From positions 27,646 through 91,645 of the IMG/VR virus record IMGVR_UViG_2895427314_000002: 64,000 bases of DNA, one strand, 5' to 3'. Positions 1 to 64,000 of the stretch are shown here, piece by piece (position 1 is the stretch's first letter; every line of letters begins with the position of its first letter). The translations under genes were made by a program, and so were the position numbers. Under the pieces are notes generated by a model. It searched no databases, was not told the origin of the DNA, and was given only the letters and a program-made list of their open reading frames with translations. The DNA is from a virus (Duplodnaviria > Caudoviricetes).

Positions 1-1
1 C

Positions 2-364
2 AACGACGCCATCACCGGCGCCGAACGGCACCTCGCCGATCTCGACACCCGGCGCGAGGCCGTCCACGCGGAGATCGCCGAGCAGCAGGCCGCCGCCCAG
101 CGCCACCTCGCGGGCCTCCACCAGAGCCGCGAACAGCTCCTCGCGCTCGTCGGCAAGAACGAGTCTCGGGACCCCGGCAGCGAGGAGTCGCGGCCAACGC
201 TCGTGTGCTCCTGCGCCCGGCTCGCGGTCCTGGACCCGGTGCACGGCGCCGTGCACGAGGTCAACGGCACCCGCCTGCCCGCCATGGAGGCGTGCCAGAT
301 GCCGCCGCTCGGATTCCTCGGACTGCCGGGCCGCGTCGCCGGCGGAGAGGGCCCGATCACGTGA
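2..364 (+). CDS. 5'-partial hypothetical protein (coiled-coil N-part)
   Basis: Frame 2 is open from the window start (NDAITGAERHLADLD...) to TGA at 362-364, overlapping the next GTG. Confidence 0.7.
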   Translation, partial: NDAITGAERHLADLDTRREAVHAEIAEQQAAAQRHLAGLHQSREQLLALVGKNESRDPGSEESRPTLVCSCARLAVLDPVHGAVHEVNGTRLPAMEACQMPPLGFLGLPGRVAGGEGPIT

Positions 365-582
365 ACGGCTTGGTCTCCACGCCCGCCGCGACGGCGCCCA
401 CGGGTTTCTGGCTCGTGTTCGTGAACAACGTCGCGCTCAACCCCGAGCACCCGCTGCCGCTGCTGGCCGCGGCAGCAGCGTTCGTCCAGGCAGGCCTCAA
501 CCATCCCGGCCAGGAGGTCGGTGTCGCCCCCTGCGGCCCCGAAGACCTGGCCAACGCAGGAACCACCCAGGAGAGGGCATGA
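361..582 (+). CDS. hypothetical phage protein
   Basis: GTGA and ATGA coupling with neighbours. Confidence 0.65.
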   Translation: MNGLVSTPAATAPTGFWLVFVNNVALNPEHPLPLLAAAAAFVQAGLNHPGQEVGVAPCGPEDLANAGTTQERA

Positions 583-974
583 TTACCACCACCGACGTGA
601 CCGACGTCACCCCGGACATGATCCGGCCGAAAGCCCAGGCCGTGCTGCGCCGCGACGGCTGGATCCAGGACAACTACGCCGACCGGCGGACCGGCAAGCG
701 CGGCGTGTGCCTCGTCGAGGCCATCGGCCGCGCCGCCGGGCTCCCTCCGTTCACGCTCGCCCGCAAGAAGCTCCGCCGCGCCGACGCCCACCTGCACCCC
801 CAGTGGGAGGCGGCGCACAACCTCATCGACGAGCTCGCCACCCACCTGGGGCGCGACCCCGAGAACGACGAGCTGACCCCGCGCTGGTGGCTGACGCAGT
901 GGAACGACTGGTGCGACCGCACGCCCGAGCAGGTGCTGGCCGCCCTCGAACCCCCGGCCGTCGAGAAAGCATGA
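579..974 (+). CDS. DUF6197-like actinophage protein
   Basis: GWIQ...CLVEAI...WND...RTPEQVLAAL pattern. Confidence 0.65.
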   Translation: MITTTDVTDVTPDMIRPKAQAVLRRDGWIQDNYADRRTGKRGVCLVEAIGRAAGLPPFTLARKKLRRADAHLHPQWEAAHNLIDELATHLGRDPENDELTPRWWLTQWNDWCDRTPEQVLAALEPPAVEKA

Positions 975-1363
975 CCGCGCCCAGCCGGCCGCCCGCGCCC
1001 AGGCCTTCCCTGCCGATGCTGTCGATCGTCGCAGGGGTGGGCCTGGCCGTGTGGGTCCTCGGCCTCGTGCACACCGGCGTCGCCGTGTTCGTCGTGGCCG
1101 TCGTCTGCCTATGCATCGGCGCCGGGGCCTCGTTCGGCGTGGGCGACTACGTCGGCTACCGCCGCGCCGCCCGCCAGGTCGCCGCACTGCGCGACTACTG
1201 CGACAGCGCCTACAGCCAGGCTCGCCGCGCCCAGGCAGGCGAAGCGGACAAGACGGGCCGGCTCTACCGGGCGGAGAACGCGCTCCACGAGGCGCAGGCT
1301 GAGCTCGCCCGGCTGCGTGCCGAACGCGGCCAGGAGGCGGCCAGGGAGGTCGTGGATCAGTGA
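971..1363 (+). CDS. two-TM membrane protein with C-terminal coiled coil
   Basis: Two hydrophobic helices; ATGA overlap. Confidence 0.7.
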   Translation: MTAPSRPPAPRPSLPMLSIVAGVGLAVWVLGLVHTGVAVFVVAVVCLCIGAGASFGVGDYVGYRRAARQVAALRDYCDSAYSQARRAQAGEADKTGRLYRAENALHEAQAELARLRAERGQEAAREVVDQ

Positions 1364-1629
1364 TCGATCTCCTGGAGAAGCTGGTGGAGCTGTTCTGGGC
1401 GGCCATGACCGTGCTCGGCACGGTGGTGTTCGCGGCAGGCGCGGCCGGGTTCGTGTGGGCGTGGCGATCGCACCGCGCCGACCAGCGCGAGCAGCGGCGG
1501 CGGCGTGACGAGCGTGCTCGGGCCCAGACCCCGGACGCGGTGCAGGGCGAGGACGGCCTGCGCGTCTGGATGGACTTCGTTCGCGATCAGAAGCTGCACA
1601 CGATCCCGGCCCCGAAGGAGCGCCCGTGA
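1360..1629 (+). CDS. single-TM hypothetical protein
   Basis: Hydrophobic segment; coupled start and stop. Confidence 0.65.
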   Translation: MIDLLEKLVELFWAAMTVLGTVVFAAGAAGFVWAWRSHRADQREQRRRRDERARAQTPDAVQGEDGLRVWMDFVRDQKLHTIPAPKERP

Positions 1630-2180
1630 CGACGCCGCGCGTGTCCGGCCTCGACCAGGCCGCCGAGAAGACAGGGCTGGCGCTGCCGGACGGCACGACG
1701 AGCCTCGTCACCGCACCCAAGGTGAGAGCACGGAAGGGCGCGCGGCGGACGCTGACCGACAACATGCGGCGCATCGACCATGTGGAAGCCGAGACCGTCC
1801 GCCGCATCATCGAGGCGGGCACGCAGGCGATCGGCATCGAGGACTACGCCTTCCAGAAGCGGTCCTCGGCCACGCACCGGCTCGCCGAGATCGGCGGAAC
1901 CGTCCGGCTGGCCTGCTGGCGGGCACGGATCGCCGTGGCAGTCATCAACCTGAAACACCTGAAGTTGTACGCGACCGGGGACGGCGACGCCTCCAAACAG
2001 CAGATGGCCGACGCCGCCCGCACCTATGCGGGCGCCACCTTCCCCACCGAGGACGAATGCGACGCCGCCTGGGCGCGCTGGCTCCTCCTCGACCACCTCG
2101 GCCACCCCGAGGTCCACGTCCCCGCCGAGCATCGCCACGTGCTCGCCCACGTCACCCTGCACCGGAAGGAAGGACCGTGA
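1626..2180 (+). CDS. RuvC-like Holliday junction resolvase
   Basis: GLDQAAEKTG, IEDYAF, LKLYATGDGDASKQQM and DECDA motifs carry the RuvC acidic residues. Confidence 0.85.
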   Translation: MTTPRVSGLDQAAEKTGLALPDGTTSLVTAPKVRARKGARRTLTDNMRRIDHVEAETVRRIIEAGTQAIGIEDYAFQKRSSATHRLAEIGGTVRLACWRARIAVAVINLKHLKLYATGDGDASKQQMADAARTYAGATFPTEDECDAAWARWLLLDHLGHPEVHVPAEHRHVLAHVTLHRKEGP

Positions 2181-2395
2181 AAACCCCATCCGACGTCGCC
2201 GACGACGCTCGTTGGCGGAAACGCCAACGACCACGCATGCCGGACCGGCCACGCGCCGCCGTCTGGAACGGCGACCGCACCCGCCCGGTCGCCGTCGTCG
2301 AGGGCCGCCACCTGACCGCCGCCGACCTCGACGCCGCACGGCGACTGGCCACCCAGCCGAACATCCACCACCGCCACACCAGCTTCCAGGAGTAG
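2177..2395 (+). CDS. hypothetical protein
   Basis: GAAGGA RBS, GTGA overlap. Confidence 0.55.
   Translation: MKTPSDVADDARWRKRQRPRMPDRPRAAVWNGDRTRPVAVVEGRHLTAADLDAARRLATQPNIHHRHTSFQE
2211..2228. promoter_or_regulatory. 18-bp dispersed palindrome copy GTTGGCGGAAACGCCAAC
   Basis: One mismatch to GTTGGCGG-N2-CCGCCAAC. Confidence 0.7.
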
Positions 2396-2398
2396 GAG

Positions 2399-2710
2399 AT
2401 GACCACCACCACGCCGGTCGCCGTCCTCACCGAGGAACTGGCACGCCCCGACCCAACCCCGCGCCGTCTGCTGCGGGCGCTGCGCACCGCCGGGTTCGAG
2501 ATCAAGGCGGCACAGCCCCCGGCGTGGATGCCCAGCACGCCGGAGGCGCAGCACCTGGTCGAGCGGGCCGCCCAGCTCGCCCGGCAGGGCCAAGCACGCG
2601 ACGAGATCGCGGCGTGCCTGCGCAAGGACAAGCGAACGATCAACCGCTATCTGGCCGCCGCCGACGTGCTCGGCCTGCTCAGCCCCGACACGGAGGAGCC
2701 GCCGGAATGA
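2399..2710 (+). CDS. helix-turn-helix DNA-binding protein
   Basis: RDEIAACLRKDKRTINRYL HTH pattern. Confidence 0.75.
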   Translation: MTTTTPVAVLTEELARPDPTPRRLLRALRTAGFEIKAAQPPAWMPSTPEAQHLVERAAQLARQGQARDEIAACLRKDKRTINRYLAAADVLGLLSPDTEEPPE

Positions 2711-3081
2711 GCCGCTACCGCACCGCCCTTGACCTGCGCGCCACCGGCTCGGTGAACATACCGCAAGCGCCCTCGTGGCATCGAGACGCCGCCTGCCTCC
2801 GCGTAGGGCACGACCTATTCTTCGGCCCGGCCTCGGACCTGCCGCGCGAACTGCGCGAGACCACTGAGGAGAAGGTCGCACGCGAGGCTCGCGCCCGCGC
2901 GATGTGCCGCGGTTGCCCCGTCCGGCGGAACTGCCACGTCTACATCCACAGCTTCCCCATCGGCGACCAGGTCGGCATCTGGGCCGACACCGACCAGGAC
3001 GAGCGGCGCGTCGAGCGCCGCAAGAACCAGCGCAAGACCGCTGCCGCCCGGCGGCGGCGCGCAGAAGGGACAGCGCCGTGA
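2707..3081 (+). CDS. WhiB-family Fe-S transcription factor
   Basis: W..DAAC...LFFG...CRGCPVRRNC...GIWA; four Cys. Confidence 0.92.
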   Translation: MSRYRTALDLRATGSVNIPQAPSWHRDAACLRVGHDLFFGPASDLPRELRETTEEKVAREARARAMCRGCPVRRNCHVYIHSFPIGDQVGIWADTDQDERRVERRKNQRKTAAARRRRAEGTAP

Positions 3082-3395
3082 GCACCCGAGCCGACGCCCA
3101 GATGAGGGCCATCGACGAGGCCGCCGAGGTTCTGGCCAAGCGCATGCGCGAGTGGGCGGCGACGCCCGCTGACGAGCGTGAGGCGGTCGAGGTGTTCACG
3201 CGCCGCTTCATGCTCGACCTGAACGGGCACGGCTGGCGGCTCACGCCGGCTGCCCGGGTCAACCCGCTCGCGCGCAGGAGCGCCGCCGACCCTGCCGCGG
3301 CGGCGCAGCGGGGCGCCGCACTCGCCTTTGCTGAGCTCGCGAAGGTGATGGAGAAGCGAGCCGTGATCAGCCAGGCCGAGGGAGACGAGGAGTGA
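3078..3395 (+). CDS. hypothetical protein
   Basis: Coupled ORF in operon. Confidence 0.65.
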   Translation: MSTRADAQMRAIDEAAEVLAKRMREWAATPADEREAVEVFTRRFMLDLNGHGWRLTPAARVNPLARRSAADPAAAAQRGAALAFAELAKVMEKRAVISQAEGDEE

Positions 3396-3937
3396 GCCCG
3401 GCCAGGCCCGCGCACGAGCAGCCCGGCCACACTCCGGCGACCGTGCCGTACGACGAGTACGGCAACCTGCTGTCCACCACCGCGGGCGTGGACCCTGACC
3501 GCATCACCTGGCGGCCTCCGCACCCGTTCACCCAACCGCTCCACCTCCATGACGCTCGCGCGCTGCGCGGCATCACCCGGCCCGTGACGTGGAAGGACCC
3601 GCACGGGCCCGCCACGTTCCCGATGTTCGCCGACGACCTCGCCCGCGTCATCAAGGGGACGATCAGCGACCACGGGCTCGTCGTCGGCGCCACGTGGGTG
3701 CCGCTCGTCCGCCGCGATCGATATGGCATCTCCCTGAAGACCTTCCACGAGCAGGAAGAACCCGCCGCCGAACGCGAGCTGCCGGCGAGCCCGGCTGAGG
3801 AGGCCGCGGCCCGCTTTATCGACCGCGAGCACGTCGTCCAGCTCGTGCGCGTCGCCTTCTCCATGGGCGAGCCCGAGGCGGACCTTCCGCCGGACCTGAC
3901 CACCCTGATCCGCCACATCAGAGAGGACCAGCCATGA
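3392..3937 (+). CDS. hypothetical protein
   Basis: GAGGAG RBS, coupled. Confidence 0.7.
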   Translation: MSPARPAHEQPGHTPATVPYDEYGNLLSTTAGVDPDRITWRPPHPFTQPLHLHDARALRGITRPVTWKDPHGPATFPMFADDLARVIKGTISDHGLVVGATWVPLVRRDRYGISLKTFHEQEEPAAERELPASPAEEAAARFIDREHVVQLVRVAFSMGEPEADLPPDLTTLIRHIREDQP

Positions 3938-4233
3938 CAACGCGCCACGAAACGCTCCGCAGGCTCCCGCCGGGGGCACACACCCTGCTCAAGACGATCG
4001 CCGAACACGACGACGGCGACGGCGTCATGTTCGACCCGGCCCCGTACGGCCGGTGGACGCTGCGCGGCTCCGACTACGCCGTCAACCGCAGCACGTTCCA
4101 CACCCTCGCCGTGGCCCGCGGCTTCATCGACGTCGGCGACGGGTTCACCAACCCCGTGCGCATCACTCAGGCCGGGCGCGACTACCTCGACCACCACCAG
4201 AGCCGAACCGCCAGGAAGGACCGCCAGCAGTGA
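3934..4233 (+). CDS. winged-helix-like hypothetical protein
   Basis: GFI...VRITQAGRDYL wing motif. Confidence 0.6.
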   Translation: MTTRHETLRRLPPGAHTLLKTIAEHDDGDGVMFDPAPYGRWTLRGSDYAVNRSTFHTLAVARGFIDVGDGFTNPVRITQAGRDYLDHHQSRTARKDRQQ

Positions 4234-4553
4234 CCAGCCACCCCACCACCACCGCCGCGCGACCGCCGCAGTTTCCCCAGGCCGTCGAACGCCTCCTCGA
4301 CGCCATCGCCGCCAACCCTGACTACAAGCAGACCGGCGTCGTCACCTACACGCCCATCCCCTCCGCGCGCGGCCGATGGCAGGCCGGGGAGCACACCTGC
4401 GGCGACGGCACCATCAACACCGCCGCGACCAACAAGCTCATCACGCTTGAGCTGCTCGGGCCGAAGGTGCGCGTGCTCGCGCTCACCGCGGTCGGCCTCG
4501 ACCACGTGCAGGCCCGCCACGCCCGCCGGAGCCGAGAGGCGAACGCCCGATGA
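4230..4553 (+). CDS. winged-helix-like hypothetical protein, probable paralog of upstream gene
   Basis: LALTAVGLDHV motif; similar layout to 3934-4233. Confidence 0.55.
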   Translation: MTSHPTTTAARPPQFPQAVERLLDAIAANPDYKQTGVVTYTPIPSARGRWQAGEHTCGDGTINTAATNKLITLELLGPKVRVLALTAVGLDHVQARHARRSREANAR

Positions 4554-4861
4554 CCTACACCCGCCTGACCCACCTCCACGGATGCTTCGACCCCAGCCGG
4601 GAGTACACCGTCGAAGCCAGCATCATGATCCAGGACGAGCAGCAGACCAGCCAGGGCTTGCGCGCGGTGCTCACCCTCGACGACGGCACCGCCCTGATGA
4701 CCGCGCTCGTAGAGCCGCCTCTGTACGCGGAGGTGGGCGCCGACCGGCTCCTGCCGAGCGAGGACAGGCTGCGGTTCACCGGCCGCCTCGACCTGGAGGA
4801 GAACGAGCCGCGCCTGATCGTGCAGACCGTGCACGACCTCTCGAAGAGGGACACGCGGTGA
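4550..4861 (+). CDS. OB-fold-like hypothetical protein
   Basis: LTLDDGT...LRFTGRLD pattern resembles OB-fold domains. Confidence 0.55.
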   Translation: MTYTRLTHLHGCFDPSREYTVEASIMIQDEQQTSQGLRAVLTLDDGTALMTALVEPPLYAEVGADRLLPSEDRLRFTGRLDLEENEPRLIVQTVHDLSKRDTR

Positions 4862-5322
4862 CCGAGCAGAACATTCCCCAGCCGTACGACCCACTCGCCG
4901 TCTCACACGCCAAGCAGGCCATCACTGCCGCCCTCCACGAAGACGACGACACCACGGCCCAACTCGTCGCCACGATCGTGAACGAGACCGGCCTGCCCGG
5001 CATCCTCGATGCCGTCTTTGTGTGGTGCGCAACCATCCACGCCCGCATCGGGCTCCCGTTCGGCGTCATACTCACCCTCACCTACATCCACCCGGAGACC
5101 GGGGAACCGATCCCCGAGACGGAGGCAGACCCCGCGCTCATCTGGGCCAGCCACGTCATCCAGGCCTACGTGGCCCGCGACAAGCCCCGGTTCGACAGTC
5201 TGCTCAAGGACATGCTGGACGGCGATCCCGGACGGCTCGCCGCCCAGCTCATCACGATGGTCGAGCACGTGGCCGCGCACATCAGGCTCGCCAGCCTGCG
5301 CAGCACAGCGGAGCTGTCGTGA
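4858..5322 (+). CDS. hypothetical protein
   Basis: Coupled ORF. Confidence 0.7.
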   Translation: MTEQNIPQPYDPLAVSHAKQAITAALHEDDDTTAQLVATIVNETGLPGILDAVFVWCATIHARIGLPFGVILTLTYIHPETGEPIPETEADPALIWASHVIQAYVARDKPRFDSLLKDMLDGDPGRLAAQLITMVEHVAAHIRLASLRSTAELS

Positions 5323-7079
5323 CGCACCATGTCGTCCAGATGAGCGGCGGCCTGGGATCGTTCTGGGCCGCCGTCTTCGCCGTCCTGGTATACGGCAAGG
5401 AGAACGTCGTCCTTCTGTTCGCCGACACCCTGTGGGAACACCCCGACACGTACCGCTTCCTAGGGCAGGCCAGCGAACACCTCGACATCACCCCGATCAT
5501 CGTGTGCGACGGCCGCAACCCGTTCCAGGTGTATTTCGACCAGCACTTCCTCGGAAACTCCCGGATCGCGCCGTGCACGAAGGAACTCAAGCAGAAGCCC
5601 TGCCGCCGCTGGCTGGAGGAGCACTGCGACCCGGCCGACACCATCCTGTACGTCGGCCTCGACGCGGCCGAGGAGCGCCGCCGGCCCGGCGTCATCAAGG
5701 GATGGACGCCGTGGCGAGTCGAGTTCCCCCTGATGGACGACAAGACCTGGGACAAGAAGCGGATGAAGACCGAGTGCGCCAAGCTCGGCATCACCATCCC
5801 CCGCATGTACGAACTGGGGTTCTCCCACAACAACTGCTTGCACCCGGACACCCGCTACATCACGAGCGAGGGCATCAAGACCCTCCGCGAGACGTGCGGA
5901 CAGACCGTCAAGGTCCTGGGCCGCGGCGGCGGCTGGCGGGAGGCGGAGATCCGGTCGTTCGGCGAGCAGCCCACTTACGAGCTGCGGCTGCGACGGTACG
6001 ACGACGAGATGACCGTCATCACCACGGGGGACCATCTCTGGCCTGTGCGCAAGCGGGCTGGACGGAACGCCCACGAGTTCCGGCACACGCTCGTGCTCAG
6101 TGCAGGAGACCGCATCGCGGGCATGTATGGCCACGTCCGGAGCAACGTGGTGCCGTCCACGATCGGCATCATGGCCGGGTTCACCTTCGGCGACGGCACC
6201 GCTCCCGCCGTCAACGGGCAGAACCAGCCGGCCCGCGCCTATCTGTGTGGCGACAAGGACAAGGCGATGCTGCCGTACTTCGCGGGCTGCCGGATCAAGG
6301 AGGACAGACCCCGTGTCCTGAAGGTCCTGGACCTGCCGAGGTCGTGGAAGCAACCCCCGCCGCTGGAGGAATCCCAGTCGTACCTGTACGGATGGCTGGC
6401 CGGGTACTTCGCCGCTGACGGCAGCATGAGCGGCGGCAGCGCGGTCATCTACTCGGCGAACCAAGCCCGGCTCGAGACCGTGCAAGATGTGGCGGCCAGG
6501 ATTGGCATCGCGACGGGCCGCATCCGCACCGCGCACCGGACCGGGTACAACACCGAGCGGAGCCCGATCTACAGCGTGACGCTGGTGATGGCCACGCTCC
6601 GGGAGGACTTCTTCCTCCTGCCCCACCACCGGGAGAAGTTCCTCGCCCGCGAGAATCCCCAACGACCAGGTGACTGGCAAGTGGTCGAGGTCGTCCCCAC
6701 CGGGCGTGTCGAGGAGGTCATGTGCGCGGTCGTCCCTGACGGCCACGTGTTCACCCTCGACGGCAACCTGCTCACGCACAACTGCCAGGGCAGCTGTGTC
6801 CGGGCGGGACAGGCTCAGTGGCTTCTCACGCTCCGCGAGTTCCCGGAGCGGTACGCCCTGGCCGAGGCCGAGGAGCAGCGCTTCCGCGAGGAGCACGGCA
6901 AGGACGTGTCGATCCTCACCGAAACCGTGAACGGCGCGAAGTGCACGCTCACGCTCAGGAAGCTGCGGCTGCGCGCGGAGGTGGGCGTGATCCGTCTCCT
7001 CGCGCCTGGATCTGTTCAGCGCCGTCGTCACATGACCGTGAAGACAGAGCCGTTGTTCGAGATGGGGTGCCCGGCATGA
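5319..7079 (+). CDS. PAPS-reductase/PP-loop family protein interrupted by an intein
   Basis: SGGLGS PP-loop, FADTLWE, CTKELK, GFSHNN|CQGSCVRAG. Confidence 0.85.
   Translation: MTHHVVQMSGGLGSFWAAVFAVLVYGKENVVLLFADTLWEHPDTYRFLGQASEHLDITPIIVCDGRNPFQVYFDQHFLGNSRIAPCTKELKQKPCRRWLEEHCDPADTILYVGLDAAEERRRPGVIKGWTPWRVEFPLMDDKTWDKKRMKTECAKLGITIPRMYELGFSHNNCLHPDTRYITSEGIKTLRETCGQTVKVLGRGGGWREAEIRSFGEQPTYELRLRRYDDEMTVITTGDHLWPVRKRAGRNAHEFRHTLVLSAGDRIAGMYGHVRSNVVPSTIGIMAGFTFGDGTAPAVNGQNQPARAYLCGDKDKAMLPYFAGCRIKEDRPRVLKVLDLPRSWKQPPPLEESQSYLYGWLAGYFAADGSMSGGSAVIYSANQARLETVQDVAARIGIATGRIRTAHRTGYNTERSPIYSVTLVMATLREDFFLLPHHREKFLARENPQRPGDWQVVEVVPTGRVEEVMCAVVPDGHVFTLDGNLLTHNCQGSCVRAGQAQWLLTLREFPERYALAEAEEQRFREEHGKDVSILTETVNGAKCTLTLRKLRLRAEVGVIRLLAPGSVQRRRHMTVKTEPLFEMGCPA
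5835..6782 (+). mobile_element. Intein (316 aa) with LAGLIDADG homing endonuclease
   Basis: Starts CLHPDT, TTGDHLW block B, IMAGFTFGDG and WLAGYFAADGS motifs, ends LLTHN followed by Cys. Confidence 0.93.
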
Positions 7080-7252
7080 GGAAGATCGTCACGTGGCTGG
7101 GGCGTGTGGCCAGGTACCGACTCCGCTTCGGCCGCTTCCAGCTCTACATCGAGCCCCGCGACCTGTGGCGCGGGCTCTACATCGGCAAGGACGCGATCTA
7201 CTACTGCCCCTTGCCCACGCTCGTCTTCCGCTGGGCGAGGAGGCCGCGGTGA
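7076..7252 (+). CDS. small aromatic-rich hypothetical protein
   Basis: ATGA and GTGA coupling. Confidence 0.6.
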   Translation: MRKIVTWLGRVARYRLRFGRFQLYIEPRDLWRGLYIGKDAIYYCPLPTLVFRWARRPR

Positions 7253-8046
7253 ACACGACCATGCTGTACGAGGCGCTCGAACGCCACTACCGCAAGCCCG
7301 GCGCTGCCCATCAGGGCGAGATCCTGATCCGCGAGGTTCCCGCCCCCGGCAGCGGTCGGCAGGCGGACCTGATCCGGATCGGGCTCTGGCCATCACGCGG
7401 GTACGCGCTCGACGTCCACGAGCTCAAGGTGACCCGCGCGGACTGGCTACGCGAACTCGCCGACCCGGGCAAGGCCGACGCCTGGTGGCCGCACTGCTCC
7501 CGCTTCTGGGTCGTCGCTCCGGCCGGGGTCGTCCACACGAACGAGCTGCCGCCCGGGTGGGGATTGCTGCAGCCGCCCACGTCCGTGAACCGCCGCCGGT
7601 TCACCACCGTCGTGGACGCGGCGGTGAAGGAGCCCCAGCTCTCGTTGGAGCTGCTCGCCACCTTGGCCAGGCGGACCGACAACACCCGCCTGGCCGAGAT
7701 GGACCTACTGCGTGAGCAGCACCGCGACGCACTCTATAAGGCCCGCACCGAGGCCCGGCAGCACGCAGCGCAGACCGGCCTGGGCGAGTACGTGCGCCGC
7801 CGCCTGAACCTCCTGGACGAGCTGGAGAAACTGCTCGGCGCGACGCTCGACGACTTCGGATGGGGTGACGGTACCCGCCTGGACCGGATGACCCCGTACG
7901 AGCTGGCGTCGGCGCTGGCCGACTGCCGTGACCACATCCGGCTGCAGCAGCGGCAGGCTCGCGTGGAGGAGCTGATGGGCCGCCTGTCGTACGCGGCGCA
8001 GAACGTCATGACCGAGATGCGGAAGGTGGGAAACGGCAATGGGTGA
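7249..8046 (+). CDS. PD-(D/E)XK nuclease-like protein (MmcB-like)
   Basis: ADLI...HELKVTRADWLREL..PGK...FWVVAP. Confidence 0.75.
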   Translation: MNTTMLYEALERHYRKPGAAHQGEILIREVPAPGSGRQADLIRIGLWPSRGYALDVHELKVTRADWLRELADPGKADAWWPHCSRFWVVAPAGVVHTNELPPGWGLLQPPTSVNRRRFTTVVDAAVKEPQLSLELLATLARRTDNTRLAEMDLLREQHRDALYKARTEARQHAAQTGLGEYVRRRLNLLDELEKLLGATLDDFGWGDGTRLDRMTPYELASALADCRDHIRLQQRQARVEELMGRLSYAAQNVMTEMRKVGNGNG

Positions 8047-9040
8047 CTGGCGCACGGACACTGAACGGGCCCAGCTCGCGCTCATGGTGATCGGCCCCGA
8101 CCGGCGGGAACGCCTCATCACCAACTACGCGGACAGGCTGTCCCTGACCCACGGCATGACCGCCGCAGCGGCCCGGCGCTACGCCACCGAGTTGGTGGAC
8201 GACGCCGACTCCGGCGCCGTCCTCCGCATCGGGCAGACCTGGACACAGCGCGACGGCGAGTCCCTACCTGGTGCCGAGCACTTAAGAGCCCTGGTGAGAG
8301 ACGTGGCCGAGAAGTCCGTCACTGTGGTCGGGTTTACCGACGACGGCCTCGTGTCGGTCGGCGATGGCGACCTCCACCTGGGGCCGCACCTGTTCGACCG
8401 CATGTGGCTGACCGCGTGGCCGCCCGAGCACACGCTCATCGAGGAGCCACAGCCGCCGCAGGCCGCACTCGCTCCACCGGAGGAGGAGGTGACCGGCGAC
8501 GGCGACGCGGAGCGGTTCGACCCGAACCATCTGTGGGTCATGGCGCACCGGGCCAGCAAGGACGGCCTGCCGCGCGGCGAGGGCCTGCCGCTGCTCGGCG
8601 ACGACTACCAGGCCGTGAACTGGCGCAAACCCGAGTACGAGCCGTCCTACGGCAACGTCATCGACATCCCCGCCTACCTGAACAAGTACCTGGCCGACTA
8701 TCGGGCTGGCTGGCCCGAATTCCGCGCCCAGTTCCAGCATCAGCGCGGCGCCAACGTGCTGACGTACTTCAACACGCTCGGCTCGTGCGAGTGCGACAGC
8801 GCCGTCGCCGCCTACCTCGGCCACTGGCTGTGGCAGCGGGCTCGCGCCGACGTCGTCACCCAGTACGGCGGCACCGTGGACGACTACGACGTGATGTTCA
8901 TGTGGGGGCCGTTCATGGCCGACGCCGTGCTGGAGGCCGCTCCGTACGCGCACCCCGAGTGGCCGATCCCCGCCGATCACCCGCTGGCTCGGTGTGACGG
9001 CCAGGCCGACCTCTTCAGCGAAGGCGGGGAGCATGGCTGA
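8039..9040 (+). CDS. hypothetical protein
   Basis: 333-aa ORF coupled in operon. Confidence 0.75.
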   Translation: MGDWRTDTERAQLALMVIGPDRRERLITNYADRLSLTHGMTAAAARRYATELVDDADSGAVLRIGQTWTQRDGESLPGAEHLRALVRDVAEKSVTVVGFTDDGLVSVGDGDLHLGPHLFDRMWLTAWPPEHTLIEEPQPPQAALAPPEEEVTGDGDAERFDPNHLWVMAHRASKDGLPRGEGLPLLGDDYQAVNWRKPEYEPSYGNVIDIPAYLNKYLADYRAGWPEFRAQFQHQRGANVLTYFNTLGSCECDSAVAAYLGHWLWQRARADVVTQYGGTVDDYDVMFMWGPFMADAVLEAAPYAHPEWPIPADHPLARCDGQADLFSEGGEHG

Positions 9041-9416
9041 CGCACCAAGGAAGCTCACTCCCGAGCAGGCGCGCGACCTCTACCCGTTCCTGGAGGCCGG
9101 CCGGCGCGGGCTCGCCGCGGCGAAGTGGCGGGTCGGCATGGACGCCGACGACCTGCTGGCGCCCGTCGTGCTCGCGGTCATCGCGGAGATGAACCGGCGG
9201 GTCCAGCCGGGCAAGCAGATCGCCGCGGCCGGTGCGGGTTTCGTCTTCGTGCCCGTCGAACTGCTCGACGCTCTCTCTGACCCGGAGCCGTGCTACTTCG
9301 ACCATGACGGCGGATGCCAGGCCCATGGGCCGACGTTCACCTATCCGCGCTGCCCACACGCTCACGCCCGTGAACTGCTCGCCACCACCAGAGAGGAACC
9401 AGAAGATCATGCATGA
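9033..9416 (+). CDS. hypothetical protein with Cys/His cluster
   Basis: DPEPCYFDHDGGCQAH...CPH. Confidence 0.7.
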   Translation: MADAPRKLTPEQARDLYPFLEAGRRGLAAAKWRVGMDADDLLAPVVLAVIAEMNRRVQPGKQIAAAGAGFVFVPVELLDALSDPEPCYFDHDGGCQAHGPTFTYPRCPHAHARELLATTREEPEDHA

Positions 9417-10050
9417 GCACACGCCACCGCCCGCCGACCGGCTCGCCGAAATCCGAGACCTCCACGTGGGCTCCTGCACCGCCGACGCCCCGCACAACCC
9501 CGACGTGTGGGCACTGGAGAGCGCTCGTAAGGACCTGCTCGCCGAGGTGGACCGCCTCAACAAGGCAGTGGAGATCCTGGGCACGGCGTTGCAGATCGAC
9601 TCCCTGACCGTCATCGACGAACTCAAGCGACACGCCGGGGACGCCTGCCTCCCGATCGAGGACGTGGAGCGCTTCCTCAAGCGGGAGCGCGACGAGTACG
9701 AGGCGCGCGGGCAGGACTGGAACACCGTGGACAACGTGCTGGACTGCTTCCGCCTTCACATGGTCACCGGCACGCCGCTGACCGAACCGAGACCGGAGGA
9801 AGGCCCCAGCGACCCGAGCGTTGGCCGCCCGGGACTGACCGAGGCCGAGGAACTCCACGCCGAACTGGCCCGCGTCAAGGCGGAGCACGAGCGCGAGATG
9901 CTCAAGGTCATCGACGAGCGTGACCAGATGCACGACCTGCTCGACACGTTCGCCTACCGTGTCGCCCCCGTGGAGAAGATCGGGGAGCACTCCAGCGGCA
10001 ACGACCCGTGGCAGAACGCCCTCGAGCTGCTCACGCCACACCAGCCATGA
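9409..10050 (+). CDS. coiled-coil hypothetical protein
   Basis: Coupled ORF, heptad-rich. Confidence 0.7.
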   Translation: MHEHTPPPADRLAEIRDLHVGSCTADAPHNPDVWALESARKDLLAEVDRLNKAVEILGTALQIDSLTVIDELKRHAGDACLPIEDVERFLKRERDEYEARGQDWNTVDNVLDCFRLHMVTGTPLTEPRPEEGPSDPSVGRPGLTEAEELHAELARVKAEHEREMLKVIDERDQMHDLLDTFAYRVAPVEKIGEHSSGNDPWQNALELLTPHQP

Positions 10051-10080
10051 CCCCCACCATCACGAGAGATCGGAAACACG

Positions 10081-10554
10081 ATGACCGACCTCACCACTGC
10101 CATCGCCGCGCAGTACGTGCGCGGCCTGGAGCAGAACTTCGAGGACGCCGGAGACTGGGGTGTCCAGCCCACCCTCATACTGATCTGCACGTACACCAAC
10201 CAGCACACGGTCGGCCCTGATCTGCTCGTCCCCGTTCCCGTCGTCCCCTCCGCGTGGATCAACGATGGGGAACTGCCCGCCGACGCCCTCGACCGCATCG
10301 ACCCGGCGGCGCTCTGTACCGCTGGGCAACCGGTGCTGACTCCGGTCGCCGTCGCGCTCGCTCATGAGGTGGTCGTCCTGTCGGGCAAGGACGCGCGGCT
10401 GCTGTACTGCGGCCTCGCGGACGGCACTCTCGTCGGCGCCGGCCGGGTGCGCGGCGACGCGCCGAACGTGAAGGTGTATCCGCCGGACCACGAGCATGAT
10501 GTCACCCCGGCCGCGGTCCGCCGCCTGGCCATGGTGGTCCTCGGAGGCTCGTGA
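10081..10554 (+). CDS. hypothetical protein
   Basis: 157-aa ORF with typical codon bias. Confidence 0.7.
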   Translation: MTDLTTAIAAQYVRGLEQNFEDAGDWGVQPTLILICTYTNQHTVGPDLLVPVPVVPSAWINDGELPADALDRIDPAALCTAGQPVLTPVAVALAHEVVVLSGKDARLLYCGLADGTLVGAGRVRGDAPNVKVYPPDHEHDVTPAAVRRLAMVVLGGS

Positions 10555-10559
10555 CGCTT

Positions 10560-10577
10560 GTTGGCGGTACCGCTTAC
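10560..10577. promoter_or_regulatory. 18-bp palindrome copy GTTGGCGGTACCGCTTAC
   Basis: Two mismatches; intergenic, upstream of the initiator-like gene. Confidence 0.6.
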
Positions 10578-10641
10578 GGTGGGGGCTCACCCATTCCCTC
10601 AATGGGGCGAGCCCCCATCGCCGTGTCTGAGGGAGGATCGG

Positions 10642-11046
10642 GTGAGCGCACGCCTGTTCGGGCTGGTCGCCGCGTGGCTGGAAACTGCGGCTGCGGACGG
10701 CATGACCCAGTCCGAGCGGCTCGTGCTGCTGCTCATCGCGGAGCGGGCCCGGGACACCGATCGGCGCATGGTGTCGTTCCGGGCGGACCGGCGTGACGAC
10801 GGCACGAAGATCACGCTGACGGAGCTGCTGCAGGCGCGGGCCGGGCTGACGCCGCGCGGGCTGGCCGACACGGTGCAGCGCCTGGCACGGCGTGGCCTGG
10901 AAGTGCGGGTGCCGGTCGGCAAGGACCGCAACGGCGTGATCATGTACGCGCGTCGCGGCCACGCGACGGACTACCGGCTGCCGGATCTGCCTGCCTCGGT
11001 GAGCCTTCCTGAGCCACCGGCACGGCGCGGCTCACGCGCCTCCTGA
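10642..11046 (+). CDS. HTH replication-initiator-like protein (short or truncated)
   Basis: ERLVLLLIAERA...LARRGL..G.ATDYRLP winged-HTH pattern; GGAGG RBS; iterons directly downstream. Confidence 0.65.
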   Translation: MSARLFGLVAAWLETAAADGMTQSERLVLLLIAERARDTDRRMVSFRADRRDDGTKITLTELLQARAGLTPRGLADTVQRLARRGLEVRVPVGKDRNGVIMYARRGHATDYRLPDLPASVSLPEPPARRGSRAS

Positions 11047-11048
11047 CC

Positions 11049-11267
11049 TGTGGATAACCACCACCGAAACGATCACCAGCGGCGCGTTAGGTCACGTCTG
11101 GACGTGACCCGCACGGGTCACGTCCCAGCGTGACCCGCAGGTCACGTCCCAGCGTGACCCATGTCCCTACATATGTCCCTACAAAACCTCTATCCCTATG
11201 GCTCTGGCTGAGGTCCACACACCTACAGGTGGAAGTGCGAAGATCACCGCCGTGAGCCTGTGGACAA
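11049..11267. other. Putative replication origin: two DnaA boxes flanking three 20-bp iterons
   Basis: TGTGGATAA 11049-11057; TGTGGACAA 11259-11267; GGTCACG-N6-CGTGACC at 11090, 11116, 11140; ATGTCCCTACA twice at 11161-11183. Confidence 0.7.
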
Positions 11268-11752
11268 GCAGAGCCAGTGATCAGCCGCACGAGGACGACC
11301 AGGCAGGCGGGGGCGCTCGTCGTCCTCGTCGCTGACTGCTTGTCCCGTCGCGGACCGCACCGGCGACGCGAGAGACGCGCGAGCAGTGCGCCGCGATTCG
11401 CTCGGAATGGCCATCATGGTGGACGGTGAGCGCCTTACACGCCATGCCTGGCACGGAGAGACCAGGCCACCGCCAGAGCCGCTGAGAAGCGCTCACAGAC
11501 AAGATCCATAAGGAGGCGCAGAGAACACAGCAGCCGCCAGCATGCCGTTGGGGTCGGTGGTGTTCGATTCTCGCGTGTCAGCTTTGGTTGACGTCTAGAG
11601 GTTTTGTCGTGTCCGTAATCGAGACCGGTTTTTGGTCTTTCTGCTGGTCGTGTGGTGGCGGGTCATCGCTGGTTGACGGTCTGGGGCTCCAGCTCCGTAA
11701 CGGTGCGATCTCGGTGTTGTCCGAAAACTAGACCCTCTGTTATGCGCAAAAC

Positions 11753-12565
11753 ATGCTCGGCGGCATGCAGATCACACGTACGGCCAAGGCGCTCGGGAGC
11801 GCGGTAGGAACCGCCGCTCTCGCCGCGTCCATGGTCATCACAGCGGGTCACATGGGGGCGCTCACTGCCTCCCGCGTGGCCGATCCCACCATCATGGCCA
11901 CGTGCCCCGACCAGGATCCCCCGGTCGTGTGCATCGTCGGCCCCCAGGGCCCGCAGGGTCCGGCAGGCGAGCCGGGACCGCAGGGCCCCCAGGGTGAGCA
12001 GGGCCCCGCAGGGCCGACCGGACCCGCAGGCCCGACCGGGCAGCAGGGCCCCACTGGACCCGCAGGAAGCGCGGGCCCGACCGGTCCGCGCGGAGAGCAG
12101 GGCCCCCAGGGACCGCAGGGGCCCGCCGGAGCTACCGGCGCGGCGGGCGCGTCCGGACGTCCCGGCACCACCGGGCCGACCGGTCCCAGCGGAGCGGCGG
12201 GCAGCCCCGGACCTACCGGACCGCGCGGCGGGCAGGGACTTCCCGGACAGCCCGGCATGCCGGGCACCGCGCCGGAGTCATCTTCCGTCACGCGGGAAGA
12301 CGTGCCCCCGTTCGAGGAGGCATCGGAGACGCCCTCCACCATCCCCACGGCGGACATGTCCCCGGACACCTCCGACACGGCCAACGCCGCCAAGGCGGAG
12401 AACTCCGCCGAGTGGGACACCGGACGGTACCTGATCGGCGTGCTCGGGCTCATCCTGCTCACGGTCGCGATCGTGTGCATCGTGATCTACCGTCGCCGTC
12501 AGCGTGCACATGACGAGTGGTCCCGCACTTTCGTTGGCGGTTCCGCCAACGACAACGACGAGTAA
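11753..12565 (+). CDS. collagen-like surface protein (signal peptide, G-X-Y repeats, C-terminal TM anchor)
   Basis: Long uninterrupted GXY run; hydrophobic helix followed by RRRQR. Confidence 0.85.
12533..12550. promoter_or_regulatory. 18-bp palindrome copy GTTGGCGGTTCCGCCAAC
   Basis: Perfect match. Confidence 0.8.
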
Positions 12566-12624
12566 CCAGCCCTTCCGCCCCGGCTCGCAGGGAGCCGGGG
12601 CACCCAACCCGAAAGGACCCAGTA

Positions 12625-13251
12625 ATGGCCAGCAAGAACACCCCCGCCACCCCCGCGATCAGCCTGCCCGACGCCGTGCGCGCCGCGCTCGTGGAGATCG
12701 ACGGGGCGATCACCGGCCACACCGGTAACAACCTCGTAGAGAACGCCTACCGTCACCAGGGCTTCCGCCTCAGCCTCGCGGAGGTCATGGACTGGTTGGC
12801 CGCCGGACTCCGGATCTACGACGGCCCCAGCCGCACGGAGTTCGCCGCCATGGGCAAGGTCACCAACGAGCAGCGCGCCGCGTGGTACCACATCCCGGAC
12901 CGCGCCGGAGCAGGGGCGCGCGTCGCCGCGACCCTCTCCCGGTACGGACTCGCCGAGGATCACCCCGTCACGCTCGCCCCCGGACAGTCCGAGGTCAAGG
13001 CCGCGCTCGGGTCCGCCGAGCCCCTCGCGAAGCTCGCGGAGATCCACGCGGAAGCGGCCAAGAAGGAAGCCGAGCGGATCAAGGCCGAGCGTGAGCAGCG
13101 GATCAAGGACGCGGTCAAGACCGCTAAGGCCGTCGCTGATTTCGGCGGTGACCCCGCCCTGGTCTGGGCGAAGGCCATCGAGCAGGGAGCGGACGCCGCC
13201 GACCTCCGGCAGGCGTTCACCAACGCCGGATTGACCCCGCCCGCCGCGTAG
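12625..13251 (+). CDS. hypothetical protein
   Basis: GAAAGGA RBS preceded by a hairpin. Confidence 0.8.
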   Translation: MASKNTPATPAISLPDAVRAALVEIDGAITGHTGNNLVENAYRHQGFRLSLAEVMDWLAAGLRIYDGPSRTEFAAMGKVTNEQRAAWYHIPDRAGAGARVAATLSRYGLAEDHPVTLAPGQSEVKAALGSAEPLAKLAEIHAEAAKKEAERIKAEREQRIKDAVKTAKAVADFGGDPALVWAKAIEQGADAADLRQAFTNAGLTPPAA

Positions 13252-13327
13252 CAGCACAGCGCGCCCCCCGCGCCGCCACGCGCGGGGAGCGCACCCCACC
13301 ACCACCGACGATCCGAAAGGGGAGATC

Positions 13328-14026
13328 ATGACCACCCTGCAAGACCTTGCCGTCAGGTCCGCCGCCGCCGTCCGGCTGGGCGCCGCCGACCGCGCCCGGC
13401 ACGCGGAGCTGTGCGCCATGTGCCGCCCGGACCAGGAATGCCCCCGCGCCGCCGAGATGTTCACCGATCATCAGGCGCGCGTGCAGCGCTCCCGCTCCAA
13501 CCTCCTGGCGTACCTGCCGCGTACGTCCATGATCACCTACGCCGGGAAGGTCCGCAACCTGCACGGCGAATGGTGGGTCGCGGACACGTGCGCGGACTGT
13601 GATCACACCGCGTACCGGCTCACCCGCCCGCGCGGCATGGCCATGCGGCACGCGCACCTGTCCGAGATCAGCAGCGCGCCCGTGCTCCACCCCGGAGCCG
13701 GTGAGGCGCTGGCACCCGCCCGCGAGGCCGCCCGCGAGGCTGCCGCGATCCTGGCCATGTGCGGGATCGTGGTCCCCATCATCGTGGACATCAACGGGCT
13801 GGGCGCGTGCACGTTCGCCTACCCGCGCGCCACCTGGGAACACGAGCTGAGCGTCGCGGAGACCGCCGACACCGTCGAAGGGTCCTACGCGGCGGCGACG
13901 CTGCGCACCTTCCCCGACCTGGCCACCGCCACCAGCCGGGGCAACGCCCTCGGGATTCACCGCATGTCGCGCGTGCTGGACAAGCTCCGCGCCGCCGCCC
14001 AGGACACGCGCGGCAAGAGCAACTAG
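13328..14026 (+). CDS. hypothetical protein with CxxC motifs
   Basis: GAAAGGGGAG RBS; CAMC, CADC. Confidence 0.8.
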   Translation: MTTLQDLAVRSAAAVRLGAADRARHAELCAMCRPDQECPRAAEMFTDHQARVQRSRSNLLAYLPRTSMITYAGKVRNLHGEWWVADTCADCDHTAYRLTRPRGMAMRHAHLSEISSAPVLHPGAGEALAPAREAAREAAAILAMCGIVVPIIVDINGLGACTFAYPRATWEHELSVAETADTVEGSYAAATLRTFPDLATATSRGNALGIHRMSRVLDKLRAAAQDTRGKSN

Positions 14027-14040
14027 CTCCCCGCCGACCG

Positions 14041-14068
14041 GCCCCCGCGCGACCCCGCGCGGGGGCTT
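14041..14068 (+). terminator. hairpin terminator candidate
   Basis: GCCCCCGCGCG-accc-CGCGCGGGGGC-tt after the stop codon. Confidence 0.55.
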
Positions 14069-14216
14069 CCCCATGTCCAAGATCACCCCCGGTACCCCCT
14101 CCCCGCCGGTCCGGCCGTGGTGCCTTGCTTGTGTTGATCCGGATTGGTTTTGATCTTGCCGGTTGGTCGTAGGGTGTCCGAGTCTCATCGGGTGCGGCGG
14201 CCGGGAAGGGGTCGGG

Positions 14217-14978
14217 ATGGCGGATGGAGTGTGCGTGGGGCCGTGCAACAGGCATGCTCGCGCGGCGTGGTCTGCGTTCCTGGCGGCGCGGGAGGCGCAC
14301 GCGGATGCGGTGGACCGCTGGGTGGCGGACGGTGCGCGGGGCGAGCCGCCGCCCGAGCCTCCCATGCCGGTCCTGCAGTGGCGGCCGGGGGAGCCGCTGC
14401 ACTGCGGGCTCTGCCGGGAGACGTGCCGTCGTGCGCTGCTGCTGGTGGACGAGCTGGCCGCGAGCCTGGCGGCGCGGCCGGGCGTGGTGAAGGCGCAAAC
14501 CCGCTGGTCGCGGGTGAAGGGAACCAGGCCGCACGGCAGCATGTCGGGGGAGGGCGACGTCGTGCACACGGTGACGGGGGAGCTGCTGCGCCTGCGCCGG
14601 GAGGTGGCCCGCCGTCTGAAGCTGGCCGACCAGGTGCCCGCCGGCCGGTCGGGAGTGGTGCGGTCCCGGTCGGTCACGTGGCTGGTGGACAAGCTGGACG
14701 TGCTGCTCGCCCTCGACGGGCTCACGGTGCTGTCGAGCGTCGAGGACGAGGAGCGCGCCCCGGTGGAGCTCGGCCCGGTGGACTGGGCTCTCGCCTGGGA
14801 ATCCCGGCTGCGGCGCCTGGTGGACGACGAGCCCGGCCAGACACACGCGCGCTGCCCCGGATGCGGCCTACGGGAGCTGGAGTGGCAGCCGCGGGCCGGC
14901 TATTACGTGTGCGGGAACTGCTCCCGCCACGTCGGCGAGGCCGAGGCGATGGAAGCGGTCACGCAGGAGGCAGGGTGA
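14217..14978 (+). CDS. Zn-ribbon protein, possible transcription regulator
   Basis: CVGPC, CGLC, CPGC, CGNC motifs. Confidence 0.7.
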   Translation: MADGVCVGPCNRHARAAWSAFLAAREAHADAVDRWVADGARGEPPPEPPMPVLQWRPGEPLHCGLCRETCRRALLLVDELAASLAARPGVVKAQTRWSRVKGTRPHGSMSGEGDVVHTVTGELLRLRREVARRLKLADQVPAGRSGVVRSRSVTWLVDKLDVLLALDGLTVLSSVEDEERAPVELGPVDWALAWESRLRRLVDDEPGQTHARCPGCGLRELEWQPRAGYYVCGNCSRHVGEAEAMEAVTQEAG

Positions 14979-15050
14979 CTCAGTCCCGTGGTGGGACGGC
15001 ACAAGCTAATGGCCCCGCCGTGGGACGGGGCCCTCAGGCGGCTCATCCGA

Positions 15051-15485
15051 TCACTTGAGGATGATCTTATCGACCTTGTTGTTCCAGTCGGCCAGGTTGC
15101 TCAGATACTTCACATCGCCGAGATCCGGGATGAGCTGACCAGCGGGGACGGGCAGCGTGACATCGGGAACGACTCCGCTCCGGGAATCGACCAGAGTCAC
15201 GCTGGCGTTACGCCTGTTCCAGACGCTGCTGATCCGATCCCGCCAGCCGACGCCGCCCAGTTCCATGGTCCCGGCCGACTTGCGTGAATACCTGTCGCCT
15301 TGGCGGTTGGGATACTCCCAGACGCAGAGCCATCCGGGGGTGCACTCGCTCAAGTCGGCCACGACGACCACCCCGGACGTCTGGGGGGTTGGGCCCGTGA
15401 CTGCTTCGGCGGTGGCCGGTGTGGTCAGCATGGCGGCACCGGCCACGGCGGTAAGCAGGGCGGTTGTGTAGCGCTTGAATCGCAC
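15051..15485 (-). CDS. secreted peptidase-inhibitor I36 / beta-gamma-crystallin-like protein
   Basis: Signal peptide; CTPGWLCVWE..N..G and DRISSVWN motifs; GAGGAG RBS. Confidence 0.8.
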   Translation of the reverse strand: MRFKRYTTALLTAVAGAAMLTTPATAEAVTGPTPQTSGVVVVADLSECTPGWLCVWEYPNRQGDRYSRKSAGTMELGGVGWRDRISSVWNRRNASVTLVDSRSGVVPDVTLPVPAGQLIPDLGDVKYLSNLADWNNKVDKIILK

Positions 15486-15696
15486 GGTACTTCTCCTCTT
15501 GTCGTTTTCGCATTGGCTCATGAGGCCTGCGCCGGAGCTTGTCTCAGCTCCGTGTTGGGCTTTCGGTGAATGAGAGTGATTCGACATCTCCCTGTGTGAT
15601 GGGGAGTGGTGGAATGTGACTCATGCCACTTCCGGCCCGGCGGTTGAGCAGGAGCAACATTGCGATGGACCCGTCGCGTGTGCTCGCAGAGGTGGA

Positions 15697-15975
15697 GTGG
15701 CGGCGGGGGCGTTCCTCGACCAGTACGAGCTGACCGTCCGGCTGAGGGACGAGGCCGCCGCCCGCATCCGTGCCGCTGGCGACCGCCCGGATGGCGGCGA
15801 CCTGACGAGGTGGGAGCAGGCGCACGACGAGGTGGCGGTGATGAAGCCGATCGTGCGGGAGATGGCCGCCCCGTACGTGAGGTTGCCGGGGTTGCCCGTG
15901 GCCGCCGCCGTGGCGCGCCCGGAGACGCTTCAGCGGGAAATCAGTGAGCGTGGCCAGTACGACGAGAGCGCGTAA
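15697..15975 (+). CDS. hypothetical protein
   Basis: ORF with GAGGTGGA RBS. Confidence 0.6.
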   Translation: MAAGAFLDQYELTVRLRDEAAARIRAAGDRPDGGDLTRWEQAHDEVAVMKPIVREMAAPYVRLPGLPVAAAVARPETLQREISERGQYDESA

Positions 15976-16050
15976 CCAACGTCTGACCTGCGTGTTTGTG
16001 AGGTTTCGGTGCGTGCCGCTCACGTGCGCCGCGCTTCGGCTACGCTGACG

Positions 16051-16231
16051 GCAGGCTTACCGCGTGCCTGCCTCCGAGCTGATCTCGCCTACGCCGAGAC
16101 ACAGCACCGACGAGGCGAAGGTCCCCGTGGATCGCGTACCCCGCTCGCCCTCGACGCTGCGTACGCGGCGGCCGGTGCTCGTGTCTTCGAGGTGGGGTGC
16201 GTAGGACCGCCACCTGGAAGGACACCCCCCC
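16051..16231 (+). ncRNA. candidate structured cis-regulatory RNA leader
   Basis: Nested complementary stems (see findings); TACGCT -10-like box at 16040-16045. Confidence 0.55.
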
Positions 16232-16923
16232 ATGACCCGCAACGCCGCCTGGAAGAACCGTGTCCGCGCCTACGCGGCCGAGAACGGCCTTTCGTACCAG
16301 CAGGCCCACGCCGCGCTCACAGCCCAGGCCCCCGCCGGCGCGGGCTTCACTGCCAACTCTGCCGAGTGGACGCAGGTCGGCGCAGGCCGCTACCTCATCG
16401 AGTTCGGCGACCACGGGCTCGGCGGCCACGAGATCGAGCCGTTCCACCTCGACATCACCGCACCGACGACCTGCGCGAGCAGCTCGGCGCGTTCGCGATG
16501 GGCCGGAGCTGGTTCGGGTTCTACATCGAGCTGGACGGTCTGGCCGGGAGGTTTCGGCTGGACGTCGAGCCCGGCAACGCGGACCTGCTCGGGACGTTCA
16601 CGCTCCGGCTCGACCCCGCCGACGAGGACGTGGTCGAGCTGCCCCGCTCGTTCTCTCACGACATGCACGAGCTGATCGACGCCGTGCAGAGCCGCTTCGA
16701 CTGCACCGTGGACGCCTTCACGTTCGTGCGTGGTGCCCGCGGTGGCGACGTCGAGTACGTGGGCCTCATCTACCGGGCAGGGACGGAGATGTTCCACCTG
16801 CTCCACATCGCGGACCACGACGGCGGCTGGCAGTACACGCTGTCCGGCGGGTGGCCGCTCGCCCGCGACGAGGAGGCCGTCGAGGCGTTCCAGGCGAAGA
16901 TCGCCGAGCACATCCACGCCTGA
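16232..16923 (+). pseudogene. frameshifted hypothetical gene (shift near 16460)
   Basis: N-half MTRNAAWKNRVRAY...HLDIT continues in another frame as TDDLREQLGAF...AEHIHA. Confidence 0.65.
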
Positions 16924-16937
16924 CCCCGGACATGAAC

Positions 16938-16971
16938 AGAGGCCCGCCGCGCTGAGCTCGCGACGGGCCTC
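16938..16971. terminator. bidirectional hairpin between convergent genes
   Basis: AGAGGCCCG...CGGGCCTCT. Confidence 0.6.
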
Positions 16972-16983
16972 TGAAGTGCGGGT

Positions 16984-17532
16984 CTACTCGACGGAGTGCA
17001 CGACCTCCGCGACGGGGCCGGCGGGCCGGAGCACGGCCTCGACGGCCTCCGGCGTCACGGAGGTCCCGTACTCGTCCGTCAGGATCTGGCTGATGGCGGC
17101 CGGGGTCCGTGAGGAGTCGTCACCGTAGGCGTCCAGGATCAGCTCGCAGGTGGTGTCGTCCAGGGCGGCGGCGGCCTCGTGGTCGGGCGTGACGGTGGAC
17201 TCGACCGGGTGGTCGTTGTGGCTGTGGTCGTTGTGCCCGGTCATGGTGGTGCTCCTCAGGACCTGCTCAGCGCCAGCCTTGACATCGGAGAGATCGTCGA
17301 GCGCGTGTCCGGCCTGCTCGATGGCGGCGGACAGCAGCACCGAGGTCACCGCCCCGGGCGTCACCTCCTCGTCGTCGGTGTCCAGCGTCTCGGCGATCTG
17401 GTCCGGGGTGAGAGTCGGGTCGGCCGCGGCCGTCTCGACGATGAGCTTGCGGGTCTCGTCGGACAGCGCGGCGGCGGCCTCGGGGTCGGAGTGGCCGATC
17501 GGGTCCGGCGTGTGATCGTTACGTGCGGACAT
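16984..17532 (-). CDS. acidic protein with an internally duplicated ~55-aa domain
   Basis: EAAAAL.D.T..LI...D...TP..I...L......VTP.AV..VL occurs twice; GAAAGG RBS. Confidence 0.75.
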   Translation of the reverse strand: MSARNDHTPDPIGHSDPEAAAALSDETRKLIVETAAADPTLTPDQIAETLDTDDEEVTPGAVTSVLLSAAIEQAGHALDDLSDVKAGAEQVLRSTTMTGHNDHSHNDHPVESTVTPDHEAAAALDDTTCELILDAYGDDSSRTPAAISQILTDEYGTSVTPEAVEAVLRPAGPVAEVVHSVE

Positions 17533-17586
17533 GAGTTCTGCCTTTCGCGAGGAGAGCTTTCGTGTCTCCGCCATCATGAGGGGCTT

Positions 17587-17639
17587 GTTGGCGGTTTCGC
17601 ACACGTTTCGCCAAACAGCGCGTTGGCGGGACCGCCAAC
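17587..17639. promoter_or_regulatory. two 18-bp palindrome copies (degenerate 17587-17604; perfect 17622-17639) between divergent genes
   Basis: GTTGGCGGTTTCGCACAC and GTTGGCGGGACCGCCAAC. Confidence 0.75.
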
Positions 17640-17857
17640 GGTTGTGCTCGCACGACCTTCTGTGTCACACTTCGTGCGGGCGGCACCCCTATGCCTATCG
17701 GCAGAGCCCCCGACCTGCCCGTATACGAGTCGTGATGCTGAGCGCGTCTCTGGCAGGGCGTGTGCCGCCCCCACCTCCTCCTATGCGGCCGGTCGCGTTC
17801 GCGCGTCTACGGCCGCCTCAGCGCGTCGATCATTCCGGGCGAAACCAGCGAAAGTGG

Positions 17858-18100
17858 GTGAACGTGACCCCCGTGACCGCCCGCCAGGCCGCCGAACGAC
17901 TCGAACGGGAGCCGTGCACGATCCGCCAGTGGGCGCACCGCTACAAGGTGCGCGCCCTCGGCCGCGCCGGACGCGAGACCGTGTACGACTACGGGGACCT
18001 GGCCACGATCGAATGGTGCATCTGGGACGGCCAGGAGGTCCCGGCCACGCCGGAGGACCGCGACGAGCTTCGTGCCGCTCGCCGAGAAACCGCCACGTGA
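17858..18100 (+). CDS. MerR/excisionase-type HTH protein
   Basis: TARQAAERLER.PCTIRQWA.RY...YDYGDL. Confidence 0.75.
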   Translation: MNVTPVTARQAAERLEREPCTIRQWAHRYKVRALGRAGRETVYDYGDLATIEWCIWDGQEVPATPEDRDELRAARRETAT

Positions 18101-18102
18101 TC

Positions 18103-18279
18103 TCAGTCTGCGGGAATCTCCTCAAGGTGTACGAGGTAGGTGGTCCCATCCGCCAACTGGACGGTGAACTCCTCCTCGACACCGTTAAGGTGTGCGACGT
18201 CGGAGCAGTGCACCACCCAGTCGATCTGCAGGGCACTCTCGTGGAGCTTCTGGGAGAGGAAGGAGAGATACCAGACCAT
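18103..18279 (-). CDS. small acidic hypothetical protein (58 aa, absent from ORF track)
   Basis: MVWYLSFLSQKLHE...LEEIPAD; GAGAGGA RBS. Confidence 0.6.
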   Translation of the reverse strand: MVWYLSFLSQKLHESALQIDWVVHCSDVAHLNGVEEEFTVQLADGTTYLVHLEEIPAD

Positions 18280-18414
18280 GGCTGATCCTCTCAGAACTCA
18301 CGAGTGTCGCGCCGGGCACGAGTAGGCTTGATCAGCAGGACCGTCGTGCATGGCACCTCGATGTCGTCGCTCATGCTCCGATCCTCCCACCGGCCCGGCC
18401 GCGCTGTCCTTGCC

Positions 18415-18531
18415 TCACCGCAGCAGAGCGACGACGACGGGCACACTCACCGTCAATACGATCACGCATAAGCGCAGCGTCGTGCCCCAGCACTTGATCG
18501 CTTCTCGCAAGATCTGGGTGCTGACCTGCAT
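18415..18531 (-). CDS. 38-aa membrane peptide
   Basis: MQVSTQILREAIKCWGTTLRLCVIVLTVSVPVVVALLR; GAGGAGG RBS. Confidence 0.55.
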   Translation of the reverse strand: MQVSTQILREAIKCWGTTLRLCVIVLTVSVPVVVALLR

Positions 18532-18645
18532 GGCTTCCTCCTCAGCTCGGGGGGTGGATGCCTCCAGCGTGGCAACCGCCGGTAGAGGTGTGATGGGTGC
18601 TCGGTTGTGCGGTCCGGTATAGGTTCCTGAACGAAAGGCCCCCTT

Positions 18646-18870
18646 ATGGAGATCCGACCGCGCGTCCGCATCGTCGGCGCCGAACGCCACCAGCTCGCTC
18701 AGCACCTGGCCAGCCGCTACCAGGCGGGGGAATCCGTCCGCGCGCTCTCCCTCGCGATCGGCCGATCGTACGGGTTCGTCCACACGCTGCTGGAGGAGGC
18801 GAGCGTCGAGCTGCGCCACCGCGGCGGCAACCAGCGCAGCCGGCCCGCGGCGGCCGGGGCAGCGAAGTGA
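18646..18870 (+). CDS. small actinobacterial HTH protein
   Basis: YQAGESVRALS..IGRSYGFVH.LL.EA.V.LR.RGG. Confidence 0.85.
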   Translation: MEIRPRVRIVGAERHQLAQHLASRYQAGESVRALSLAIGRSYGFVHTLLEEASVELRHRGGNQRSRPAAAGAAK

Positions 18871-19022
18871 CGCCCGCCGAGATCGCCGCCACGAAGGCGG
18901 CAGAGCTGCTGGACAAGGCCGAGGAATACATCCTCGACGAGGGGGCCGTGAAGAACTGCGTGGCCATCGCGGACGGCTGGATGCGGCTGCACCTGGCTAT
19001 CACGACCGGTGCTGTCAGGTGA
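18867..19022 (+). CDS. small protein whose 3' end was replaced by the element insertion
   Basis: Removing the element restores ...ITTGAIMRFSPD* (stop at 20386-20388). Confidence 0.6.
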   Translation: MTPAEIAATKAAELLDKAEEYILDEGAVKNCVAIADGWMRLHLAITTGAVR

Positions 19023-19208
19023 CGCGGCATCTGGCCGCGTGCCAACCAAAGTGGCCAAACAATTGGCCGCTGCCATCGGAAGTGGCCAGCGCGGTAGCCG
19101 AGCGTACGGAATGGACCTTCGCCGTGGGAGTGCATGACTTCCGCCCTGACGCTACGTAGAGTAATCTTTTCCTGACTTTCGGTTGCTCTACGTACAGGAG
19201 ACAATGCC

Positions 19209-19589
19209 TTGACGTCACGATCACTCCGCACCCTGGCCACACTGGCGCTGGCCGCCACGGCCGCCACCAGCGTCGCCACCCCCGCCACCGCCGAAACCGA
19301 CGCCCCGTACGCGCGGGCCGCCGCCTCCGTTGCTGCGGACGGCAACCTGATCCACGGCAAGAACATCGTCTCCACCAGGCGCACCGCCACCGGCCGCTAC
19401 TGCGTCCAGGTCGACGACCGGATCAACCTGTCCAACGCGGTCATCCACGTCACCGTCCACGGGTCTCGAATTGGGAGCGCCGTCACTCCCTCCCCTAACT
19501 GCGGCAACGCCGCCGACACCATCGCCGTGAGCATCGTCACCTACCAAGGCAATTCGGGGGACACCGGCTTCTACCTGTCCATCTCCTAA
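19209..19589 (+). CDS. secreted small beta-rich protein (element cargo)
   Basis: Signal peptide; two Cys; AGGAGA RBS. Confidence 0.8.
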   Translation: MTSRSLRTLATLALAATAATSVATPATAETDAPYARAAASVAADGNLIHGKNIVSTRRTATGRYCVQVDDRINLSNAVIHVTVHGSRIGSAVTPSPNCGNAADTIAVSIVTYQGNSGDTGFYLSIS

Positions 19590-19742
19590 CCGAACTCCCC
19601 GCCGACAGCAGGCAGGGCTTGCAGGCGCGCACAGCTCCGACGCGCCACCGCGTTGGGAGCTGTGCGCGCTACTTGGGCGATGGCTGCTTCTCGCAATCGC
19701 GATTGACCGTAAGTCACCCCGAGAAGAGGAAGGAAACTCTCC

Positions 19743-20162
19743 GTGACGCATGCTGCTACTCACCGGGCGATACACGAGGCGTTCTCGCGCAGGAATTTCG
19801 ATGAAGTGGCTGCGAAGCAGCACCCAAGCACCGAATACCGCGATCGGGCGCGACAACTCACCGCCAACGGTCCGGCCGAGTCCATCGACTACCTGAAGGG
19901 GTGGACGACTGCCTTCTCCGACGCGGTCTTCGCCGATGGGATGTACCTGGACGGCACCGATCACAGCGTCTCGTTCTGCACGATGCGAGGCACAAACGAC
20001 GGCCCGTTTGGACCGTTTCCGGCCACCGGCAGCACGGTCGGGGTGCCGTTGTGTGAGGTCTTCCACTACGACGCAGACGGCCAGGTCATCGGCGCTGATC
20101 TCTTCTATGACGCAACGGCGTTCCTGGTTCAACTCGGCCACGCAGAAGCTCCGCCAGCCTGA
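19743..20162 (+). CDS. SnoaL-like/NTF2 ester cyclase family protein (element cargo)
   Basis: AFSD...RGTNDGPFG.FPATG..V....CEV...D.DG.V...DLFYD...L.QLG. Confidence 0.85.
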   Translation: MTHAATHRAIHEAFSRRNFDEVAAKQHPSTEYRDRARQLTANGPAESIDYLKGWTTAFSDAVFADGMYLDGTDHSVSFCTMRGTNDGPFGPFPATGSTVGVPLCEVFHYDADGQVIGADLFYDATAFLVQLGHAEAPPA

Positions 20163-20449
20163 GTTCGCGAGCACGACCGGGGACCTCGTATACCGTGTCC
20201 GGCTCCATCTTCGGCGAGGGGTGCCATCCCTCAAAGGACCCATCTCGCCGGAGATTGGCCACTTTGGATGGCAACGCATCGCCCGCCGACTGTGCCATCC
20301 AAAGTGGCCAGCGCGAGGTCACGCCATGCTCAAAGGCCAGATCAGATGTCACCTGACAGGTGCGATCATGCGCTTCTCGCCGGACTGACCAGTCCTCGGG
20401 ATGCAAATGGCGGAGCCCGCCGACAACACGGCGGGCTCCAGACCGTCAA

Positions 20450-20656
20450 TCAGATCAGGCGCAGCGCGGCGGCTCGCTCCGCCCGGACCTGCCTCATCTG
20501 CTCGGCCTCTTCGGGCGTATACAGGTGGTCGTCCTCGCCATCGGGGTCGTCGTGGTAGACCTGCGACACCACCCACGCGCGAGCGGTGTCCTCGTCGGGG
20601 GCCCGAACGGACTGGTGGTCGCCGGTCTCGGGGATCTCGAACTCGAACAGAGGCAC
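20450..20656 (-). CDS. hypothetical protein
   Basis: AGGAGAGG RBS. Confidence 0.65.
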   Translation of the reverse strand: MPLFEFEIPETGDHQSVRAPDEDTARAWVVSQVYHDDPDGEDDHLYTPEEAEQMRQVRAERAAALRLI

Positions 20657-20667
20657 CAGACCTCCTC

Positions 20668-20979
20668 CTAATGAAGGTAGCTGCGCAGTCTGACAGCAGC
20701 CGCACGCGCGGCGCGGGCTCCCTCCTCCGCGTTGATCTCGTCAGCGGGCAGCGGGTCGCTCTCTCGGCCCAGGTACAGGTCAGCGTGATCGCACACCAGC
20801 GCCATGGTGACCTCGTCGTAGAAGCGGCTGACCTCCGAGTAGTCGTCGGGAATCTGGGCGTTCGGGTGCCCGGCCAGTGCGATTCGTACGGCGCCATCCG
20901 GACTCAGACCGGGCCCTCCGTCGAGGAGGTTGGCCACCGTGTCCAGCATGTCGGCCACGCGAGCCCAGTCGGTGCTCAT
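20668..20979 (-). CDS. hypothetical protein
   Basis: Coupled in leftward operon. Confidence 0.7.
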   Translation of the reverse strand: MSTDWARVADMLDTVANLLDGGPGLSPDGAVRIALAGHPNAQIPDDYSEVSRFYDEVTMALVCDHADLYLGRESDPLPADEINAEEGARAARAAAVRLRSYLH

Positions 20980-21377
20980 GAGCACCTCGCCAGTTCGACG
21001 GCGTGCGCCTGACCCCACATGGCCTGCGCCACCTCGTCCAGATCGCTGCCCTCGACGTTCTGGTGTGACCAGTCCTCGACCTGCCGGAACAGGCGGGCCA
21101 CCTCACGCGCCGTGCTACGGGCGCTACCTGTCGGGATGTGTGCCACGTCCACGCTCGTGAGGCCGTCGAAGGTGCTGAATGTGGCGCTGGCGTAGTGCAG
21201 CTCCAAGGCGCGGGCGGCGACCTGGTACCGCGCCTGCTGGCCACAGTCGTCGCAGTGCGCTGGCTGGTCACCCCAGATGGCGCGGGTGAGCGCCTGCTCA
21301 GGGTCGAGACCGTGGTCGCCGAGCATAATGTCGGCCGCCCGCTCCAGCACGTATGCGATGCACGCGAAGCTGACCAT
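20976..21377 (-). CDS. hypothetical protein (similar to 20668-20979)
   Basis: Coupled ORF; shared N-terminal pattern. Confidence 0.7.
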   Translation of the reverse strand: MVSFACIAYVLERAADIMLGDHGLDPEQALTRAIWGDQPAHCDDCGQQARYQVAARALELHYASATFSTFDGLTSVDVAHIPTGSARSTAREVARLFRQVEDWSHQNVEGSDLDEVAQAMWGQAHAVELARCS

Positions 21378-21736
21378 CAGCGCGCCCCCGTCCCCATGCG
21401 GTACATGCAGGCCACGACCACCGGTAAGTGGCCGAACGGGATCATGACCCGGTGGGTGGTCCGGCCGTCCAACGTCCGATGCACGTCGATGCCGCCCTCC
21501 TCCACGAAGAACGTGAGCAGCGGGCTGTCGTCCTCGTCGCCCAGCGCGATGACGAGCGAGGGGACGCCGGGCTTGGGCGTCGAGAGCAGGTCGATAACCC
21601 ACAGGGCCGCCATCGGTGCAAGGGGGATGGGCTGGCCGGACACGTCTAGGACGATCGACCCGTATCGAGCGTCGTCGGCCGCGGCCCGCACGTCCAGGAA
21701 GGTGCCGTCCGGGCCGGCGTAGATGGGCGTGTTCAT
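21377..21736 (-). CDS. hypothetical protein (similar to 22982-23356)
   Basis: Y..PDGT..DV...GS....VSG pattern. Confidence 0.7.
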   Translation of the reverse strand: MNTPIYAGPDGTFLDVRAAADDARYGSIVLDVSGQPIPLAPMAALWVIDLLSTPKPGVPSLVIALGDEDDSPLLTFFVEEGGIDVHRTLDGRTTHRVMIPFGHLPVVVACMYRMGTGAR

Positions 21737-22044
21737 CTCGACCACCACACCACGTCGAGGGCCAGCAGCAGCACCCATCCCAACCCGCCTACGGTGGCCG
21801 ACCGGAGCAGAACCTCCCCGTACCGCCAGACGCCATAGGTGACGCGCAGGCAGAAGCCGGCGGTGATGAGCGTGGGCACCCAGGCCGCCCACCGCCAGTA
21901 CGGGTAGACCAGCCCCAGCTCGTGCAGCAGCCACGCGAACGTACTCCATTTGCTGATGGCCGCCAGGCCGAGCAGGAGGAACGCGAGGGATACTGCCATT
22001 TCCAGGCGAGCCAGGGTGATGAACATCGGTGCCCTCTTATTCAC
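21733..22044 (-). CDS. three-TM membrane protein
   Basis: Three hydrophobic segments. Confidence 0.7.
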   Translation of the reverse strand: MNKRAPMFITLARLEMAVSLAFLLLGLAAISKWSTFAWLLHELGLVYPYWRWAAWVPTLITAGFCLRVTYGVWRYGEVLLRSATVGGLGWVLLLALDVVWWSR

Positions 22045-22537
22045 CGGCGTCTCCCTCGCTGACGGGAGGAAGCGGCTCGTCCCCTGGCGCCCGGTGGGGC
22101 TGAGGGAGGTCGCACTCCGTCCACTCCAGTGCAGTCGTGTGCTCCGCCAGCGGCCGACCGCAGGAAGGACAGCCTTCGCTGCGAGCCCGTTGGAGGCGGA
22201 TCCGGTCCCGCTCCGCCTCCAGCAGTCCGTTCAGCGCGCCGTAGATTGCGGCCTCTCGCTCGGTGTAGAGCTGGACGCCCAGGTCGGCGGCGTACTGGAA
22301 CGCGGGCCCCTTGTGCGGGGTGATGGTCATCAGACCGTCGTTGTCGGCGAGGTCGGCGACCACGATGACCGGCTCGTCGCCTTCTCCGAACATCGGGTGC
22401 AGGATGACGTCGCCGATCTCCAGCAGGTGCGCCGCCTTGATGCTGGGGTCGTTGTCGGCGCAGGCGAGCCGCTGTTCCCAGGTCGTGTGCTGGGCGTACA
22501 GCTCGCCGCAGTGGCAGAGGGCCAGGATGTCAGTCAC
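22037..22537 (-). CDS. Zn-finger-containing hypothetical protein
   Basis: CHCG..Y..H and CPSCG..L..H motifs. Confidence 0.7.
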   Translation of the reverse strand: MTDILALCHCGELYAQHTTWEQRLACADNDPSIKAAHLLEIGDVILHPMFGEGDEPVIVVADLADNDGLMTITPHKGPAFQYAADLGVQLYTEREAAIYGALNGLLEAERDRIRLQRARSEGCPSCGRPLAEHTTALEWTECDLPQPHRAPGDEPLPPVSEGDAGE

Positions 22538-22859
22538 CCGTACTGCCCCCCTCCGCCTGCCAGACGGTGACCAGTGCTCTTGCCACCGCAGGCCAGTCAG
22601 CGCCCTCGATCTGCTCGTGGGTGAGGTCGGTGTGGAGGCGGGTGTCGTGGTCGTTGATTCCCGACCGGTCGGGGTTCCAGTGGTAGCTGACCAGGGTGTA
22701 TAGCTCAGTGAGGTACTGCTGGCGGTCGCCGGGGTACTCGATCCCGGGGTCCGGGTGGCCGGTGGCGTGGCGTGCTCGGTAGATGGCGTCCTCCCGCACG
22801 TAGTCGGGCGCGTTGAGGAGCCACTGGGTGATGCACTCGGTGGGATTCAGCTCACTCAT
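22530..22859 (-). CDS. hypothetical protein
   Basis: GAGGAGG RBS, coupled. Confidence 0.7.
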   Translation of the reverse strand: MSELNPTECITQWLLNAPDYVREDAIYRARHATGHPDPGIEYPGDRQQYLTELYTLVSYHWNPDRSGINDHDTRLHTDLTHEQIEGADWPAVARALVTVWQAEGGSTGD

Positions 22860-22989
22860 CGCTGGTGACCTCCTCGCCCTCGCTGGCGGGGACCTGGTCG
22901 GCCCAGGGCGTGCACCCGTCCGGGAAGCAGATCTCTTCCCAGCTCGGGTAGGTGATCACGCGAGGGGTCTCCGGGTTCGTCTTACTCAC
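22852..22989 (-). CDS. 45-aa hypothetical protein (absent from ORF track)
   Basis: MSKTNPETPRVITYPSWEEICFPDG...; fills the gap with 8-bp overlaps on both sides. Confidence 0.55.
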   Translation of the reverse strand: MSKTNPETPRVITYPSWEEICFPDGCTPWADQVPASEGEEVTSDE

Positions 22990-23356
22990 CGCTCGTGACC
23001 TCCTCGACGGCGGCGCGCACGGCGTCGGCCTGGTCGTGGGGGAGCGTCACCTGGCCGTTGCTCCCGCAGGCCGGGAAGCTGACGTTCAGAATCAGGCCGT
23101 GCGGGTCGGAGGTGGCGGTCAGCCACAGCGTGCCGTCCGGGTCGGAGATCGGGATCGTGATCTGGCCGTGCTGGGCGTTCGGGCCGAGCATGGCGAGTAC
23201 CTGCGCGAGGTCGTCCGGCTCCAGCCCGAAGAGGATGCCGGAGACGTTGACGATGACCGATCCGGCCGGGGCGTCGGGGAGCGCGTCGATGACGTCGAAG
23301 TACGTGCCGTCCGGCGCGGTGTAGAGCAGGGTCTTGGTGTCGAGGTAGTCGTTCAT
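22982..23356 (-). CDS. hypothetical protein
   Basis: GAAAGGA RBS. Confidence 0.75.
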   Translation of the reverse strand: MNDYLDTKTLLYTAPDGTYFDVIDALPDAPAGSVIVNVSGILFGLEPDDLAQVLAMLGPNAQHGQITIPISDPDGTLWLTATSDPHGLILNVSFPACGSNGQVTLPHDQADAVRAAVEEVTSGE

Positions 23357-23440
23357 GGTGGCGTTTGTCCTTTCGCGAGGAATGGGGGCCACCGTACGGC
23401 CGGCGTGGTGATCGAGTCGCGAGCCTGCTGAAATCTGGCC
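23357..23440 (-). promoter_or_regulatory. conserved promoter/leader unit, copy 1
   Basis: Aligns with 23684-23765. Confidence 0.6.
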
Positions 23441-23451
23441 GGAGACACGAA

Positions 23452-23478
23452 GAAGCCCGCCGACGCGCGGCGGGCTTC
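23452..23478 (-). terminator. intrinsic terminator
   Basis: GAAGCCCGCCG-N5-CGGCGGGCTTC downstream of 23495-23683. Confidence 0.7.
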
Positions 23479-23494
23479 AGGTGTGCAGGGCCGG

Positions 23495-23683
23495 TCAGCC
23501 GGTGATCGCCTTCCGGGCCAGGTCCTTCACCTCCTGCTGCAACTCCGGCGAGTACGGCAGGTGCTCGAACGTGGCGATCGGGATGTCCTCGTGGAGGATC
23601 GTGTAGCTGCTCGGGTCGTGCAAATTGTAGGTGACGGTGTACGAGTGGCCGGTCACCTGGAACGAGCTGATGTCCTGAAGCAT
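23495..23683 (-). CDS. hypothetical protein
   Basis: GAAAAGGA RBS; own leader and terminator. Confidence 0.7.
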   Translation of the reverse strand: MLQDISSFQVTGHSYTVTYNLHDPSSYTILHEDIPIATFEHLPYSPELQQEVKDLARKAITG

Positions 23684-23765
23684 GGCGGGTGTCCTTTTCG
23701 CGAGGAAGCCGCCGCCACGGTACGACCAGAACCTAGATCATGTCGGGAGCCCGCTGAGATTCGCG
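23684..23765 (-). promoter_or_regulatory. conserved promoter/leader unit, copy 2
   Basis: Aligns with 23357-23440. Confidence 0.6.
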
Positions 23766-24323
23766 TTACGGGACGAGGATGTTGATTAGAACGCCAATCG
23801 GGATCGAAACCGCCGCGCCCAGCGCAAAGAACATCCACTGAGTACGTCGCTCCGCGCGGATGGTGGCCTTCGTCTCACCGACGAGGATCTGGCGGATCCT
23901 TTCGGCCTGCTCCTTGTCAATTTCAAGCAGGCGTTCCTGCTCGGCAGCCTGAGACAAGAGCGCATCACGAGCAGCCTGTTGCGCGCGTAGATCACGATCC
24001 AACTCGTCCATCAGGGTCGCCGCCTCGCCGAAGGCTTCGTTGACCCGCTTGATGCGGTGCCGAAGCCGATCGCCGGGGTCCTCGTCGGCAGAGTCCCAGT
24101 CACTGCCGAGAAAGCTGACAAAGACGTGGACGACCCCAAGCAGAAACACCAGGCCAGCAAACCCGAGAGGTATCTTGATCACCAGAGGCAAGCCCGCAGT
24201 CCAGCCACGAATGGTCTCCTCTAGACCGATCGCGTCGCCAGCATATGACATCCCGAAGATCGCGCCCACCAGGAGGGCGGCGAGACCGATGCGGGCCTTG
24301 TGATCTTTAAGCCATTGCATCAC
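23766..24323 (-). CDS. membrane protein (2 TM, coiled coil, TM); lower-GC moron
   Basis: Hydropathy pattern; codon usage differs from neighbours. Confidence 0.75.
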   Translation of the reverse strand: MMQWLKDHKARIGLAALLVGAIFGMSYAGDAIGLEETIRGWTAGLPLVIKIPLGFAGLVFLLGVVHVFVSFLGSDWDSADEDPGDRLRHRIKRVNEAFGEAATLMDELDRDLRAQQAARDALLSQAAEQERLLEIDKEQAERIRQILVGETKATIRAERRTQWMFFALGAAVSIPIGVLINILVP

Positions 24324-24457
24324 TCCATTGCAGCGGCCGACCGTGACCTACGTTGCCTCCGTGATCATATTGCGATCTTGGAGCGGGCGCACATACCTAC
24401 ACGCGCACAGGTAACCGATGCGGACACGCTTGTGCGAGTTGTCGTTCATGGTGATCC

Positions 24458-25441
24458 CTATTCGTCCACGGTCAGCTTGTCAATGGCGGCCTGGCGGTCG
24501 GCGTCGGTGGGCAGGGTGTAGCGGCGGGCAGTCTCGAGCGAGTGGCCCAGCAGCTCTGCGATAGTGACGACATCCTCACCTTCGCGAGCAAGCTTCGTGC
24601 CGAGGGTGTGCCGCAGGACGTGGCTGGTGAAGTCTTCGTCGCGGCCGACCTCGATCCCGGCCCGGTCAGCGATGCCGTTCAGTACGTCGGTGGCGGAGCG
24701 GGCGGAGAGCCGTCCACCACGGGTGTTGAGAAACAGCGCCTTAGTCTTGTCGGCGCCGCGCAGGCTGGCTCGCTCGGTCAGGTACGTCTCCAACTCGGTA
24801 CGGAGCTTGACGTGCATGTTGACCTCGCGGTACTTGCCGTTCTTGCCCATGCGAATGATGAGCACGCCCTTACGGGCGCTGATGTGCAAGTCGTCGATGT
24901 CGAGCGCGACGAGCTCGTGAATGCGGGGGCCGGCGTAGAAGGCGGTGTAACCCATGGCGCGGTCGCGGGGTGCGCACAGCGCCGTCTCGCGCAGGAATCG
25001 CAACTGGGCTCGCTGATCGAGCGAACGCGGAGCGAGGTTGGGAAGCGCGGTGCGTTTGGCGGCTGCGGGGCCGAGGCCGAGACGGCGGTTGAAGTCGTCT
25101 ATGGCGGTCAGGTGCGCGTTGACGGTGGTGGGCTTGCGCTTGAGCACGGTCAGGAGATGGGCGCGGTAGTCCCGGGCGGCCCAGTCGCGGGTGGCGGGGT
25201 CGATGAGCGGGTCGCCGTCGAGGTCGGTCGCGTCGAGCCAGGCGAGGTACTGGCGGACGCGAGAAAGGTAGTTCCGGCGGGTGTCGTCGTCGAGCCGGAG
25301 AAGTGGGTCATTGACGGCGGTTTCATAGGCGGCGTAGACGTCGGTGTAGCGGTCGGGTACGGGTGTGGCGGTGGCTCCTGGACGTCGGCGGCTGGGGCGC
25401 TCATACGTTGTGGGATCTTGGTCTCTGATATCGGAAGTCAT
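24458..25441 (-). CDS. tyrosine recombinase (Xer/TnpI-like resolvase type)
   Basis: GPRIHE (R), GKNGK (K), HVLRH, LLGH, ARRY catalytic set; 327 aa with SAM-like N-domain and no evident arm-binding domain. Confidence 0.92.
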   Translation of the reverse strand: MTSDIRDQDPTTYERPSRRRPGATATPVPDRYTDVYAAYETAVNDPLLRLDDDTRRNYLSRVRQYLAWLDATDLDGDPLIDPATRDWAARDYRAHLLTVLKRKPTTVNAHLTAIDDFNRRLGLGPAAAKRTALPNLAPRSLDQRAQLRFLRETALCAPRDRAMGYTAFYAGPRIHELVALDIDDLHISARKGVLIIRMGKNGKYREVNMHVKLRTELETYLTERASLRGADKTKALFLNTRGGRLSARSATDVLNGIADRAGIEVGRDEDFTSHVLRHTLGTKLAREGEDVVTIAELLGHSLETARRYTLPTDADRQAAIDKLTVDE

Positions 25442-25525
25442 ATTGGTGTCCTGTTGACCTCGGAGAATCGAAATATCGGAAGCCGTACCTGGAGCGCGCT
25501 TCTTATATTCACAAGTATCTGAAGT
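25428..25525. other. putative recombination site: 11-6-11 core plus two accessory direct repeats
   Basis: GCTTCTTATAT-TCACAA-GTATCTGAAGT (25498-25525); ATATCGGAAG at 25428 and 25473. Confidence 0.65.
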
Positions 25526-25535
25526 CTGGCATTTC

Positions 25536-25553
25536 GTTGGCGGTTCCGCCAAC
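25536..25553. promoter_or_regulatory. 18-bp palindrome copy, extended to TTTC...GAAA
   Basis: TTTCGTTGGCGGTTCCGCCAACGAAA between divergent genes. Confidence 0.85.
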
Positions 25554-25602
25554 GAAAGCTACGATCGCGAGTGAAATCACTCTCCTCGCGAAAGAGATGA
25601 TC

Positions 25603-25878
25603 ATGAGCGAAGCTCACACCGTCACGGAGCAACTGCTCGACGCGATGGCAGCCGCCCAGCGACGCCGGTTACTCGCTGACTCACTGCTCGACGGCTTCAT
25701 CCTCAAGCGCGTCGATCTCGATGAAGCGAAAACCATCCTCCGGGGCATCTTCGGATCCGACCCCACCACCCTCTCCCTCTCTGAGACAGACGAGGGTGTC
25801 GATGTCCGGCACGCCGACTCCGCGTTCATCGCGGAGCTTCGGGAGGAGCTGCGCGCTGAGGGGCGGGACGTCCGTTGA
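25603..25878 (+). CDS. hypothetical protein
   Basis: First gene of a rightward small-gene operon. Confidence 0.7.
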   Translation: MSEAHTVTEQLLDAMAAAQRRRLLADSLLDGFILKRVDLDEAKTILRGIFGSDPTTLSLSETDEGVDVRHADSAFIAELREELRAEGRDVR

Positions 25879-26183
25879 CGACCTTCGTCATTCAGAAAGC
25901 AGAGGGCGCCGACCTCAAGCTGCCCTACCCGTACTTCGCCGACGAGTCCGGCATGATCGGCCGCCAGGACAAGTGGAAGGGCAACCCGACCCAGGTCATC
26001 GGCTTCCACAGCGATCCGAACATCATGCAGATCGACCTGCTGTGGGAGGACGCGATCCAGGACCCGGACCGGGCGTCGGGCATGTACCTCGTCACGGCCG
26101 ACGCCGAGGGCAACTTCGGCACGCACCTGACCCTCGTGGAGTCAGTGACGGTCGTCGCTCTGGCGGGTGGTGAGGTCCAGTGA
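25875..26183 (+). CDS. hypothetical protein
   Basis: TTGA coupling. Confidence 0.7.
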   Translation: MTTFVIQKAEGADLKLPYPYFADESGMIGRQDKWKGNPTQVIGFHSDPNIMQIDLLWEDAIQDPDRASGMYLVTADAEGNFGTHLTLVESVTVVALAGGEVQ

Positions 26184-26824
26184 GACTGCCCTACGAGTAC
26201 GGAATGCGGTCCAACGACGCTGACGGCGATCCGGTCATCGTCATGAGCACCAACGAGGCGCACGATCGCGCCGCCGCCGACGCCTGGTGCCGCACTCGGC
26301 GGGCCTGGCAGGAGGAGCGGGAGATCACGCCGGACGTCACCCTCATGCGGCGCCTGCCGGACGGGGAGTGGGAGGAAGACCCCGGCTGGAAGTCCGAGAT
26401 CACCACCTGGGAGGCCGGGTGCGCCCGCATCGAGGCCGCGCCCACCGATGAGGCGCGGCGCGATGCCCGCTCCGAGTTGGACGCATGGGTGGAGTTCAAA
26501 ACGACAGCGCGCGAGACCGGCCAGATCAGGGTCAAGGTGCGGGACTACTCTGCCGAGGCCCCGTGGGGCGTCGGGCTCACCAACCCCGTGGTCCGCGCCA
26601 TTGTCATCTCCGCGTACTGCGTGGTGTGCGGCTGCCCGCGTGGCATGCCCCGGCGGATCCACCAGTGCGATGATGGCGTGCACTACTGGCCGGACGTGTG
26701 GAACAACCCGTGCGGCCACACCGACATGTACGAGGCCGTGATCAAAGAGGCTGAGGAGTTCGCGCCGGCCGGTCGGATCACCCTGTTCGGCGAGTACGAC
26801 GAGTCGAGCGGTGAGGCCGGATGA
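26180..26824 (+). CDS. hypothetical protein with C-terminal Zn ribbon
   Basis: CVVCG.PRG...W.NPCGH.DMY. Confidence 0.75.
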   Translation: MRLPYEYGMRSNDADGDPVIVMSTNEAHDRAAADAWCRTRRAWQEEREITPDVTLMRRLPDGEWEEDPGWKSEITTWEAGCARIEAAPTDEARRDARSELDAWVEFKTTARETGQIRVKVRDYSAEAPWGVGLTNPVVRAIVISAYCVVCGCPRGMPRRIHQCDDGVHYWPDVWNNPCGHTDMYEAVIKEAEEFAPAGRITLFGEYDESSGEAG

Positions 26825-27192
26825 GCCTCATCGTCTACAAGACCGCCCCCGGCCGCGACGCCTACGTGATCTTCCGGACGGAAGACGACGTGCCCCTGTG
26901 CATGGGCGACCGCGCCGAGATCAGTGACCGGCTCTGCATGGAGATCCCTCCGGCCATCGTGGACGAGCTGATGGACCGGGCCGACCGGACCGGCACCACC
27001 TACAACGACGGCACCGGCGGCTGGGACGACACGGGGTTCATGGTCGGAGAGAACATGTTCCCCACCGACGTCGGGTCCCGGTTCCTGCCGCGCGCCAACC
27101 TGGAGGAGTTCGTCCGGGCCGCCGCGACGCAAGACATGGAGCGCATGGTCGCGCTGACGACCGAGATGCTCGAATCGGGTGAGGCCCGATGA
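26821..27192 (+). CDS. hypothetical protein
   Basis: Coupled ORF. Confidence 0.7.
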   Translation: MSLIVYKTAPGRDAYVIFRTEDDVPLCMGDRAEISDRLCMEIPPAIVDELMDRADRTGTTYNDGTGGWDDTGFMVGENMFPTDVGSRFLPRANLEEFVRAAATQDMERMVALTTEMLESGEAR

Positions 27193-27524
27193 GCAACACG
27201 GCCTACACCCCCGACGACGAGACACTCATCGCCTCCGAGCTGGACTCGGCCACCGCAGACGGGCGGCTAATCAGCGACGCAGGAGCCCGAGTCATTGCCG
27301 CCCAATTCGCCGTGGGTGGTGACGCGTTCGCCTGTCTGGCCAGCACCGGCACTATCTTGCTGGAGGAGATCCGTTCCGAGATCCCCAGTCTTCTGGAGGG
27401 TTACGACTCCGACAGCCTGTTCATCAGGGCGTTGACCGCGCTGGACCACTACGTCAGCCATCATGGTGTGCGGGGTACGGTCCCGGGCTGGAGCGACCTG
27501 TGGCTGCGTGGTGATGCCCGATGA
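27189..27524 (+). CDS. hypothetical protein
   Basis: Coupled ORF. Confidence 0.7.
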   Translation: MSNTAYTPDDETLIASELDSATADGRLISDAGARVIAAQFAVGGDAFACLASTGTILLEEIRSEIPSLLEGYDSDSLFIRALTALDHYVSHHGVRGTVPGWSDLWLRGDAR

Positions 27525-27739
27525 GCGACACCGTGAAGTTCCGTGTCTGGTCCGAGATCCGGGACATCAGGAACAGCTACGACGAAGAGATCACCGACTC
27601 GGAGATCTCGGTCGCGGACTGGGCCGCCATGACGCAGGCCGAGCGTGATGAGCTCGGCGAGCGGATCTATCAGGAGTACGTCGAGAACCGTGTCGGGGGC
27701 GCGGCCCAGCCGGTCGAGCCTACGGGCGGTGGTGCGTGA
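27521..27739 (+). CDS. small acidic hypothetical protein
   Basis: Coupled ORF. Confidence 0.7.
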   Translation: MSDTVKFRVWSEIRDIRNSYDEEITDSEISVADWAAMTQAERDELGERIYQEYVENRVGGAAQPVEPTGGGA

Positions 27740-28026
27740 TGGCGCTTACCGAGACGGAGCGGCTGGAGCGGATCGCGCGGTTGGTCCCGCCGTGCCCTCC
27801 GCCGAACGTGCACGAGGGCTACGATCTCTGCCCGCTCCACGGTGTGCCGTGGCCATGCCCCGATACGCAGGTGAACTGGCTCGCCCGTGGCCTTGACTTG
27901 GTCGAGGCCCAGCGGAAGCACATCGACGCCCTGCCGAAGTCTGCCGATCTCTTCCTCACCGCAGCGGACATGGAGTACGACCCCGCCGAGGATGACTCGG
28001 TAGGGTCGGTCGGGGGTGGCATGTGA
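27736..28026 (+). CDS. hypothetical protein
   Basis: CPLHGVPWPC motif; coupled. Confidence 0.65.
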   Translation: MMALTETERLERIARLVPPCPPPNVHEGYDLCPLHGVPWPCPDTQVNWLARGLDLVEAQRKHIDALPKSADLFLTAADMEYDPAEDDSVGSVGGGM

Positions 28027-28220
28027 CGGCACAGCGGGAAGCGGAGTGCTCGTGCGGGCGCACTGTGCGGGTGCATGTTCCTCGTCACGGCGACGGCAGC
28101 GAATTGCACACGTACTGGCACAAGGACGGTCGCGACCCCAGTCGATGGTGCCGTTCTTCTGTCGATGTGCTCGACACCCGTGTCGTTGCGGTGCTCACCG
28201 AAGCGCGAGGTGAAGCATGA
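28023..28220 (+). CDS. small Zn-binding hypothetical protein
   Basis: CSCGR...H...C. Confidence 0.65.
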   Translation: MTAQREAECSCGRTVRVHVPRHGDGSELHTYWHKDGRDPSRWCRSSVDVLDTRVVAVLTEARGEA

Positions 28221-28468
28221 GCGAAGGCCGGATGCGGTGGGTGAGCGACGGCTGCGTGGTCGTCTCCGCCTACACGCTGGGGTGGCCTTGCGCGAGCGGC
28301 ATCGTGGAGGACTACGGGCTCAACCCGGACGATTTCCCCGAGATGATGACGGACATGGAGCAGAGCGTAGGCGAGGCCGTCATCGACACCATCCTCCAGG
28401 TCCTCGATGAGAACGCCGCTGACCCGAGGATCGCCGTGGTGCTCGCCCAAGCGCGGGGCCAGGCATGA
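28217..28468 (+). CDS. hypothetical protein
   Basis: Coupled ORF. Confidence 0.65.
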   Translation: MSEGRMRWVSDGCVVVSAYTLGWPCASGIVEDYGLNPDDFPEMMTDMEQSVGEAVIDTILQVLDENAADPRIAVVLAQARGQA

Positions 28469-28713
28469 CCCCGCGTCTCACTCCGCGCCGGCTGGAGTTC
28501 CTGGGCCTCCTTGGCGAGCAGGGCAGTGTCGTGCTGTACGCTTCGTTCGAGGACATCCCGGAGTACGGTCTTGCCCAGGCCGACGTGGATGCTCTGGTCA
28601 CGCTGGGGTTGATCAGTGTGGGGGAGCCGAGCGGTCATCGCGGTACGGCTTGTAAGGCGGTGCTCACCGACGCGGGCCGGGCCGAGCTGGAACGGCGCGG
28701 GGCCGCGTCGTGA
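28465..28713 (+). CDS. winged-helix-like small protein
   Basis: LVTLGLI...LTDAGRAEL. Confidence 0.65.
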   Translation: MTPRLTPRRLEFLGLLGEQGSVVLYASFEDIPEYGLAQADVDALVTLGLISVGEPSGHRGTACKAVLTDAGRAELERRGAAS

Positions 28714-28967
28714 ACCGCCTTCGAGCCGAGGTGCGCGCGTTTGCCCAGGGCGTCGTGGAGCTGCTGCATACGTTCGATGTGGTCTCGGTCGCTGGGCCGC
28801 CGTGGCGGTGGCGCGTGATCGACACCGGATCAGCCAAGCGGATCGCTGCGGTTCACGCGGGTCGGCGGAAGATAGGGCCCGAGGTGCCTACGCCCCGTAC
28901 GGTCTTCGATGATCTGATCGAGGTTCTTAAAGATCGGCGGCGGGCTCGGATGCGGGGCCGCCGGTAA
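28710..28967 (+). CDS. hypothetical protein
   Basis: Coupled ORF. Confidence 0.55.
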   Translation: MNRLRAEVRAFAQGVVELLHTFDVVSVAGPPWRWRVIDTGSAKRIAAVHAGRRKIGPEVPTPRTVFDDLIEVLKDRRRARMRGRR

Positions 28968-29347
28968 TGGATCGCCGTTGGTGGGTGGTCACCGCCGCCT
29001 GCATCGAGGAGGGCGGGATCGTGGTCGAGGCCCCGTCCGCCCGCCAGGCGGTCGCCCAGGTGAAGCGGAGCCTCGAAGAGGCCGATCATGAGAACGGCAA
29101 CACGTGGCGGTCGGCCCATGCCTGGGTCCGAGATCAGGCAGTCCAGTTCAGCCACGGTCCGCTCGACGACCGTGAGGCCTTCGAGTACGAGCTTGGCTGG
29201 ACGCTGGCGTCCGCGTTCGCTCGGGTGCTGCTTACGCAATGGCGGGGCGAGCCGGTGAACCCGATCTCGCGTCAGGAGGCGTTGCGGATAGTGACAGAGG
29301 AGCAGGTCGCGGGCATCGAACGGCGGCTGGCGGCCAAGTTTGGGTGA
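28967..29347 (+). CDS. hypothetical protein
   Basis: TAATG coupling. Confidence 0.65.
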   Translation: MDRRWWVVTAACIEEGGIVVEAPSARQAVAQVKRSLEEADHENGNTWRSAHAWVRDQAVQFSHGPLDDREAFEYELGWTLASAFARVLLTQWRGEPVNPISRQEALRIVTEEQVAGIERRLAAKFG

Positions 29348-29386
29348 CCGTTGAGTCGTGATCACCGCACGAAAGGATCTTCGCGT

Positions 29387-29404
29387 GCTGGCGGTTCCGC
29401 AAAC
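29387..29404. promoter_or_regulatory. 18-bp palindrome copy GCTGGCGGTTCCGCAAAC
   Basis: Two mismatches; intergenic. Confidence 0.6.
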
Positions 29405-29534
29405 GGCCAGGCATGCGCGGAATGCTCATTATGGAGGCCGCTCGCGGCCTGACTGACCTGGTCTGATGGCCAGCGTCGCTCGCGAGGTGAGGCGCTGAGA
29501 TTCGCTCTCAGCGCCTCCCTGGCTCACGACAAGA

Positions 29535-29735
29535 TCACACTACGTTCGGATGCCGGGGATACTTGACGTACGGGGGCCGGACGGACGAAATCTCGACCAT
29601 CGGGCCGGTCATGCCGGACCTGACCGTGCCATCGCCATATGGATCCGGCATGGGCCGGGCGTCCTGGGCGAGCGCGGACGTTGCGGTGATCAGTAGCGCT
29701 CCACCAGTCAGCAGCGTGACGAGCAGTTTCTTCAT
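29535..29735 (-). CDS. small secreted peptide
   Basis: MKKLLVTLL...ALA signal peptide plus 43-aa mature part. Confidence 0.7.
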   Translation of the reverse strand: MKKLLVTLLTGGALLITATSALAQDARPMPDPYGDGTVRSGMTGPMVEISSVRPPYVKYPRHPNVV

Positions 29736-29889
29736 GCAGTCCCCCGGTGCGTGAGGAGTTCGCCTTCGATAGTGCGGTGGTCTGCCCTGATTCGTGTGCG
29801 AACGCTGAACGGATCACCGCTGGTATTGGCTCCTGCTGGATCCGGCGGGCCACTATCGCGCCATCACATTGATCGATCTGGAGGCACTG

Positions 29890-30504
29890 GTGCGTCGTAT
29901 CGAGTACATGCCCCTCCCCGAGATCGTGCGGGCCGTCCGGAATCCCAAGGAGCACGATCTCGGCTCCATCAGGAAGTCGATCGAGAAGTTTGGCTGCACG
30001 GTCGCGGGCGAGCTGGACGAGCGGACCGGCCGCCTCGTCGCCGGGCACGGGCGGCTGCTCGTGCTGGAGGCGATGGCCGGCGAGGGCAAGTCGCCGCCCG
30101 AGGGCGTCAAGGTCGGCGACGACGGCGTGTGGCTGGCGCCCATCGTGCGCGGCTGGTCCTCCCGTTCCGACGCGGATGCGGAAGCGTACCTCGTGGCCAA
30201 CAACTCGACGTCCGAGCGCGGCGGGTGGGACCGCGGCGCTCTGGCCGACATGCTGGCCGACATCTTCCAGGCCGACGAGGAGCTGCTGGCCGCGACCGGC
30301 TACAACCCCACCGACATCGAGGACCTGGTGCCCGCCGACCTCGGGGACGCGCCGCCCGCGCCGGTGCCAACGCCGGGGCCGGCCGAGCGCGTCGAGCCGC
30401 CGGACGTGTGGGGCGTCATCATCACCTGCAACAGCGAGGAGGAGCAGGTCGAACTTCTGGAGCGGCTGGCCGCCGAAGGCCGCTCTGTCCGAGCCCTCAT
30501 GTAG
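29890..30504 (+). CDS. ParB/Srx-like N-terminal domain protein
   Basis: RNPK.HD...SIEKFG...LVAGHGRL...YLVANN...GGWD; GGAGG RBS. Confidence 0.85.
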   Translation: MRRIEYMPLPEIVRAVRNPKEHDLGSIRKSIEKFGCTVAGELDERTGRLVAGHGRLLVLEAMAGEGKSPPEGVKVGDDGVWLAPIVRGWSSRSDADAEAYLVANNSTSERGGWDRGALADMLADIFQADEELLAATGYNPTDIEDLVPADLGDAPPAPVPTPGPAERVEPPDVWGVIITCNSEEEQVELLERLAAEGRSVRALM

Positions 30505-31774
30505 GCCCATCACCTGCCCGTCCAGTGCGCAGCGTAGGCTCCGCGCCTGACTGCTCCTTCGCTGTACTCGTGGCGGGCAGATCGCCAAGTCTCAGTAGGG
30601 CGCCAGCAGGCCCGCTCACCAGTCGCCAGCCCGGTGGCCACGTATGCATCCCCTCAACCTGCGTCACGCGGGCCCCGCCCAGATCGACGCATGCACCCTG
30701 CGTGTTCTCGAACGAGACATCGCTGGCGAAGGTTGCGGCGCCGAACCAAGCTCTGCCCGTGAAGCTCGCTCCGTCGAAGCGCGCATCGCCGGCGAAGGTT
30801 GCGGCATCGAACCAAGCTCTGCCCGTGAACTTCGCTCCGTCGAACCAGACATGATGGGTGAACATTGTCCCGTTGAACAACGCGTTGCTGGCGAACGTCG
30901 CCCCAGTGAACCAGGCGTCGCCGGTGAATCTGGCCTGTTCGAACCAGGCGCGTCCGGTGAAGGTAGCCGTGACGAACAAGGCGTCGCCGACAAAGGTAGC
31001 CCCATCGAGATCGATGTGATGAGCATGGCAGCCAATGAAGTCGAAGTCGAGCAAGGTGGCATCAGTCAGGTCGAGCCGGATTCCTGGCCAGAAGAGAGGG
31101 TTTACGGCGATAGAGCGTTTCCACCAGCGGCGTTTGCTCCAACGTAGGTGATCGGCCAGCAGGCGTTGGGCGGTCAGCCGAATTTGACGTTCTTCGTCAG
31201 TGCTTCGGCCAGTTCGTGTCGTGGTACGGCTTGTAAGCCCAGTGCGCGCGGTTCGCTGGGCGGTGCGGATCCTCTGCTGCTGGTCGGCCTCGCGCTGCGG
31301 TGTCCATGGCATCCGCAAGTAGGAGCAGATCACGTCCACAACCCTTTGCCGTAACTCGGGATTGTCTTGCGCGAGTTGTTCGAGGGCATACAGGCCGCCG
31401 AGTCGGATGGGAGCTTGGTCGCTGCCGAGTTGCTCCACCGCATTGCTGAACCGGTCTACGTCAAGCCCTCGTTCGCTGAGTCGGAAGGTTCGCCGGGCCG
31501 TGTCAGCATTGCGGGCGGTGTAGAACACGGCCAGCAGTGCGGCCAGGCCAGTGGCCATCGCCAGAACATTCCCTCGTACGGCAGAGACGGCGGCGGCCCA
31601 GTCTTTACCGGTCAGCTCGTTTGGTGGCAAGGATGCTGGTGGCCGAACGTCATCGTTGAGAGTGATCCCGTCAACGTTTCGCAGCACCCATATGGCGCCC
31701 GGACCGAGCATCCATGTCAACGTCAGCACAGCAATGGGCGCCAGCATGACGACGATGATCGAGGAAGGTTTCAC
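30497..31774 (-). CDS. membrane-anchored pentapeptide-repeat protein (moron 1)
   Basis: 2 TM, RFSNAVEQLGS...RLGGLYALEQLAQD, then A(T/R)F.G.AWF repeats. Confidence 0.88.
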   Translation of the reverse strand: MKPSSIIVVMLAPIAVLTLTWMLGPGAIWVLRNVDGITLNDDVRPPASLPPNELTGKDWAAAVSAVRGNVLAMATGLAALLAVFYTARNADTARRTFRLSERGLDVDRFSNAVEQLGSDQAPIRLGGLYALEQLAQDNPELRQRVVDVICSYLRMPWTPQREADQQQRIRTAQRTARTGLTSRTTTRTGRSTDEERQIRLTAQRLLADHLRWSKRRWWKRSIAVNPLFWPGIRLDLTDATLLDFDFIGCHAHHIDLDGATFVGDALFVTATFTGRAWFEQARFTGDAWFTGATFASNALFNGTMFTHHVWFDGAKFTGRAWFDAATFAGDARFDGASFTGRAWFGAATFASDVSFENTQGACVDLGGARVTQVEGMHTWPPGWRLVSGPAGALLRLGDLPATSTAKEQSGAEPTLRTGRAGDGPT

Positions 31775-31885
31775 CGTCAGAAATACCGCTTCGTGCTTGC
31801 CGCGCCCATGAATCTGATGATGCCCCGACAGCCTGCCGTGCGGACGCTCAGTGATGGGATCGTAACTCGGAATGAGGAGGCGCTC

Positions 31886-32986
31886 GTGCGCGCGGACATC
31901 ACGCTCGCCACCCCCGTCCACCGCACCGCCCGCGTCCTCCAGTTGCAGGGCTTGTTCGACGTGCCGCTGGAGGAGAAGCTGACGAACTCCTGGCAGGTGA
32001 ACCTGCCCGTCGAGGACCGCCGGTGGAACGTCGGCCTGCTCGTCGGCCCGTCCGGGTCCGGGAAGTCCACCATCGCGAACGAGCTTTGGCCCGGCCGGCT
32101 CGTCCGGGATCACCCCTGGGGGGATCGGGCGCTCGTGGACGACTTCCCGCCGGGAATGGGCATCAAGGACATCGTCGGCCTGCTGACCGCCGTGGGACTC
32201 TCGAGCCCACCCGCGTGGCTCCGGCCGTACAAGACGCTGTCCAACGGGGAGGCGTTCCGCGCGTCCATGGCCCGCGCCCTCGCCGAGCACCAGGGCCTGC
32301 TCGTCGTGGACGAGTTCACCAGCGTGGTGGACCGGCAGGTCGCCAAGGTCGCGTCGCACGCGGTCGCGAAGTCCGTTCGCCGCGCCGGGCGGCAGCTCGT
32401 CGCGGTCACCTGCCACTACGACGTGACAGACTGGCTGCAACCGGACTGGATCTACGACCTGGCGGCGGGCTCGTTCGCGTGGAGGTCGGTTCAACCCCGG
32501 CCAGCCGTCCAGCTTGACATCCACGCGGCCGACCGGTCCTTGTGGAGCCTGTTTCGCCACCATCACTATCTGAGCAGCGACATCAGCAACGCCGCGCAAT
32601 GCTTCGCCGGGTGCATCGACGGCAAACCGGTAGCTTTCGCTGCCTACAGGCACTTCCAGCATCCGAAGGTGCGTGACATCAAACTCGGTCACCGCCTGGT
32701 GGTGCTGCCGGACTTCCAAGGACTGTCGATCGGCGGGCACCTGGAGGACTGGATCGGCCAGCACCTGCATGCGCAGGGGTTCCGGTACCGGAATGTGACG
32801 TCGCACCCGGCGTTGATCGCCTACATGGAGCGCAGCCCGCGGTGGCAGAGGCAGGGCCGCGCCACCAAGCTCCACACCAGCAGCAAGCGGCGGAACCAGC
32901 ACGCCAACACTCTGGACCCGCGCCGGCTCGGGCTCGTCTCATTCGAGTACGTTCCGCCCGCGCGGCCGAGCCGCCCGGTCAGGTGA
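31886..32986 (+). CDS. ABC-type ATPase fused to a GNAT (Mom-like) acyltransferase
   Basis: GPSGSGKST, LSNGE, VVDEFTSVVDR; then F.HHHYL and RLVVLPDFQGLSIG acetyl-CoA motif. Confidence 0.88.
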   Translation: MRADITLATPVHRTARVLQLQGLFDVPLEEKLTNSWQVNLPVEDRRWNVGLLVGPSGSGKSTIANELWPGRLVRDHPWGDRALVDDFPPGMGIKDIVGLLTAVGLSSPPAWLRPYKTLSNGEAFRASMARALAEHQGLLVVDEFTSVVDRQVAKVASHAVAKSVRRAGRQLVAVTCHYDVTDWLQPDWIYDLAAGSFAWRSVQPRPAVQLDIHAADRSLWSLFRHHHYLSSDISNAAQCFAGCIDGKPVAFAAYRHFQHPKVRDIKLGHRLVVLPDFQGLSIGGHLEDWIGQHLHAQGFRYRNVTSHPALIAYMERSPRWQRQGRATKLHTSSKRRNQHANTLDPRRLGLVSFEYVPPARPSRPVR

Positions 32987-33245
32987 GCTTGCTCCGCAGG
33001 CTGGCCAGTGCCTCGTCCGGGGTGTCGCCGACGCCGATCATGCCGCCGTGCTCCTTCCACCAGCCGTACGCAACCCGGTCGTCCGCGAAGGCGTCTTGAG
33101 GCACGTCCCACGGCTCCGTCAGGAACGCGGCAAAGGTGCCGCCCTCGTAGCTGCCGCTGTAGCGCGTCTTGACGATCGTCACCGGGTACAGCGGGTCGAT
33201 GCCTTCGGGGAAGACGCGGTTCAGGGGGCGGGGCAGGTCGGTCAC
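32979..33245 (-). CDS. hypothetical protein
   Basis: RYSGSYEGG...GDTPDEALASL. Confidence 0.7.
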   Translation of the reverse strand: MTDLPRPLNRVFPEGIDPLYPVTIVKTRYSGSYEGGTFAAFLTEPWDVPQDAFADDRVAYGWWKEHGGMIGVGDTPDEALASLRSKLT

Positions 33246-33389
33246 GCCGTCATTGTTCCAGCATCACAGCCGAAACGGGTCGGACATCGGTCGCCGCGTC
33301 CGTGTTCGTCATGCCGCCATGCTCGCATCCGCCGCCCCAGCGCGCTTCAGATTCCTCGTCCTCTGCCAACAACCTCGCAGAACGGAGAG

Positions 33390-34490
33390 ATGACCATGGC
33401 CGTCGAGCAGCCGACCGGCATGCGGCGAACGCTGGGGCTGGTGGTTGCCGCTGCCGCGCTCCTCGCCAGCGCGGTCGCGCAGCCGCCCGCAGCCGCAGCT
33501 TCCACGGACGGGGTAGCCGTCCACAAGGACATCGCCTACGCACCCGCGCAACCTGAGGGCAGCCGCGGTCACCTGCTCGACCTGTACGTGCCGACCCAGG
33601 CACACCGTGCGCTGAGACCGGTTCTGATCGTGACGGGCGGCAGCGCCTGGCGTAGGGACGATGGCAAAGAGTGGGCGGCCCAGATCGCGCCGCGGTTCAC
33701 CGCAGCGGGCTACGTGGTCGCTGGCGTCAGCGTCCGCTCCAGTGAGCAGGCGGTCTTCCCGGCCCAGGTGCATGATGCCAAGGCAGCGGTCAGGTGGCTC
33801 CGGGCGAACGCGGCCACATACCGGCTCGACCCGAACCGGTTCGCGATGATGGGGGACTCCTCCGGCGCTTGGGCGAGCGCCATGGTGGCGGTCACGGGCG
33901 ACGTACCTGCGCTGGAAGGAGCGGTGGGTGTCACCGGCGTGTCCAGCGCGGTGCAGGCAGCGGTGGATGTGTACTCGCCGACCGACTTCCTGACGATGAA
34001 CGCGCAGATGCTTCCGGGGGCCTGCCAGACGTTCAACGCGCAGATGGGAGTGACGGACTGCCATGATGACCCGGGCTCTCCCGAGTCGCAGCTCATCGGC
34101 TGCGCCATTCAGACCTGTCCGGCTCGCGCTCGCGCGGCCAACCCGATCACGTACGTCTCTCGCGGCGACCCGCCGATCCTCATCGTGCACGGCCAGGCGG
34201 ACACGCTCGTTCCTCACGGCCAGAGCTGGCTGCTGTACCGCGCGCTGGAGCGCGCCTGCGTGACCGCCACGTTCTACTCTGTGCCGGGCGTTGGCCACTC
34301 CACTGCCATCCTGCGGCCGGATGTCACCAAGCCCGCTGCGCATGCGACGTCGCGCTGCCGACCCCAGCCAGTGAAGCGGCTGGAGCGTCGGCCGACGCTC
34401 GACACCATCGGCGCGTTCATCGAACGCGCCTGGCACCGCACCCGATGCAGGCCGCCGTCGCCCAGCGCGGCAGCAGGAACGGAGAACTGA
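33390..34490 (+). CDS. secreted alpha/beta hydrolase (HSL-type esterase/lipase)
   Basis: Signal peptide; LDLY.P, GDSSG nucleophile, HGQADTLVP, GVGH. Confidence 0.9.
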   Translation: MTMAVEQPTGMRRTLGLVVAAAALLASAVAQPPAAAASTDGVAVHKDIAYAPAQPEGSRGHLLDLYVPTQAHRALRPVLIVTGGSAWRRDDGKEWAAQIAPRFTAAGYVVAGVSVRSSEQAVFPAQVHDAKAAVRWLRANAATYRLDPNRFAMMGDSSGAWASAMVAVTGDVPALEGAVGVTGVSSAVQAAVDVYSPTDFLTMNAQMLPGACQTFNAQMGVTDCHDDPGSPESQLIGCAIQTCPARARAANPITYVSRGDPPILIVHGQADTLVPHGQSWLLYRALERACVTATFYSVPGVGHSTAILRPDVTKPAAHATSRCRPQPVKRLERRPTLDTIGAFIERAWHRTRCRPPSPSAAAGTEN

Positions 34491-34492
34491 CC

Positions 34493-34822
34493 ATGGCTGT
34501 GCACATCCACCGATACGAGCCCCTCGACACCGTCGTGGAGGCGGTCGAGGTGAACGGGCTCGACCTGGACGACATCGTCGTCTGGATCAACGACACCTCC
34601 AAGCTGAAGGGCATCGTCGGGCAGACCGCGTTGCGCGGCCGGTCGGCGGAGTACATCGACCTGCAGACGCCCGAGGGGATGCTGCGCGCGGTCCTGGGCG
34701 ACTTCGTGGTGACGGACGGTGCGGGCTCGTTCTGGAAGGTGTCGCGGTCGGTGTTCCAGCGCAGCTACGCCCCCGTCGCGCCCGCCGGCGAGGAGAGCGG
34801 CGAGGACGAGGGCGGGGAGTAG
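34493..34822 (+). CDS. phage hypothetical protein
   Basis: VEAV...TPEG...A..GDFVV....G.FW......F..SY pattern. Confidence 0.75.
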   Translation: MAVHIHRYEPLDTVVEAVEVNGLDLDDIVVWINDTSKLKGIVGQTALRGRSAEYIDLQTPEGMLRAVLGDFVVTDGAGSFWKVSRSVFQRSYAPVAPAGEESGEDEGGE

Positions 34823-35079
34823 TGCGGATCCACGTGCTGCGGCTGCCGCTCTACGAGCTGGGCGGCGTGTCGGAGGAGCCGTTCGCGCTCATCGTGAACC
34901 AGGCCCCGCCCGAGGGGGACGGCTGGTCGATGCCCGCGCTGGCGGTGTTCGCCGAGCAGATCGACGCCCGCGGCGTGTGGGTGACCGCGCACACGGTGGA
35001 GATCGTGGACCAGTTCCCACCCGAGATCGTGGATCACGTGCCGATGGGCGGCCCGGCCGAGACCGTGGACGGCCCCTGA
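34822..35079 (+). CDS. hypothetical protein
   Basis: Coupled ORF. Confidence 0.65.
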   Translation: MRIHVLRLPLYELGGVSEEPFALIVNQAPPEGDGWSMPALAVFAEQIDARGVWVTAHTVEIVDQFPPEIVDHVPMGGPAETVDGP

Positions 35080-35081
35080 GC

Positions 35082-35099
35082 GTTGGCGGAACCGACAAC
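35082..35099. promoter_or_regulatory. 18-bp palindrome copy GTTGGCGGAACCGACAAC
   Basis: One mismatch; just upstream of the small terminase. Confidence 0.75.
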
Positions 35100-35125
35100 G
35101 AGCGTCCAGAAGGAGGCGTGCCCGG

Positions 35126-35632
35126 GTGGCCGACGACAAGCGGAAGCTCGAACTCGCCCAGCGCCGCAACCAGGCGCTCCAGATGCGGATCGCCGGCGTC
35201 TCGCCCACGCTGATCGCTGAGCGGCTGGGGTACAACAGCCCGCAGGCTGCGTCCGGGGACATCACTGCCGCGCTGAAGCGGGCCGCGAAGGTGGAGGGGC
35301 TCGCCGCCGAGCATCTGCTGCATCTGGAGTTGTCCCGGCTGGATAGGATGCTGGCCGCGCTGTGGCCGAAGGTGCTCAAGGGCGAGGTACAGGCGGCGGA
35401 AGTCTGCCACAAAATCATTAAGACCCGGGCGTCGCTGACCGGCGTGTCCGAGCTGAACCGCCACGGTGCCCCGGACAACGACATGGCGTCGCTGCTCGGC
35501 GCGATGCTGGCCCAGCTCCAGCAGCGTTACCAGGTGCCCGACCCGGACCTTGACGCCATCGCCTCGGCCGACGTGCAGGCCGACGTTGTCACGGGCGAAG
35601 TGCTGTGGGACGACGCCGGCGGCGAGGCATGA
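35126..35632 (+). CDS. terS: terminase small subunit
   Basis: N-terminal HTH (IAERLGY), ELSRLD, directly upstream of terL. Confidence 0.8.
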   Translation: MADDKRKLELAQRRNQALQMRIAGVSPTLIAERLGYNSPQAASGDITAALKRAAKVEGLAAEHLLHLELSRLDRMLAALWPKVLKGEVQAAEVCHKIIKTRASLTGVSELNRHGAPDNDMASLLGAMLAQLQQRYQVPDPDLDAIASADVQADVVTGEVLWDDAGGEA

Positions 35633-36921
35633 CCGAGGCGCTCGGGCTGGCGGTGCGGCTGTCGCCCAAGCAGGAACGGTCGATCGCCGAATCGACGGCA
35701 CGCCTGAACATCTGGCAGGGGGCTATCCGAAGCGGGAAGACGATCGCTTCGCTGCTGCGCTGGCTGGCGTTCGTCGCGAACGCGCCGCGCGGCGGATCCC
35801 TTATCGTCGTCGGCAAGACCGCCGACACGATCAGCCGGAATATCTTCGACCCGCTCATGGACGCAGCGATCACAGGGCCGCTCGCGGCGCGGATCTCCTA
35901 CACCAGGGGTGCCCCCACGGCGACGATCCTGGGCCGCAAGGTGGAGATCATCTCATGCGCGGACGCCCGCGCCGAGACCCGGCTGCGCGGCATGACCGGC
36001 GTCGGCGCGTACGTGGATGAGATCACGCTGATTGAGCGGCCGTTCTGGGACATGCTCCTGTCGAGGTTGAGCGTGCCGGGCGCGAAACTCTTCGGGAGCA
36101 CGAACCCCGACAGCCCTTCCCACTGGCTGAAGCGCGACTTCCTCGACCGGGCCGGCGAGCTCGACCTGCGGTCGTGGCACTTCAGGTTGGACGACAACCA
36201 CGCCCTGGACGCCGCGTACGTGGCCGCGCTCAAGAAGGAGTACACCGGGCTCTGGTACAAGAGATTCGTCCTCGGGGCGTGGGTGATGGCCGAGGGCGCG
36301 ATCTTCGACATGTGGGACGAAGACCGCCACATGGTCACCAGCCTGCCACTGATGGAGAAGTGGCTCGCGCTCGGCATCGACTACGGCACCGCTAATCCGT
36401 TCGACGCCGTGCTCGTCGGCGTGTCCGTCCCCGACGCCCACGGCCAGCGGCGCATCTACGTCACCAACGAGTGGCGGTGGGACTCCCGCCAGCAGCGCCG
36501 CCAGCTCACCGACGCCGAGTACAGCGTGCGGCTGGCCGACTGGCTCGACGCCATCCCCGACACCTACGGCCCCGGCACGCGCGGGGTCCGACCGGCGTGG
36601 CTGATCGTGGACCCCAGCGCGGCCTCGTTCGTGACCCAGCTCCACCACGACGGGTTCCGCCCCCAGCAGGGCGACAACTCCGTCCTGGACGGGATCAGGA
36701 CCGTGTCCAACCTGATGGCTGCCGACCACCTCCGCGTCCACGCCTCCTGCCGCGACCTGCTGGACGAGATCGTCGGCTACGCCTGGGACGACAAGAAGGC
36801 CGCCGCGGGCGAGGACGCCCCCGTCAAGGAGCACGACCACTCCGTGGACGCCCTCCGGTACGCCCTCCACACCACGCAGGCGGTGTGGATGCGGCTGCTC
36901 GAACCCGTGCCTGCCTATTAG
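35629..36921 (+). CDS. terL: terminase large subunit (PBSX-like)
   Basis: GAIRSGKT, YVDE, STNPD, GIDYG, DHSVDALRY. Confidence 0.96.
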   Translation: MTEALGLAVRLSPKQERSIAESTARLNIWQGAIRSGKTIASLLRWLAFVANAPRGGSLIVVGKTADTISRNIFDPLMDAAITGPLAARISYTRGAPTATILGRKVEIISCADARAETRLRGMTGVGAYVDEITLIERPFWDMLLSRLSVPGAKLFGSTNPDSPSHWLKRDFLDRAGELDLRSWHFRLDDNHALDAAYVAALKKEYTGLWYKRFVLGAWVMAEGAIFDMWDEDRHMVTSLPLMEKWLALGIDYGTANPFDAVLVGVSVPDAHGQRRIYVTNEWRWDSRQQRRQLTDAEYSVRLADWLDAIPDTYGPGTRGVRPAWLIVDPSAASFVTQLHHDGFRPQQGDNSVLDGIRTVSNLMAADHLRVHASCRDLLDEIVGYAWDDKKAAAGEDAPVKEHDHSVDALRYALHTTQAVWMRLLEPVPAY

Positions 36922-36983
36922 ACGCGCGCCGCCCAGGGGAGTTCCGGTTGTGGCGGTCGGACCCTCCCCTGCGGCGGCGCGTC
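36921..36983. promoter_or_regulatory. long GC hairpin after terL
   Basis: GACGCGCGCCGCCCAGGGGAG ... CTCCCCTGCGGCGGCGCGTC. Confidence 0.55.
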
Positions 36984-37123
36984 TGCTCCGCGCGGCTTCC
37001 CCGTACGCGTGTCGAGCACCCGGCGCGGGCCGCACGCCTCCTCTGCTGTTGAGGGGCAGCACGAAAGGCCCCGGCCCGCGCCGCTGGACCCCCACCACCC
37101 CGTGACCTGAGGGAGAACCCGTC

Positions 37124-37606
37124 GTGGCCGACTTCACATGTAACATCGCGCTCGGCCGGGCCGTCGAGCTGGTCAACCGGGTCAAGACCGGCGACCCCGC
37201 CGGCTCCAGCCTGATCGTGGTGGCGCTGGCCACGTCCGGCCTGGAGTCGGACGCGGTGCTGCGCGACAAGGACACCCTGGCCGACCTCGTCGCGGGCACC
37301 ACCAACGAGGTCCCGGTCGGCAATGGCTACGCCCGCAAGAGCATCGTCGCGGCCGACCTCAACCCGGTCGCTCCGGACGACGTCAACGACCGCACCGACC
37401 TCGACATCCCCGACCAGACGTGGGCGAGCGTGCTGGCCGCGTCGGGAGGCTGGTCCAAGCTCGTCATCTGCTACAAGCCCGCCGCCGCCTCGACCGACGC
37501 CCAGATCGTCCCCCTCACCTGTCACGACTTCGTGATCGCACCGGATGGGACTGACATCGTGGCACAGATCTCCGCCACTGGGTTCTTCCGCGCTGCCCCC
37601 CTGTAG
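37124..37606 (+). CDS. virion structural protein (fibre/tail-like)
   Basis: GNGYARK...P.GTDI..QI...GFF beta-rich pattern. Confidence 0.65.
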   Translation: MADFTCNIALGRAVELVNRVKTGDPAGSSLIVVALATSGLESDAVLRDKDTLADLVAGTTNEVPVGNGYARKSIVAADLNPVAPDDVNDRTDLDIPDQTWASVLAASGGWSKLVICYKPAAASTDAQIVPLTCHDFVIAPDGTDIVAQISATGFFRAAPL

Positions 37607-37614
37607 GCCGGGCC

Positions 37615-38913
37615 GTGCTGCGCAGGAACTCCTTCAACGGCGGCACCGCGGGGACGTCCGTCACCGTCGCGAATTCGGGCGGAACCTCTGGCGACGCCTT
37701 CCAGGTGACCAACGGGTCTCCCACGTACGTGGCCGCCACCGGCACGCGGGCGCCGCTCGCCGCGTCGCTTAACGACCCCGACACGGTGCAATGGCGGAAC
37801 ATCGTCACCGCCGGGCGCGAGCTGTGGATCCGCACCTACGTGATGTTCGCGTCGCTCCCCTCGGCCGAAGACTGGTGGTTCGAGCTGAACCAGCAGGCCA
37901 CCTCCACCGCCGTGGCCCGGCTCACGGTCGGCCCAACCGGGACCATCGCCATCCGGCGCGACATCAACAACCCCATCCTGTGCTCCATCCCAGCCGCCGT
38001 CACCGCCGGCCAGTGGGCGCGGATCGAGGCACGGGTGCTGGTCGGCACCACCACCACGAACGGGCAGGTCAACCTGTGGGTGTACCAGACGCCCGAGGCG
38101 GCAACCACGACGTTGCAGGCGAGCGCCACCGGCGTCAACGTCGGCACCACGCTCATCGATGAGGCCGCGGTCGTCTACTTGCCCGGCTACACGCTCACGG
38201 CCGACGACTTCGCCGTCTCCGACCAGGGCAAGCTCGGCGCGGCGTTCCCGTCGAACCCGGCCATCGTCGTGCAGGCCGCCGCCACCACCGAGCAGGCCCA
38301 GGCGGTGGGACGACTCAAGCAACGGACGCTTGGCCACCCCGCGTCCCAGGAGACGGCGGCCTCGATCCGGCCCATCCGGCGGCGCACGCTCGGGCAAGCC
38401 GCCGAAGCCGCCACCGCCCTGCCGGTCACCGCGTCGAAGATCCACACCCTCCAGACCGCGCACGAGACCAACACCGCGCACCTCGTAGCGGGCGCGCACC
38501 GCCGCCTCGTCGGCCCAGCCGCCGAAGGCGACCAGGCGCAGCCCATCACGAACGGCACGTTCCTCAGCGTCGCCACCGAAGCGAACCTCGCGCTGCCGAT
38601 CACGCCGCGCAAGACGCGGACGCTCGGGACCGCCCTCGACGCGAGCACGGCCACCACGGTCCGGCCGGCGAGGGCCCGCACGGTGGGCCAGGCCGTCGAG
38701 TCCGGGCAGGCGCAGCCGGTCGGCCGCCGCAAGATCCGGCTCGTCGCCGCCGTCGTGGAGGCCGACCAGGCGCAGCCGCTCCGGCGGCTCGGCCGCGAGG
38801 TCACCGGCGCAGAAGGGCCGCACCGCACGTGGGGTGCCACGCTGACGCGCCGCAGTTGGAGCGCCGACCCGCCTCGCCGTACCTGGTCCGCCGCGCGCAC
38901 GAAGGAGCCGTGA
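37615..38913 (+). CDS. lectin-like domain followed by ~20-aa repeats; probable virion fibre
   Basis: Beta-sandwich-like N-half (GQWARIE); repeats LG.A.E...A.P......RT. Confidence 0.65.
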   Translation: MLRRNSFNGGTAGTSVTVANSGGTSGDAFQVTNGSPTYVAATGTRAPLAASLNDPDTVQWRNIVTAGRELWIRTYVMFASLPSAEDWWFELNQQATSTAVARLTVGPTGTIAIRRDINNPILCSIPAAVTAGQWARIEARVLVGTTTTNGQVNLWVYQTPEAATTTLQASATGVNVGTTLIDEAAVVYLPGYTLTADDFAVSDQGKLGAAFPSNPAIVVQAAATTEQAQAVGRLKQRTLGHPASQETAASIRPIRRRTLGQAAEAATALPVTASKIHTLQTAHETNTAHLVAGAHRRLVGPAAEGDQAQPITNGTFLSVATEANLALPITPRKTRTLGTALDASTATTVRPARARTVGQAVESGQAQPVGRRKIRLVAAVVEADQAQPLRRLGREVTGAEGPHRTWGATLTRRSWSADPPRRTWSAARTKEP

Positions 38914-39212
38914 TGGCTGAGTCGATCTCGTCGCTGTCGTGCGAGTACCTGCCGTTCTTCGTGCGCGGCGCGACCGGTACCGAGCAGGTGGAGATCGCGT
39001 TCACTACGCCCGGCGTCGAGCCCGCGCCGGGCGACTGGAAGGCGGCCGAATGGAAGCCCGGATCGGCCGGGGAGCGCGGTGCGACCGCGCAGATCCTGTT
39101 CGGTCTCGGCGGCACCACCTCCCGCCCGGAAGGCACCTGGCAGGCGTGGGTGCGCGTCACCGCGCCGCCGCAACTCCCGGTTCTGCCTGCCGGGCTGATC
39201 GACGTCATCTGA
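38913..39212 (+). CDS. small Ig-like structural protein
   Basis: DW.AAEW...GTWQAWVRVT.PP..PVL.AG. Confidence 0.65.
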   Translation: MAESISSLSCEYLPFFVRGATGTEQVEIAFTTPGVEPAPGDWKAAEWKPGSAGERGATAQILFGLGGTTSRPEGTWQAWVRVTAPPQLPVLPAGLIDVI

Positions 39213-39942
39213 TCCCTGATCGGGCCGGGCCGCCGCGCCGTCTGCCGAGCAGTACTCCGACCCCAACGGCGACGACCACCGCCATCCCACTCAGCACGAG
39301 ACCCCGAGACGGCTCACTTCGGGTCAGGCGCGAACGTTCAGCGACCGCCTCACCCGCCTGTACAGCCTTCTGATACTCCTCCTCGACGATCTCGCCGAAC
39401 CGTCGATCGTGATGGTTACGCTCGCTCGCCCGGAACCAGGTCCGGTTGACCTCCCAGTGCTCGCGGCCCATCCGCGACCGGAACCTGGCGGACGCCTGCA
39501 TCCGGAGTGCTTCTGTCGTCGTCTCCTTGAGCGCGTAGAACGACCGGAGGAGCGCGAGTTGCATGTTGGTGTACGCCCACCGCCGCATCTCCTCAAGCCC
39601 CTCCTCCGTGCCATCCCACATCGAGCCTTCCATCTGCATGAGGGACGGATCTTCTATCGCGAAACGCATCATCTCGACATGGAGCATCCGCACGGTGGTC
39701 TCCGACGAGATCCGCGCCGCCCGCGCTTGAAAAGCCACCGAAACGGCCAGCACCAAGATTGACGTCGCGGTCAACAGCGCGACGGCGGAGCCGTAGGCGT
39801 CACCGACGTCAGCGAGCAAGGCCCAGTTGACACCCGTCGCGTCGGCGAGCCGATCGAGCGCGAAGGGTGAGGCCAAGAGCATCAGAAGGACCGAGAGTCC
39901 TGCTGCCACCCCACCGGCCCACTTTGAGACGACTCTCGCCAT
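39205..39942 (-). CDS. DUF6082-like membrane protein (moron)
   Basis: W..LADVGDAYG..., 3 TM, antisense within the late operon. Confidence 0.75.
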   Translation of the reverse strand: MARVVSKWAGGVAAGLSVLLMLLASPFALDRLADATGVNWALLADVGDAYGSAVALLTATSILVLAVSVAFQARAARISSETTVRMLHVEMMRFAIEDPSLMQMEGSMWDGTEEGLEEMRRWAYTNMQLALLRSFYALKETTTEALRMQASARFRSRMGREHWEVNRTWFRASERNHHDRRFGEIVEEEYQKAVQAGEAVAERSRLTRSEPSRGLVLSGMAVVVAVGVGVLLGRRRGGPARSGIR

Positions 39943-40141
39943 GGCTTCGCCCCTCTCCGAAAGATGTCCACCCCCGGTATCCGCTCCCACCGCGACGGCA
40001 TTACAGGAGTCGTGCGGACTCGTTGCAGGCCAAGGCGCTCACGACGGTTCGCATCTGCAGTCCCGCCGCACCCTGCTGTGTGCGCTTGCCGTGCTGCCCT
40101 ACACGCTGCGTCCCTTCGAGAAGGAATGAGGGCGAAAGATC

Positions 40142-41716
40142 ATGCCGCTTCCGGTTAATGATCAGGAGTGGCCGCCGCCGCATCTCAAGCGCGAGATGCG
40201 GCTGTACCGCGAGTGGGGTGCCTGGTACGCGGGCGACCCGGACGAGTTGGCCGACGTGTACGGCTCGACGGGGATGATGCACGGCATCGGCCTGGACCCC
40301 AAGGGCTGGGACCGGCCGTCCAAGGGGTTCACCGGATGGATCCAGCGCGCCGCCCGCTGGTTCTGGGGTGCACCCGTCCCGCTCGGGCAGGTCCGCTCCA
40401 CGAAGCTGCACGTTCCGATCGCCGGGGACATCTCCGCGACCAGCGCGGACTTGTTGTTCTCGGAGCCGCCCACGCTGAGGATCGCCGGGAAGAAGTCGCA
40501 GGCCCGCCTCGACCGCGTCATGCGCGACGCGGGCATCTACGGTTCGCTGCTGGAAGCGGCCGAGATCGGCTCCGCGTACGGTGGTGCCTACCTGCGGGCC
40601 GGGTGGGATACGGAGATGTACGACCACCCGGTCATGAGCGTGCTGCCGCCGGATGCCGCCGTGCCGGAGTTCAGGTACGGCAGGTTGAGCGCCGTCACGT
40701 TCTGGCGGGTGCTCGCCGAAGACGGCGACCGGCAGGTGTGGCGGCACCTGGAACGCCACGAGAAGGGCAGAGTGCTGCATGGCCTGTACCTGGGCACGCC
40801 GGATCGGCTCGGCCACCAGGTGCCGCTGGCTGACCACCCGGAAACCGAGATCTACGCCGACGAGGTGGACGAGGATGGCGGGTTCGACTCACGGTTTCCG
40901 CGCGGTCTGCTGGTGTCGTACATCCCGAACATGCGCCCCCACCGGCTGATCAGGGGCACCAGCCTGGGCCGGTCCGACTACCAGGGCGTCGAGCACCTGA
41001 TGGACGCCCTGGATGAGGTGTGGACGAGCTTCATGCGCGACTTCCGAATCGGGAAGGGCCGCGTGATCGTCCCAGACATCTTCCTCGACTCACTCGGGCG
41101 CGGCCAGGGCGCGGCGTGGGATCCGGACCGGGAAATCTACGCGGGACTCGGCATGCTGCCGCCGCCTGGCGCCCAGGCCAACTCCATGCTGACGATCACG
41201 CAGTTCGCCATCCGGGTGAAGGAGCACGTGGATGGCGGGAAGGCGCTCGCCGCGCAGATCCTGCGCGGCGCCGGATACTCGGCGCAGTCGTTCGGCGAGT
41301 CGGACGGGTCCGGGCAGCAGATCACCGCGACCGAGGTCCACGCACGCGAGCGTAAGAGCTTTTCCACGCGCGGACGGAAGACCGGGTACTGGAATCCCAC
41401 CCTGCAATGGACACCGGACGTGCTGCTGTCCATCGACCGCGAGGTGTTCGGGCGGAAGGTCAGCGCGGACAAGGTCGAGGTGCACTGGCCGGACGGCGTC
41501 CAGCCCGATCCCGAAGCTCTCGGCCGCACCGTGGAGCTGTTCAACCGGGCACAGGCCATGAGCGTGGAGACGAAGATCCGCACCGTGCACCCGGAGTGGG
41601 ACGACGACCAAGTGCGCGAGGAGACGCACCGGTTGCGTGACGAACTCGGCCTCAACGTGCCCGACCCGGACCGGCTCGACGACGTGCTCGTGCCCAGCGC
41701 CGCCGGCGACGAGTAG
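40142..41716 (+). CDS. portal protein (SPP1/A118-like)
   Basis: 524 aa; SADLLFSE, GRSDY...LMDALDE, TATEV. Confidence 0.93.
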   Translation: MPLPVNDQEWPPPHLKREMRLYREWGAWYAGDPDELADVYGSTGMMHGIGLDPKGWDRPSKGFTGWIQRAARWFWGAPVPLGQVRSTKLHVPIAGDISATSADLLFSEPPTLRIAGKKSQARLDRVMRDAGIYGSLLEAAEIGSAYGGAYLRAGWDTEMYDHPVMSVLPPDAAVPEFRYGRLSAVTFWRVLAEDGDRQVWRHLERHEKGRVLHGLYLGTPDRLGHQVPLADHPETEIYADEVDEDGGFDSRFPRGLLVSYIPNMRPHRLIRGTSLGRSDYQGVEHLMDALDEVWTSFMRDFRIGKGRVIVPDIFLDSLGRGQGAAWDPDREIYAGLGMLPPPGAQANSMLTITQFAIRVKEHVDGGKALAAQILRGAGYSAQSFGESDGSGQQITATEVHARERKSFSTRGRKTGYWNPTLQWTPDVLLSIDREVFGRKVSADKVEVHWPDGVQPDPEALGRTVELFNRAQAMSVETKIRTVHPEWDDDQVREETHRLRDELGLNVPDPDRLDDVLVPSAAGDE

Positions 41717-41722
41717 CCGCCG

Positions 41723-43600
41723 GTGAGCACGCCGACGCTGGCGCTCCCGGCCGGGCCGCAGGAGGCTGCCCAGATCGAGGCTGCGCTGGAGCACGCCCGA
41801 GCCGTGGCCGCCCTGTACTGGCAGGCCGAACGCGAACTGCTGCGCGTGGTGTCGGAGGCGCTGGCCAAGCGGGAGGGCGAACCCGCGTACGCGGGCCCGC
41901 GCTTCGCCGAACTCCGGGCGCTGCGCCGCGAGGCCCATCGCGTCGTCGGCCGCCTGGAACGGCTGTCGGAGCGGCTGGTGACGACCGGTGTCAACGCGGC
42001 GTGGCGGCGCGGCACCGCCCGCGCTCTGGACGACCTTGCACATCTCGGCGCCCAGCGCGGTATCCCGCAGGGGCAGGGCGTCATCGAGCTCGCCCGCCGC
42101 GGTGTCCGCCTGGTGGCCTCCACTCAGCCGGGCATGCGGTCGTCGCCGGAGTTCCTGTTCCAGCAGATCGTCAACGAGGTGTCGGCGCTCGCGCTCACCG
42201 GCGCGATCTCCCGCCACCAGGCCCAGGCCCGCGCCCTGGACAAGGTGGCCAGGAGAGGGATCACCGGGTTCACCGACACGTCCGGCCGCGTCTGGTCCGT
42301 GACCGCGTACGCGGAGGCGGCGGTGCGGGCCGCGATGGCGCAGGCCGCGACGGACGGCCACCTGGCCACTCTCGCCGAGAACGGGATCGACCTCGTCATC
42401 GTGTCCCGGCTGTCGTACACGTGCGACCGGTGCGCCCGCTGGGAGGGCAAGATCCTGTCCCAGGAGGGGCCGATCGGCTTCCGCCAGGTCGAGTCGGCCG
42501 TCTCCGACGACATGGTGGACGTGCTGGTTGAGGGCACCGTCGCGCAGGCCCGCGCCGCCGGCCTGCTCCATCCCGGCTGCGGCCACACGCTCGGTGCCTA
42601 CCTGCCTGGCGCGACGCGTCCGCCCCGCCCGGCCCCGCATCGCGGCACCTACCAGGGGGCGCAGAAGATGCGCCGCCTGGAGTCGGAGCTGCGTAGCGCG
42701 AAGCGGCAGGCGGGGGTCGCGCTGGACGCCGGGCAGCGGCGCAAGGCCGACGCGCGGGCCGCCCGCCTCACCCAGCAGATCCGGGAGCATGCCAGAGCGT
42801 CCGGCATCCCGTCCCGCGCCGACCGGCAGCGCCAGGACACGCTGCCGCGCGACCTCGACCGGCTGCCGGACGAGGACCTGGCCGCGCTGCTGGGCCGATG
42901 GGGGAACGACGAGGCGGCGGTCGCCCGCATCACCGGCGTGCTGGAGCGGCGCGACACCGAACGCGACCAGCAACGCGAGGAGCGGGTGCGGGAGGCGGTC
43001 GCCGAGCTGCCGCCGGAGTTCGTGAACGCCTCCGACGATCAGGTGCTGGACCTGGTGCGGCAGTTCTCGGAGGCGGGCGACACCGTGGCGCTGGAGCGGC
43101 TGCTGGCCGAACTCGACGCCCGCGAGGAGAACCCGACGTGGTCGTGGCGGGCCGACGACACCGCAGAGGACCGCGCCGTCACCGACCTCATCGACGACGG
43201 CATCGACCCGATGGACGCCTACGCGCAGGTGTACGGCCTCGATCCCGAGGTGATGCGAAGGCAGGAGTCCCGCCAGGTCGCCGAGCAGATGCGGCGGCCG
43301 GGGGAGACCCTCGACCAGGTGGCACGACGGCTGTACGACGAATGGCTGGAGATCCAGTTCGTCGCGGCCGAACGGTACACGCGCGGCATCCTCGTCAACG
43401 CCGCCGGGCGCGCAGCCGGGATAGACGGCCGGACGCTGCTGTCCGGGCCGCAGGCACGAGCCGACCGGTACGCCTCCGACGAGCTGCGCGCGTGGTGGGA
43501 GCAGCACCCGCGCATGACGCTCGTGGAGTTCCGGGCGCAGATGCTGGGCCGCGCCTCTGACCGCAGAGCCGCCCAGCGAGCGAGGGAGCAGCGCCGATGA
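41723..43600 (+). CDS. minor capsid (MuF-like) protein with a long C-terminal extension
   Basis: GFTD.SGR.W, CDRC..WEG, GLLHPGCGH; about 250 extra C-terminal residues. Confidence 0.85.
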   Translation: MSTPTLALPAGPQEAAQIEAALEHARAVAALYWQAERELLRVVSEALAKREGEPAYAGPRFAELRALRREAHRVVGRLERLSERLVTTGVNAAWRRGTARALDDLAHLGAQRGIPQGQGVIELARRGVRLVASTQPGMRSSPEFLFQQIVNEVSALALTGAISRHQAQARALDKVARRGITGFTDTSGRVWSVTAYAEAAVRAAMAQAATDGHLATLAENGIDLVIVSRLSYTCDRCARWEGKILSQEGPIGFRQVESAVSDDMVDVLVEGTVAQARAAGLLHPGCGHTLGAYLPGATRPPRPAPHRGTYQGAQKMRRLESELRSAKRQAGVALDAGQRRKADARAARLTQQIREHARASGIPSRADRQRQDTLPRDLDRLPDEDLAALLGRWGNDEAAVARITGVLERRDTERDQQREERVREAVAELPPEFVNASDDQVLDLVRQFSEAGDTVALERLLAELDAREENPTWSWRADDTAEDRAVTDLIDDGIDPMDAYAQVYGLDPEVMRRQESRQVAEQMRRPGETLDQVARRLYDEWLEIQFVAAERYTRGILVNAAGRAAGIDGRTLLSGPQARADRYASDELRAWWEQHPRMTLVEFRAQMLGRASDRRAAQRAREQRR

Positions 43601-43767
43601 GCCTCACCGACCTCGACCGGCGCGCGGCCATCACGACCGCGCGGTGGGCCGCGCAGCGGTCGCGGCCGGTCACGGAATGCCCGTACGACGCCGCCGGTGA
43701 CGCCCGCTCCCGGGCGCTCGCCGTGCTGTGGCTGCGCATCTACCGCAGGTACCGGCCACCGGCCTGA
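43597..43767 (+). CDS. 56-aa Rmf/CrpP-like protein (absent from ORF track)
   Basis: AA...P..ECPY......LA.LW...Y; ATGA coupled to the minor capsid gene. Confidence 0.65.
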   Translation: MSLTDLDRRAAITTARWAAQRSRPVTECPYDAAGDARSRALAVLWLRIYRRYRPPA

Positions 43768-43854
43768 CGCCGGAGCTGATCACCTGCCCTGTCTTGTCGG
43801 GGCCCGCCTGGCGCGGGCCCGTTCTCATGTCCGGCTCCGGGAGGGCCAGCACCG

Positions 43855-44751
43855 ATGTCCGATCACAAGCTGCCGACGACGCCTGGCGCGATCATCGGCT
43901 ACCGCAAATCCGGTCGGCCCATCCGTCTCATCGCGGGAGGCAACGGCGAAGGCGACGGCACCGGCAGCGGGGGAGCCGGAAGCGGATCCCCGAGCGGAAG
44001 CGAAGGCCAGCCACAGGAAGACGGCGCCCAGCAGGGCGGCGGCACGACCGCGGCCGGGGTCACGCAGCCGGACAGGTCCTCATGGATTAACCCGGACGAG
44101 CCGATCGACCCGGACGCCATCAAAGTGGACCAGCTCCCGTCGTGGGGGCAGAAGCTGTTCCGCGACCTGCGCAAGGAAGCGGCCGACTACCGGTCCAAGC
44201 TGGCCGACGCGACCAAGGCCGCAGACGACGCCGCCAAGGCGAAGGGCCCGTCCCCGGAGGAGATCACCGCGCAGGTGCAGGCCGACTTCGCGGCGCAGAT
44301 CGGCAAGGCGCTGGGGCTGGTCACTGACGAGCAGGACACCAAGCTCACCCCCGAGCAGGTGATCGAACAGCTCACCGGTGAGCGGGACACCACCGCGAAG
44401 GAGCGCGACGAGGAGAAGGGGCGGCACCGCCGCGCCCTGGTCGAGCTGGCCGTGCACCGCGCCGGCTCGAAGATGGGCGCCGACCCTGACGCCCTCCTCG
44501 ACAGCCGGTCCTTCGTGAAGAAGATCCGCGACCTGGACCCTGACGCCGAGGACTTCGTGACGGCGCTAGGCGACATCATCCAGCTCGCGCTCGATGACAA
44601 CCCCAAGTACAAGGCGGGCTCCCTGGCGGGGCCGCCCCCGAGGAGCGGAGGGGAGTTCGCCGGCGGGCCTGGCGGGCGTCCCAGCGGCTCCGAGCCCACC
44701 ATCGACGACTTCCGCAAGCGCCGCGCGGCGGCCAAGCAGAAGCCGTCCTAG
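43855..44751 (+). CDS. capsid scaffolding protein
   Basis: LRKEAADYR, ALLDSRSF, RSGGEF; directly upstream of the capsid gene. Confidence 0.85.
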   Translation: MSDHKLPTTPGAIIGYRKSGRPIRLIAGGNGEGDGTGSGGAGSGSPSGSEGQPQEDGAQQGGGTTAAGVTQPDRSSWINPDEPIDPDAIKVDQLPSWGQKLFRDLRKEAADYRSKLADATKAADDAAKAKGPSPEEITAQVQADFAAQIGKALGLVTDEQDTKLTPEQVIEQLTGERDTTAKERDEEKGRHRRALVELAVHRAGSKMGADPDALLDSRSFVKKIRDLDPDAEDFVTALGDIIQLALDDNPKYKAGSLAGPPPRSGGEFAGGPGGRPSGSEPTIDDFRKRRAAAKQKPS

Positions 44752-44759
44752 CCCTGCTT

Positions 44760-44777
44760 GTTGGCGGTCCTGCCAAC
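44760..44777. promoter_or_regulatory. 18-bp palindrome copy GTTGGCGGTCCTGCCAAC
   Basis: One mismatch; between scaffold and capsid genes. Confidence 0.75.
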
Positions 44778-44805
44778 CGGCTCGCATGTTCAGGAGTAAG
44801 GCCCG

Positions 44806-45744
44806 ATGCCGAACACGTTTCTCACGCCGTCGATCATCGCCCGGCAGGCGCTGGCGAACCTCTACGAAACCACGGTCATGAGCCAGCTCGTGCACCGTGA
44901 CTATGAGGAGGAGTTCGTCAACCGGATCGGCGACACGATCACGATCCGCAAGCCCGCGATCTTCGAGGCGACCCAGTTCAACCGCACCACGGGCATCGTC
45001 ATCCAGAACGCGACGGAGGGATCGATCCCGATCACCCTCGACAAGTTCGTTGACGTCAGCTTCGCGGTGACGTCCGAGGAGTTGACCTTGGACATCATCG
45101 ACTTCAACGCCCAGCTCCTCGCCCCCGCGGTCGAGGCGATCGCGCAGCGGATCGACCGCGACATCCTGACCCTGCGCAGCGACATCGTCCAGCGCACCGG
45201 GGTCGCCGGCTCCACGGTGACCGGCGTGACCGGCACCAACGAGTGGGCCTGGGACAACCCGCGCGTCGTCATCGACGCGCGCCGGGTGCTCAACCAGAGG
45301 AACGTGCCGCCGACCGATCGGAACGTGGTGGTGGGGCCGGAGATCGAGGCGCAGTGGCTCGGCGACCCGCTGTTCCACCAGGCCGACACGAGAGGCGACA
45401 CGGAGGGTCTCCGCGAGGCCAACCTCGGCAGGCGCATCTTCGGTCACGACGGCTACCAGACGCAGAACATCAAGGGCCCGACCGGCACGCCGGCGTCCGG
45501 TCAGCCGAACACGGAGATCGGCGTCGCGTTTCATAAGACGGCGTTCGCCCTCGTGACCAGGCCCTTGGTTCTGCCGCAGGGCGCGGCCAACGCTCACGTC
45601 GAGAGCTACAAGGGGTTCGCGCTCAGGGTGGTCATGGGCTACGACCAGACCAAAAAGCAGGACGTCGTGAGCATCGACACGCTCTATGACGTCAAGACGT
45701 TGGACCCGAACAGGGCCGTGTTGATCCACGGAGTTGCGGCCTGA
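44806..45744 (+). CDS. major capsid protein (P22 coat-like)
   Basis: MPNTFLTP.IIA, GDTITIRKP, AFHKTAFALVTRPL..P, D.LY.VKTLDP. Confidence 0.93.
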   Translation: MPNTFLTPSIIARQALANLYETTVMSQLVHRDYEEEFVNRIGDTITIRKPAIFEATQFNRTTGIVIQNATEGSIPITLDKFVDVSFAVTSEELTLDIIDFNAQLLAPAVEAIAQRIDRDILTLRSDIVQRTGVAGSTVTGVTGTNEWAWDNPRVVIDARRVLNQRNVPPTDRNVVVGPEIEAQWLGDPLFHQADTRGDTEGLREANLGRRIFGHDGYQTQNIKGPTGTPASGQPNTEIGVAFHKTAFALVTRPLVLPQGAANAHVESYKGFALRVVMGYDQTKKQDVVSIDTLYDVKTLDPNRAVLIHGVAA

Positions 45745-46088
45745 TGTGGCGCTACACCAACGCCAACACCGGCCAGGTCGTGGACGTGCCAGAGCGGGAC
45801 GCGTGCCTGGACATGCTGCCGAACTGGACGGCCACCCGCGACCCCGCCGAACCCGCCGTCGCGGGCGCGGGGTCGCCTCTACCGCCGTCGCTGGTCGATG
45901 TCGTCGCGGCGGCCACACAGGGCATTCGCCCGCCGGAGGGCGCCAAGAAGGACGCGTGGATCGCCTACGCCGTGGCGCGCGGCATGGCCGAGGCCGACGC
46001 CCGCGCGCTGCGCAAGGACGCGCTCATCGAGGAGTTCGGCGAGAACTCCGACGACGACGAGGAGGGGAGCAGCGATGGCCAGGACTGA
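45744..46088 (+). CDS. hypothetical virion-associated protein
   Basis: C-terminal helix pair WIAYA...KDALI. Confidence 0.7.
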   Translation: MWRYTNANTGQVVDVPERDACLDMLPNWTATRDPAEPAVAGAGSPLPPSLVDVVAAATQGIRPPEGAKKDAWIAYAVARGMAEADARALRKDALIEEFGENSDDDEEGSSDGQD

Positions 46089-46419
46089 CCTGCCGATCAC
46101 GCCCATGCCGCGCGCCGGGCTCAGCCTGGCAGGGGCGCTGCCCACGGCGGCCATCGCGGACGGCCACATGTTCGGCCAGTCCGCCAAGCGATTCGTCCGC
46201 GTGAAGAACTCCGGCGGCACCCCGCGCACGGTGACCGCGGTCATCCCCGGCGAGCTGGAGGGCCAGCCGCTCCCCGACGTGCCGTACACGATCCCGGCCA
46301 CCACCGGGGACGTGCTGATCCCGCCGCTCGGCGACGTATTCCGGCAGAGCGACGGCAAGGTGCACCTCAACTACGACGACCCGGCCGGGCTGACCATCGC
46401 CGTGTACGAGCTGCCCTGA
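46075..46419 (+). CDS. putative head decoration/structural protein
   Basis: VKNSGG..RTVT beta-sandwich; position in head module. Confidence 0.65.
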   Translation: MARTDLPITPMPRAGLSLAGALPTAAIADGHMFGQSAKRFVRVKNSGGTPRTVTAVIPGELEGQPLPDVPYTIPATTGDVLIPPLGDVFRQSDGKVHLNYDDPAGLTIAVYELP

Positions 46420-46429
46420 GGAGGCCGTC

Positions 46430-46825
46430 GTGGTGGTGTACGCGACCGCGGCCGACTACGCGACCTACACCGGGCAGCCGGCCTCAGCCGGGATCGACGC
46501 GGTGCTGGCGCGGGCGTCGGAGCGAATCGACGAACTGCTCGTGGCGGCGCTCTACGACACCGACCCGGTCACGCAGATGCCGACCGACCCTGCAGAGGCC
46601 GAGGCGATCACGCGGGCGACGTGCGCGCAGGCCGCGTGGTCGCTCGCGGTCGGCGACCCGTACGGCGTGGCGTCGGCGTACTCAGAGGTGAAGATCGGCT
46701 CTGTCAACCTGAAGGCGACCAACGGCGGCGGCGCTGGACCGGCGCGCCATGCTCCGGACGCAGCCAGCATCCTGCGGACCGCAGGACTGCTGCCGGGCTA
46801 CGTGATCGATCAAGGCGCGTGGTAG
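46430..46825 (+). CDS. head-to-tail adaptor
   Basis: YAT..DY...LARASE.ID...ATCAQ...IGSV. Confidence 0.8.
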   Translation: MVVYATAADYATYTGQPASAGIDAVLARASERIDELLVAALYDTDPVTQMPTDPAEAEAITRATCAQAAWSLAVGDPYGVASAYSEVKIGSVNLKATNGGGAGPARHAPDAASILRTAGLLPGYVIDQGAW

Positions 46826-47139
46826 TGGTGCTGATTCCTGAGTGGATGTTCAGGCACACCGCGACCATTGAGCCGTTCGAGGGCGACGGCGCCTATGGCC
46901 CGATCTACGGCGACCCGGTCACAGAGAAGTGCCTCGTGGACGACGAGCGGCGACTGGTCCGCAACGCCGAAGGGTCGGAGGTCGTGTCCGATATGACGAT
47001 CTTCCTGCGGGCCGGCGCGTACTACCCGGCGGGGAGCCGGGTCACGGTCGGCGGGCGGACAACCACGGTCATCGCCTCCAAGAACCGCGACGGCGGCGGA
47101 CTCCCGACACCGGATCACACAGAGGTGGTGTGCCGATGA
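46825..47139 (+). CDS. head-to-tail stopper
   Basis: Synteny; LVRN..G.EVVS, GSRVT. Confidence 0.75.
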   Translation: MVLIPEWMFRHTATIEPFEGDGAYGPIYGDPVTEKCLVDDERRLVRNAEGSEVVSDMTIFLRAGAYYPAGSRVTVGGRTTTVIASKNRDGGGLPTPDHTEVVCR

Positions 47140-47531
47140 GCGAGCGCGTGATCGAGGTGGACGTGCGGCTGGACCTGCACGTCACCCCCGAGCAACTGGC
47201 CGGTGAGATAGGACGTGCGGCAGCCAAGGGCCTGTACCTGGCATGCGAGCACGTCTTGACGACCGCGTCCCCGCGTGTGCCATATCAGTCCGGCGACCTG
47301 GAGCGCTCTGGTGACCCCACGAGCCGGCCCGGATCGATCGCCGTAGACAACGGCAAGCTGGAGGGGATGATCGGCTACGACACCCCGTACGCGGTGGCGC
47401 AGCACGAGGAGTTGGACTGGGACCATCCGCTCAGGGGCGAACCCAAGTGGTTGGAGCTCACGCTCTACGAGGAGATGGCCACGGTCAGGCGCATCGTCGC
47501 TACACAGATTCGGCGGGCGCTGCGTTCATGA
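47136..47531 (+). CDS. neck/minor capsid protein (HK97 gp10-like)
   Basis: VP..SGDL.RS, YDTPYAV.QHE. Confidence 0.8.
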   Translation: MSERVIEVDVRLDLHVTPEQLAGEIGRAAAKGLYLACEHVLTTASPRVPYQSGDLERSGDPTSRPGSIAVDNGKLEGMIGYDTPYAVAQHEELDWDHPLRGEPKWLELTLYEEMATVRRIVATQIRRALRS

Positions 47532-47989
47532 CGACGCCCCTGCCTGGTCAGTTCTCCCGTGCTCTGCTGAACGGGCTGGCCGAGTTGCTCGCTGCTCGGG
47601 GTGTGGGCGTCTGGTCGCCCATCGGCAAGTACCTGGCGGACCAGCTCGCGCTCACGATCGGCGGCCTGCCCTCCACCCCGGACACGGCGATCTCACTGGC
47701 GGTGTACGGCACCGCCGGTGACGACCTGGAGGGCGGGGATTCGATCGTCCTCGTGCAATTCCGGATGCGGGCCAAGGGCGACCCGCGTGACGTTGGTGAC
47801 TACGCTGATGCGGTCTTCTCGGTGCTGCACGGCCTGACCGAGACGCGGCTACCGTCCGGAGTGCTGGTGCTGCTCGCTCGGCGGACGGTGGTGGCGCCGC
47901 CGTCGCGTGACTCCTCCGGCCGGTGGGAGCGCGCCGACTCCTACGAGCTGATGGTGCACTGGCCCACCGTCCAGCGGGACGACGAATAG
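47528..47989 (+). CDS. tail terminator
   Basis: VQFR.R...A..VF..LHG...D..GRWE. Confidence 0.78.
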   Translation: MTTPLPGQFSRALLNGLAELLAARGVGVWSPIGKYLADQLALTIGGLPSTPDTAISLAVYGTAGDDLEGGDSIVLVQFRMRAKGDPRDVGDYADAVFSVLHGLTETRLPSGVLVLLARRTVVAPPSRDSSGRWERADSYELMVHWPTVQRDDE

Positions 47990-48035
47990 CCCCCGCTCTC
48001 TTCCTCCACCTTTTCGCACGAACGGAGTAACGATC

Positions 48036-48512
48036 ATGGCTCTGGTGAGCATGCTCGCCAAGCACTGGCGCATGGACGTCAACACCGCCGGGCCGGGCGC
48101 GGCCACCCCCGCGTGGGTGATCGTGCGGGGGCTGTCCAAGTTCGAGAAGTCCACTGACGACAACGTCGAGGACGACGGCGACTTCGACGACGAGACGGGC
48201 TACGGCTCCGACGTGGTGACCGAGAGGAAGTGGAAGATCGAGGCCGAGGGGCGCAGGAAGCGGCAGAACACGCAGGTGTTCACCCCCGACGCCGGGCAGG
48301 AGTACATCCGCCAGGCGGCCCGCAAGGTCGGCCTGGGCGCGTTCATCGAGGTCCGCTGGTACCGGCGCGACGGTTCCGACGAGGCGTACCAGGGGCTGTG
48401 CCAGGTCAATGAGTTCAAGATGGGCGGCGAAAAGACCGACCTCGAACCGTTCTCCTTTACCCTGCTCGGCTCCGGCGAGGACGTCGAGATCGACAACCCG
48501 CTGGCGGCATGA
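48036..48512 (+). CDS. major tail tube protein
   Basis: DAGQEYIR, VRWY.R.G..EAY.G, FSFTL.G.G. Confidence 0.85.
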   Translation: MALVSMLAKHWRMDVNTAGPGAATPAWVIVRGLSKFEKSTDDNVEDDGDFDDETGYGSDVVTERKWKIEAEGRRKRQNTQVFTPDAGQEYIRQAARKVGLGAFIEVRWYRRDGSDEAYQGLCQVNEFKMGGEKTDLEPFSFTLLGSGEDVEIDNPLAA

Positions 48513-48994
48513 TGGCCCAGTTCCGGAACCTGGACGAGTTCTTCAATCCCACCCTGCCGCTGCCCATCGGCGCCAAGACGTACGTCGTTCCGCCGCCGGA
48601 CGCCGAGGTGGGCCTGCTGGTGCAGCGGCTCATGCATGCCGGGATCGCCGCCGAGGCCGGACACGAGGTGGACTCCGAAGGGCTGAGCGCCCTCGCCGAG
48701 TCCGTGATCACCAACGAAAGCAAGGACACCGACCTCTACCAGCGGCTGCTCGGCCCGGTCTGGGACGAGATGTTCTCTGACGGGCTGGACTGGCCGGTCA
48801 TCCAGCACGTCGGGGAGACGGTGCTCATCTGGGTCGCGGCAGGGGTGGACGCCGCCGTCAAGCACTGGGACGCCGGCGCGGGGGAAGCGGCGGCCCCGAA
48901 TCGGAGGACTCGCCGGGCGGCGGCGGCGCAGGCCCGATCGACCCGATCACGGGGCTCGCGGAGTGGTACGACCCGGACGACGGGCTCGGACTGA
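48509..48994 (+). CDS. tail assembly chaperone (G-like)
   Basis: Between tail tube and tape measure; PNRRTRR. Confidence 0.85.
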   Translation: MMAQFRNLDEFFNPTLPLPIGAKTYVVPPPDAEVGLLVQRLMHAGIAAEAGHEVDSEGLSALAESVITNESKDTDLYQRLLGPVWDEMFSDGLDWPVIQHVGETVLIWVAAGVDAAVKHWDAGAGEAAAPNRRTRRAAAAQARSTRSRGSRSGTTRTTGSD

Positions 48995-49215
48995 CCGGCG
49001 GGCCCGCCGTGTCCTGGGTGGACCTGCTGACGCGGTGGGAGCTGATCGAAGCCGACCTCCACTCCGAGTACGGGATCGACCTCGACCGGTCCGCCATGCT
49101 GCGCGGCCGGTCGTGGCGATGGCTCCGCACCCGGATCGCCGGGCTCCTCGTGTGTGACTCGCGCCTCGCCCGCGCGCTCGACCCTGGCGACGAGCGGCCC
49201 GGCCGCCGCCGCTAA
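48880..49215 (+). CDS. tail assembly chaperone -1 frameshift extension (GT-like)
   Basis: Slippery G GGG GAA at 48880-48886; the -1 frame is open to TAA at 49215 (WELIEADL..YGIDL...W). Confidence 0.78.
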   Translation, partial: GGSGGPESEDSPGGGGAGPIDPITGLAEWYDPDDGLGLTGGPAVSWVDLLTRWELIEADLHSEYGIDLDRSAMLRGRSWRWLRTRIAGLLVCDSRLARALDPGDERPGRRR

Positions 49216-49234
49216 CCACTCCCTCTCTTCTCTC

Positions 49235-49252
49235 GTTGGCGGTACCGCCAGC
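49235..49252. promoter_or_regulatory. 18-bp palindrome copy GTTGGCGGTACCGCCAGC
   Basis: One mismatch; upstream of the tape measure gene. Confidence 0.75.
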
Positions 49253-49290
49253 GAGCCACCGCCACGACCTGCTGTCGATCGTGAAGGGCG

Positions 49291-51537
49291 GTGGCCGTCG
49301 TGAACGTCGGCGAACTGTTCGCCAGGCTGCGGCTCCGCGACCACCTCACCAACGCGCTCGGCCGCGCCCTCAACTTCTTCAAGTCGAAGGCGAAGGAGTT
49401 CGCCTCCCACGCCGGATCCATCGCGTCCGGCAGCGCCCAGATGGGCACGCGGCTCGCCGCCCTGTCGGTGGCCGGAGCGTCGGCCGCCGCCGGTCTGGCG
49501 TCGGCCGCGCAGGGCGGCGTCGCCCTGGTCGCCGCGCTCGCCCCGGCCATCGGGATCGTCGCGGCGCTGCCGGGGGCCATCGCGCTCTCCCGCGCCGCGA
49601 TGATCACACTCCAGGTCGCGCTGTCCGGCGTGCAGGAGGCCTTCAAGGCCGCGCTCGCCGACGACCCGGCCAAGTTCGCCAAGGCGCTGGAAGGCCTGTC
49701 ACCGGCGGCCCGCGCCGCCGCGATGGAGCTGCGGCTGGCCAAGCCCGCCATCGACGCCTTGCGCTCGTCGGTGCAGGATGCGTTCTTCGCGCCGCTCGCC
49801 GGCCACATCACCGCCGTGGCGTCGGCTCTGTCGGGGCCGCTCACGTCCGGCATGTCCGGGGCGGCCTCCCAGATGGGGCTGGCGGCGGTGGAGGCGGCCC
49901 GGTTCGCCGCTTCCGCGCAGACGTCGGCCGCCGTCACGTCGATCTTCGGTGCGCTGCGGTCGGCGGTCGCCGCGATCCAGCCCGCGATCGTGCCGCTGCT
50001 GGCCGGTTTCCGGGATCTGGCCGTCGTCGGCGCGGGCTTCTCGGCCGGGCTCGTTCCCGGCATCGCCGCGGCGGCGGCCCGGTTCGGCCAGTTCCTGTCG
50101 AACGCTGCCGCCTCCGGGCAGGCGCTCGCGTGGATGCAGGGCGCCGTCGCCGTGTTCCGGCAGCTCGCCAGCATCGCCGGAGACGTGATCGGGATCTTGC
50201 GCGGGGTCTTCTCCGCGATGCAGACCGGCGGCACCGGAGCGCTCGGCGTGGTCGGGCAGCTTCTCGGCCAGGTGAACGCGTTCGTCAACAGCGCGCAGGG
50301 CCAGCAGATCCTCGTCACGATCTTCCAGTCGCTGTCGCAGGTCGGAGGGGCCCTCTTCCCGATCTTCACCGCGCTGGCCGGGTCACTGGCGCTGGTGGCG
50401 CCGCACGTCGCGGCCATCGCGGTCGCCCTGGGGCCGGGGCTGGCCGCCGCCGTGGGTGCGCTCGGGCCTGCGCTGGCGGCGCTCGGTCCTGGGCTGACCG
50501 TGGTGGCGCAGATGCTCTCGGCGGCCTTCGCCAATCCGCTCCTTCAGGCGGGGCTGCTTGCGCTCGGTCAAGGGATCTCGGCTGTGCTGACGGCGGCGGC
50601 TCCGCTGCTGCCGGTGATCGGGCAGCTCGCCGGGATCTTGGGCCAGATCCTGGGCGCCGCGCTGGCCAATCTGTCGGCCGTACTCGGGCCCGTGATTTCT
50701 GCCCTTTCGTCCAGTTTGCAGCCTATTCTTCCGGTTTTGTCTCAGGCGGTCACCGAGCTGGCGGCGGCCACGGCCCCGCTCGCGGCGGCTTACGGGCAGC
50801 TCCTGGCCCAAGCCCTGAAAATGATCTTGCCGCCGTTGCTGCAGCTCGCCCAGAGCTTGCTGCCGCCGATCCTCGACCTGGTCAAGGCCATGATCCCGCT
50901 GGTGACGTCGTGGGTCGGCGAACTGTCCAAGATCCTCGGCGTCATTCAGCCGATCATCCCACCACTGGTGCAGATCGGGACGGCGCTACTGCCCGTCTGG
51001 ATCAAGATCATCACCGCCGTGGTCAAGCTGCTGCAAGGCGACTTCCGGGGCGCCCTCCAATCGATCATGTCGGCCATCAAGGGCTTCGGCGACACGATCA
51101 CGAACGCCGGAAAAGCCCTCATGGAAGGGCTCTGGAACGGCATCGTCGCCGCCGGAAACCAGATCAAATCCCGCATCGTCGGCTTCCTCCGCTCCATCCT
51201 CCCGCAGCCCGTCCTCGACTTCCTCGGCATCGCCAGCCCCAGCAAGCTGTTCGCCTGGATGGGCCGCCAGGTCCCCGCCGGGCTCGCGCTCGGCATCACC
51301 CGCGGCGGCGGCCTCGTCCGCGCCGCCGTCCAGCGCATGGCCGGGATCGTCGCCGGCGCGGGCATCCCCGACGTGCCCATGCCCGGCCTCGCCGTCCCCG
51401 GCGGCGGCGCGGCGGGAGGGCTCGGCGGCACGGCACGGACGGTGATCCACCAGACGAACTACTACCCGCAGGCCGAACCGACCTCGACGTCCGTCAACCG
51501 CGGGCTCCAGCTCGCGGGCGCACTGGGGGTGATCTGA
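49291..51537 (+). CDS. tape measure protein
   Basis: 748 aa Ala/Leu/Gly-rich helical repeats; LGIASPSKLF. Confidence 0.92.
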   Translation: MAVVNVGELFARLRLRDHLTNALGRALNFFKSKAKEFASHAGSIASGSAQMGTRLAALSVAGASAAAGLASAAQGGVALVAALAPAIGIVAALPGAIALSRAAMITLQVALSGVQEAFKAALADDPAKFAKALEGLSPAARAAAMELRLAKPAIDALRSSVQDAFFAPLAGHITAVASALSGPLTSGMSGAASQMGLAAVEAARFAASAQTSAAVTSIFGALRSAVAAIQPAIVPLLAGFRDLAVVGAGFSAGLVPGIAAAAARFGQFLSNAAASGQALAWMQGAVAVFRQLASIAGDVIGILRGVFSAMQTGGTGALGVVGQLLGQVNAFVNSAQGQQILVTIFQSLSQVGGALFPIFTALAGSLALVAPHVAAIAVALGPGLAAAVGALGPALAALGPGLTVVAQMLSAAFANPLLQAGLLALGQGISAVLTAAAPLLPVIGQLAGILGQILGAALANLSAVLGPVISALSSSLQPILPVLSQAVTELAAATAPLAAAYGQLLAQALKMILPPLLQLAQSLLPPILDLVKAMIPLVTSWVGELSKILGVIQPIIPPLVQIGTALLPVWIKIITAVVKLLQGDFRGALQSIMSAIKGFGDTITNAGKALMEGLWNGIVAAGNQIKSRIVGFLRSILPQPVLDFLGIASPSKLFAWMGRQVPAGLALGITRGGGLVRAAVQRMAGIVAGAGIPDVPMPGLAVPGGGAAGGLGGTARTVIHQTNYYPQAEPTSTSVNRGLQLAGALGVI

Positions 51538-51539
51538 CC

Positions 51540-52421
51540 GTGCCGCAGTACCACCTGGACGGCGTGCCGCTCGACCATCCCGGCGGCTGCTGGCGGCTGA
51601 AGAAGGGCACCCAGCGGCGTCCGCTCCCTGGCGCACGTGCGGTGCGGGTCACCGTGCCCGGCCGCGCGGGGGAGCTGCCGATCACGGGCCTGGACCACGA
51701 GCTCACCTCGTTCAGCCTGGTGTTCTCGGTGACCGGCGCGACCCCGGCCGGGGCGGACGGCGGCTTCGCCCAGCTCGAAACCAACCTCGAAGCCCTCAGC
51801 GCGTTGCTAGGGGTGCGGCACCGGCTCATGAGCCTCCGCTACACCGCGGGCGGCATCGTCCGCGTCGCCGACGTGACCATCGTCGCTGCGAGCGAACCGG
51901 AGCTGTGGGTCGGCGCCGCCCGCGCCCGCCTCACGGCGGTCGTCGAGGTGCCGTCCGTCTACTGGCGCGACGAGACCACGACCACATGGGCCGGGAATGC
52001 CGACGCCGACGACCAGCCCATCACCACCCTGGCCGGCTCGACCGCGCCCATCGTGGACTCGGTCATCCGGGTCACGGGCCCCATCTCGTCGATCACCGTG
52101 ACCGACGTGGCCACCCAAGGGAAGCTCGGCCTGCTCACGCCGGGCTCGAACAGTCTGGCGGCGGGGGAGCGGCTGCTGCTCGATTGCGCCGCCATGCGCG
52201 CCGCGCTCGTCACGACCGACACCTGGGACCTCGCGGCCGGGAGCGATCGGACCGGGGTTGTCTCCGTGTTCGGGCCAGGAAGCGCGTCGCGCTGGCTGCA
52301 CCTCACCCCAGCCGTGGCACTCGGTGACCCGTTCTCCCGGGCGGTACTCATCTCGTGCTCCGGCTCCGGCGTCACCGCCGCGTCCCGGCTGGAGCTTCGG
52401 GCGCGGCGGTCATTTCTCTAA
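51540..52421 (+). CDS. distal tail / minor tail protein
   Basis: Follows the tape measure; VPGRAG, GSTAP..D, ends RARRSFL. Confidence 0.82.
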   Translation: MPQYHLDGVPLDHPGGCWRLKKGTQRRPLPGARAVRVTVPGRAGELPITGLDHELTSFSLVFSVTGATPAGADGGFAQLETNLEALSALLGVRHRLMSLRYTAGGIVRVADVTIVAASEPELWVGAARARLTAVVEVPSVYWRDETTTTWAGNADADDQPITTLAGSTAPIVDSVIRVTGPISSITVTDVATQGKLGLLTPGSNSLAAGERLLLDCAAMRAALVTTDTWDLAAGSDRTGVVSVFGPGSASRWLHLTPAVALGDPFSRAVLISCSGSGVTAASRLELRARRSFL

Positions 52422-52740
52422 TGGAGTGAAGATGCTCTGTAACGCGGTGGGATAAATCTAATAACTAGAAGTAGCCTCTTCCCCCGGCGATCACGTACCG
52501 TAACCGGATGTGAGCAAAAGGTAGCGCAGGGCAGGGCGACATGGTAGTCTTTCGCACACTCCTGGCGGAATGAGCCGCACAAAGTAATGCTCGACTTCCC
52601 GCACCTCGTCAAAGGTTCAGCTAACCTAGGCGACACCGGGAATTTCGCCGGGAAACACAAAGACCCCGATCCCAAGCGCCTGCAGACGTCGGATCGGGGC
52701 CTTGCGCGAGGCTCAGCTGGGTGCCACCGCGAGGTGGTAG

Positions 52741-52854
52741 CTAGCTGAGTCCTCCGTATTTGAGCGACCAGTCGAGAAGGATCAGCAACAGCTGCAAGAG
52801 CAACAGCAGCTTCTCCTCGTCGTTGTCATCTGGCCCCTCGTGAAGGGGGAACAC
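52741..52854 (-). CDS. 37-aa Leu-rich peptide (absent from ORF track)
   Basis: MFPLHEGPDDNDEEKLLLLLQLLLILLDWSLKYGGLS; GGAAAGAGAG upstream. Confidence 0.45.
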   Translation of the reverse strand: MFPLHEGPDDNDEEKLLLLLQLLLILLDWSLKYGGLS

Positions 52855-53155
52855 GGCAGAGATCTCTCTTTCCCGGACCGGCTTGGTGCCTTGTGGGTGA
52901 CCGCGGTCCGTGTCGGTCGGCCCCTAGGGAGTCGCCGACCGGCTCAGTGAGACTTGCATGCCCTCCATGTCAATGAATCGTAGTGGGCGCGGGAGTTCGC
53001 GAGGCAAATTTCAGCATCACATCCAAAAGTTTTTTTGCGCACTTGCGCCCGATTTGAGCTACTCGGTACCGATTTTTTCGAGAGATCCGAACGCGATTTC
53101 TTTTCATTTCAATGCGCTGTCGCGTCAAATATAGATAATGGGACGGGGGACCTGT

Positions 53156-54310
53156 GTGTATGATCTCCGCCTCGTCGCTTACACCCCCAACGGGGCACGC
53201 CTGGGCATCCTTCCGCATCCTCTGTTCATCCAGGTCGCCTGGCCTCTCAACGACGTCCCCTCGCTGAAGTTCGCGTACAGCACCCACGCGGTCGGCGCGC
53301 ACCTCCTCGCTCAGCCGTGCGAGATCGGCGTGCAGTGGTCAGCGGACGGCGCGATCTGGATCGAGAACGGCGACGGCCGCTTCATCCTGGCCCGCCGCGA
53401 AGGCGACCAGCTCGACCGCTCCGGCCTCTGGCGGTTCGACTGCCCCTCCTACCTGTGGGTGCTGCGCAAGGCAGTCACGTACGCGCACGCCTCCATCGCC
53501 CCGGTCAACGGCCAGCGCGTCTACGGCTCCCCGACGCCGAACGCGACGGCCGGGTTCATCATGAACTCGCTGCTGACAGAGGCGCAGGCGCGCGGCGCCC
53601 TGGCCGGATTCGCCTGGACGTTCACCGGCAGCCTCGACACCGCGGGCCTGACCTGGAACCAGACCTTCGGCCTGGGCATCCCGCTCGGCACCGACGTGCT
53701 CGCCGTGCTGCTGACGCTGGTGGAGGCGGGCCTGATCGACATCCGCATGACCGGTCCCCGCACCCTGTCCGCGTGGCGGCCGGGCACCGCCGTCTTCCGC
53801 GACCTCACCACCATCCCCACGCCCGTCGAGCTTGCCGCCGGCCGCGACGTCCGCACAGCCCCTGACGTCGGCACCCTGGAAGACCTGGCCAGTGCCGCGT
53901 ACGTCGTCGGCGACAGCAGCTTCCGCACCGAGCGCGTCAACATCGGCACGCCGCTGCCGTGGGGCCGGTGGGAGGTCGGCGTCCGCCAGGTCGGCGTGAC
54001 CGAGGCGACCGCGGCCACGCTGGTGGGCGACTCCCTGCTCGTGCGCGGCGCGGTCGAGCGGGTCCAGCGCACCCGCGAGCTGTCCTTCGCCCACGGCGCA
54101 CGCTGGCTACCGCTGCGGGACTACCTGCCTGGCGACCGCATCTGGGCCCCCGGCAACGCAGGGCAGCGGGTCGCGCTGCGCGTCCGGCAGATCACCCTCA
54201 CCCGCACCGACCGAGGCGTGGTGTCCGGGAACCTCGTCCTCGATGACCGGCTCGCCGACCAGGAGATCCGGTTACGCCGCCGCATCGCAGGCATGTCGAT
54301 CAGACCATAG
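53156..54310 (+). CDS. minor tail/baseplate hub protein, short paralog
   Basis: LRL.AY.PNG.RLG.LPH...PLNDVPSLK, PWGRWE, LRVRQIT. Confidence 0.82.
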   Translation: MYDLRLVAYTPNGARLGILPHPLFIQVAWPLNDVPSLKFAYSTHAVGAHLLAQPCEIGVQWSADGAIWIENGDGRFILARREGDQLDRSGLWRFDCPSYLWVLRKAVTYAHASIAPVNGQRVYGSPTPNATAGFIMNSLLTEAQARGALAGFAWTFTGSLDTAGLTWNQTFGLGIPLGTDVLAVLLTLVEAGLIDIRMTGPRTLSAWRPGTAVFRDLTTIPTPVELAAGRDVRTAPDVGTLEDLASAAYVVGDSSFRTERVNIGTPLPWGRWEVGVRQVGVTEATAATLVGDSLLVRGAVERVQRTRELSFAHGARWLPLRDYLPGDRIWAPGNAGQRVALRVRQITLTRTDRGVVSGNLVLDDRLADQEIRLRRRIAGMSIRP

Positions 54311-54321
54311 CCCCAGGGTGA

Positions 54322-55665
54322 TCAGACGAAGAACGTAGTTTCATCGACTAGAGCTACCTTTCTTATTTCGTCCTCCGTGACTCCAACTACTTCGCCCAGG
54401 TACGCGCCGCGCAGGTCCGCCTCGGTCAGGTTCGCACCGCTCAAGTTGGCGCCGATCAGGTCCGCGCCGCGCAGGTCCGCACCGCTCAGGTTCGTGACGC
54501 GTAGGGTCGCTTCGGTGAATTTCGCGCGGGTTAGGTTCGTGCCGGTCAGGTTCGCGAGAGTCAGGTTCGTGCCGATCAGGTCCGCGAGGTTCAGGTCCGC
54601 GCCGCGCAGGTCCACACTGCTCAGATCCGCACGGGTCAGGTCAGATGCGCTCAGACCCGCGTGGTGCAGGTCCGCGCCGGTCAGGACCGCATCGGTCAGG
54701 ACCGCATCGGTCAGGACCGCATCGATCAGAGTCGCCTCGATCAGAGTCGCGTGGTGCAGGGCCGCGCCGGTCAGGTCCGCGCCGGTCAGGTCCGCGAGGT
54801 TCAGAGTCGCATCGCGCAGGTTCGCACCGCGTAGAGCAGCCCCAGGAGTCCGGATCTCGGCAAGATTAGGCCTACGTACAGCTCGGGTACCGTCTCGACG
54901 GCTGATGACGGTCAACGCCGCCTGGACATCAGTGGCTGGCTTGTCAGGGAGATCCTTCGCTTTGACGCTGGGTTTCGGATCGTGCTCGCGAACAAACGCG
55001 GTCAGCACGTCGTAAACGGTCCCATGATCGCGCGGGGAGTCTTGCGCGAGCCGCTCCAACGCGTACAGGCCCCCGAGACGGACGTCCAGCGTAGTGGAGC
55101 CGAGTTGTTCGACCGCCTTGGTGTACCGATCGGTAATCAGCCCCTGTTCCGCTGTCCGCTGAGCCTGCCGGGAAGCGTCTAGGGACTGCGCCGTGTACCA
55201 CAGGCCCTGTGCTGTGAAGACGACACCGCCGATGACGACCAAGCCGGTGGCAGCCTGAATCAGGGTGTGGCGGGCTGCGTTGACAGCTTCGACGCGTTCG
55301 GTGGCGGTCATCTGCTGACGCTCGGTCGGCGTCAGCGGGTGGCGTTCGCCGGCCAGGCGGCGTGCGGCGGGTCCGACGAGTACGGCGATGGCGAGGACGG
55401 AGATTCCGGCTAGTGCGGTACCGGCCAGGGTCCAGCGTCCCCACTCTGGGATGGTCGCGATGGCCGCGGCGACGGAGGCTCCGGCGATTCCCAGCAGAAG
55501 CGGAGCCAGCCACAGTAAGCGCCGGAGCCGTCGTCGAGCAGGTATCTCGGCCGGAACGGAGGCTGGCAGAGGCTCGGCTTCAGCTCTGGCCATCCGACGT
55601 GCCTTCGCTGTGGTCGCTGCTGCAATGACCTGCCGGGCGGGCGGCCGCAAGTGTCTAGCTGACAT
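54322..55665 (-). CDS. membrane-anchored pentapeptide-repeat protein (moron 2)
   Basis: 3 TM, RYTKAVEQLGS...RLGGLYALERLAQD, long A(D/N)L.. repeats. Confidence 0.9.
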   Translation of the reverse strand: MSARHLRPPARQVIAAATTAKARRMARAEAEPLPASVPAEIPARRRLRRLLWLAPLLLGIAGASVAAAIATIPEWGRWTLAGTALAGISVLAIAVLVGPAARRLAGERHPLTPTERQQMTATERVEAVNAARHTLIQAATGLVVIGGVVFTAQGLWYTAQSLDASRQAQRTAEQGLITDRYTKAVEQLGSTTLDVRLGGLYALERLAQDSPRDHGTVYDVLTAFVREHDPKPSVKAKDLPDKPATDVQAALTVISRRDGTRAVRRPNLAEIRTPGAALRGANLRDATLNLADLTGADLTGAALHHATLIEATLIDAVLTDAVLTDAVLTGADLHHAGLSASDLTRADLSSVDLRGADLNLADLIGTNLTLANLTGTNLTRAKFTEATLRVTNLSGADLRGADLIGANLSGANLTEADLRGAYLGEVVGVTEDEIRKVALVDETTFFV

Positions 55666-55759
55666 GGCCTCATTGCACCCGTGCTTCGCGTGGTGGGTGC
55701 TTCGAGTGCTGCAACCGTTACCGCAGGCGGACGATCGTGACGCCCTTTCTGGAGGATTC

Positions 55760-58492
55760 GTGCAGGTCATCACGCGCGGACTGCCGGAGCCGTATGCGCT
55801 GCGCCTGGCCGCCTACGTGCCCAACGGCGGCAGGCTCGGGACGCTGCCGCACCACCTCGGGTTCGAGGCCGGGCTCCCACTCAACGACGTACCGTCCTTG
55901 AAGATGACGTACTCGGCGGCCGGCGCGGGCTCCGGGTGGCTGGCGCAGCCGGTGGAGCTCGCCGTGGAGGTGTCGGTCGGCGGCAGCCCCTGGCTTGAGC
56001 CGAACGACGCCCGCTTCCTGCGGATCAAGCGCGGCAGCAACGCCACCGACGCCACCGGTGCCCGCACCTACGACTGCCCCGGCTACAGCTGGATGTTGCG
56101 CAAGCTCGTCCTGTACGCCGGGCTGGTGATGGCGGACGGCAAACGCCCGTTCAGCGCGGTCAGCGCGGGGGCGATCCTGCGGACCTTCATCGACGAGGGC
56201 CAGGCGCGCGGTGCGCTGCCCGGCCTCGCGGTCAGCTTCTCCACCACGCACGACTCCGCCGGTCAGCCGTGGAACAAGACGCTGACGCTCCAGATCGAGC
56301 CCGGCACCGACCTGCTCACCCTCCTGCTCAACCTGTCCGAGCAGGGTGTGTGTGACTGGACCATGGCCGGCCGGACGCTGCGCGTCTACAACGAGGGCAC
56401 CGTCCTGGCTGAGGACCTGGCCAGCGGCCCCGCCCCCGTCGATCTGCGGCTCGGCCGCGACATCGACGACGCCCCCGCCACGGCGACTCTCGAGGATCTG
56501 GCGACCGCGATCCTCGTGCGTGGCGACGCCGGGCTGACCGTCGAGCGGACCAACCCGTCCGCGCCCGCACCGTGGGGACGCTGGGAGGCGCCGCAGTCGC
56601 AGGGCGGCGTCACCGACCAGGGCACGGCCATCCTCCTCGGGGACAACGCCTTGCAGCGCGCCGGGCGCGAGCGCACCCAGCTCACCCGCGGCATCCGCGT
56701 CGGCGCGGCGCGATGGCTGCCGCTGGCGCACTACCGGCCGGGAGACGTAGTGCTCGCGCCGGGGGAGACCGGCGCGATGGAGCCGCTCCGAGTCCGGCAG
56801 ATCACCGTGTCCTGCGCGGCGGACGGCGCGCTCAGCGGCAACCTCGTGCTCAACGACCGGTTCATCGAACGTGAGATCCGGCTCGCCCGTCAGGCGGCCG
56901 GGATCCTCGCCGGTGGCGTCTCATCCGGCGGCACCGGAGGGGAGCCCGCGCCGGAGCTGCCGGGCGGGCGGGTTGCCGCGCCGCCGCAGGGGCTGGTCGT
57001 GACTCCGGCCGCGTACGTGGACGAGTACGGGTTCGCGCGCGGTCAGGTGACCGCGACTTGGTCGCCGGTCACCGCCGACACCGCCGGGGTGGTCATTGAC
57101 CCGGACCGGTACGAGCTGTACGCCCGCGTCAACGAGGCAGGTCAGGTGTGGCGGCTCATCGCCTCCTCGGACGACACCACGGCGACGTACTCGCCGCTGG
57201 TCGTGGACGAGACGTACGGGTTCAAGGTGCGCGCGGTCGCGCAGGGTACGCCGGGGGAGTTCTCGGCGGTGTTCGTGGTGCTCATCCCCGACGACGTGAC
57301 CCCGCCGCCGGTCCCCTCGATGCCGGTCCTGTCCACCAGGTTGGGCGTGATCGAGGTGGCCTGGGACGGCCTGTCTTTCACGGGCGCGGCGATGCCGTCC
57401 GATTTCGAGCTCGTGCGCGTGCATATGGCCGCCGACGAGGCCGGCCCGTACGAGGTGGTGGATCACCTGCGCGCGGCCGGGCAGGGGCTGGTCGCCGACC
57501 AGCCGTATAATGAGCTGCGCTGGTTCCGGCTGACGGCGCTCGATCGGCGCGGCAACGAGTCCGCTCCTTCGGCCGCCGCCTCGATTGCCACGCAGCCGCT
57601 GGTCAACGGCGACCTGATCGGGAAGATTCTCGACGGGGCGAACATCATCGACGGCACCGTGAACGCGGCCGACGCGCTCATCGCCAACACCATCACCGGC
57701 GAGCTGATCCAGGCACTCGCGATTGAGACCCCGCATCTGAAGGCCAACGCGGTCACGCTCGACAAGCTGGCGGCCGGATCGGTGGACGCGGCCAAGCTCA
57801 CGGCCACGGCGATCGACGGCAAGACCATCACGGGGGCGTTCATCCGCACCGCCGCCACGGGCCGGCGGCTGGAGTTCGCGCCACCCGGGAGCACCTACCC
57901 GGAGATCAGGTTCATCCCGGCAGGGGCCGGTACCAACTTCACCCGCTTGAGGACGCGGGACGACCGGTTCGCAGGCGAGGCCACGTTCGAGGTCACCTCC
58001 GGCACCAACAGCTCCGTCACCGCCGCCAGCCAGACGACCATCGCGGCCGGGTACATGCAGATGCAGGTTCGTGACGCGTCGCTCACCGGCGACAACGGCG
58101 GGTTGATGGAGGTGGCCGAGTCGTACGCCAGCTACGGCTACATGCACAACGCGTCCGACGAGCAGTACTTCTGGTTCGACTCCAGCGGCCGGACCCGCCA
58201 CGTCGGCAAGTGGTGGGACTTCACGAACCTCGGCTCCACCGCGGGCATCCTCGCTGGCTCCATCGTGTTCGCCTCGGCCGGGTCCGGCGCCAACATCCGC
58301 TTCCTGTCGTACGGGACGGAGATGAACGGCAACATGGGGCCGGTCTGCGTGCTGCGGCGAGGTCTGTCCAGCCCGACCTCGCACACGCCCTCAGGGTCGT
58401 GGTACGAGACCGAGTCGCTCCAGACCGGGTTCCGGATCTCCAGTTCGTTCCCGGACGGGTTCGCCATCTACTGGTGGTCGCACCGCCACTGA
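55760..58492 (+). CDS. minor tail hub / central fibre protein with FnIII-like domains
   Basis: Same hub domain as 53156-54310, then YGFKVRAV and LTALDRRGNES FnIII motifs and a fibre region; GGAGG RBS. Confidence 0.88.
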   Translation: MQVITRGLPEPYALRLAAYVPNGGRLGTLPHHLGFEAGLPLNDVPSLKMTYSAAGAGSGWLAQPVELAVEVSVGGSPWLEPNDARFLRIKRGSNATDATGARTYDCPGYSWMLRKLVLYAGLVMADGKRPFSAVSAGAILRTFIDEGQARGALPGLAVSFSTTHDSAGQPWNKTLTLQIEPGTDLLTLLLNLSEQGVCDWTMAGRTLRVYNEGTVLAEDLASGPAPVDLRLGRDIDDAPATATLEDLATAILVRGDAGLTVERTNPSAPAPWGRWEAPQSQGGVTDQGTAILLGDNALQRAGRERTQLTRGIRVGAARWLPLAHYRPGDVVLAPGETGAMEPLRVRQITVSCAADGALSGNLVLNDRFIEREIRLARQAAGILAGGVSSGGTGGEPAPELPGGRVAAPPQGLVVTPAAYVDEYGFARGQVTATWSPVTADTAGVVIDPDRYELYARVNEAGQVWRLIASSDDTTATYSPLVVDETYGFKVRAVAQGTPGEFSAVFVVLIPDDVTPPPVPSMPVLSTRLGVIEVAWDGLSFTGAAMPSDFELVRVHMAADEAGPYEVVDHLRAAGQGLVADQPYNELRWFRLTALDRRGNESAPSAAASIATQPLVNGDLIGKILDGANIIDGTVNAADALIANTITGELIQALAIETPHLKANAVTLDKLAAGSVDAAKLTATAIDGKTITGAFIRTAATGRRLEFAPPGSTYPEIRFIPAGAGTNFTRLRTRDDRFAGEATFEVTSGTNSSVTAASQTTIAAGYMQMQVRDASLTGDNGGLMEVAESYASYGYMHNASDEQYFWFDSSGRTRHVGKWWDFTNLGSTAGILAGSIVFASAGSGANIRFLSYGTEMNGNMGPVCVLRRGLSSPTSHTPSGSWYETESLQTGFRISSSFPDGFAIYWWSHRH

Positions 58493-58531
58493 CCTGCCCA
58501 CCCTTGCCCATCCTGCACGAGGGGACTCATC

Positions 58532-59206
58532 ATGCCTGCCGAGCTGGTGCAGGTGTGGGACGCCGAGCTGTCCTACACGCACACTCCGCTCCGAGACACC
58601 GGGACACCGGTCGCGCCGCACACGGACGGGGCCGAACCGCTGTGGTGCGTCTACCAGTACGCCCCCGCGAACGCGGTAGAGATCCACCACGCGCTCCCGC
58701 ACACGCTGCTGGAATGGCGATGCGCCCTGTACGGGCTCGACCCGGACGATGTCCCGACGCTGCTCGACATCGCCATGCACGAGCCGTACATCCCCGACCG
58801 CAACGACATGCTGACTCGTACGGACCCCGGCGCGGTGAAGGTCCTGGAAGCCACGCGCGGCCTGCCGACCTGCTGGACCCCCGGCGTCCCCGAGCACGAG
58901 CGGCGCGCGGCCTACGTGGAGCGGATCAGGCTCGTCAAAGAGCACCGGGTCCGCCTGAAGCCGGCGCCGCGGGCGCTGCGGGCCGAAGCGCTCGCCTACG
59001 TCGGCTCGGCCCGGGTCGCGCCGCCGGATCCGCTGGAGCCGATCCTGTCCCTAGTCCGGCTCGACCCTGTCCGGGTGGAGTCGCGGCGCATGGCCACCGA
59101 GTGGTTGCGTGCGGAACGCGGCGACCAGCTCCCGCAGCCGACGTTCCAGCTCAAGCCTCCGGCCACGTTCGTGGGGACGCAGCCCCGGGCGGGCGGTACC
59201 GCTTGA
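58532..59206 (+). CDS. hypothetical tail-associated protein
   Basis: Position after the fibre gene; RBS. Confidence 0.7.
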   Translation: MPAELVQVWDAELSYTHTPLRDTGTPVAPHTDGAEPLWCVYQYAPANAVEIHHALPHTLLEWRCALYGLDPDDVPTLLDIAMHEPYIPDRNDMLTRTDPGAVKVLEATRGLPTCWTPGVPEHERRAAYVERIRLVKEHRVRLKPAPRALRAEALAYVGSARVAPPDPLEPILSLVRLDPVRVESRRMATEWLRAERGDQLPQPTFQLKPPATFVGTQPRAGGTA

Positions 59207-59544
59207 CCAGTGACGACACGACCAGCCTCGCTCTGTCCCTGGAGACGCTGCGTCGTCTGGTCGAGGTGGGGTTCGCTCAAGTCAACGGCCAGATCGCGCT
59301 GGTACGGCAGGAGCTGGAGCAGGTCAACGACCAGCACGCCAAGCTCGCCCAGCGCGTCGAGCAGGACCGCATGACCGCTGACGTTCGCCATGCAGCGCTG
59401 GAGGCCCGCCTGGACAACATCGAACGGGAGGCCGTGACACGATCCCAGCTCGCTGACCGCACCCGGCAGATCATCGCCGTCGTGGGCGTGCTCGTCACCG
59501 TGGCCAGCGCGGTGATCGCGCTGATCGCATTGACGCGAGGCTGA
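59203..59544 (+). CDS. coiled-coil protein with C-terminal TM (lysis module)
   Basis: Heptad pattern plus terminal hydrophobic helix. Confidence 0.72.
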   Translation: MTSDDTTSLALSLETLRRLVEVGFAQVNGQIALVRQELEQVNDQHAKLAQRVEQDRMTADVRHAALEARLDNIEREAVTRSQLADRTRQIIAVVGVLVTVASAVIALIALTRG

Positions 59545-59545
59545 A

Positions 59546-59716
59546 CTACTTCCGTGCCTGGTTACGGTCGTGCGCAGCCTGGATGCGTCGTGCCGCGCCT
59601 GACGTGGCCAGGGCGCCGTCAGGGTGACGTGACGCGCTCCGCATCGCGCTGGCCTTCTCCTTCGCGGACGGGCCCTTGGCGCTACGTGCGCTCTTACCGC
59701 TGCTGTTGTTCGCCAT
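59546..59716 (-). CDS. 56-aa basic peptide
   Basis: MANNSSGK...AARRIQAAHDRNQARK fills the gap antisense. Confidence 0.5.
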   Translation of the reverse strand: MANNSSGKSARSAKGPSAKEKASAMRSASRHPDGALATSGAARRIQAAHDRNQARK

Positions 59717-59883
59717 AACCCGAGTATCCCTGTCCGGCCGCAACCAGAAAGGTGCCAGTGGCCTTGCTGGTGCTGCCCACCCGCGACGGCGTGCTCCTCG
59801 TGCCCGCCGTCCTTCCCATCCGCGTCAGCCACGACGAGCTGAAGATGACTGTCGCCGACTGGCTCGCCCTCAAGGAGATCACC

Positions 59884-60057
59884 ATGCCCCAGCCCTCGCC
59901 CGAGCCGATCGATGTCCTCGACGGCCAGGATCCACTCCCGATGCCGCCGTTCGCCGACGCGAGCACGACCGTGCTCGACCCCAGCCAGGACGGGCTGCCC
60001 CAGGACCCCGGCAGCACCATCGACGACGAGGAGGAGGTGACCACGCATGACGGTTGA
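59884..60057 (+). CDS. small acidic protein
   Basis: AAGGAG RBS. Confidence 0.55.
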   Translation: MPQPSPEPIDVLDGQDPLPMPPFADASTTVLDPSQDGLPQDPGSTIDDEEEVTTHDG

Positions 60058-60316
60058 CCGGCTGCCCATGACCTGCGACATCGTCCGCTATCGCGGCCAA
60101 CATGGTCTCCAGGCTGTCCGAGCGGCAGTCGTGGTAGCCGACGTGCACACTCTCGACCCCGCCGGAGTGCGGTCGGGGACGGTCCCCGCGCTCGACAGCC
60201 CCGAGCATGTTCATCTGCTGGTGTTCACTCCTGGGGCGCGCGGCTCGTTCTGGGAGTTCAACGTGCCGCCCGGCGACGGACCCGGCGCGTGGCACTGGCC
60301 GCCGGAGCGCTCATGA
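60047..60316 (+). CDS. phage hypothetical protein
   Basis: IVRY...RAAVV...VHL.VF.P...GAWHWP pattern. Confidence 0.75.
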   Translation: MTVDRLPMTCDIVRYRGQHGLQAVRAAVVVADVHTLDPAGVRSGTVPALDSPEHVHLLVFTPGARGSFWEFNVPPGDGPGAWHWPPERS

Positions 60317-61092
60317 TAGCCAAGACGTCAGCGAAGCCCGCCGATCGGCTCCTGGCCGTCGTGCGCTCCCAGCTCGGGGAGACCGAGTCGCCGACCGGGT
60401 GGACGAAGTACGGCTCCTGGTGGGCGAAGCGGCACGACAAGTCGGCCGCCTGGGCGGTGGCCGCTTGGTGCGACATGTTCCTGGCCTGGTGTGCCGCGCA
60501 GGCCGGGCTCATCGCCGTCGTCGGGGATCACGCCTACACGCCGTCTCACGCCGCCTGGTTCAAGGACCGAGGCCAGTGGGGGCACACACCCCGGCGCGGC
60601 GCGATCGTGTTCTTCGACTGGGGCGGCACCCGCGACATCAAGGCGATCGACCACGTCGGCATCGTCGAGGCCGTCCGCGACGGTGGCCGGACCATCGTGA
60701 CGATTGAGGGCAACACCGAGAACCGCGTCATGCGCCGAGTGCGCTCGCTGGCGAACGTGGCCGGGTTCGGCTACCCCGCCTACCTGCCCGAGCCGGCCAC
60801 GCCGAAGCCTCCCGCCGCTCCGGCACTCACCTGGACGGAGACGATGATGAAGGAACTGCCCACGCTGCGGCGCGGCGACGGCAAGGACCCCAACGACCCG
60901 GCCCGGTGGGACGTCAAGACGGTCTTTTACCTGCTGCACGCCCGCGGCTTCGGCGTGGGCGGCGGCGTGGACGACACCGTGTTCGGCGCCGCGCTGGAGG
61001 ACGCGGTTCGCTCCTTCCAGCGCCACGCCGGTCTCAAGGTGGACGGCGTGGTTGGGCCGAAGACGTGGCCCGCGCTCGTCCGCGTGTCCTAA
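60313..61092 (+). CDS. endolysin (CHAP domain plus peptidoglycan-binding domain)
   Basis: WCDMF..W, IDHVGIVE, TIEGNT; FQ...GLKVDGVVGPKTW. Confidence 0.93.
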   Translation: MIAKTSAKPADRLLAVVRSQLGETESPTGWTKYGSWWAKRHDKSAAWAVAAWCDMFLAWCAAQAGLIAVVGDHAYTPSHAAWFKDRGQWGHTPRRGAIVFFDWGGTRDIKAIDHVGIVEAVRDGGRTIVTIEGNTENRVMRRVRSLANVAGFGYPAYLPEPATPKPPAAPALTWTETMMKELPTLRRGDGKDPNDPARWDVKTVFYLLHARGFGVGGGVDDTVFGAALEDAVRSFQRHAGLKVDGVVGPKTWPALVRVS

Positions 61093-61109
61093 CACCGCGA
61101 GGAGTGATC

Positions 61110-61520
61110 ATGCTCAGGTTCGTGTCCACCGTGCTCGCCGCCCTCGTCGCCGTGCTGCTCGCGGCCGGGCTCGGCGGAGCCGTCGCGCTGGCGGCGGCCG
61201 AGCCGAAGGCCCTCGGCTTCTGCGCCAAGCAGACCGGCGGCGCGCTCCGCCTGCTGGAGCCGAAGAACATCGCCAAGTCGCAGTGGGGCAAGTGCAAGTC
61301 CGGCGAGACCCGCGTGCAGCTCCCCACCACTGCGGCCAAGGGCCCCAAGGGCGACACCGGCCCGGCCGGACCGAAGGGCGACACCGGCGCCCCCGGCAAG
61401 GACGGCAAGGACGGGCGCAGCTTCGACGGCGCCCCCTTCACCATGACGTTCACCGGCAACGGCCCCTGGAAGTGCACCTGGAAGGCCGACACCGCCACGC
61501 TCGCCTGCGTCACCCCTTAA
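61110..61520 (+). CDS. secreted protein with short collagen repeat
   Basis: Signal peptide; GPKGDTG repeats; four Cys. Confidence 0.78.
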   Translation: MLRFVSTVLAALVAVLLAAGLGGAVALAAAEPKALGFCAKQTGGALRLLEPKNIAKSQWGKCKSGETRVQLPTTAAKGPKGDTGPAGPKGDTGAPGKDGKDGRSFDGAPFTMTFTGNGPWKCTWKADTATLACVTP

Positions 61521-61528
61521 CCCCTCTC

Positions 61529-61546
61529 GTTGGCGTGAACGCCAAC
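61529..61546. promoter_or_regulatory. 18-bp palindrome variant GTTGGCGTGAACGCCAAC
   Basis: Perfect arms with a symmetric G>T / C>A change; upstream of the holin. Confidence 0.72.
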
Positions 61547-61561
61547 AGATTGGAGACCTGC

Positions 61562-61954
61562 ATGGTCAGCTCCACTGCGAAGAAGCTCACCATCCTGGGT
61601 CAGGAGCCCGCGGCGATCGCGTACATCCTCAACGCGCTGCTCGCGTTCCTCGTCACCATCCCGCAGCTCGGCCTCACCGAGGAGGCCGCGGGCTACGTGT
61701 CCACCATCGGGTCGGGTGTGCTCACGCTCATCGTGGCGTGGCAGACCCGGCCGTGGGTGATCTCGGCGCTGACGGGCGCCGTGTCCACGGTCCTCACCGG
61801 CGTCTCCCATTTCTGGCTGGTGCTCACCCCCGCGCAGACGGCGGCGTTCATCCTGCTGCTGTCCGCGGTGCTTGGCCTGGCCTTGCGCGGCCAGGTCAGC
61901 CCGAAGGCCGGGCCGGTTGCGCACGTGGTCGTCGTGGAGGAGAAGCTGCCATAA
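61562..61954 (+). CDS. holin (4 TM)
   Basis: GQEPA...LT.AQ...RGQVSP; next to the endolysin. Confidence 0.8.
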   Translation: MVSSTAKKLTILGQEPAAIAYILNALLAFLVTIPQLGLTEEAAGYVSTIGSGVLTLIVAWQTRPWVISALTGAVSTVLTGVSHFWLVLTPAQTAAFILLLSAVLGLALRGQVSPKAGPVAHVVVVEEKLP

Positions 61955-61975
61955 GTTCTTCAGTCGGCAGGTCGA

Positions 61976-62011
61976 AGCCCCGTCCACCTCCTATGGGAGG
62001 TGGACGGGGCT
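61976..62011 (+). terminator. late-operon terminator
   Basis: 16-bp perfect stem AGCCCCGTCCACCTCC-tatg-GGAGGTGGACGGGGCT followed by a T-rich tail. Confidence 0.85.
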
Positions 62012-62247
62012 CGTTCGTGTTTCACGAGGTCAGTGTGTGGCTCGGGCTCTATTGCCAGATCGACTGGCCTTCAGGTACGACCGTCACACCGATCCGACCC
62101 CGCCTGACGTTCGTTCCACTTCACCCGCAGAAATGGATGATTCTCCACCATTGCCAGCCAGGACGGTCAAGATGCTGTGGGGCGGACGCCCGCTGGCCAA
62201 GGGGCTCAGCTGAACTTTGGAGCCTGTGCCGCTCTGCGCAAATTTTG

Positions 62248-63126
62248 TCACTCACTCGCCGTGCCGCGGGGTAAATCCGTGTCGTCCGGTCTCCTAGCGG
62301 ACAACATGCCGCGCAGTACCTCCGTGGTGATGGTGGCCTGCTGGTTGGGCTCCAATCGCTCAATGCCATTAAGGAGACGCTCGGCCGCCAGATAGCGCGA
62401 GAACTCCAACGGCTGGTCGAAATAGGAACGCAGATGTGCCGCAGCGCTCTCCTGTGAGCGGACGAAGGTCCGACCGATGAAGGCAGCAAACGCCGCCGCT
62501 GTTGCGCCCAGCGCACCGGTGACGACGGCCCCCGTTGAGGTTTGGGCAGCGAGCGCTAAGATTGCGAAGACGACCAGAAGAAGAAACCCAACCGTCATGG
62601 CAATCTGCGCATTGCGAAACGACTGACGGGCCTGTCCGGTAGCGATCTCGTGGTAATAGTCCAGTCGTGCATGAGTGACCTTCCACAGCGCTGGCAGCGT
62701 CAACTCGTCTGCGACGATGAGCTCATTCTCAACACGCGAGAGATCGCGGCGGGCGGCCTCTTGAGCCTGGGCTGTACCAGATGCGGTCGGCTTGTGTCCT
62801 TGACGGACCCGATCGAGCGCTTTCATCCAGTCAGTGATTGCATCTTGAGAAAGATGAAGCGCCAGGAGGAGATTTCGAACGACGAACGGAGCAGGAAGAT
62901 ACTGGCCACTTGTAAGCGCATTTACATCCGTTCTACCGACATTTGCCGCCCTGGCGAGATCGTCCGTTGAGAGGCCACTGGAATTGCGGAGATTCCGAAA
63001 CGCTTCGAAAAATTCATCGGAGTTCCGGATGCTACGAGGTTGGACACCTGCTGACGAAGATCTCTGTCGGGCGCCCTGGGCTGCCTCATGCGCTTCGCTC
63101 ATACTTCTGTAATCGTGCGATCGCAT
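62248..63126 (-). CDS. XRE-HTH fused to a two-TM domain (TRADD-N-associated-like)
   Basis: LRNSSGLSTDDLAR.ANV....V..L..G..LP; YYH.IA..QARQSF..AQ followed by 2 TM. Confidence 0.72.
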   Translation of the reverse strand: MRSHDYRSMSEAHEAAQGARQRSSSAGVQPRSIRNSDEFFEAFRNLRNSSGLSTDDLARAANVGRTDVNALTSGQYLPAPFVVRNLLLALHLSQDAITDWMKALDRVRQGHKPTASGTAQAQEAARRDLSRVENELIVADELTLPALWKVTHARLDYYHEIATGQARQSFRNAQIAMTVGFLLLVVFAILALAAQTSTGAVVTGALGATAAAFAAFIGRTFVRSQESAAAHLRSYFDQPLEFSRYLAAERLLNGIERLEPNQQATITTEVLRGMLSARRPDDTDLPRGTASE

Positions 63127-63244
63127 CGTATCGCTACCTGTCAAGGTGGGTAGAAGTGGTAGGCGACCGATCCGTGCGTCTTGAATGTAGCCATCTGAAA
63201 GGTCCGAAAACTCAAATTCGGATGTCCGCTCACTAAGGAGAGGA

Positions 63245-64000
63245 TCACAGTGCCATGCGCTCGTCGGTGAACCGTACACGGGCCGGATTGGCGACAATAC
63301 GCAGCAGCTCGACCGCTCGGCCGCACTCATCCACGATGACCTGGTCGGCGGCCAGCACCCACGAGCCCGTGGCCAGCCTGAGCCGTGAGGGCTCATCACC
63401 AGTCGCGAGCCGGGCCCGCACCGTCCGGCGCGCGACCACTGCGGGGGCGTGGCCGGCGTGGGCCAGCGTCGCGTAGATCCCTCCCGGCACCGCACGCTCG
63501 GTCGCGATCGGCGTGCCCTCGACGACCTGCCGGGGGTAGATGGCTTCGTCCAGCCGAACCGGGACGTCGCCGGCGAACGCGGTCCGGGCCCGGGTGACGA
63601 TGTCGGTGCCGGGCTCGATGCCGAGGAGCGCAGCCACGTCCTGGTTGGCGTGGCCGGGGGTGACGGAGTCGGTCACCATGCGTCCGTCGAGTCCGGCGAG
63701 CTTGCAGCACTCAGGCCAGGGGAGGGGGCCGTGGCCGGTGGGGTTGTGCAGCACCAGGTCCACGACGACGGGGCTGGGGTCTTGGACGATCATGCCGACT
63801 GCGGCGTTGCGGCGGATCAGCCCTTCCGCTTTGAGAATCTTGTACGCCTCTCGGAGGACGTTGTCGGAGCCGAGACCGTAGGAGCGCAGCAGGTCTCGAC
63901 TGTGGGGAAGGGGCTGGCCTACGGGGTAGCTGCCGTTGAGGATCTTCTCGCGGAGGTCGTTGGCGACCTGCTGGTAGCGACGGACGGGCTTCTCGGCCAT
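63245..64000 (-). CDS. GntR-family regulator with UTRA domain (HutC subfamily)
   Basis: YQQVANDLR.KI..G.Y..G..LP; C-terminal UTRA pattern. Confidence 0.92.
   Translation of the reverse strand: MAEKPVRRYQQVANDLREKILNGSYPVGQPLPHSRDLLRSYGLGSDNVLREAYKILKAEGLIRRNAAVGMIVQDPSPVVVDLVLHNPTGHGPLPWPECCKLAGLDGRMVTDSVTPGHANQDVAALLGIEPGTDIVTRARTAFAGDVPVRLDEAIYPRQVVEGTPIATERAVPGGIYATLAHAGHAPAVVARRTVRARLATGDEPSRLRLATGSWVLAADQVIVDECGRAVELLRIVANPARVRFTDERMAL

Follow-up and report, generated by a model that had tools for sequence, protein, structure and literature searches.

The locus lies in a window of 64,000 nucleotides (the whole stretch of DNA that was analysed) belonging to a prophage. Two genes on its plus strand, encoding a ParB-like protein and a fusion of an ABC ATPase with a GNAT, almost certainly represent an intact copy of a phage ParB-like/ABC ATPase-GNAT module (phrog_11143), the pair being split by an inserted antisense gene (Table 1). 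The E-values behind the gene assignments are far beyond chance, and a megablast search for near-identical phage DNA gave no match among 50,697 phage records.

Table 1. Features of the module and its surroundings, in window coordinates.
Feature	Position	Strand	Details
ParB-like gene, 204 aa	29890-30504	+	GTG start, GGAGG 6 nt upstream
ParB/Srx-fold N-terminal domain and three short helices	29890..30327	+	motifs NPKEHD, GHGR, NN.T.E
Pro-rich linker of ParB-like protein	30328..30402	+	pLDDT 66-76, no secondary structure
33-aa beta-alpha-beta tail (WGVIITCNSEEEQVELLERLAAEGRSVRALM) and stop codon	30403..30504	+	C-terminus of ParB-like protein
Antisense pentapeptide-repeat membrane protein (moron)	30497-31774	-	Pentapeptide_3 PF13576, E 1.8e-19
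Divergent intergenic region	31775..31885		RBS GAGGAGG at 31873-31879
ABC ATPase-GNAT fusion, 366 aa, soluble	31886-32986	+	GTG start, GAGGAGG 6 nt upstream
ABC nucleotide-binding domain, aa 1-202	31886..32491	+	Walker A GPSGSGKST, signature LSNGE, Walker B LLVVDE, H-loop CH
GNAT domain, aa 207-358, short C-terminal tail and stop codon	32504..32986	+	FRHHHYL, RLVVLPDFQGLSIG
Small-terminase-like gene (context)	35126-35632	+	phrog_645, E 4.6e-23
Large terminase (context)	35605-36921	+	Terminase_6N/6C; phrog_2, E 1.8e-44

The ParB-like protein has the length of its relatives and matches phrog_620, annotated 'ParB-like partition protein' (E 2.4e-23). In Foldseek searches its AF2 model (pLDDT 91) matched CDP-bound ParB, Noc and KorB and then sulfiredoxin, the match to CDP-bound ParB 6sdk_B scoring E 5e-4 with TM 0.48/0.51. 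The canonical ParB/Srx nucleotide-binding fold is present together with its GxxR motif; N25, G59, H60, R62 and N112 are conserved in the homologue alignment, three of them (G59, H60 and R62, within GHGR) almost without exception. After this domain the model contains only three short helices (aa 122-153), which may be a degenerate helical (HTH) remnant, and a Pfam scan of the protein returned no family, HTH families included. The preliminary description of a ParB/Srx-type protein is borne out, and the HTH that it reported missing is probably absent. The proline-rich linker that follows differs in length among homologues, and ParA-type families are absent from the Pfam tallies of flanking ORFs (~190 ORFs from 38 loci).

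An antisense moron had been described between the two module genes, and it is indeed found there. Its N-terminus carries a hydrophobic segment, its stop codon overlaps that of the ParB-like gene by 8 nt, and its start is either GTG 31774 or ATG 31747. The slot between the module genes is occupied by the same moron (59% amino acid identity) in locus L003 and by a different antisense membrane protein in L002. The promoter or promoters of the moron and of the ABC-GNAT gene must sit in the divergent intergenic region; a promoter and terminator scan of 29400-33500 found no sites, but the sigma-70 consensus it used says nothing reliable about an actinomycete. In this element the two module genes no longer form one operon and may not be co-expressed, an arrangement that counts against the DNA-directed function favoured below.

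The second module protein matches phrog_11143, a family annotated as of unknown function, over its full length (profile positions 3-349 of 357, E 3.1e-98). The GTG at 31886, with its ribosome-binding site, was preferred as the start codon, and the start of a 539-aa ORF at 31367 was rejected. Pfam recognises ABC_tran and Acetyltransf_1/_7 (E 8.6e-7 and 7.2e-7, respectively), in agreement with the earlier account of a soluble ABC ATPase fused to a GNAT; both motifs quoted in that account were located, FRHHHYL at aa 223-229 and RLVVLPDFQGLSIG at aa 270-283. The ABC domain of the AF2 model (pLDDT 93.9) resembles transporter-type nucleotide-binding domains (VIA Z 14-15), and across 91 homologues S56, G57, G59, K60, L118, S119, G121, D142 and E143 are invariant and H177 nearly so. 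In the GNAT domain, H227, Y228 and W320 are invariant across the same homologues, with R270, Q278, G279 and G281 nearly invariant. Its fold matches (VIA Z 13-14.4 to 1y9k, 3lod, RimI 5isv and Naa50) identify it as a canonical acyl-CoA type GNAT, nearest to RimI/NAT-like folds. Conservation of all ABC motifs, the near-invariant GNAT CoA loop and the confident models support the predicted catalytic competence of the protein. The remark that no permease is present extends beyond this prophage, since no ABC membrane-domain family occurs in the Pfam tallies of ~190 neighbouring ORFs from 38 loci or around the gene in the window. With no cognate permease family in those 38 loci, an ABC transporter reading of the module was rejected.

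The ABC-GNAT protein is 96% identical to its nearest relative and 61% identical to gp86 of phage Jace. Its relatives, viral for the most part, form at least 7,863 clusters at 90% identity, and family members occur in 89 phage records across many host phyla. Culturable carriers of the module include Gordonia/Rhodococcus phage Jace, Arthrobacter phage EastWest, Lactococcus P335 and Burkholderia phiE255 (gp28-30). The literature searched yielded no experimental paper on any module member. In 42 of 47 loci the ORF directly upstream of the ABC-GNAT gene is either ParB-like or a stand-alone version of the ParB tail, and in most of the 47 it is the ParB-like ORF itself. The genes for gp85 and gp86 of Jace, ParB-like and ABC-GNAT, overlap. 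Ten of the 150 representatives listed are natural ParB-tail-ABC-GNAT single chains, and the N-terminal extensions of the long fused relatives, unrecognised by Pfam, were identified as ParB by a custom HMM. Upstream position, fusion and overlap together sustain the view that the ParB-like and ABC-GNAT proteins are one functional module. In the present prophage the ParB-like partner, with its conserved tail, also lies upstream on the same strand but, unlike in most loci, 1.38 kb away.

The beta-alpha-beta tail is kept at the C-terminus of ParB-like partners, is retained in the natural ParB-ABC-GNAT fusions, and in loci without ParB is found as a stand-alone ORF of ~55 aa directly upstream of ABC-GNAT. 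On the strength of these sequence comparisons we propose that the 33-aa tail is a conserved link, a putative adaptor between the ParB-like and ABC-GNAT proteins, and it could also be a dimerisation element. A PDB profile search with the tail gave non-significant matches only, the best being a 14-residue stretch of RF1 (GIVVECQDERSQ, E 0.15).

The terminase genes begin 2.1 kb downstream of the module. The suggested coupling to packaging derives from gene order and is not supported, the module not being adjacent to the terminase in phiE255 or in the T4-like phage PX29. Sister Nonomuraea prophages have TerL proteins 70-75% identical to the one described here. Their pre-terminase slot holds a paralogous ParB (53-58% identity) in which a Zn-ribbon takes the place of the beta-alpha-beta tail. 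Downstream of this ParB comes a C5 DNA methyltransferase gene (PF00145, E 4e-49); ABC-GNAT is absent. This argument draws on one phage lineage and four loci; as a sequence comparison, the pairing of ParB with a C5 DNA methyltransferase in the sister slot offers new support for a DNA-directed module. DNA methylases and ASCH genes are also recurrent beside the module in other phages (38 loci); YqfB, which hydrolyses N4-acetylcytidine as an amidohydrolase, has the ASCH fold (PMC9599836). An experimental precedent on the DNA side is the ParB-dependent phage dioxygenase compared below (PMC13229309).

A phage system of GNAT plus ABC ATPase was predicted to acylate DNA by Iyer et al. (NAR 2013), according to the passage of PMC7824862 that refers to it. 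That system (phrog_11143) shows the same fusion of an ABC nucleotide-binding domain to a GNAT and the same viral context as the copy described here, and nothing essential differs; in this copy 1.38 kb, holding the antisense moron, separates the genes. The DNA-acylation reading is therefore a previously published prediction and not a new inference. Judged on present evidence, DNA-directed, ATP-dependent acyl transfer leaving a protective mark is our leading hypothesis, and we give it an even chance of being correct. From the folds, motifs, gene linkage, natural fusions and tail swapping observed for the module, we infer a physical contact between the tail and the ABC domain, a DNA substrate, an acyl donor, a target base and a protective role. 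The ParB/Srx-fold protein, which has no recognisable sequence-specific DNA-binding domain, would be the DNA-engaging activator and would be tethered to ABC-GNAT by its beta-alpha-beta tail. ATP binding would cause two ABC domains to dimerise, Walker A against signature motif, thereby clamping or opening the DNA and presenting a base to the GNAT site, where acyl-CoA would be bound via the conserved Q-G-x-G/S-x-G loop. The resulting mark could protect against restriction or another defence. A more specific version, in which the module writes an undescribed acyl mark on phage dsDNA and ParB-fold proteins are general, swappable activators of DNA-modifying enzymes, matched to their enzymes by short C-terminal adaptors (beta-alpha-beta for ABC-GNAT, zinc-ribbon for C5 methyltransferase), is held tentatively, at somewhat less than an even chance.

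Several observations count against DNA acylation. The nearest solved GNAT folds are those of protein N-terminal or small-molecule acetyltransferases (RimI, Naa50, Ard1, IAA acetyltransferase), not that of Mom, and the ABC domain is of the transporter type, as opposed to the SMC/Rad50/MutS type, which typically engages DNA. The formyltransferase and ASCH neighbours of the module are no less compatible with an RNA or aminoacyl-tRNA substrate. In addition, acyl groups on adenine N6 are unstable according to a quantum-chemical calculation (PMC13219725).

Of the other explanations, an unlikely one, though one to be taken seriously, is that the module acetylates a host or phage protein (a takeover target, or a packaging or virion protein), with ParB and its tail acting as scaffold or substrate. 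Some phage GNATs, e.g. Rac (PMC7824862), are known to act on host proteins, the module often heads the late/packaging operon, and the best structural matches of the GNAT are RimI, Naa50, Naa10 and Ard1. Their Z-scores (13-13.7), however, do not discriminate between substrates, and the obligate ParB-fold partner, together with its replacement by ParB/DNA methyltransferase in sister phages, points instead to DNA as the target. The same partner and the same methyltransferase swap favour DNA over RNA or aminoacyl-tRNA, whose acylation, in the manner of TmcA (tRNA ac4C) or of the GNAT toxins that acylate charged tRNAs, we consider quite improbable. TmcA does provide a precedent for an ATPase-GNAT, but the ATPase here is of the ABC class and not the helicase class of TmcA, with no match to PF13718 or PF05127. 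Recurrent neighbours also speak for an RNA substrate: across 38 loci, Fmt-like formyltransferases accompany the module in 5 and ASCH genes in 4. Mom, in addition, links tRNA chemistry to GNAT folds (PMC13219725). Against this, no formyltransferase turned up in the provirus described here, and its sole ASCH-like match, located outside the window, was sub-threshold.

Acetylation of a small molecule (an anti-phage metabolite, a polyamine or an immune signalling nucleotide) in a reaction gated by the ATPase is very unlikely in our view. The top fold matches do include IAA acetyltransferase (1y9k), glyphosate acetyltransferase (2bsw) and PA4794 (3pgp), and PanD and a CoA-transferase adjoin the module in phage Jace, but such an activity would leave the ParB partner and the ABC domain without a reason, and the family spans phages whose hosts and chemistries differ widely. 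Finally, the ParB fold, adjacent ATPase and nearby terminase could be imagined to form a motor for plasmid-prophage partition or pac recognition that modifies nothing, a reading made highly improbable by the absence of any detectable HTH or parS-binding domain in the ParB-like protein, the strong conservation of the GNAT catalytic and CoA motifs, and the presence of the module in lytic phages (T4-like PX29; Leptospira LE3/LE4, PMC6078989).

If the published prediction of DNA acylation is true, ATP-driven DNA acyltransferases are spread across thousands of phages; their product would add a class of base modification not yet described for DNA, and ABC ATPases and ParB folds would gain a further role. 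The copy described here adds little alone. For the choice of constructs and mutants, useful handles may nevertheless come from the conserved 33-aa putative adaptor, from the fusions that occur in nature and from the exchange for ParB plus a C5 methyltransferase in sister prophages.

The module can be compared with several known systems. Mu Mom, to which the GNAT had been likened, shares with it the GNAT superfamily fold in a phage setting; Mom modifies an exocyclic base amine in dsDNA and so protects against restriction. The label 'Mom-like' does not survive closer comparison, since the GNAT has no match to PF25680 even at E 10 (Mu Mom as control, 2.4e-75) and hhalign against Mu Mom gives a probability of 0.35%, and membership of the Mom family was rejected at family level. 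Mom also has neither an ATPase nor a ParB partner, and its donor is Gly-tRNA, with R111 and S124 as catalytic residues (PMC13219725), whereas the GNAT here keeps its acyl-CoA loop. SufC, PhnK/PhnL and the MCR-activating A2 component, chains of which occur among the ABC fold matches, are likewise permease-free, transporter-like nucleotide-binding domains that act as ATP-driven switches on a soluble partner; unlike the ABC-GNAT protein, none of them carries a GNAT domain or has a ParB partner. The RNA cytidine N4-acetyltransferases TmcA/NAT10 share the logic of the fusion: a P-loop ATPase and a GNAT are joined in one chain, and ATP is spent to acylate a nucleobase amine. TmcA combines a helicase-class ATPase with GNAT_acetyltr_2 and has tRNA as its substrate, whereas Pfam gives only ABC_tran and Acetyltransf_1/_7 here, and TmcA/NAT10 membership was rejected. 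For the ParB-like partner, the comparison is with 5mYOX and its ParB (O'Toole et al., PNAS 2026, PMC13229309), likewise a phage ParB without an obvious DNA-binding domain beside a DNA-modifying enzyme. The enzyme in that system is an Fe(II)/2-oxoglutarate dioxygenase and not an ABC-GNAT; there, experiments showed that a ParB lacking a DNA-binding domain activates the thymine dioxygenase when the substrate is dsDNA. The enzyme needs this ParB to act on dsDNA, and the C-terminal domain of the ParB is required (PMC13229309).

Among 47 loci compared for linkage (44 IMG/VR contigs and three annotated phages), a ParB-like ORF, or a short ORF holding only its C-terminal tail, ended at the start of ABC-GNAT in 42; the pair overlaps in phage Jace. 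The tail, a 33-aa beta-alpha-beta segment with the consensus h-G-V-h-V-x-C-x-x-E-x-x-Q...G..h-R-h-L, is the constant element across loci. In ParB-less loci it forms a stand-alone gene of ~55 aa directly upstream of ABC-GNAT (e.g. gp28 of Burkholderia phage phiE255 and loci L033-L035, L037 and L044), and 10 of 150 listed representatives (50% identity) are single-chain ParB-tail-ABC-GNAT polypeptides. The linkage, the constant tail and these natural fusions thus argue that the pairing is a conserved functional unit, in which the tail would be the best candidate for a physical adaptor to ABC-GNAT. The tail motif also resembles GIVVECQDERSQ in domain 3 of the release factor RF1 (residues 252-265), a non-significant likeness over 14 residues (E 0.15).

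Some copies of ABC-GNAT appear broken or reordered. Streptococcus phages and several viral contigs have the two halves in overlapping frames, offset by -1 in four loci and +1 in one, with the break at homopolymer runs (T5, A10, A6, T9), which could reflect programmed frameshifting, transcriptional slippage, phase variation or homopolymer sequencing error. Tblastn finds the protein in 2-3 pieces in Lactococcus P335 and Oenococcus phages. In locus L030 the GNAT-like part seemingly precedes the ABC-like part, which may point to permutation, rearrangement or faulty assembly.

The window makes up the right-hand 64 kb of a provirus record of 91.6 kb, which CheckV rates as 93% complete; the nearest relatives of its proteins are from Nonomuraea. 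The preliminary description of a ParB-like gene, an antisense moron and a soluble ABC-GNAT fusion was confirmed. Both module genes have a GTG start 6 nt after a GGAGG-type site; the 539-aa ORF of the mechanical list therefore reaches too far upstream, and the true ABC-GNAT product, of 366 aa, agrees with the family length. Pfam did not detect the ParB-like protein, and its ParB/Srx fold is assigned by PHROGs (phrog_620, E 2.4e-23) and a confident structure model, best matched by CDP-bound ParB, Noc, KorB and PadC, followed by sulfiredoxin and SbnI. Its homologues keep the NP(K/R) and GHGR motifs and N112; three short helices and a proline-rich linker lead from the N-domain to the tail. No HTH family was detected in it, as first described.

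Features of the module, its surroundings and compared loci (window positions unless a locus is named; G000:C1, the provirus record)
Feature	Position	Strand	Remark
ParB-like gene	29890-30504	+	phrog_620
Tail (motif GV(V/I)VxCxDExxQ)	30403-30501
Pentapeptide-repeat membrane protein gene	30497-31774	-	between ParB-like and ABC-GNAT genes; stop overlaps ParB stop
ABC-GNAT gene	31886-32986	+	Pfam, phrog_11143
Antisense ORF, 88 aa	32979-33245	-	overlaps GNAT stop by 8 nt
Secreted BD-FAE esterase	about 33380-34490	+	after ABC-GNAT
125-aa gene	between esterase and small-terminase-like gene	+	function unknown
Small-terminase-like gene	35126-35632	+
Large terminase	35605-36921	+
C5 DNA methylase-like ORF	G000:C1:7685-8278		outside window
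ASCH-like match	G000:C1:17652-17891		outside window
PanD and CoA-transferase-like genes	L001:7110-8221		Jace gp87, gp88
Antisense membrane protein at junction	L002:5242-5900	-
Pentapeptide-repeat gene at junction	L003:4743-5837
Reordered ABC-GNAT	L030:5831-7190		GNAT-like 5857-6519; ABC-like 6408-7190
Split frames	L043:6503-6579; L044:6579-6687; L045:6564-6669; L047:5559-5666; L048:4560-4663
ParB-less module	L046:4765-6715		phiE255 gp28-gp30
Zn-ribbon ParB/C5 methyltransferase cluster	L051:5001-8900

ABC-GNAT matches ABC_tran and Acetyltransf_1/_7 in Pfam and, over its full length, phrog_11143, annotated "unknown function". A confident AlphaFold2 model built from 91 homologues (pLDDT 93.9) folds residues 1-202 into a compact transporter-type nucleotide-binding domain (Z 14-15 against many solved examples) and residues 207-358 into a GNAT, closest to IAA acetyltransferase (Z 14.4), a putative acyl-CoA N-acyltransferase, RimI (Z 13.7), Naa50 and Ard1. 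Across these homologues Walker A, the LSNGE signature and the Walker B D-E are invariant and the H-loop histidine nearly so; in the GNAT, the HHYL motif and W320 are invariant and the Q-G-x-G/S-x-G pyrophosphate loop nearly so. Given these motifs, both halves look catalytically competent, and the donor would most simply be acyl-CoA.

The antisense insertion is the sole peculiarity of the window's copy; it leaves ABC-GNAT dependent on a promoter of its own within the 111-bp divergent spacer. L003, a relative with 83% identity, has the same pentapeptide-repeat gene at this junction (59% aa identity), L002 has a different antisense membrane protein there, as L019 probably does too, judging from a gap of similar size, and more distant relatives have no insertion. 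This distribution thus marks the junction as a slot that this phage lineage fills with morons, and the membrane proteins there may be superinfection-exclusion or defence cargo. The 88-aa ORF, which has no Pfam or PHROG match, and the esterase occupy another slot of variable cargo, where the DNA of L002, L003 and L019 is unrelated.

Some close ParB paralogues (53-58% identity) have a C-x-x-C zinc-ribbon-like C-terminus in place of the beta-alpha-beta tail. They come from one viral contig and three Nonomuraea genomes; at each of these four loci the gene for a C5 cytosine DNA methyltransferase (PF00145, E 4e-49) lies directly after the ParB gene or no more than about 0.6 kb beyond it, and none has an ABC-GNAT closer than 4-5 kb. 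At two or more of them the pair lies in the same pre-TerS/TerL slot, and the TerL there shares 70-75% identity with that of the window; one phage lineage therefore holds there either ParB(beta-alpha-beta) with ABC-GNAT or ParB(Zn-ribbon) with the methyltransferase. The swap is suggestive, not strong, support for a tail that encodes partner specificity and for ABC-GNAT in the role of a DNA-modifying enzyme, because it concerns one lineage. Experiments on a DNA thymine dioxygenase have shown that it is activated, specifically on dsDNA, by a phage ParB that lacks a DNA-binding domain (PMC13229309). Two more genes follow the methyltransferase in L051, one for an asparagine-synthase-like glutamine amidotransferase, the other SAM methyltransferase-like, and the cluster is a candidate for cytosine hypermodification (L052-L054 were compared for the methyltransferase alone).

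Replication-module genes lie upstream of the module, with no constant partner. Downstream, 38 non-redundant loci encode large terminases (roughly 14), Fmt-like formyltransferases (5), ASCH (4), DNA methylases (3) and CoA-transferase family III (2). The formyltransferases fall mostly in a ParB-less subtype ordered tail mini-gene, ABC-GNAT, formyltransferase (phiE255, L034, L035, L036 and L044; no mini-gene was detected in L036). In Jace, aspartate decarboxylase (PanD) and a CoA-transferase family III-like protein are encoded directly 3' of ABC-GNAT and could supply an unusual acyl-CoA donor, e.g. beta-alanyl-CoA. The window's provirus record has no formyltransferase; its ASCH-like match is sub-threshold (16.2 bits, where the cut-off is 21.2), and a C5 DNA methylase-like ORF lies near its left end.

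A predicted DNA-acylation role for such modules is already in print (Iyer et al., as cited in PMC7824862), and a full-text literature search found no experimental study; the window's module belongs to this known, still uncharacterised kind. Of the base modification first proposed, the module, a predicted ATP-dependent acyl transfer and DNA as the probable target stand. Coupling to packaging does not hold up and stays a guess from gene order: the module is often at the boundary ahead of packaging genes, and it lies elsewhere in T4-like phage PX29 and in phiE255, where it comes after the tail fibres. The "Mom-like" label fails, with no Pfam Mom match (2.4e-75 for the Mu Mom control) and a profile comparison giving 0.35% probability. 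Mom itself uses Gly-tRNA as donor (PMC13219725). The place of the phiE255 module is the one taken in Mu by com-mom.
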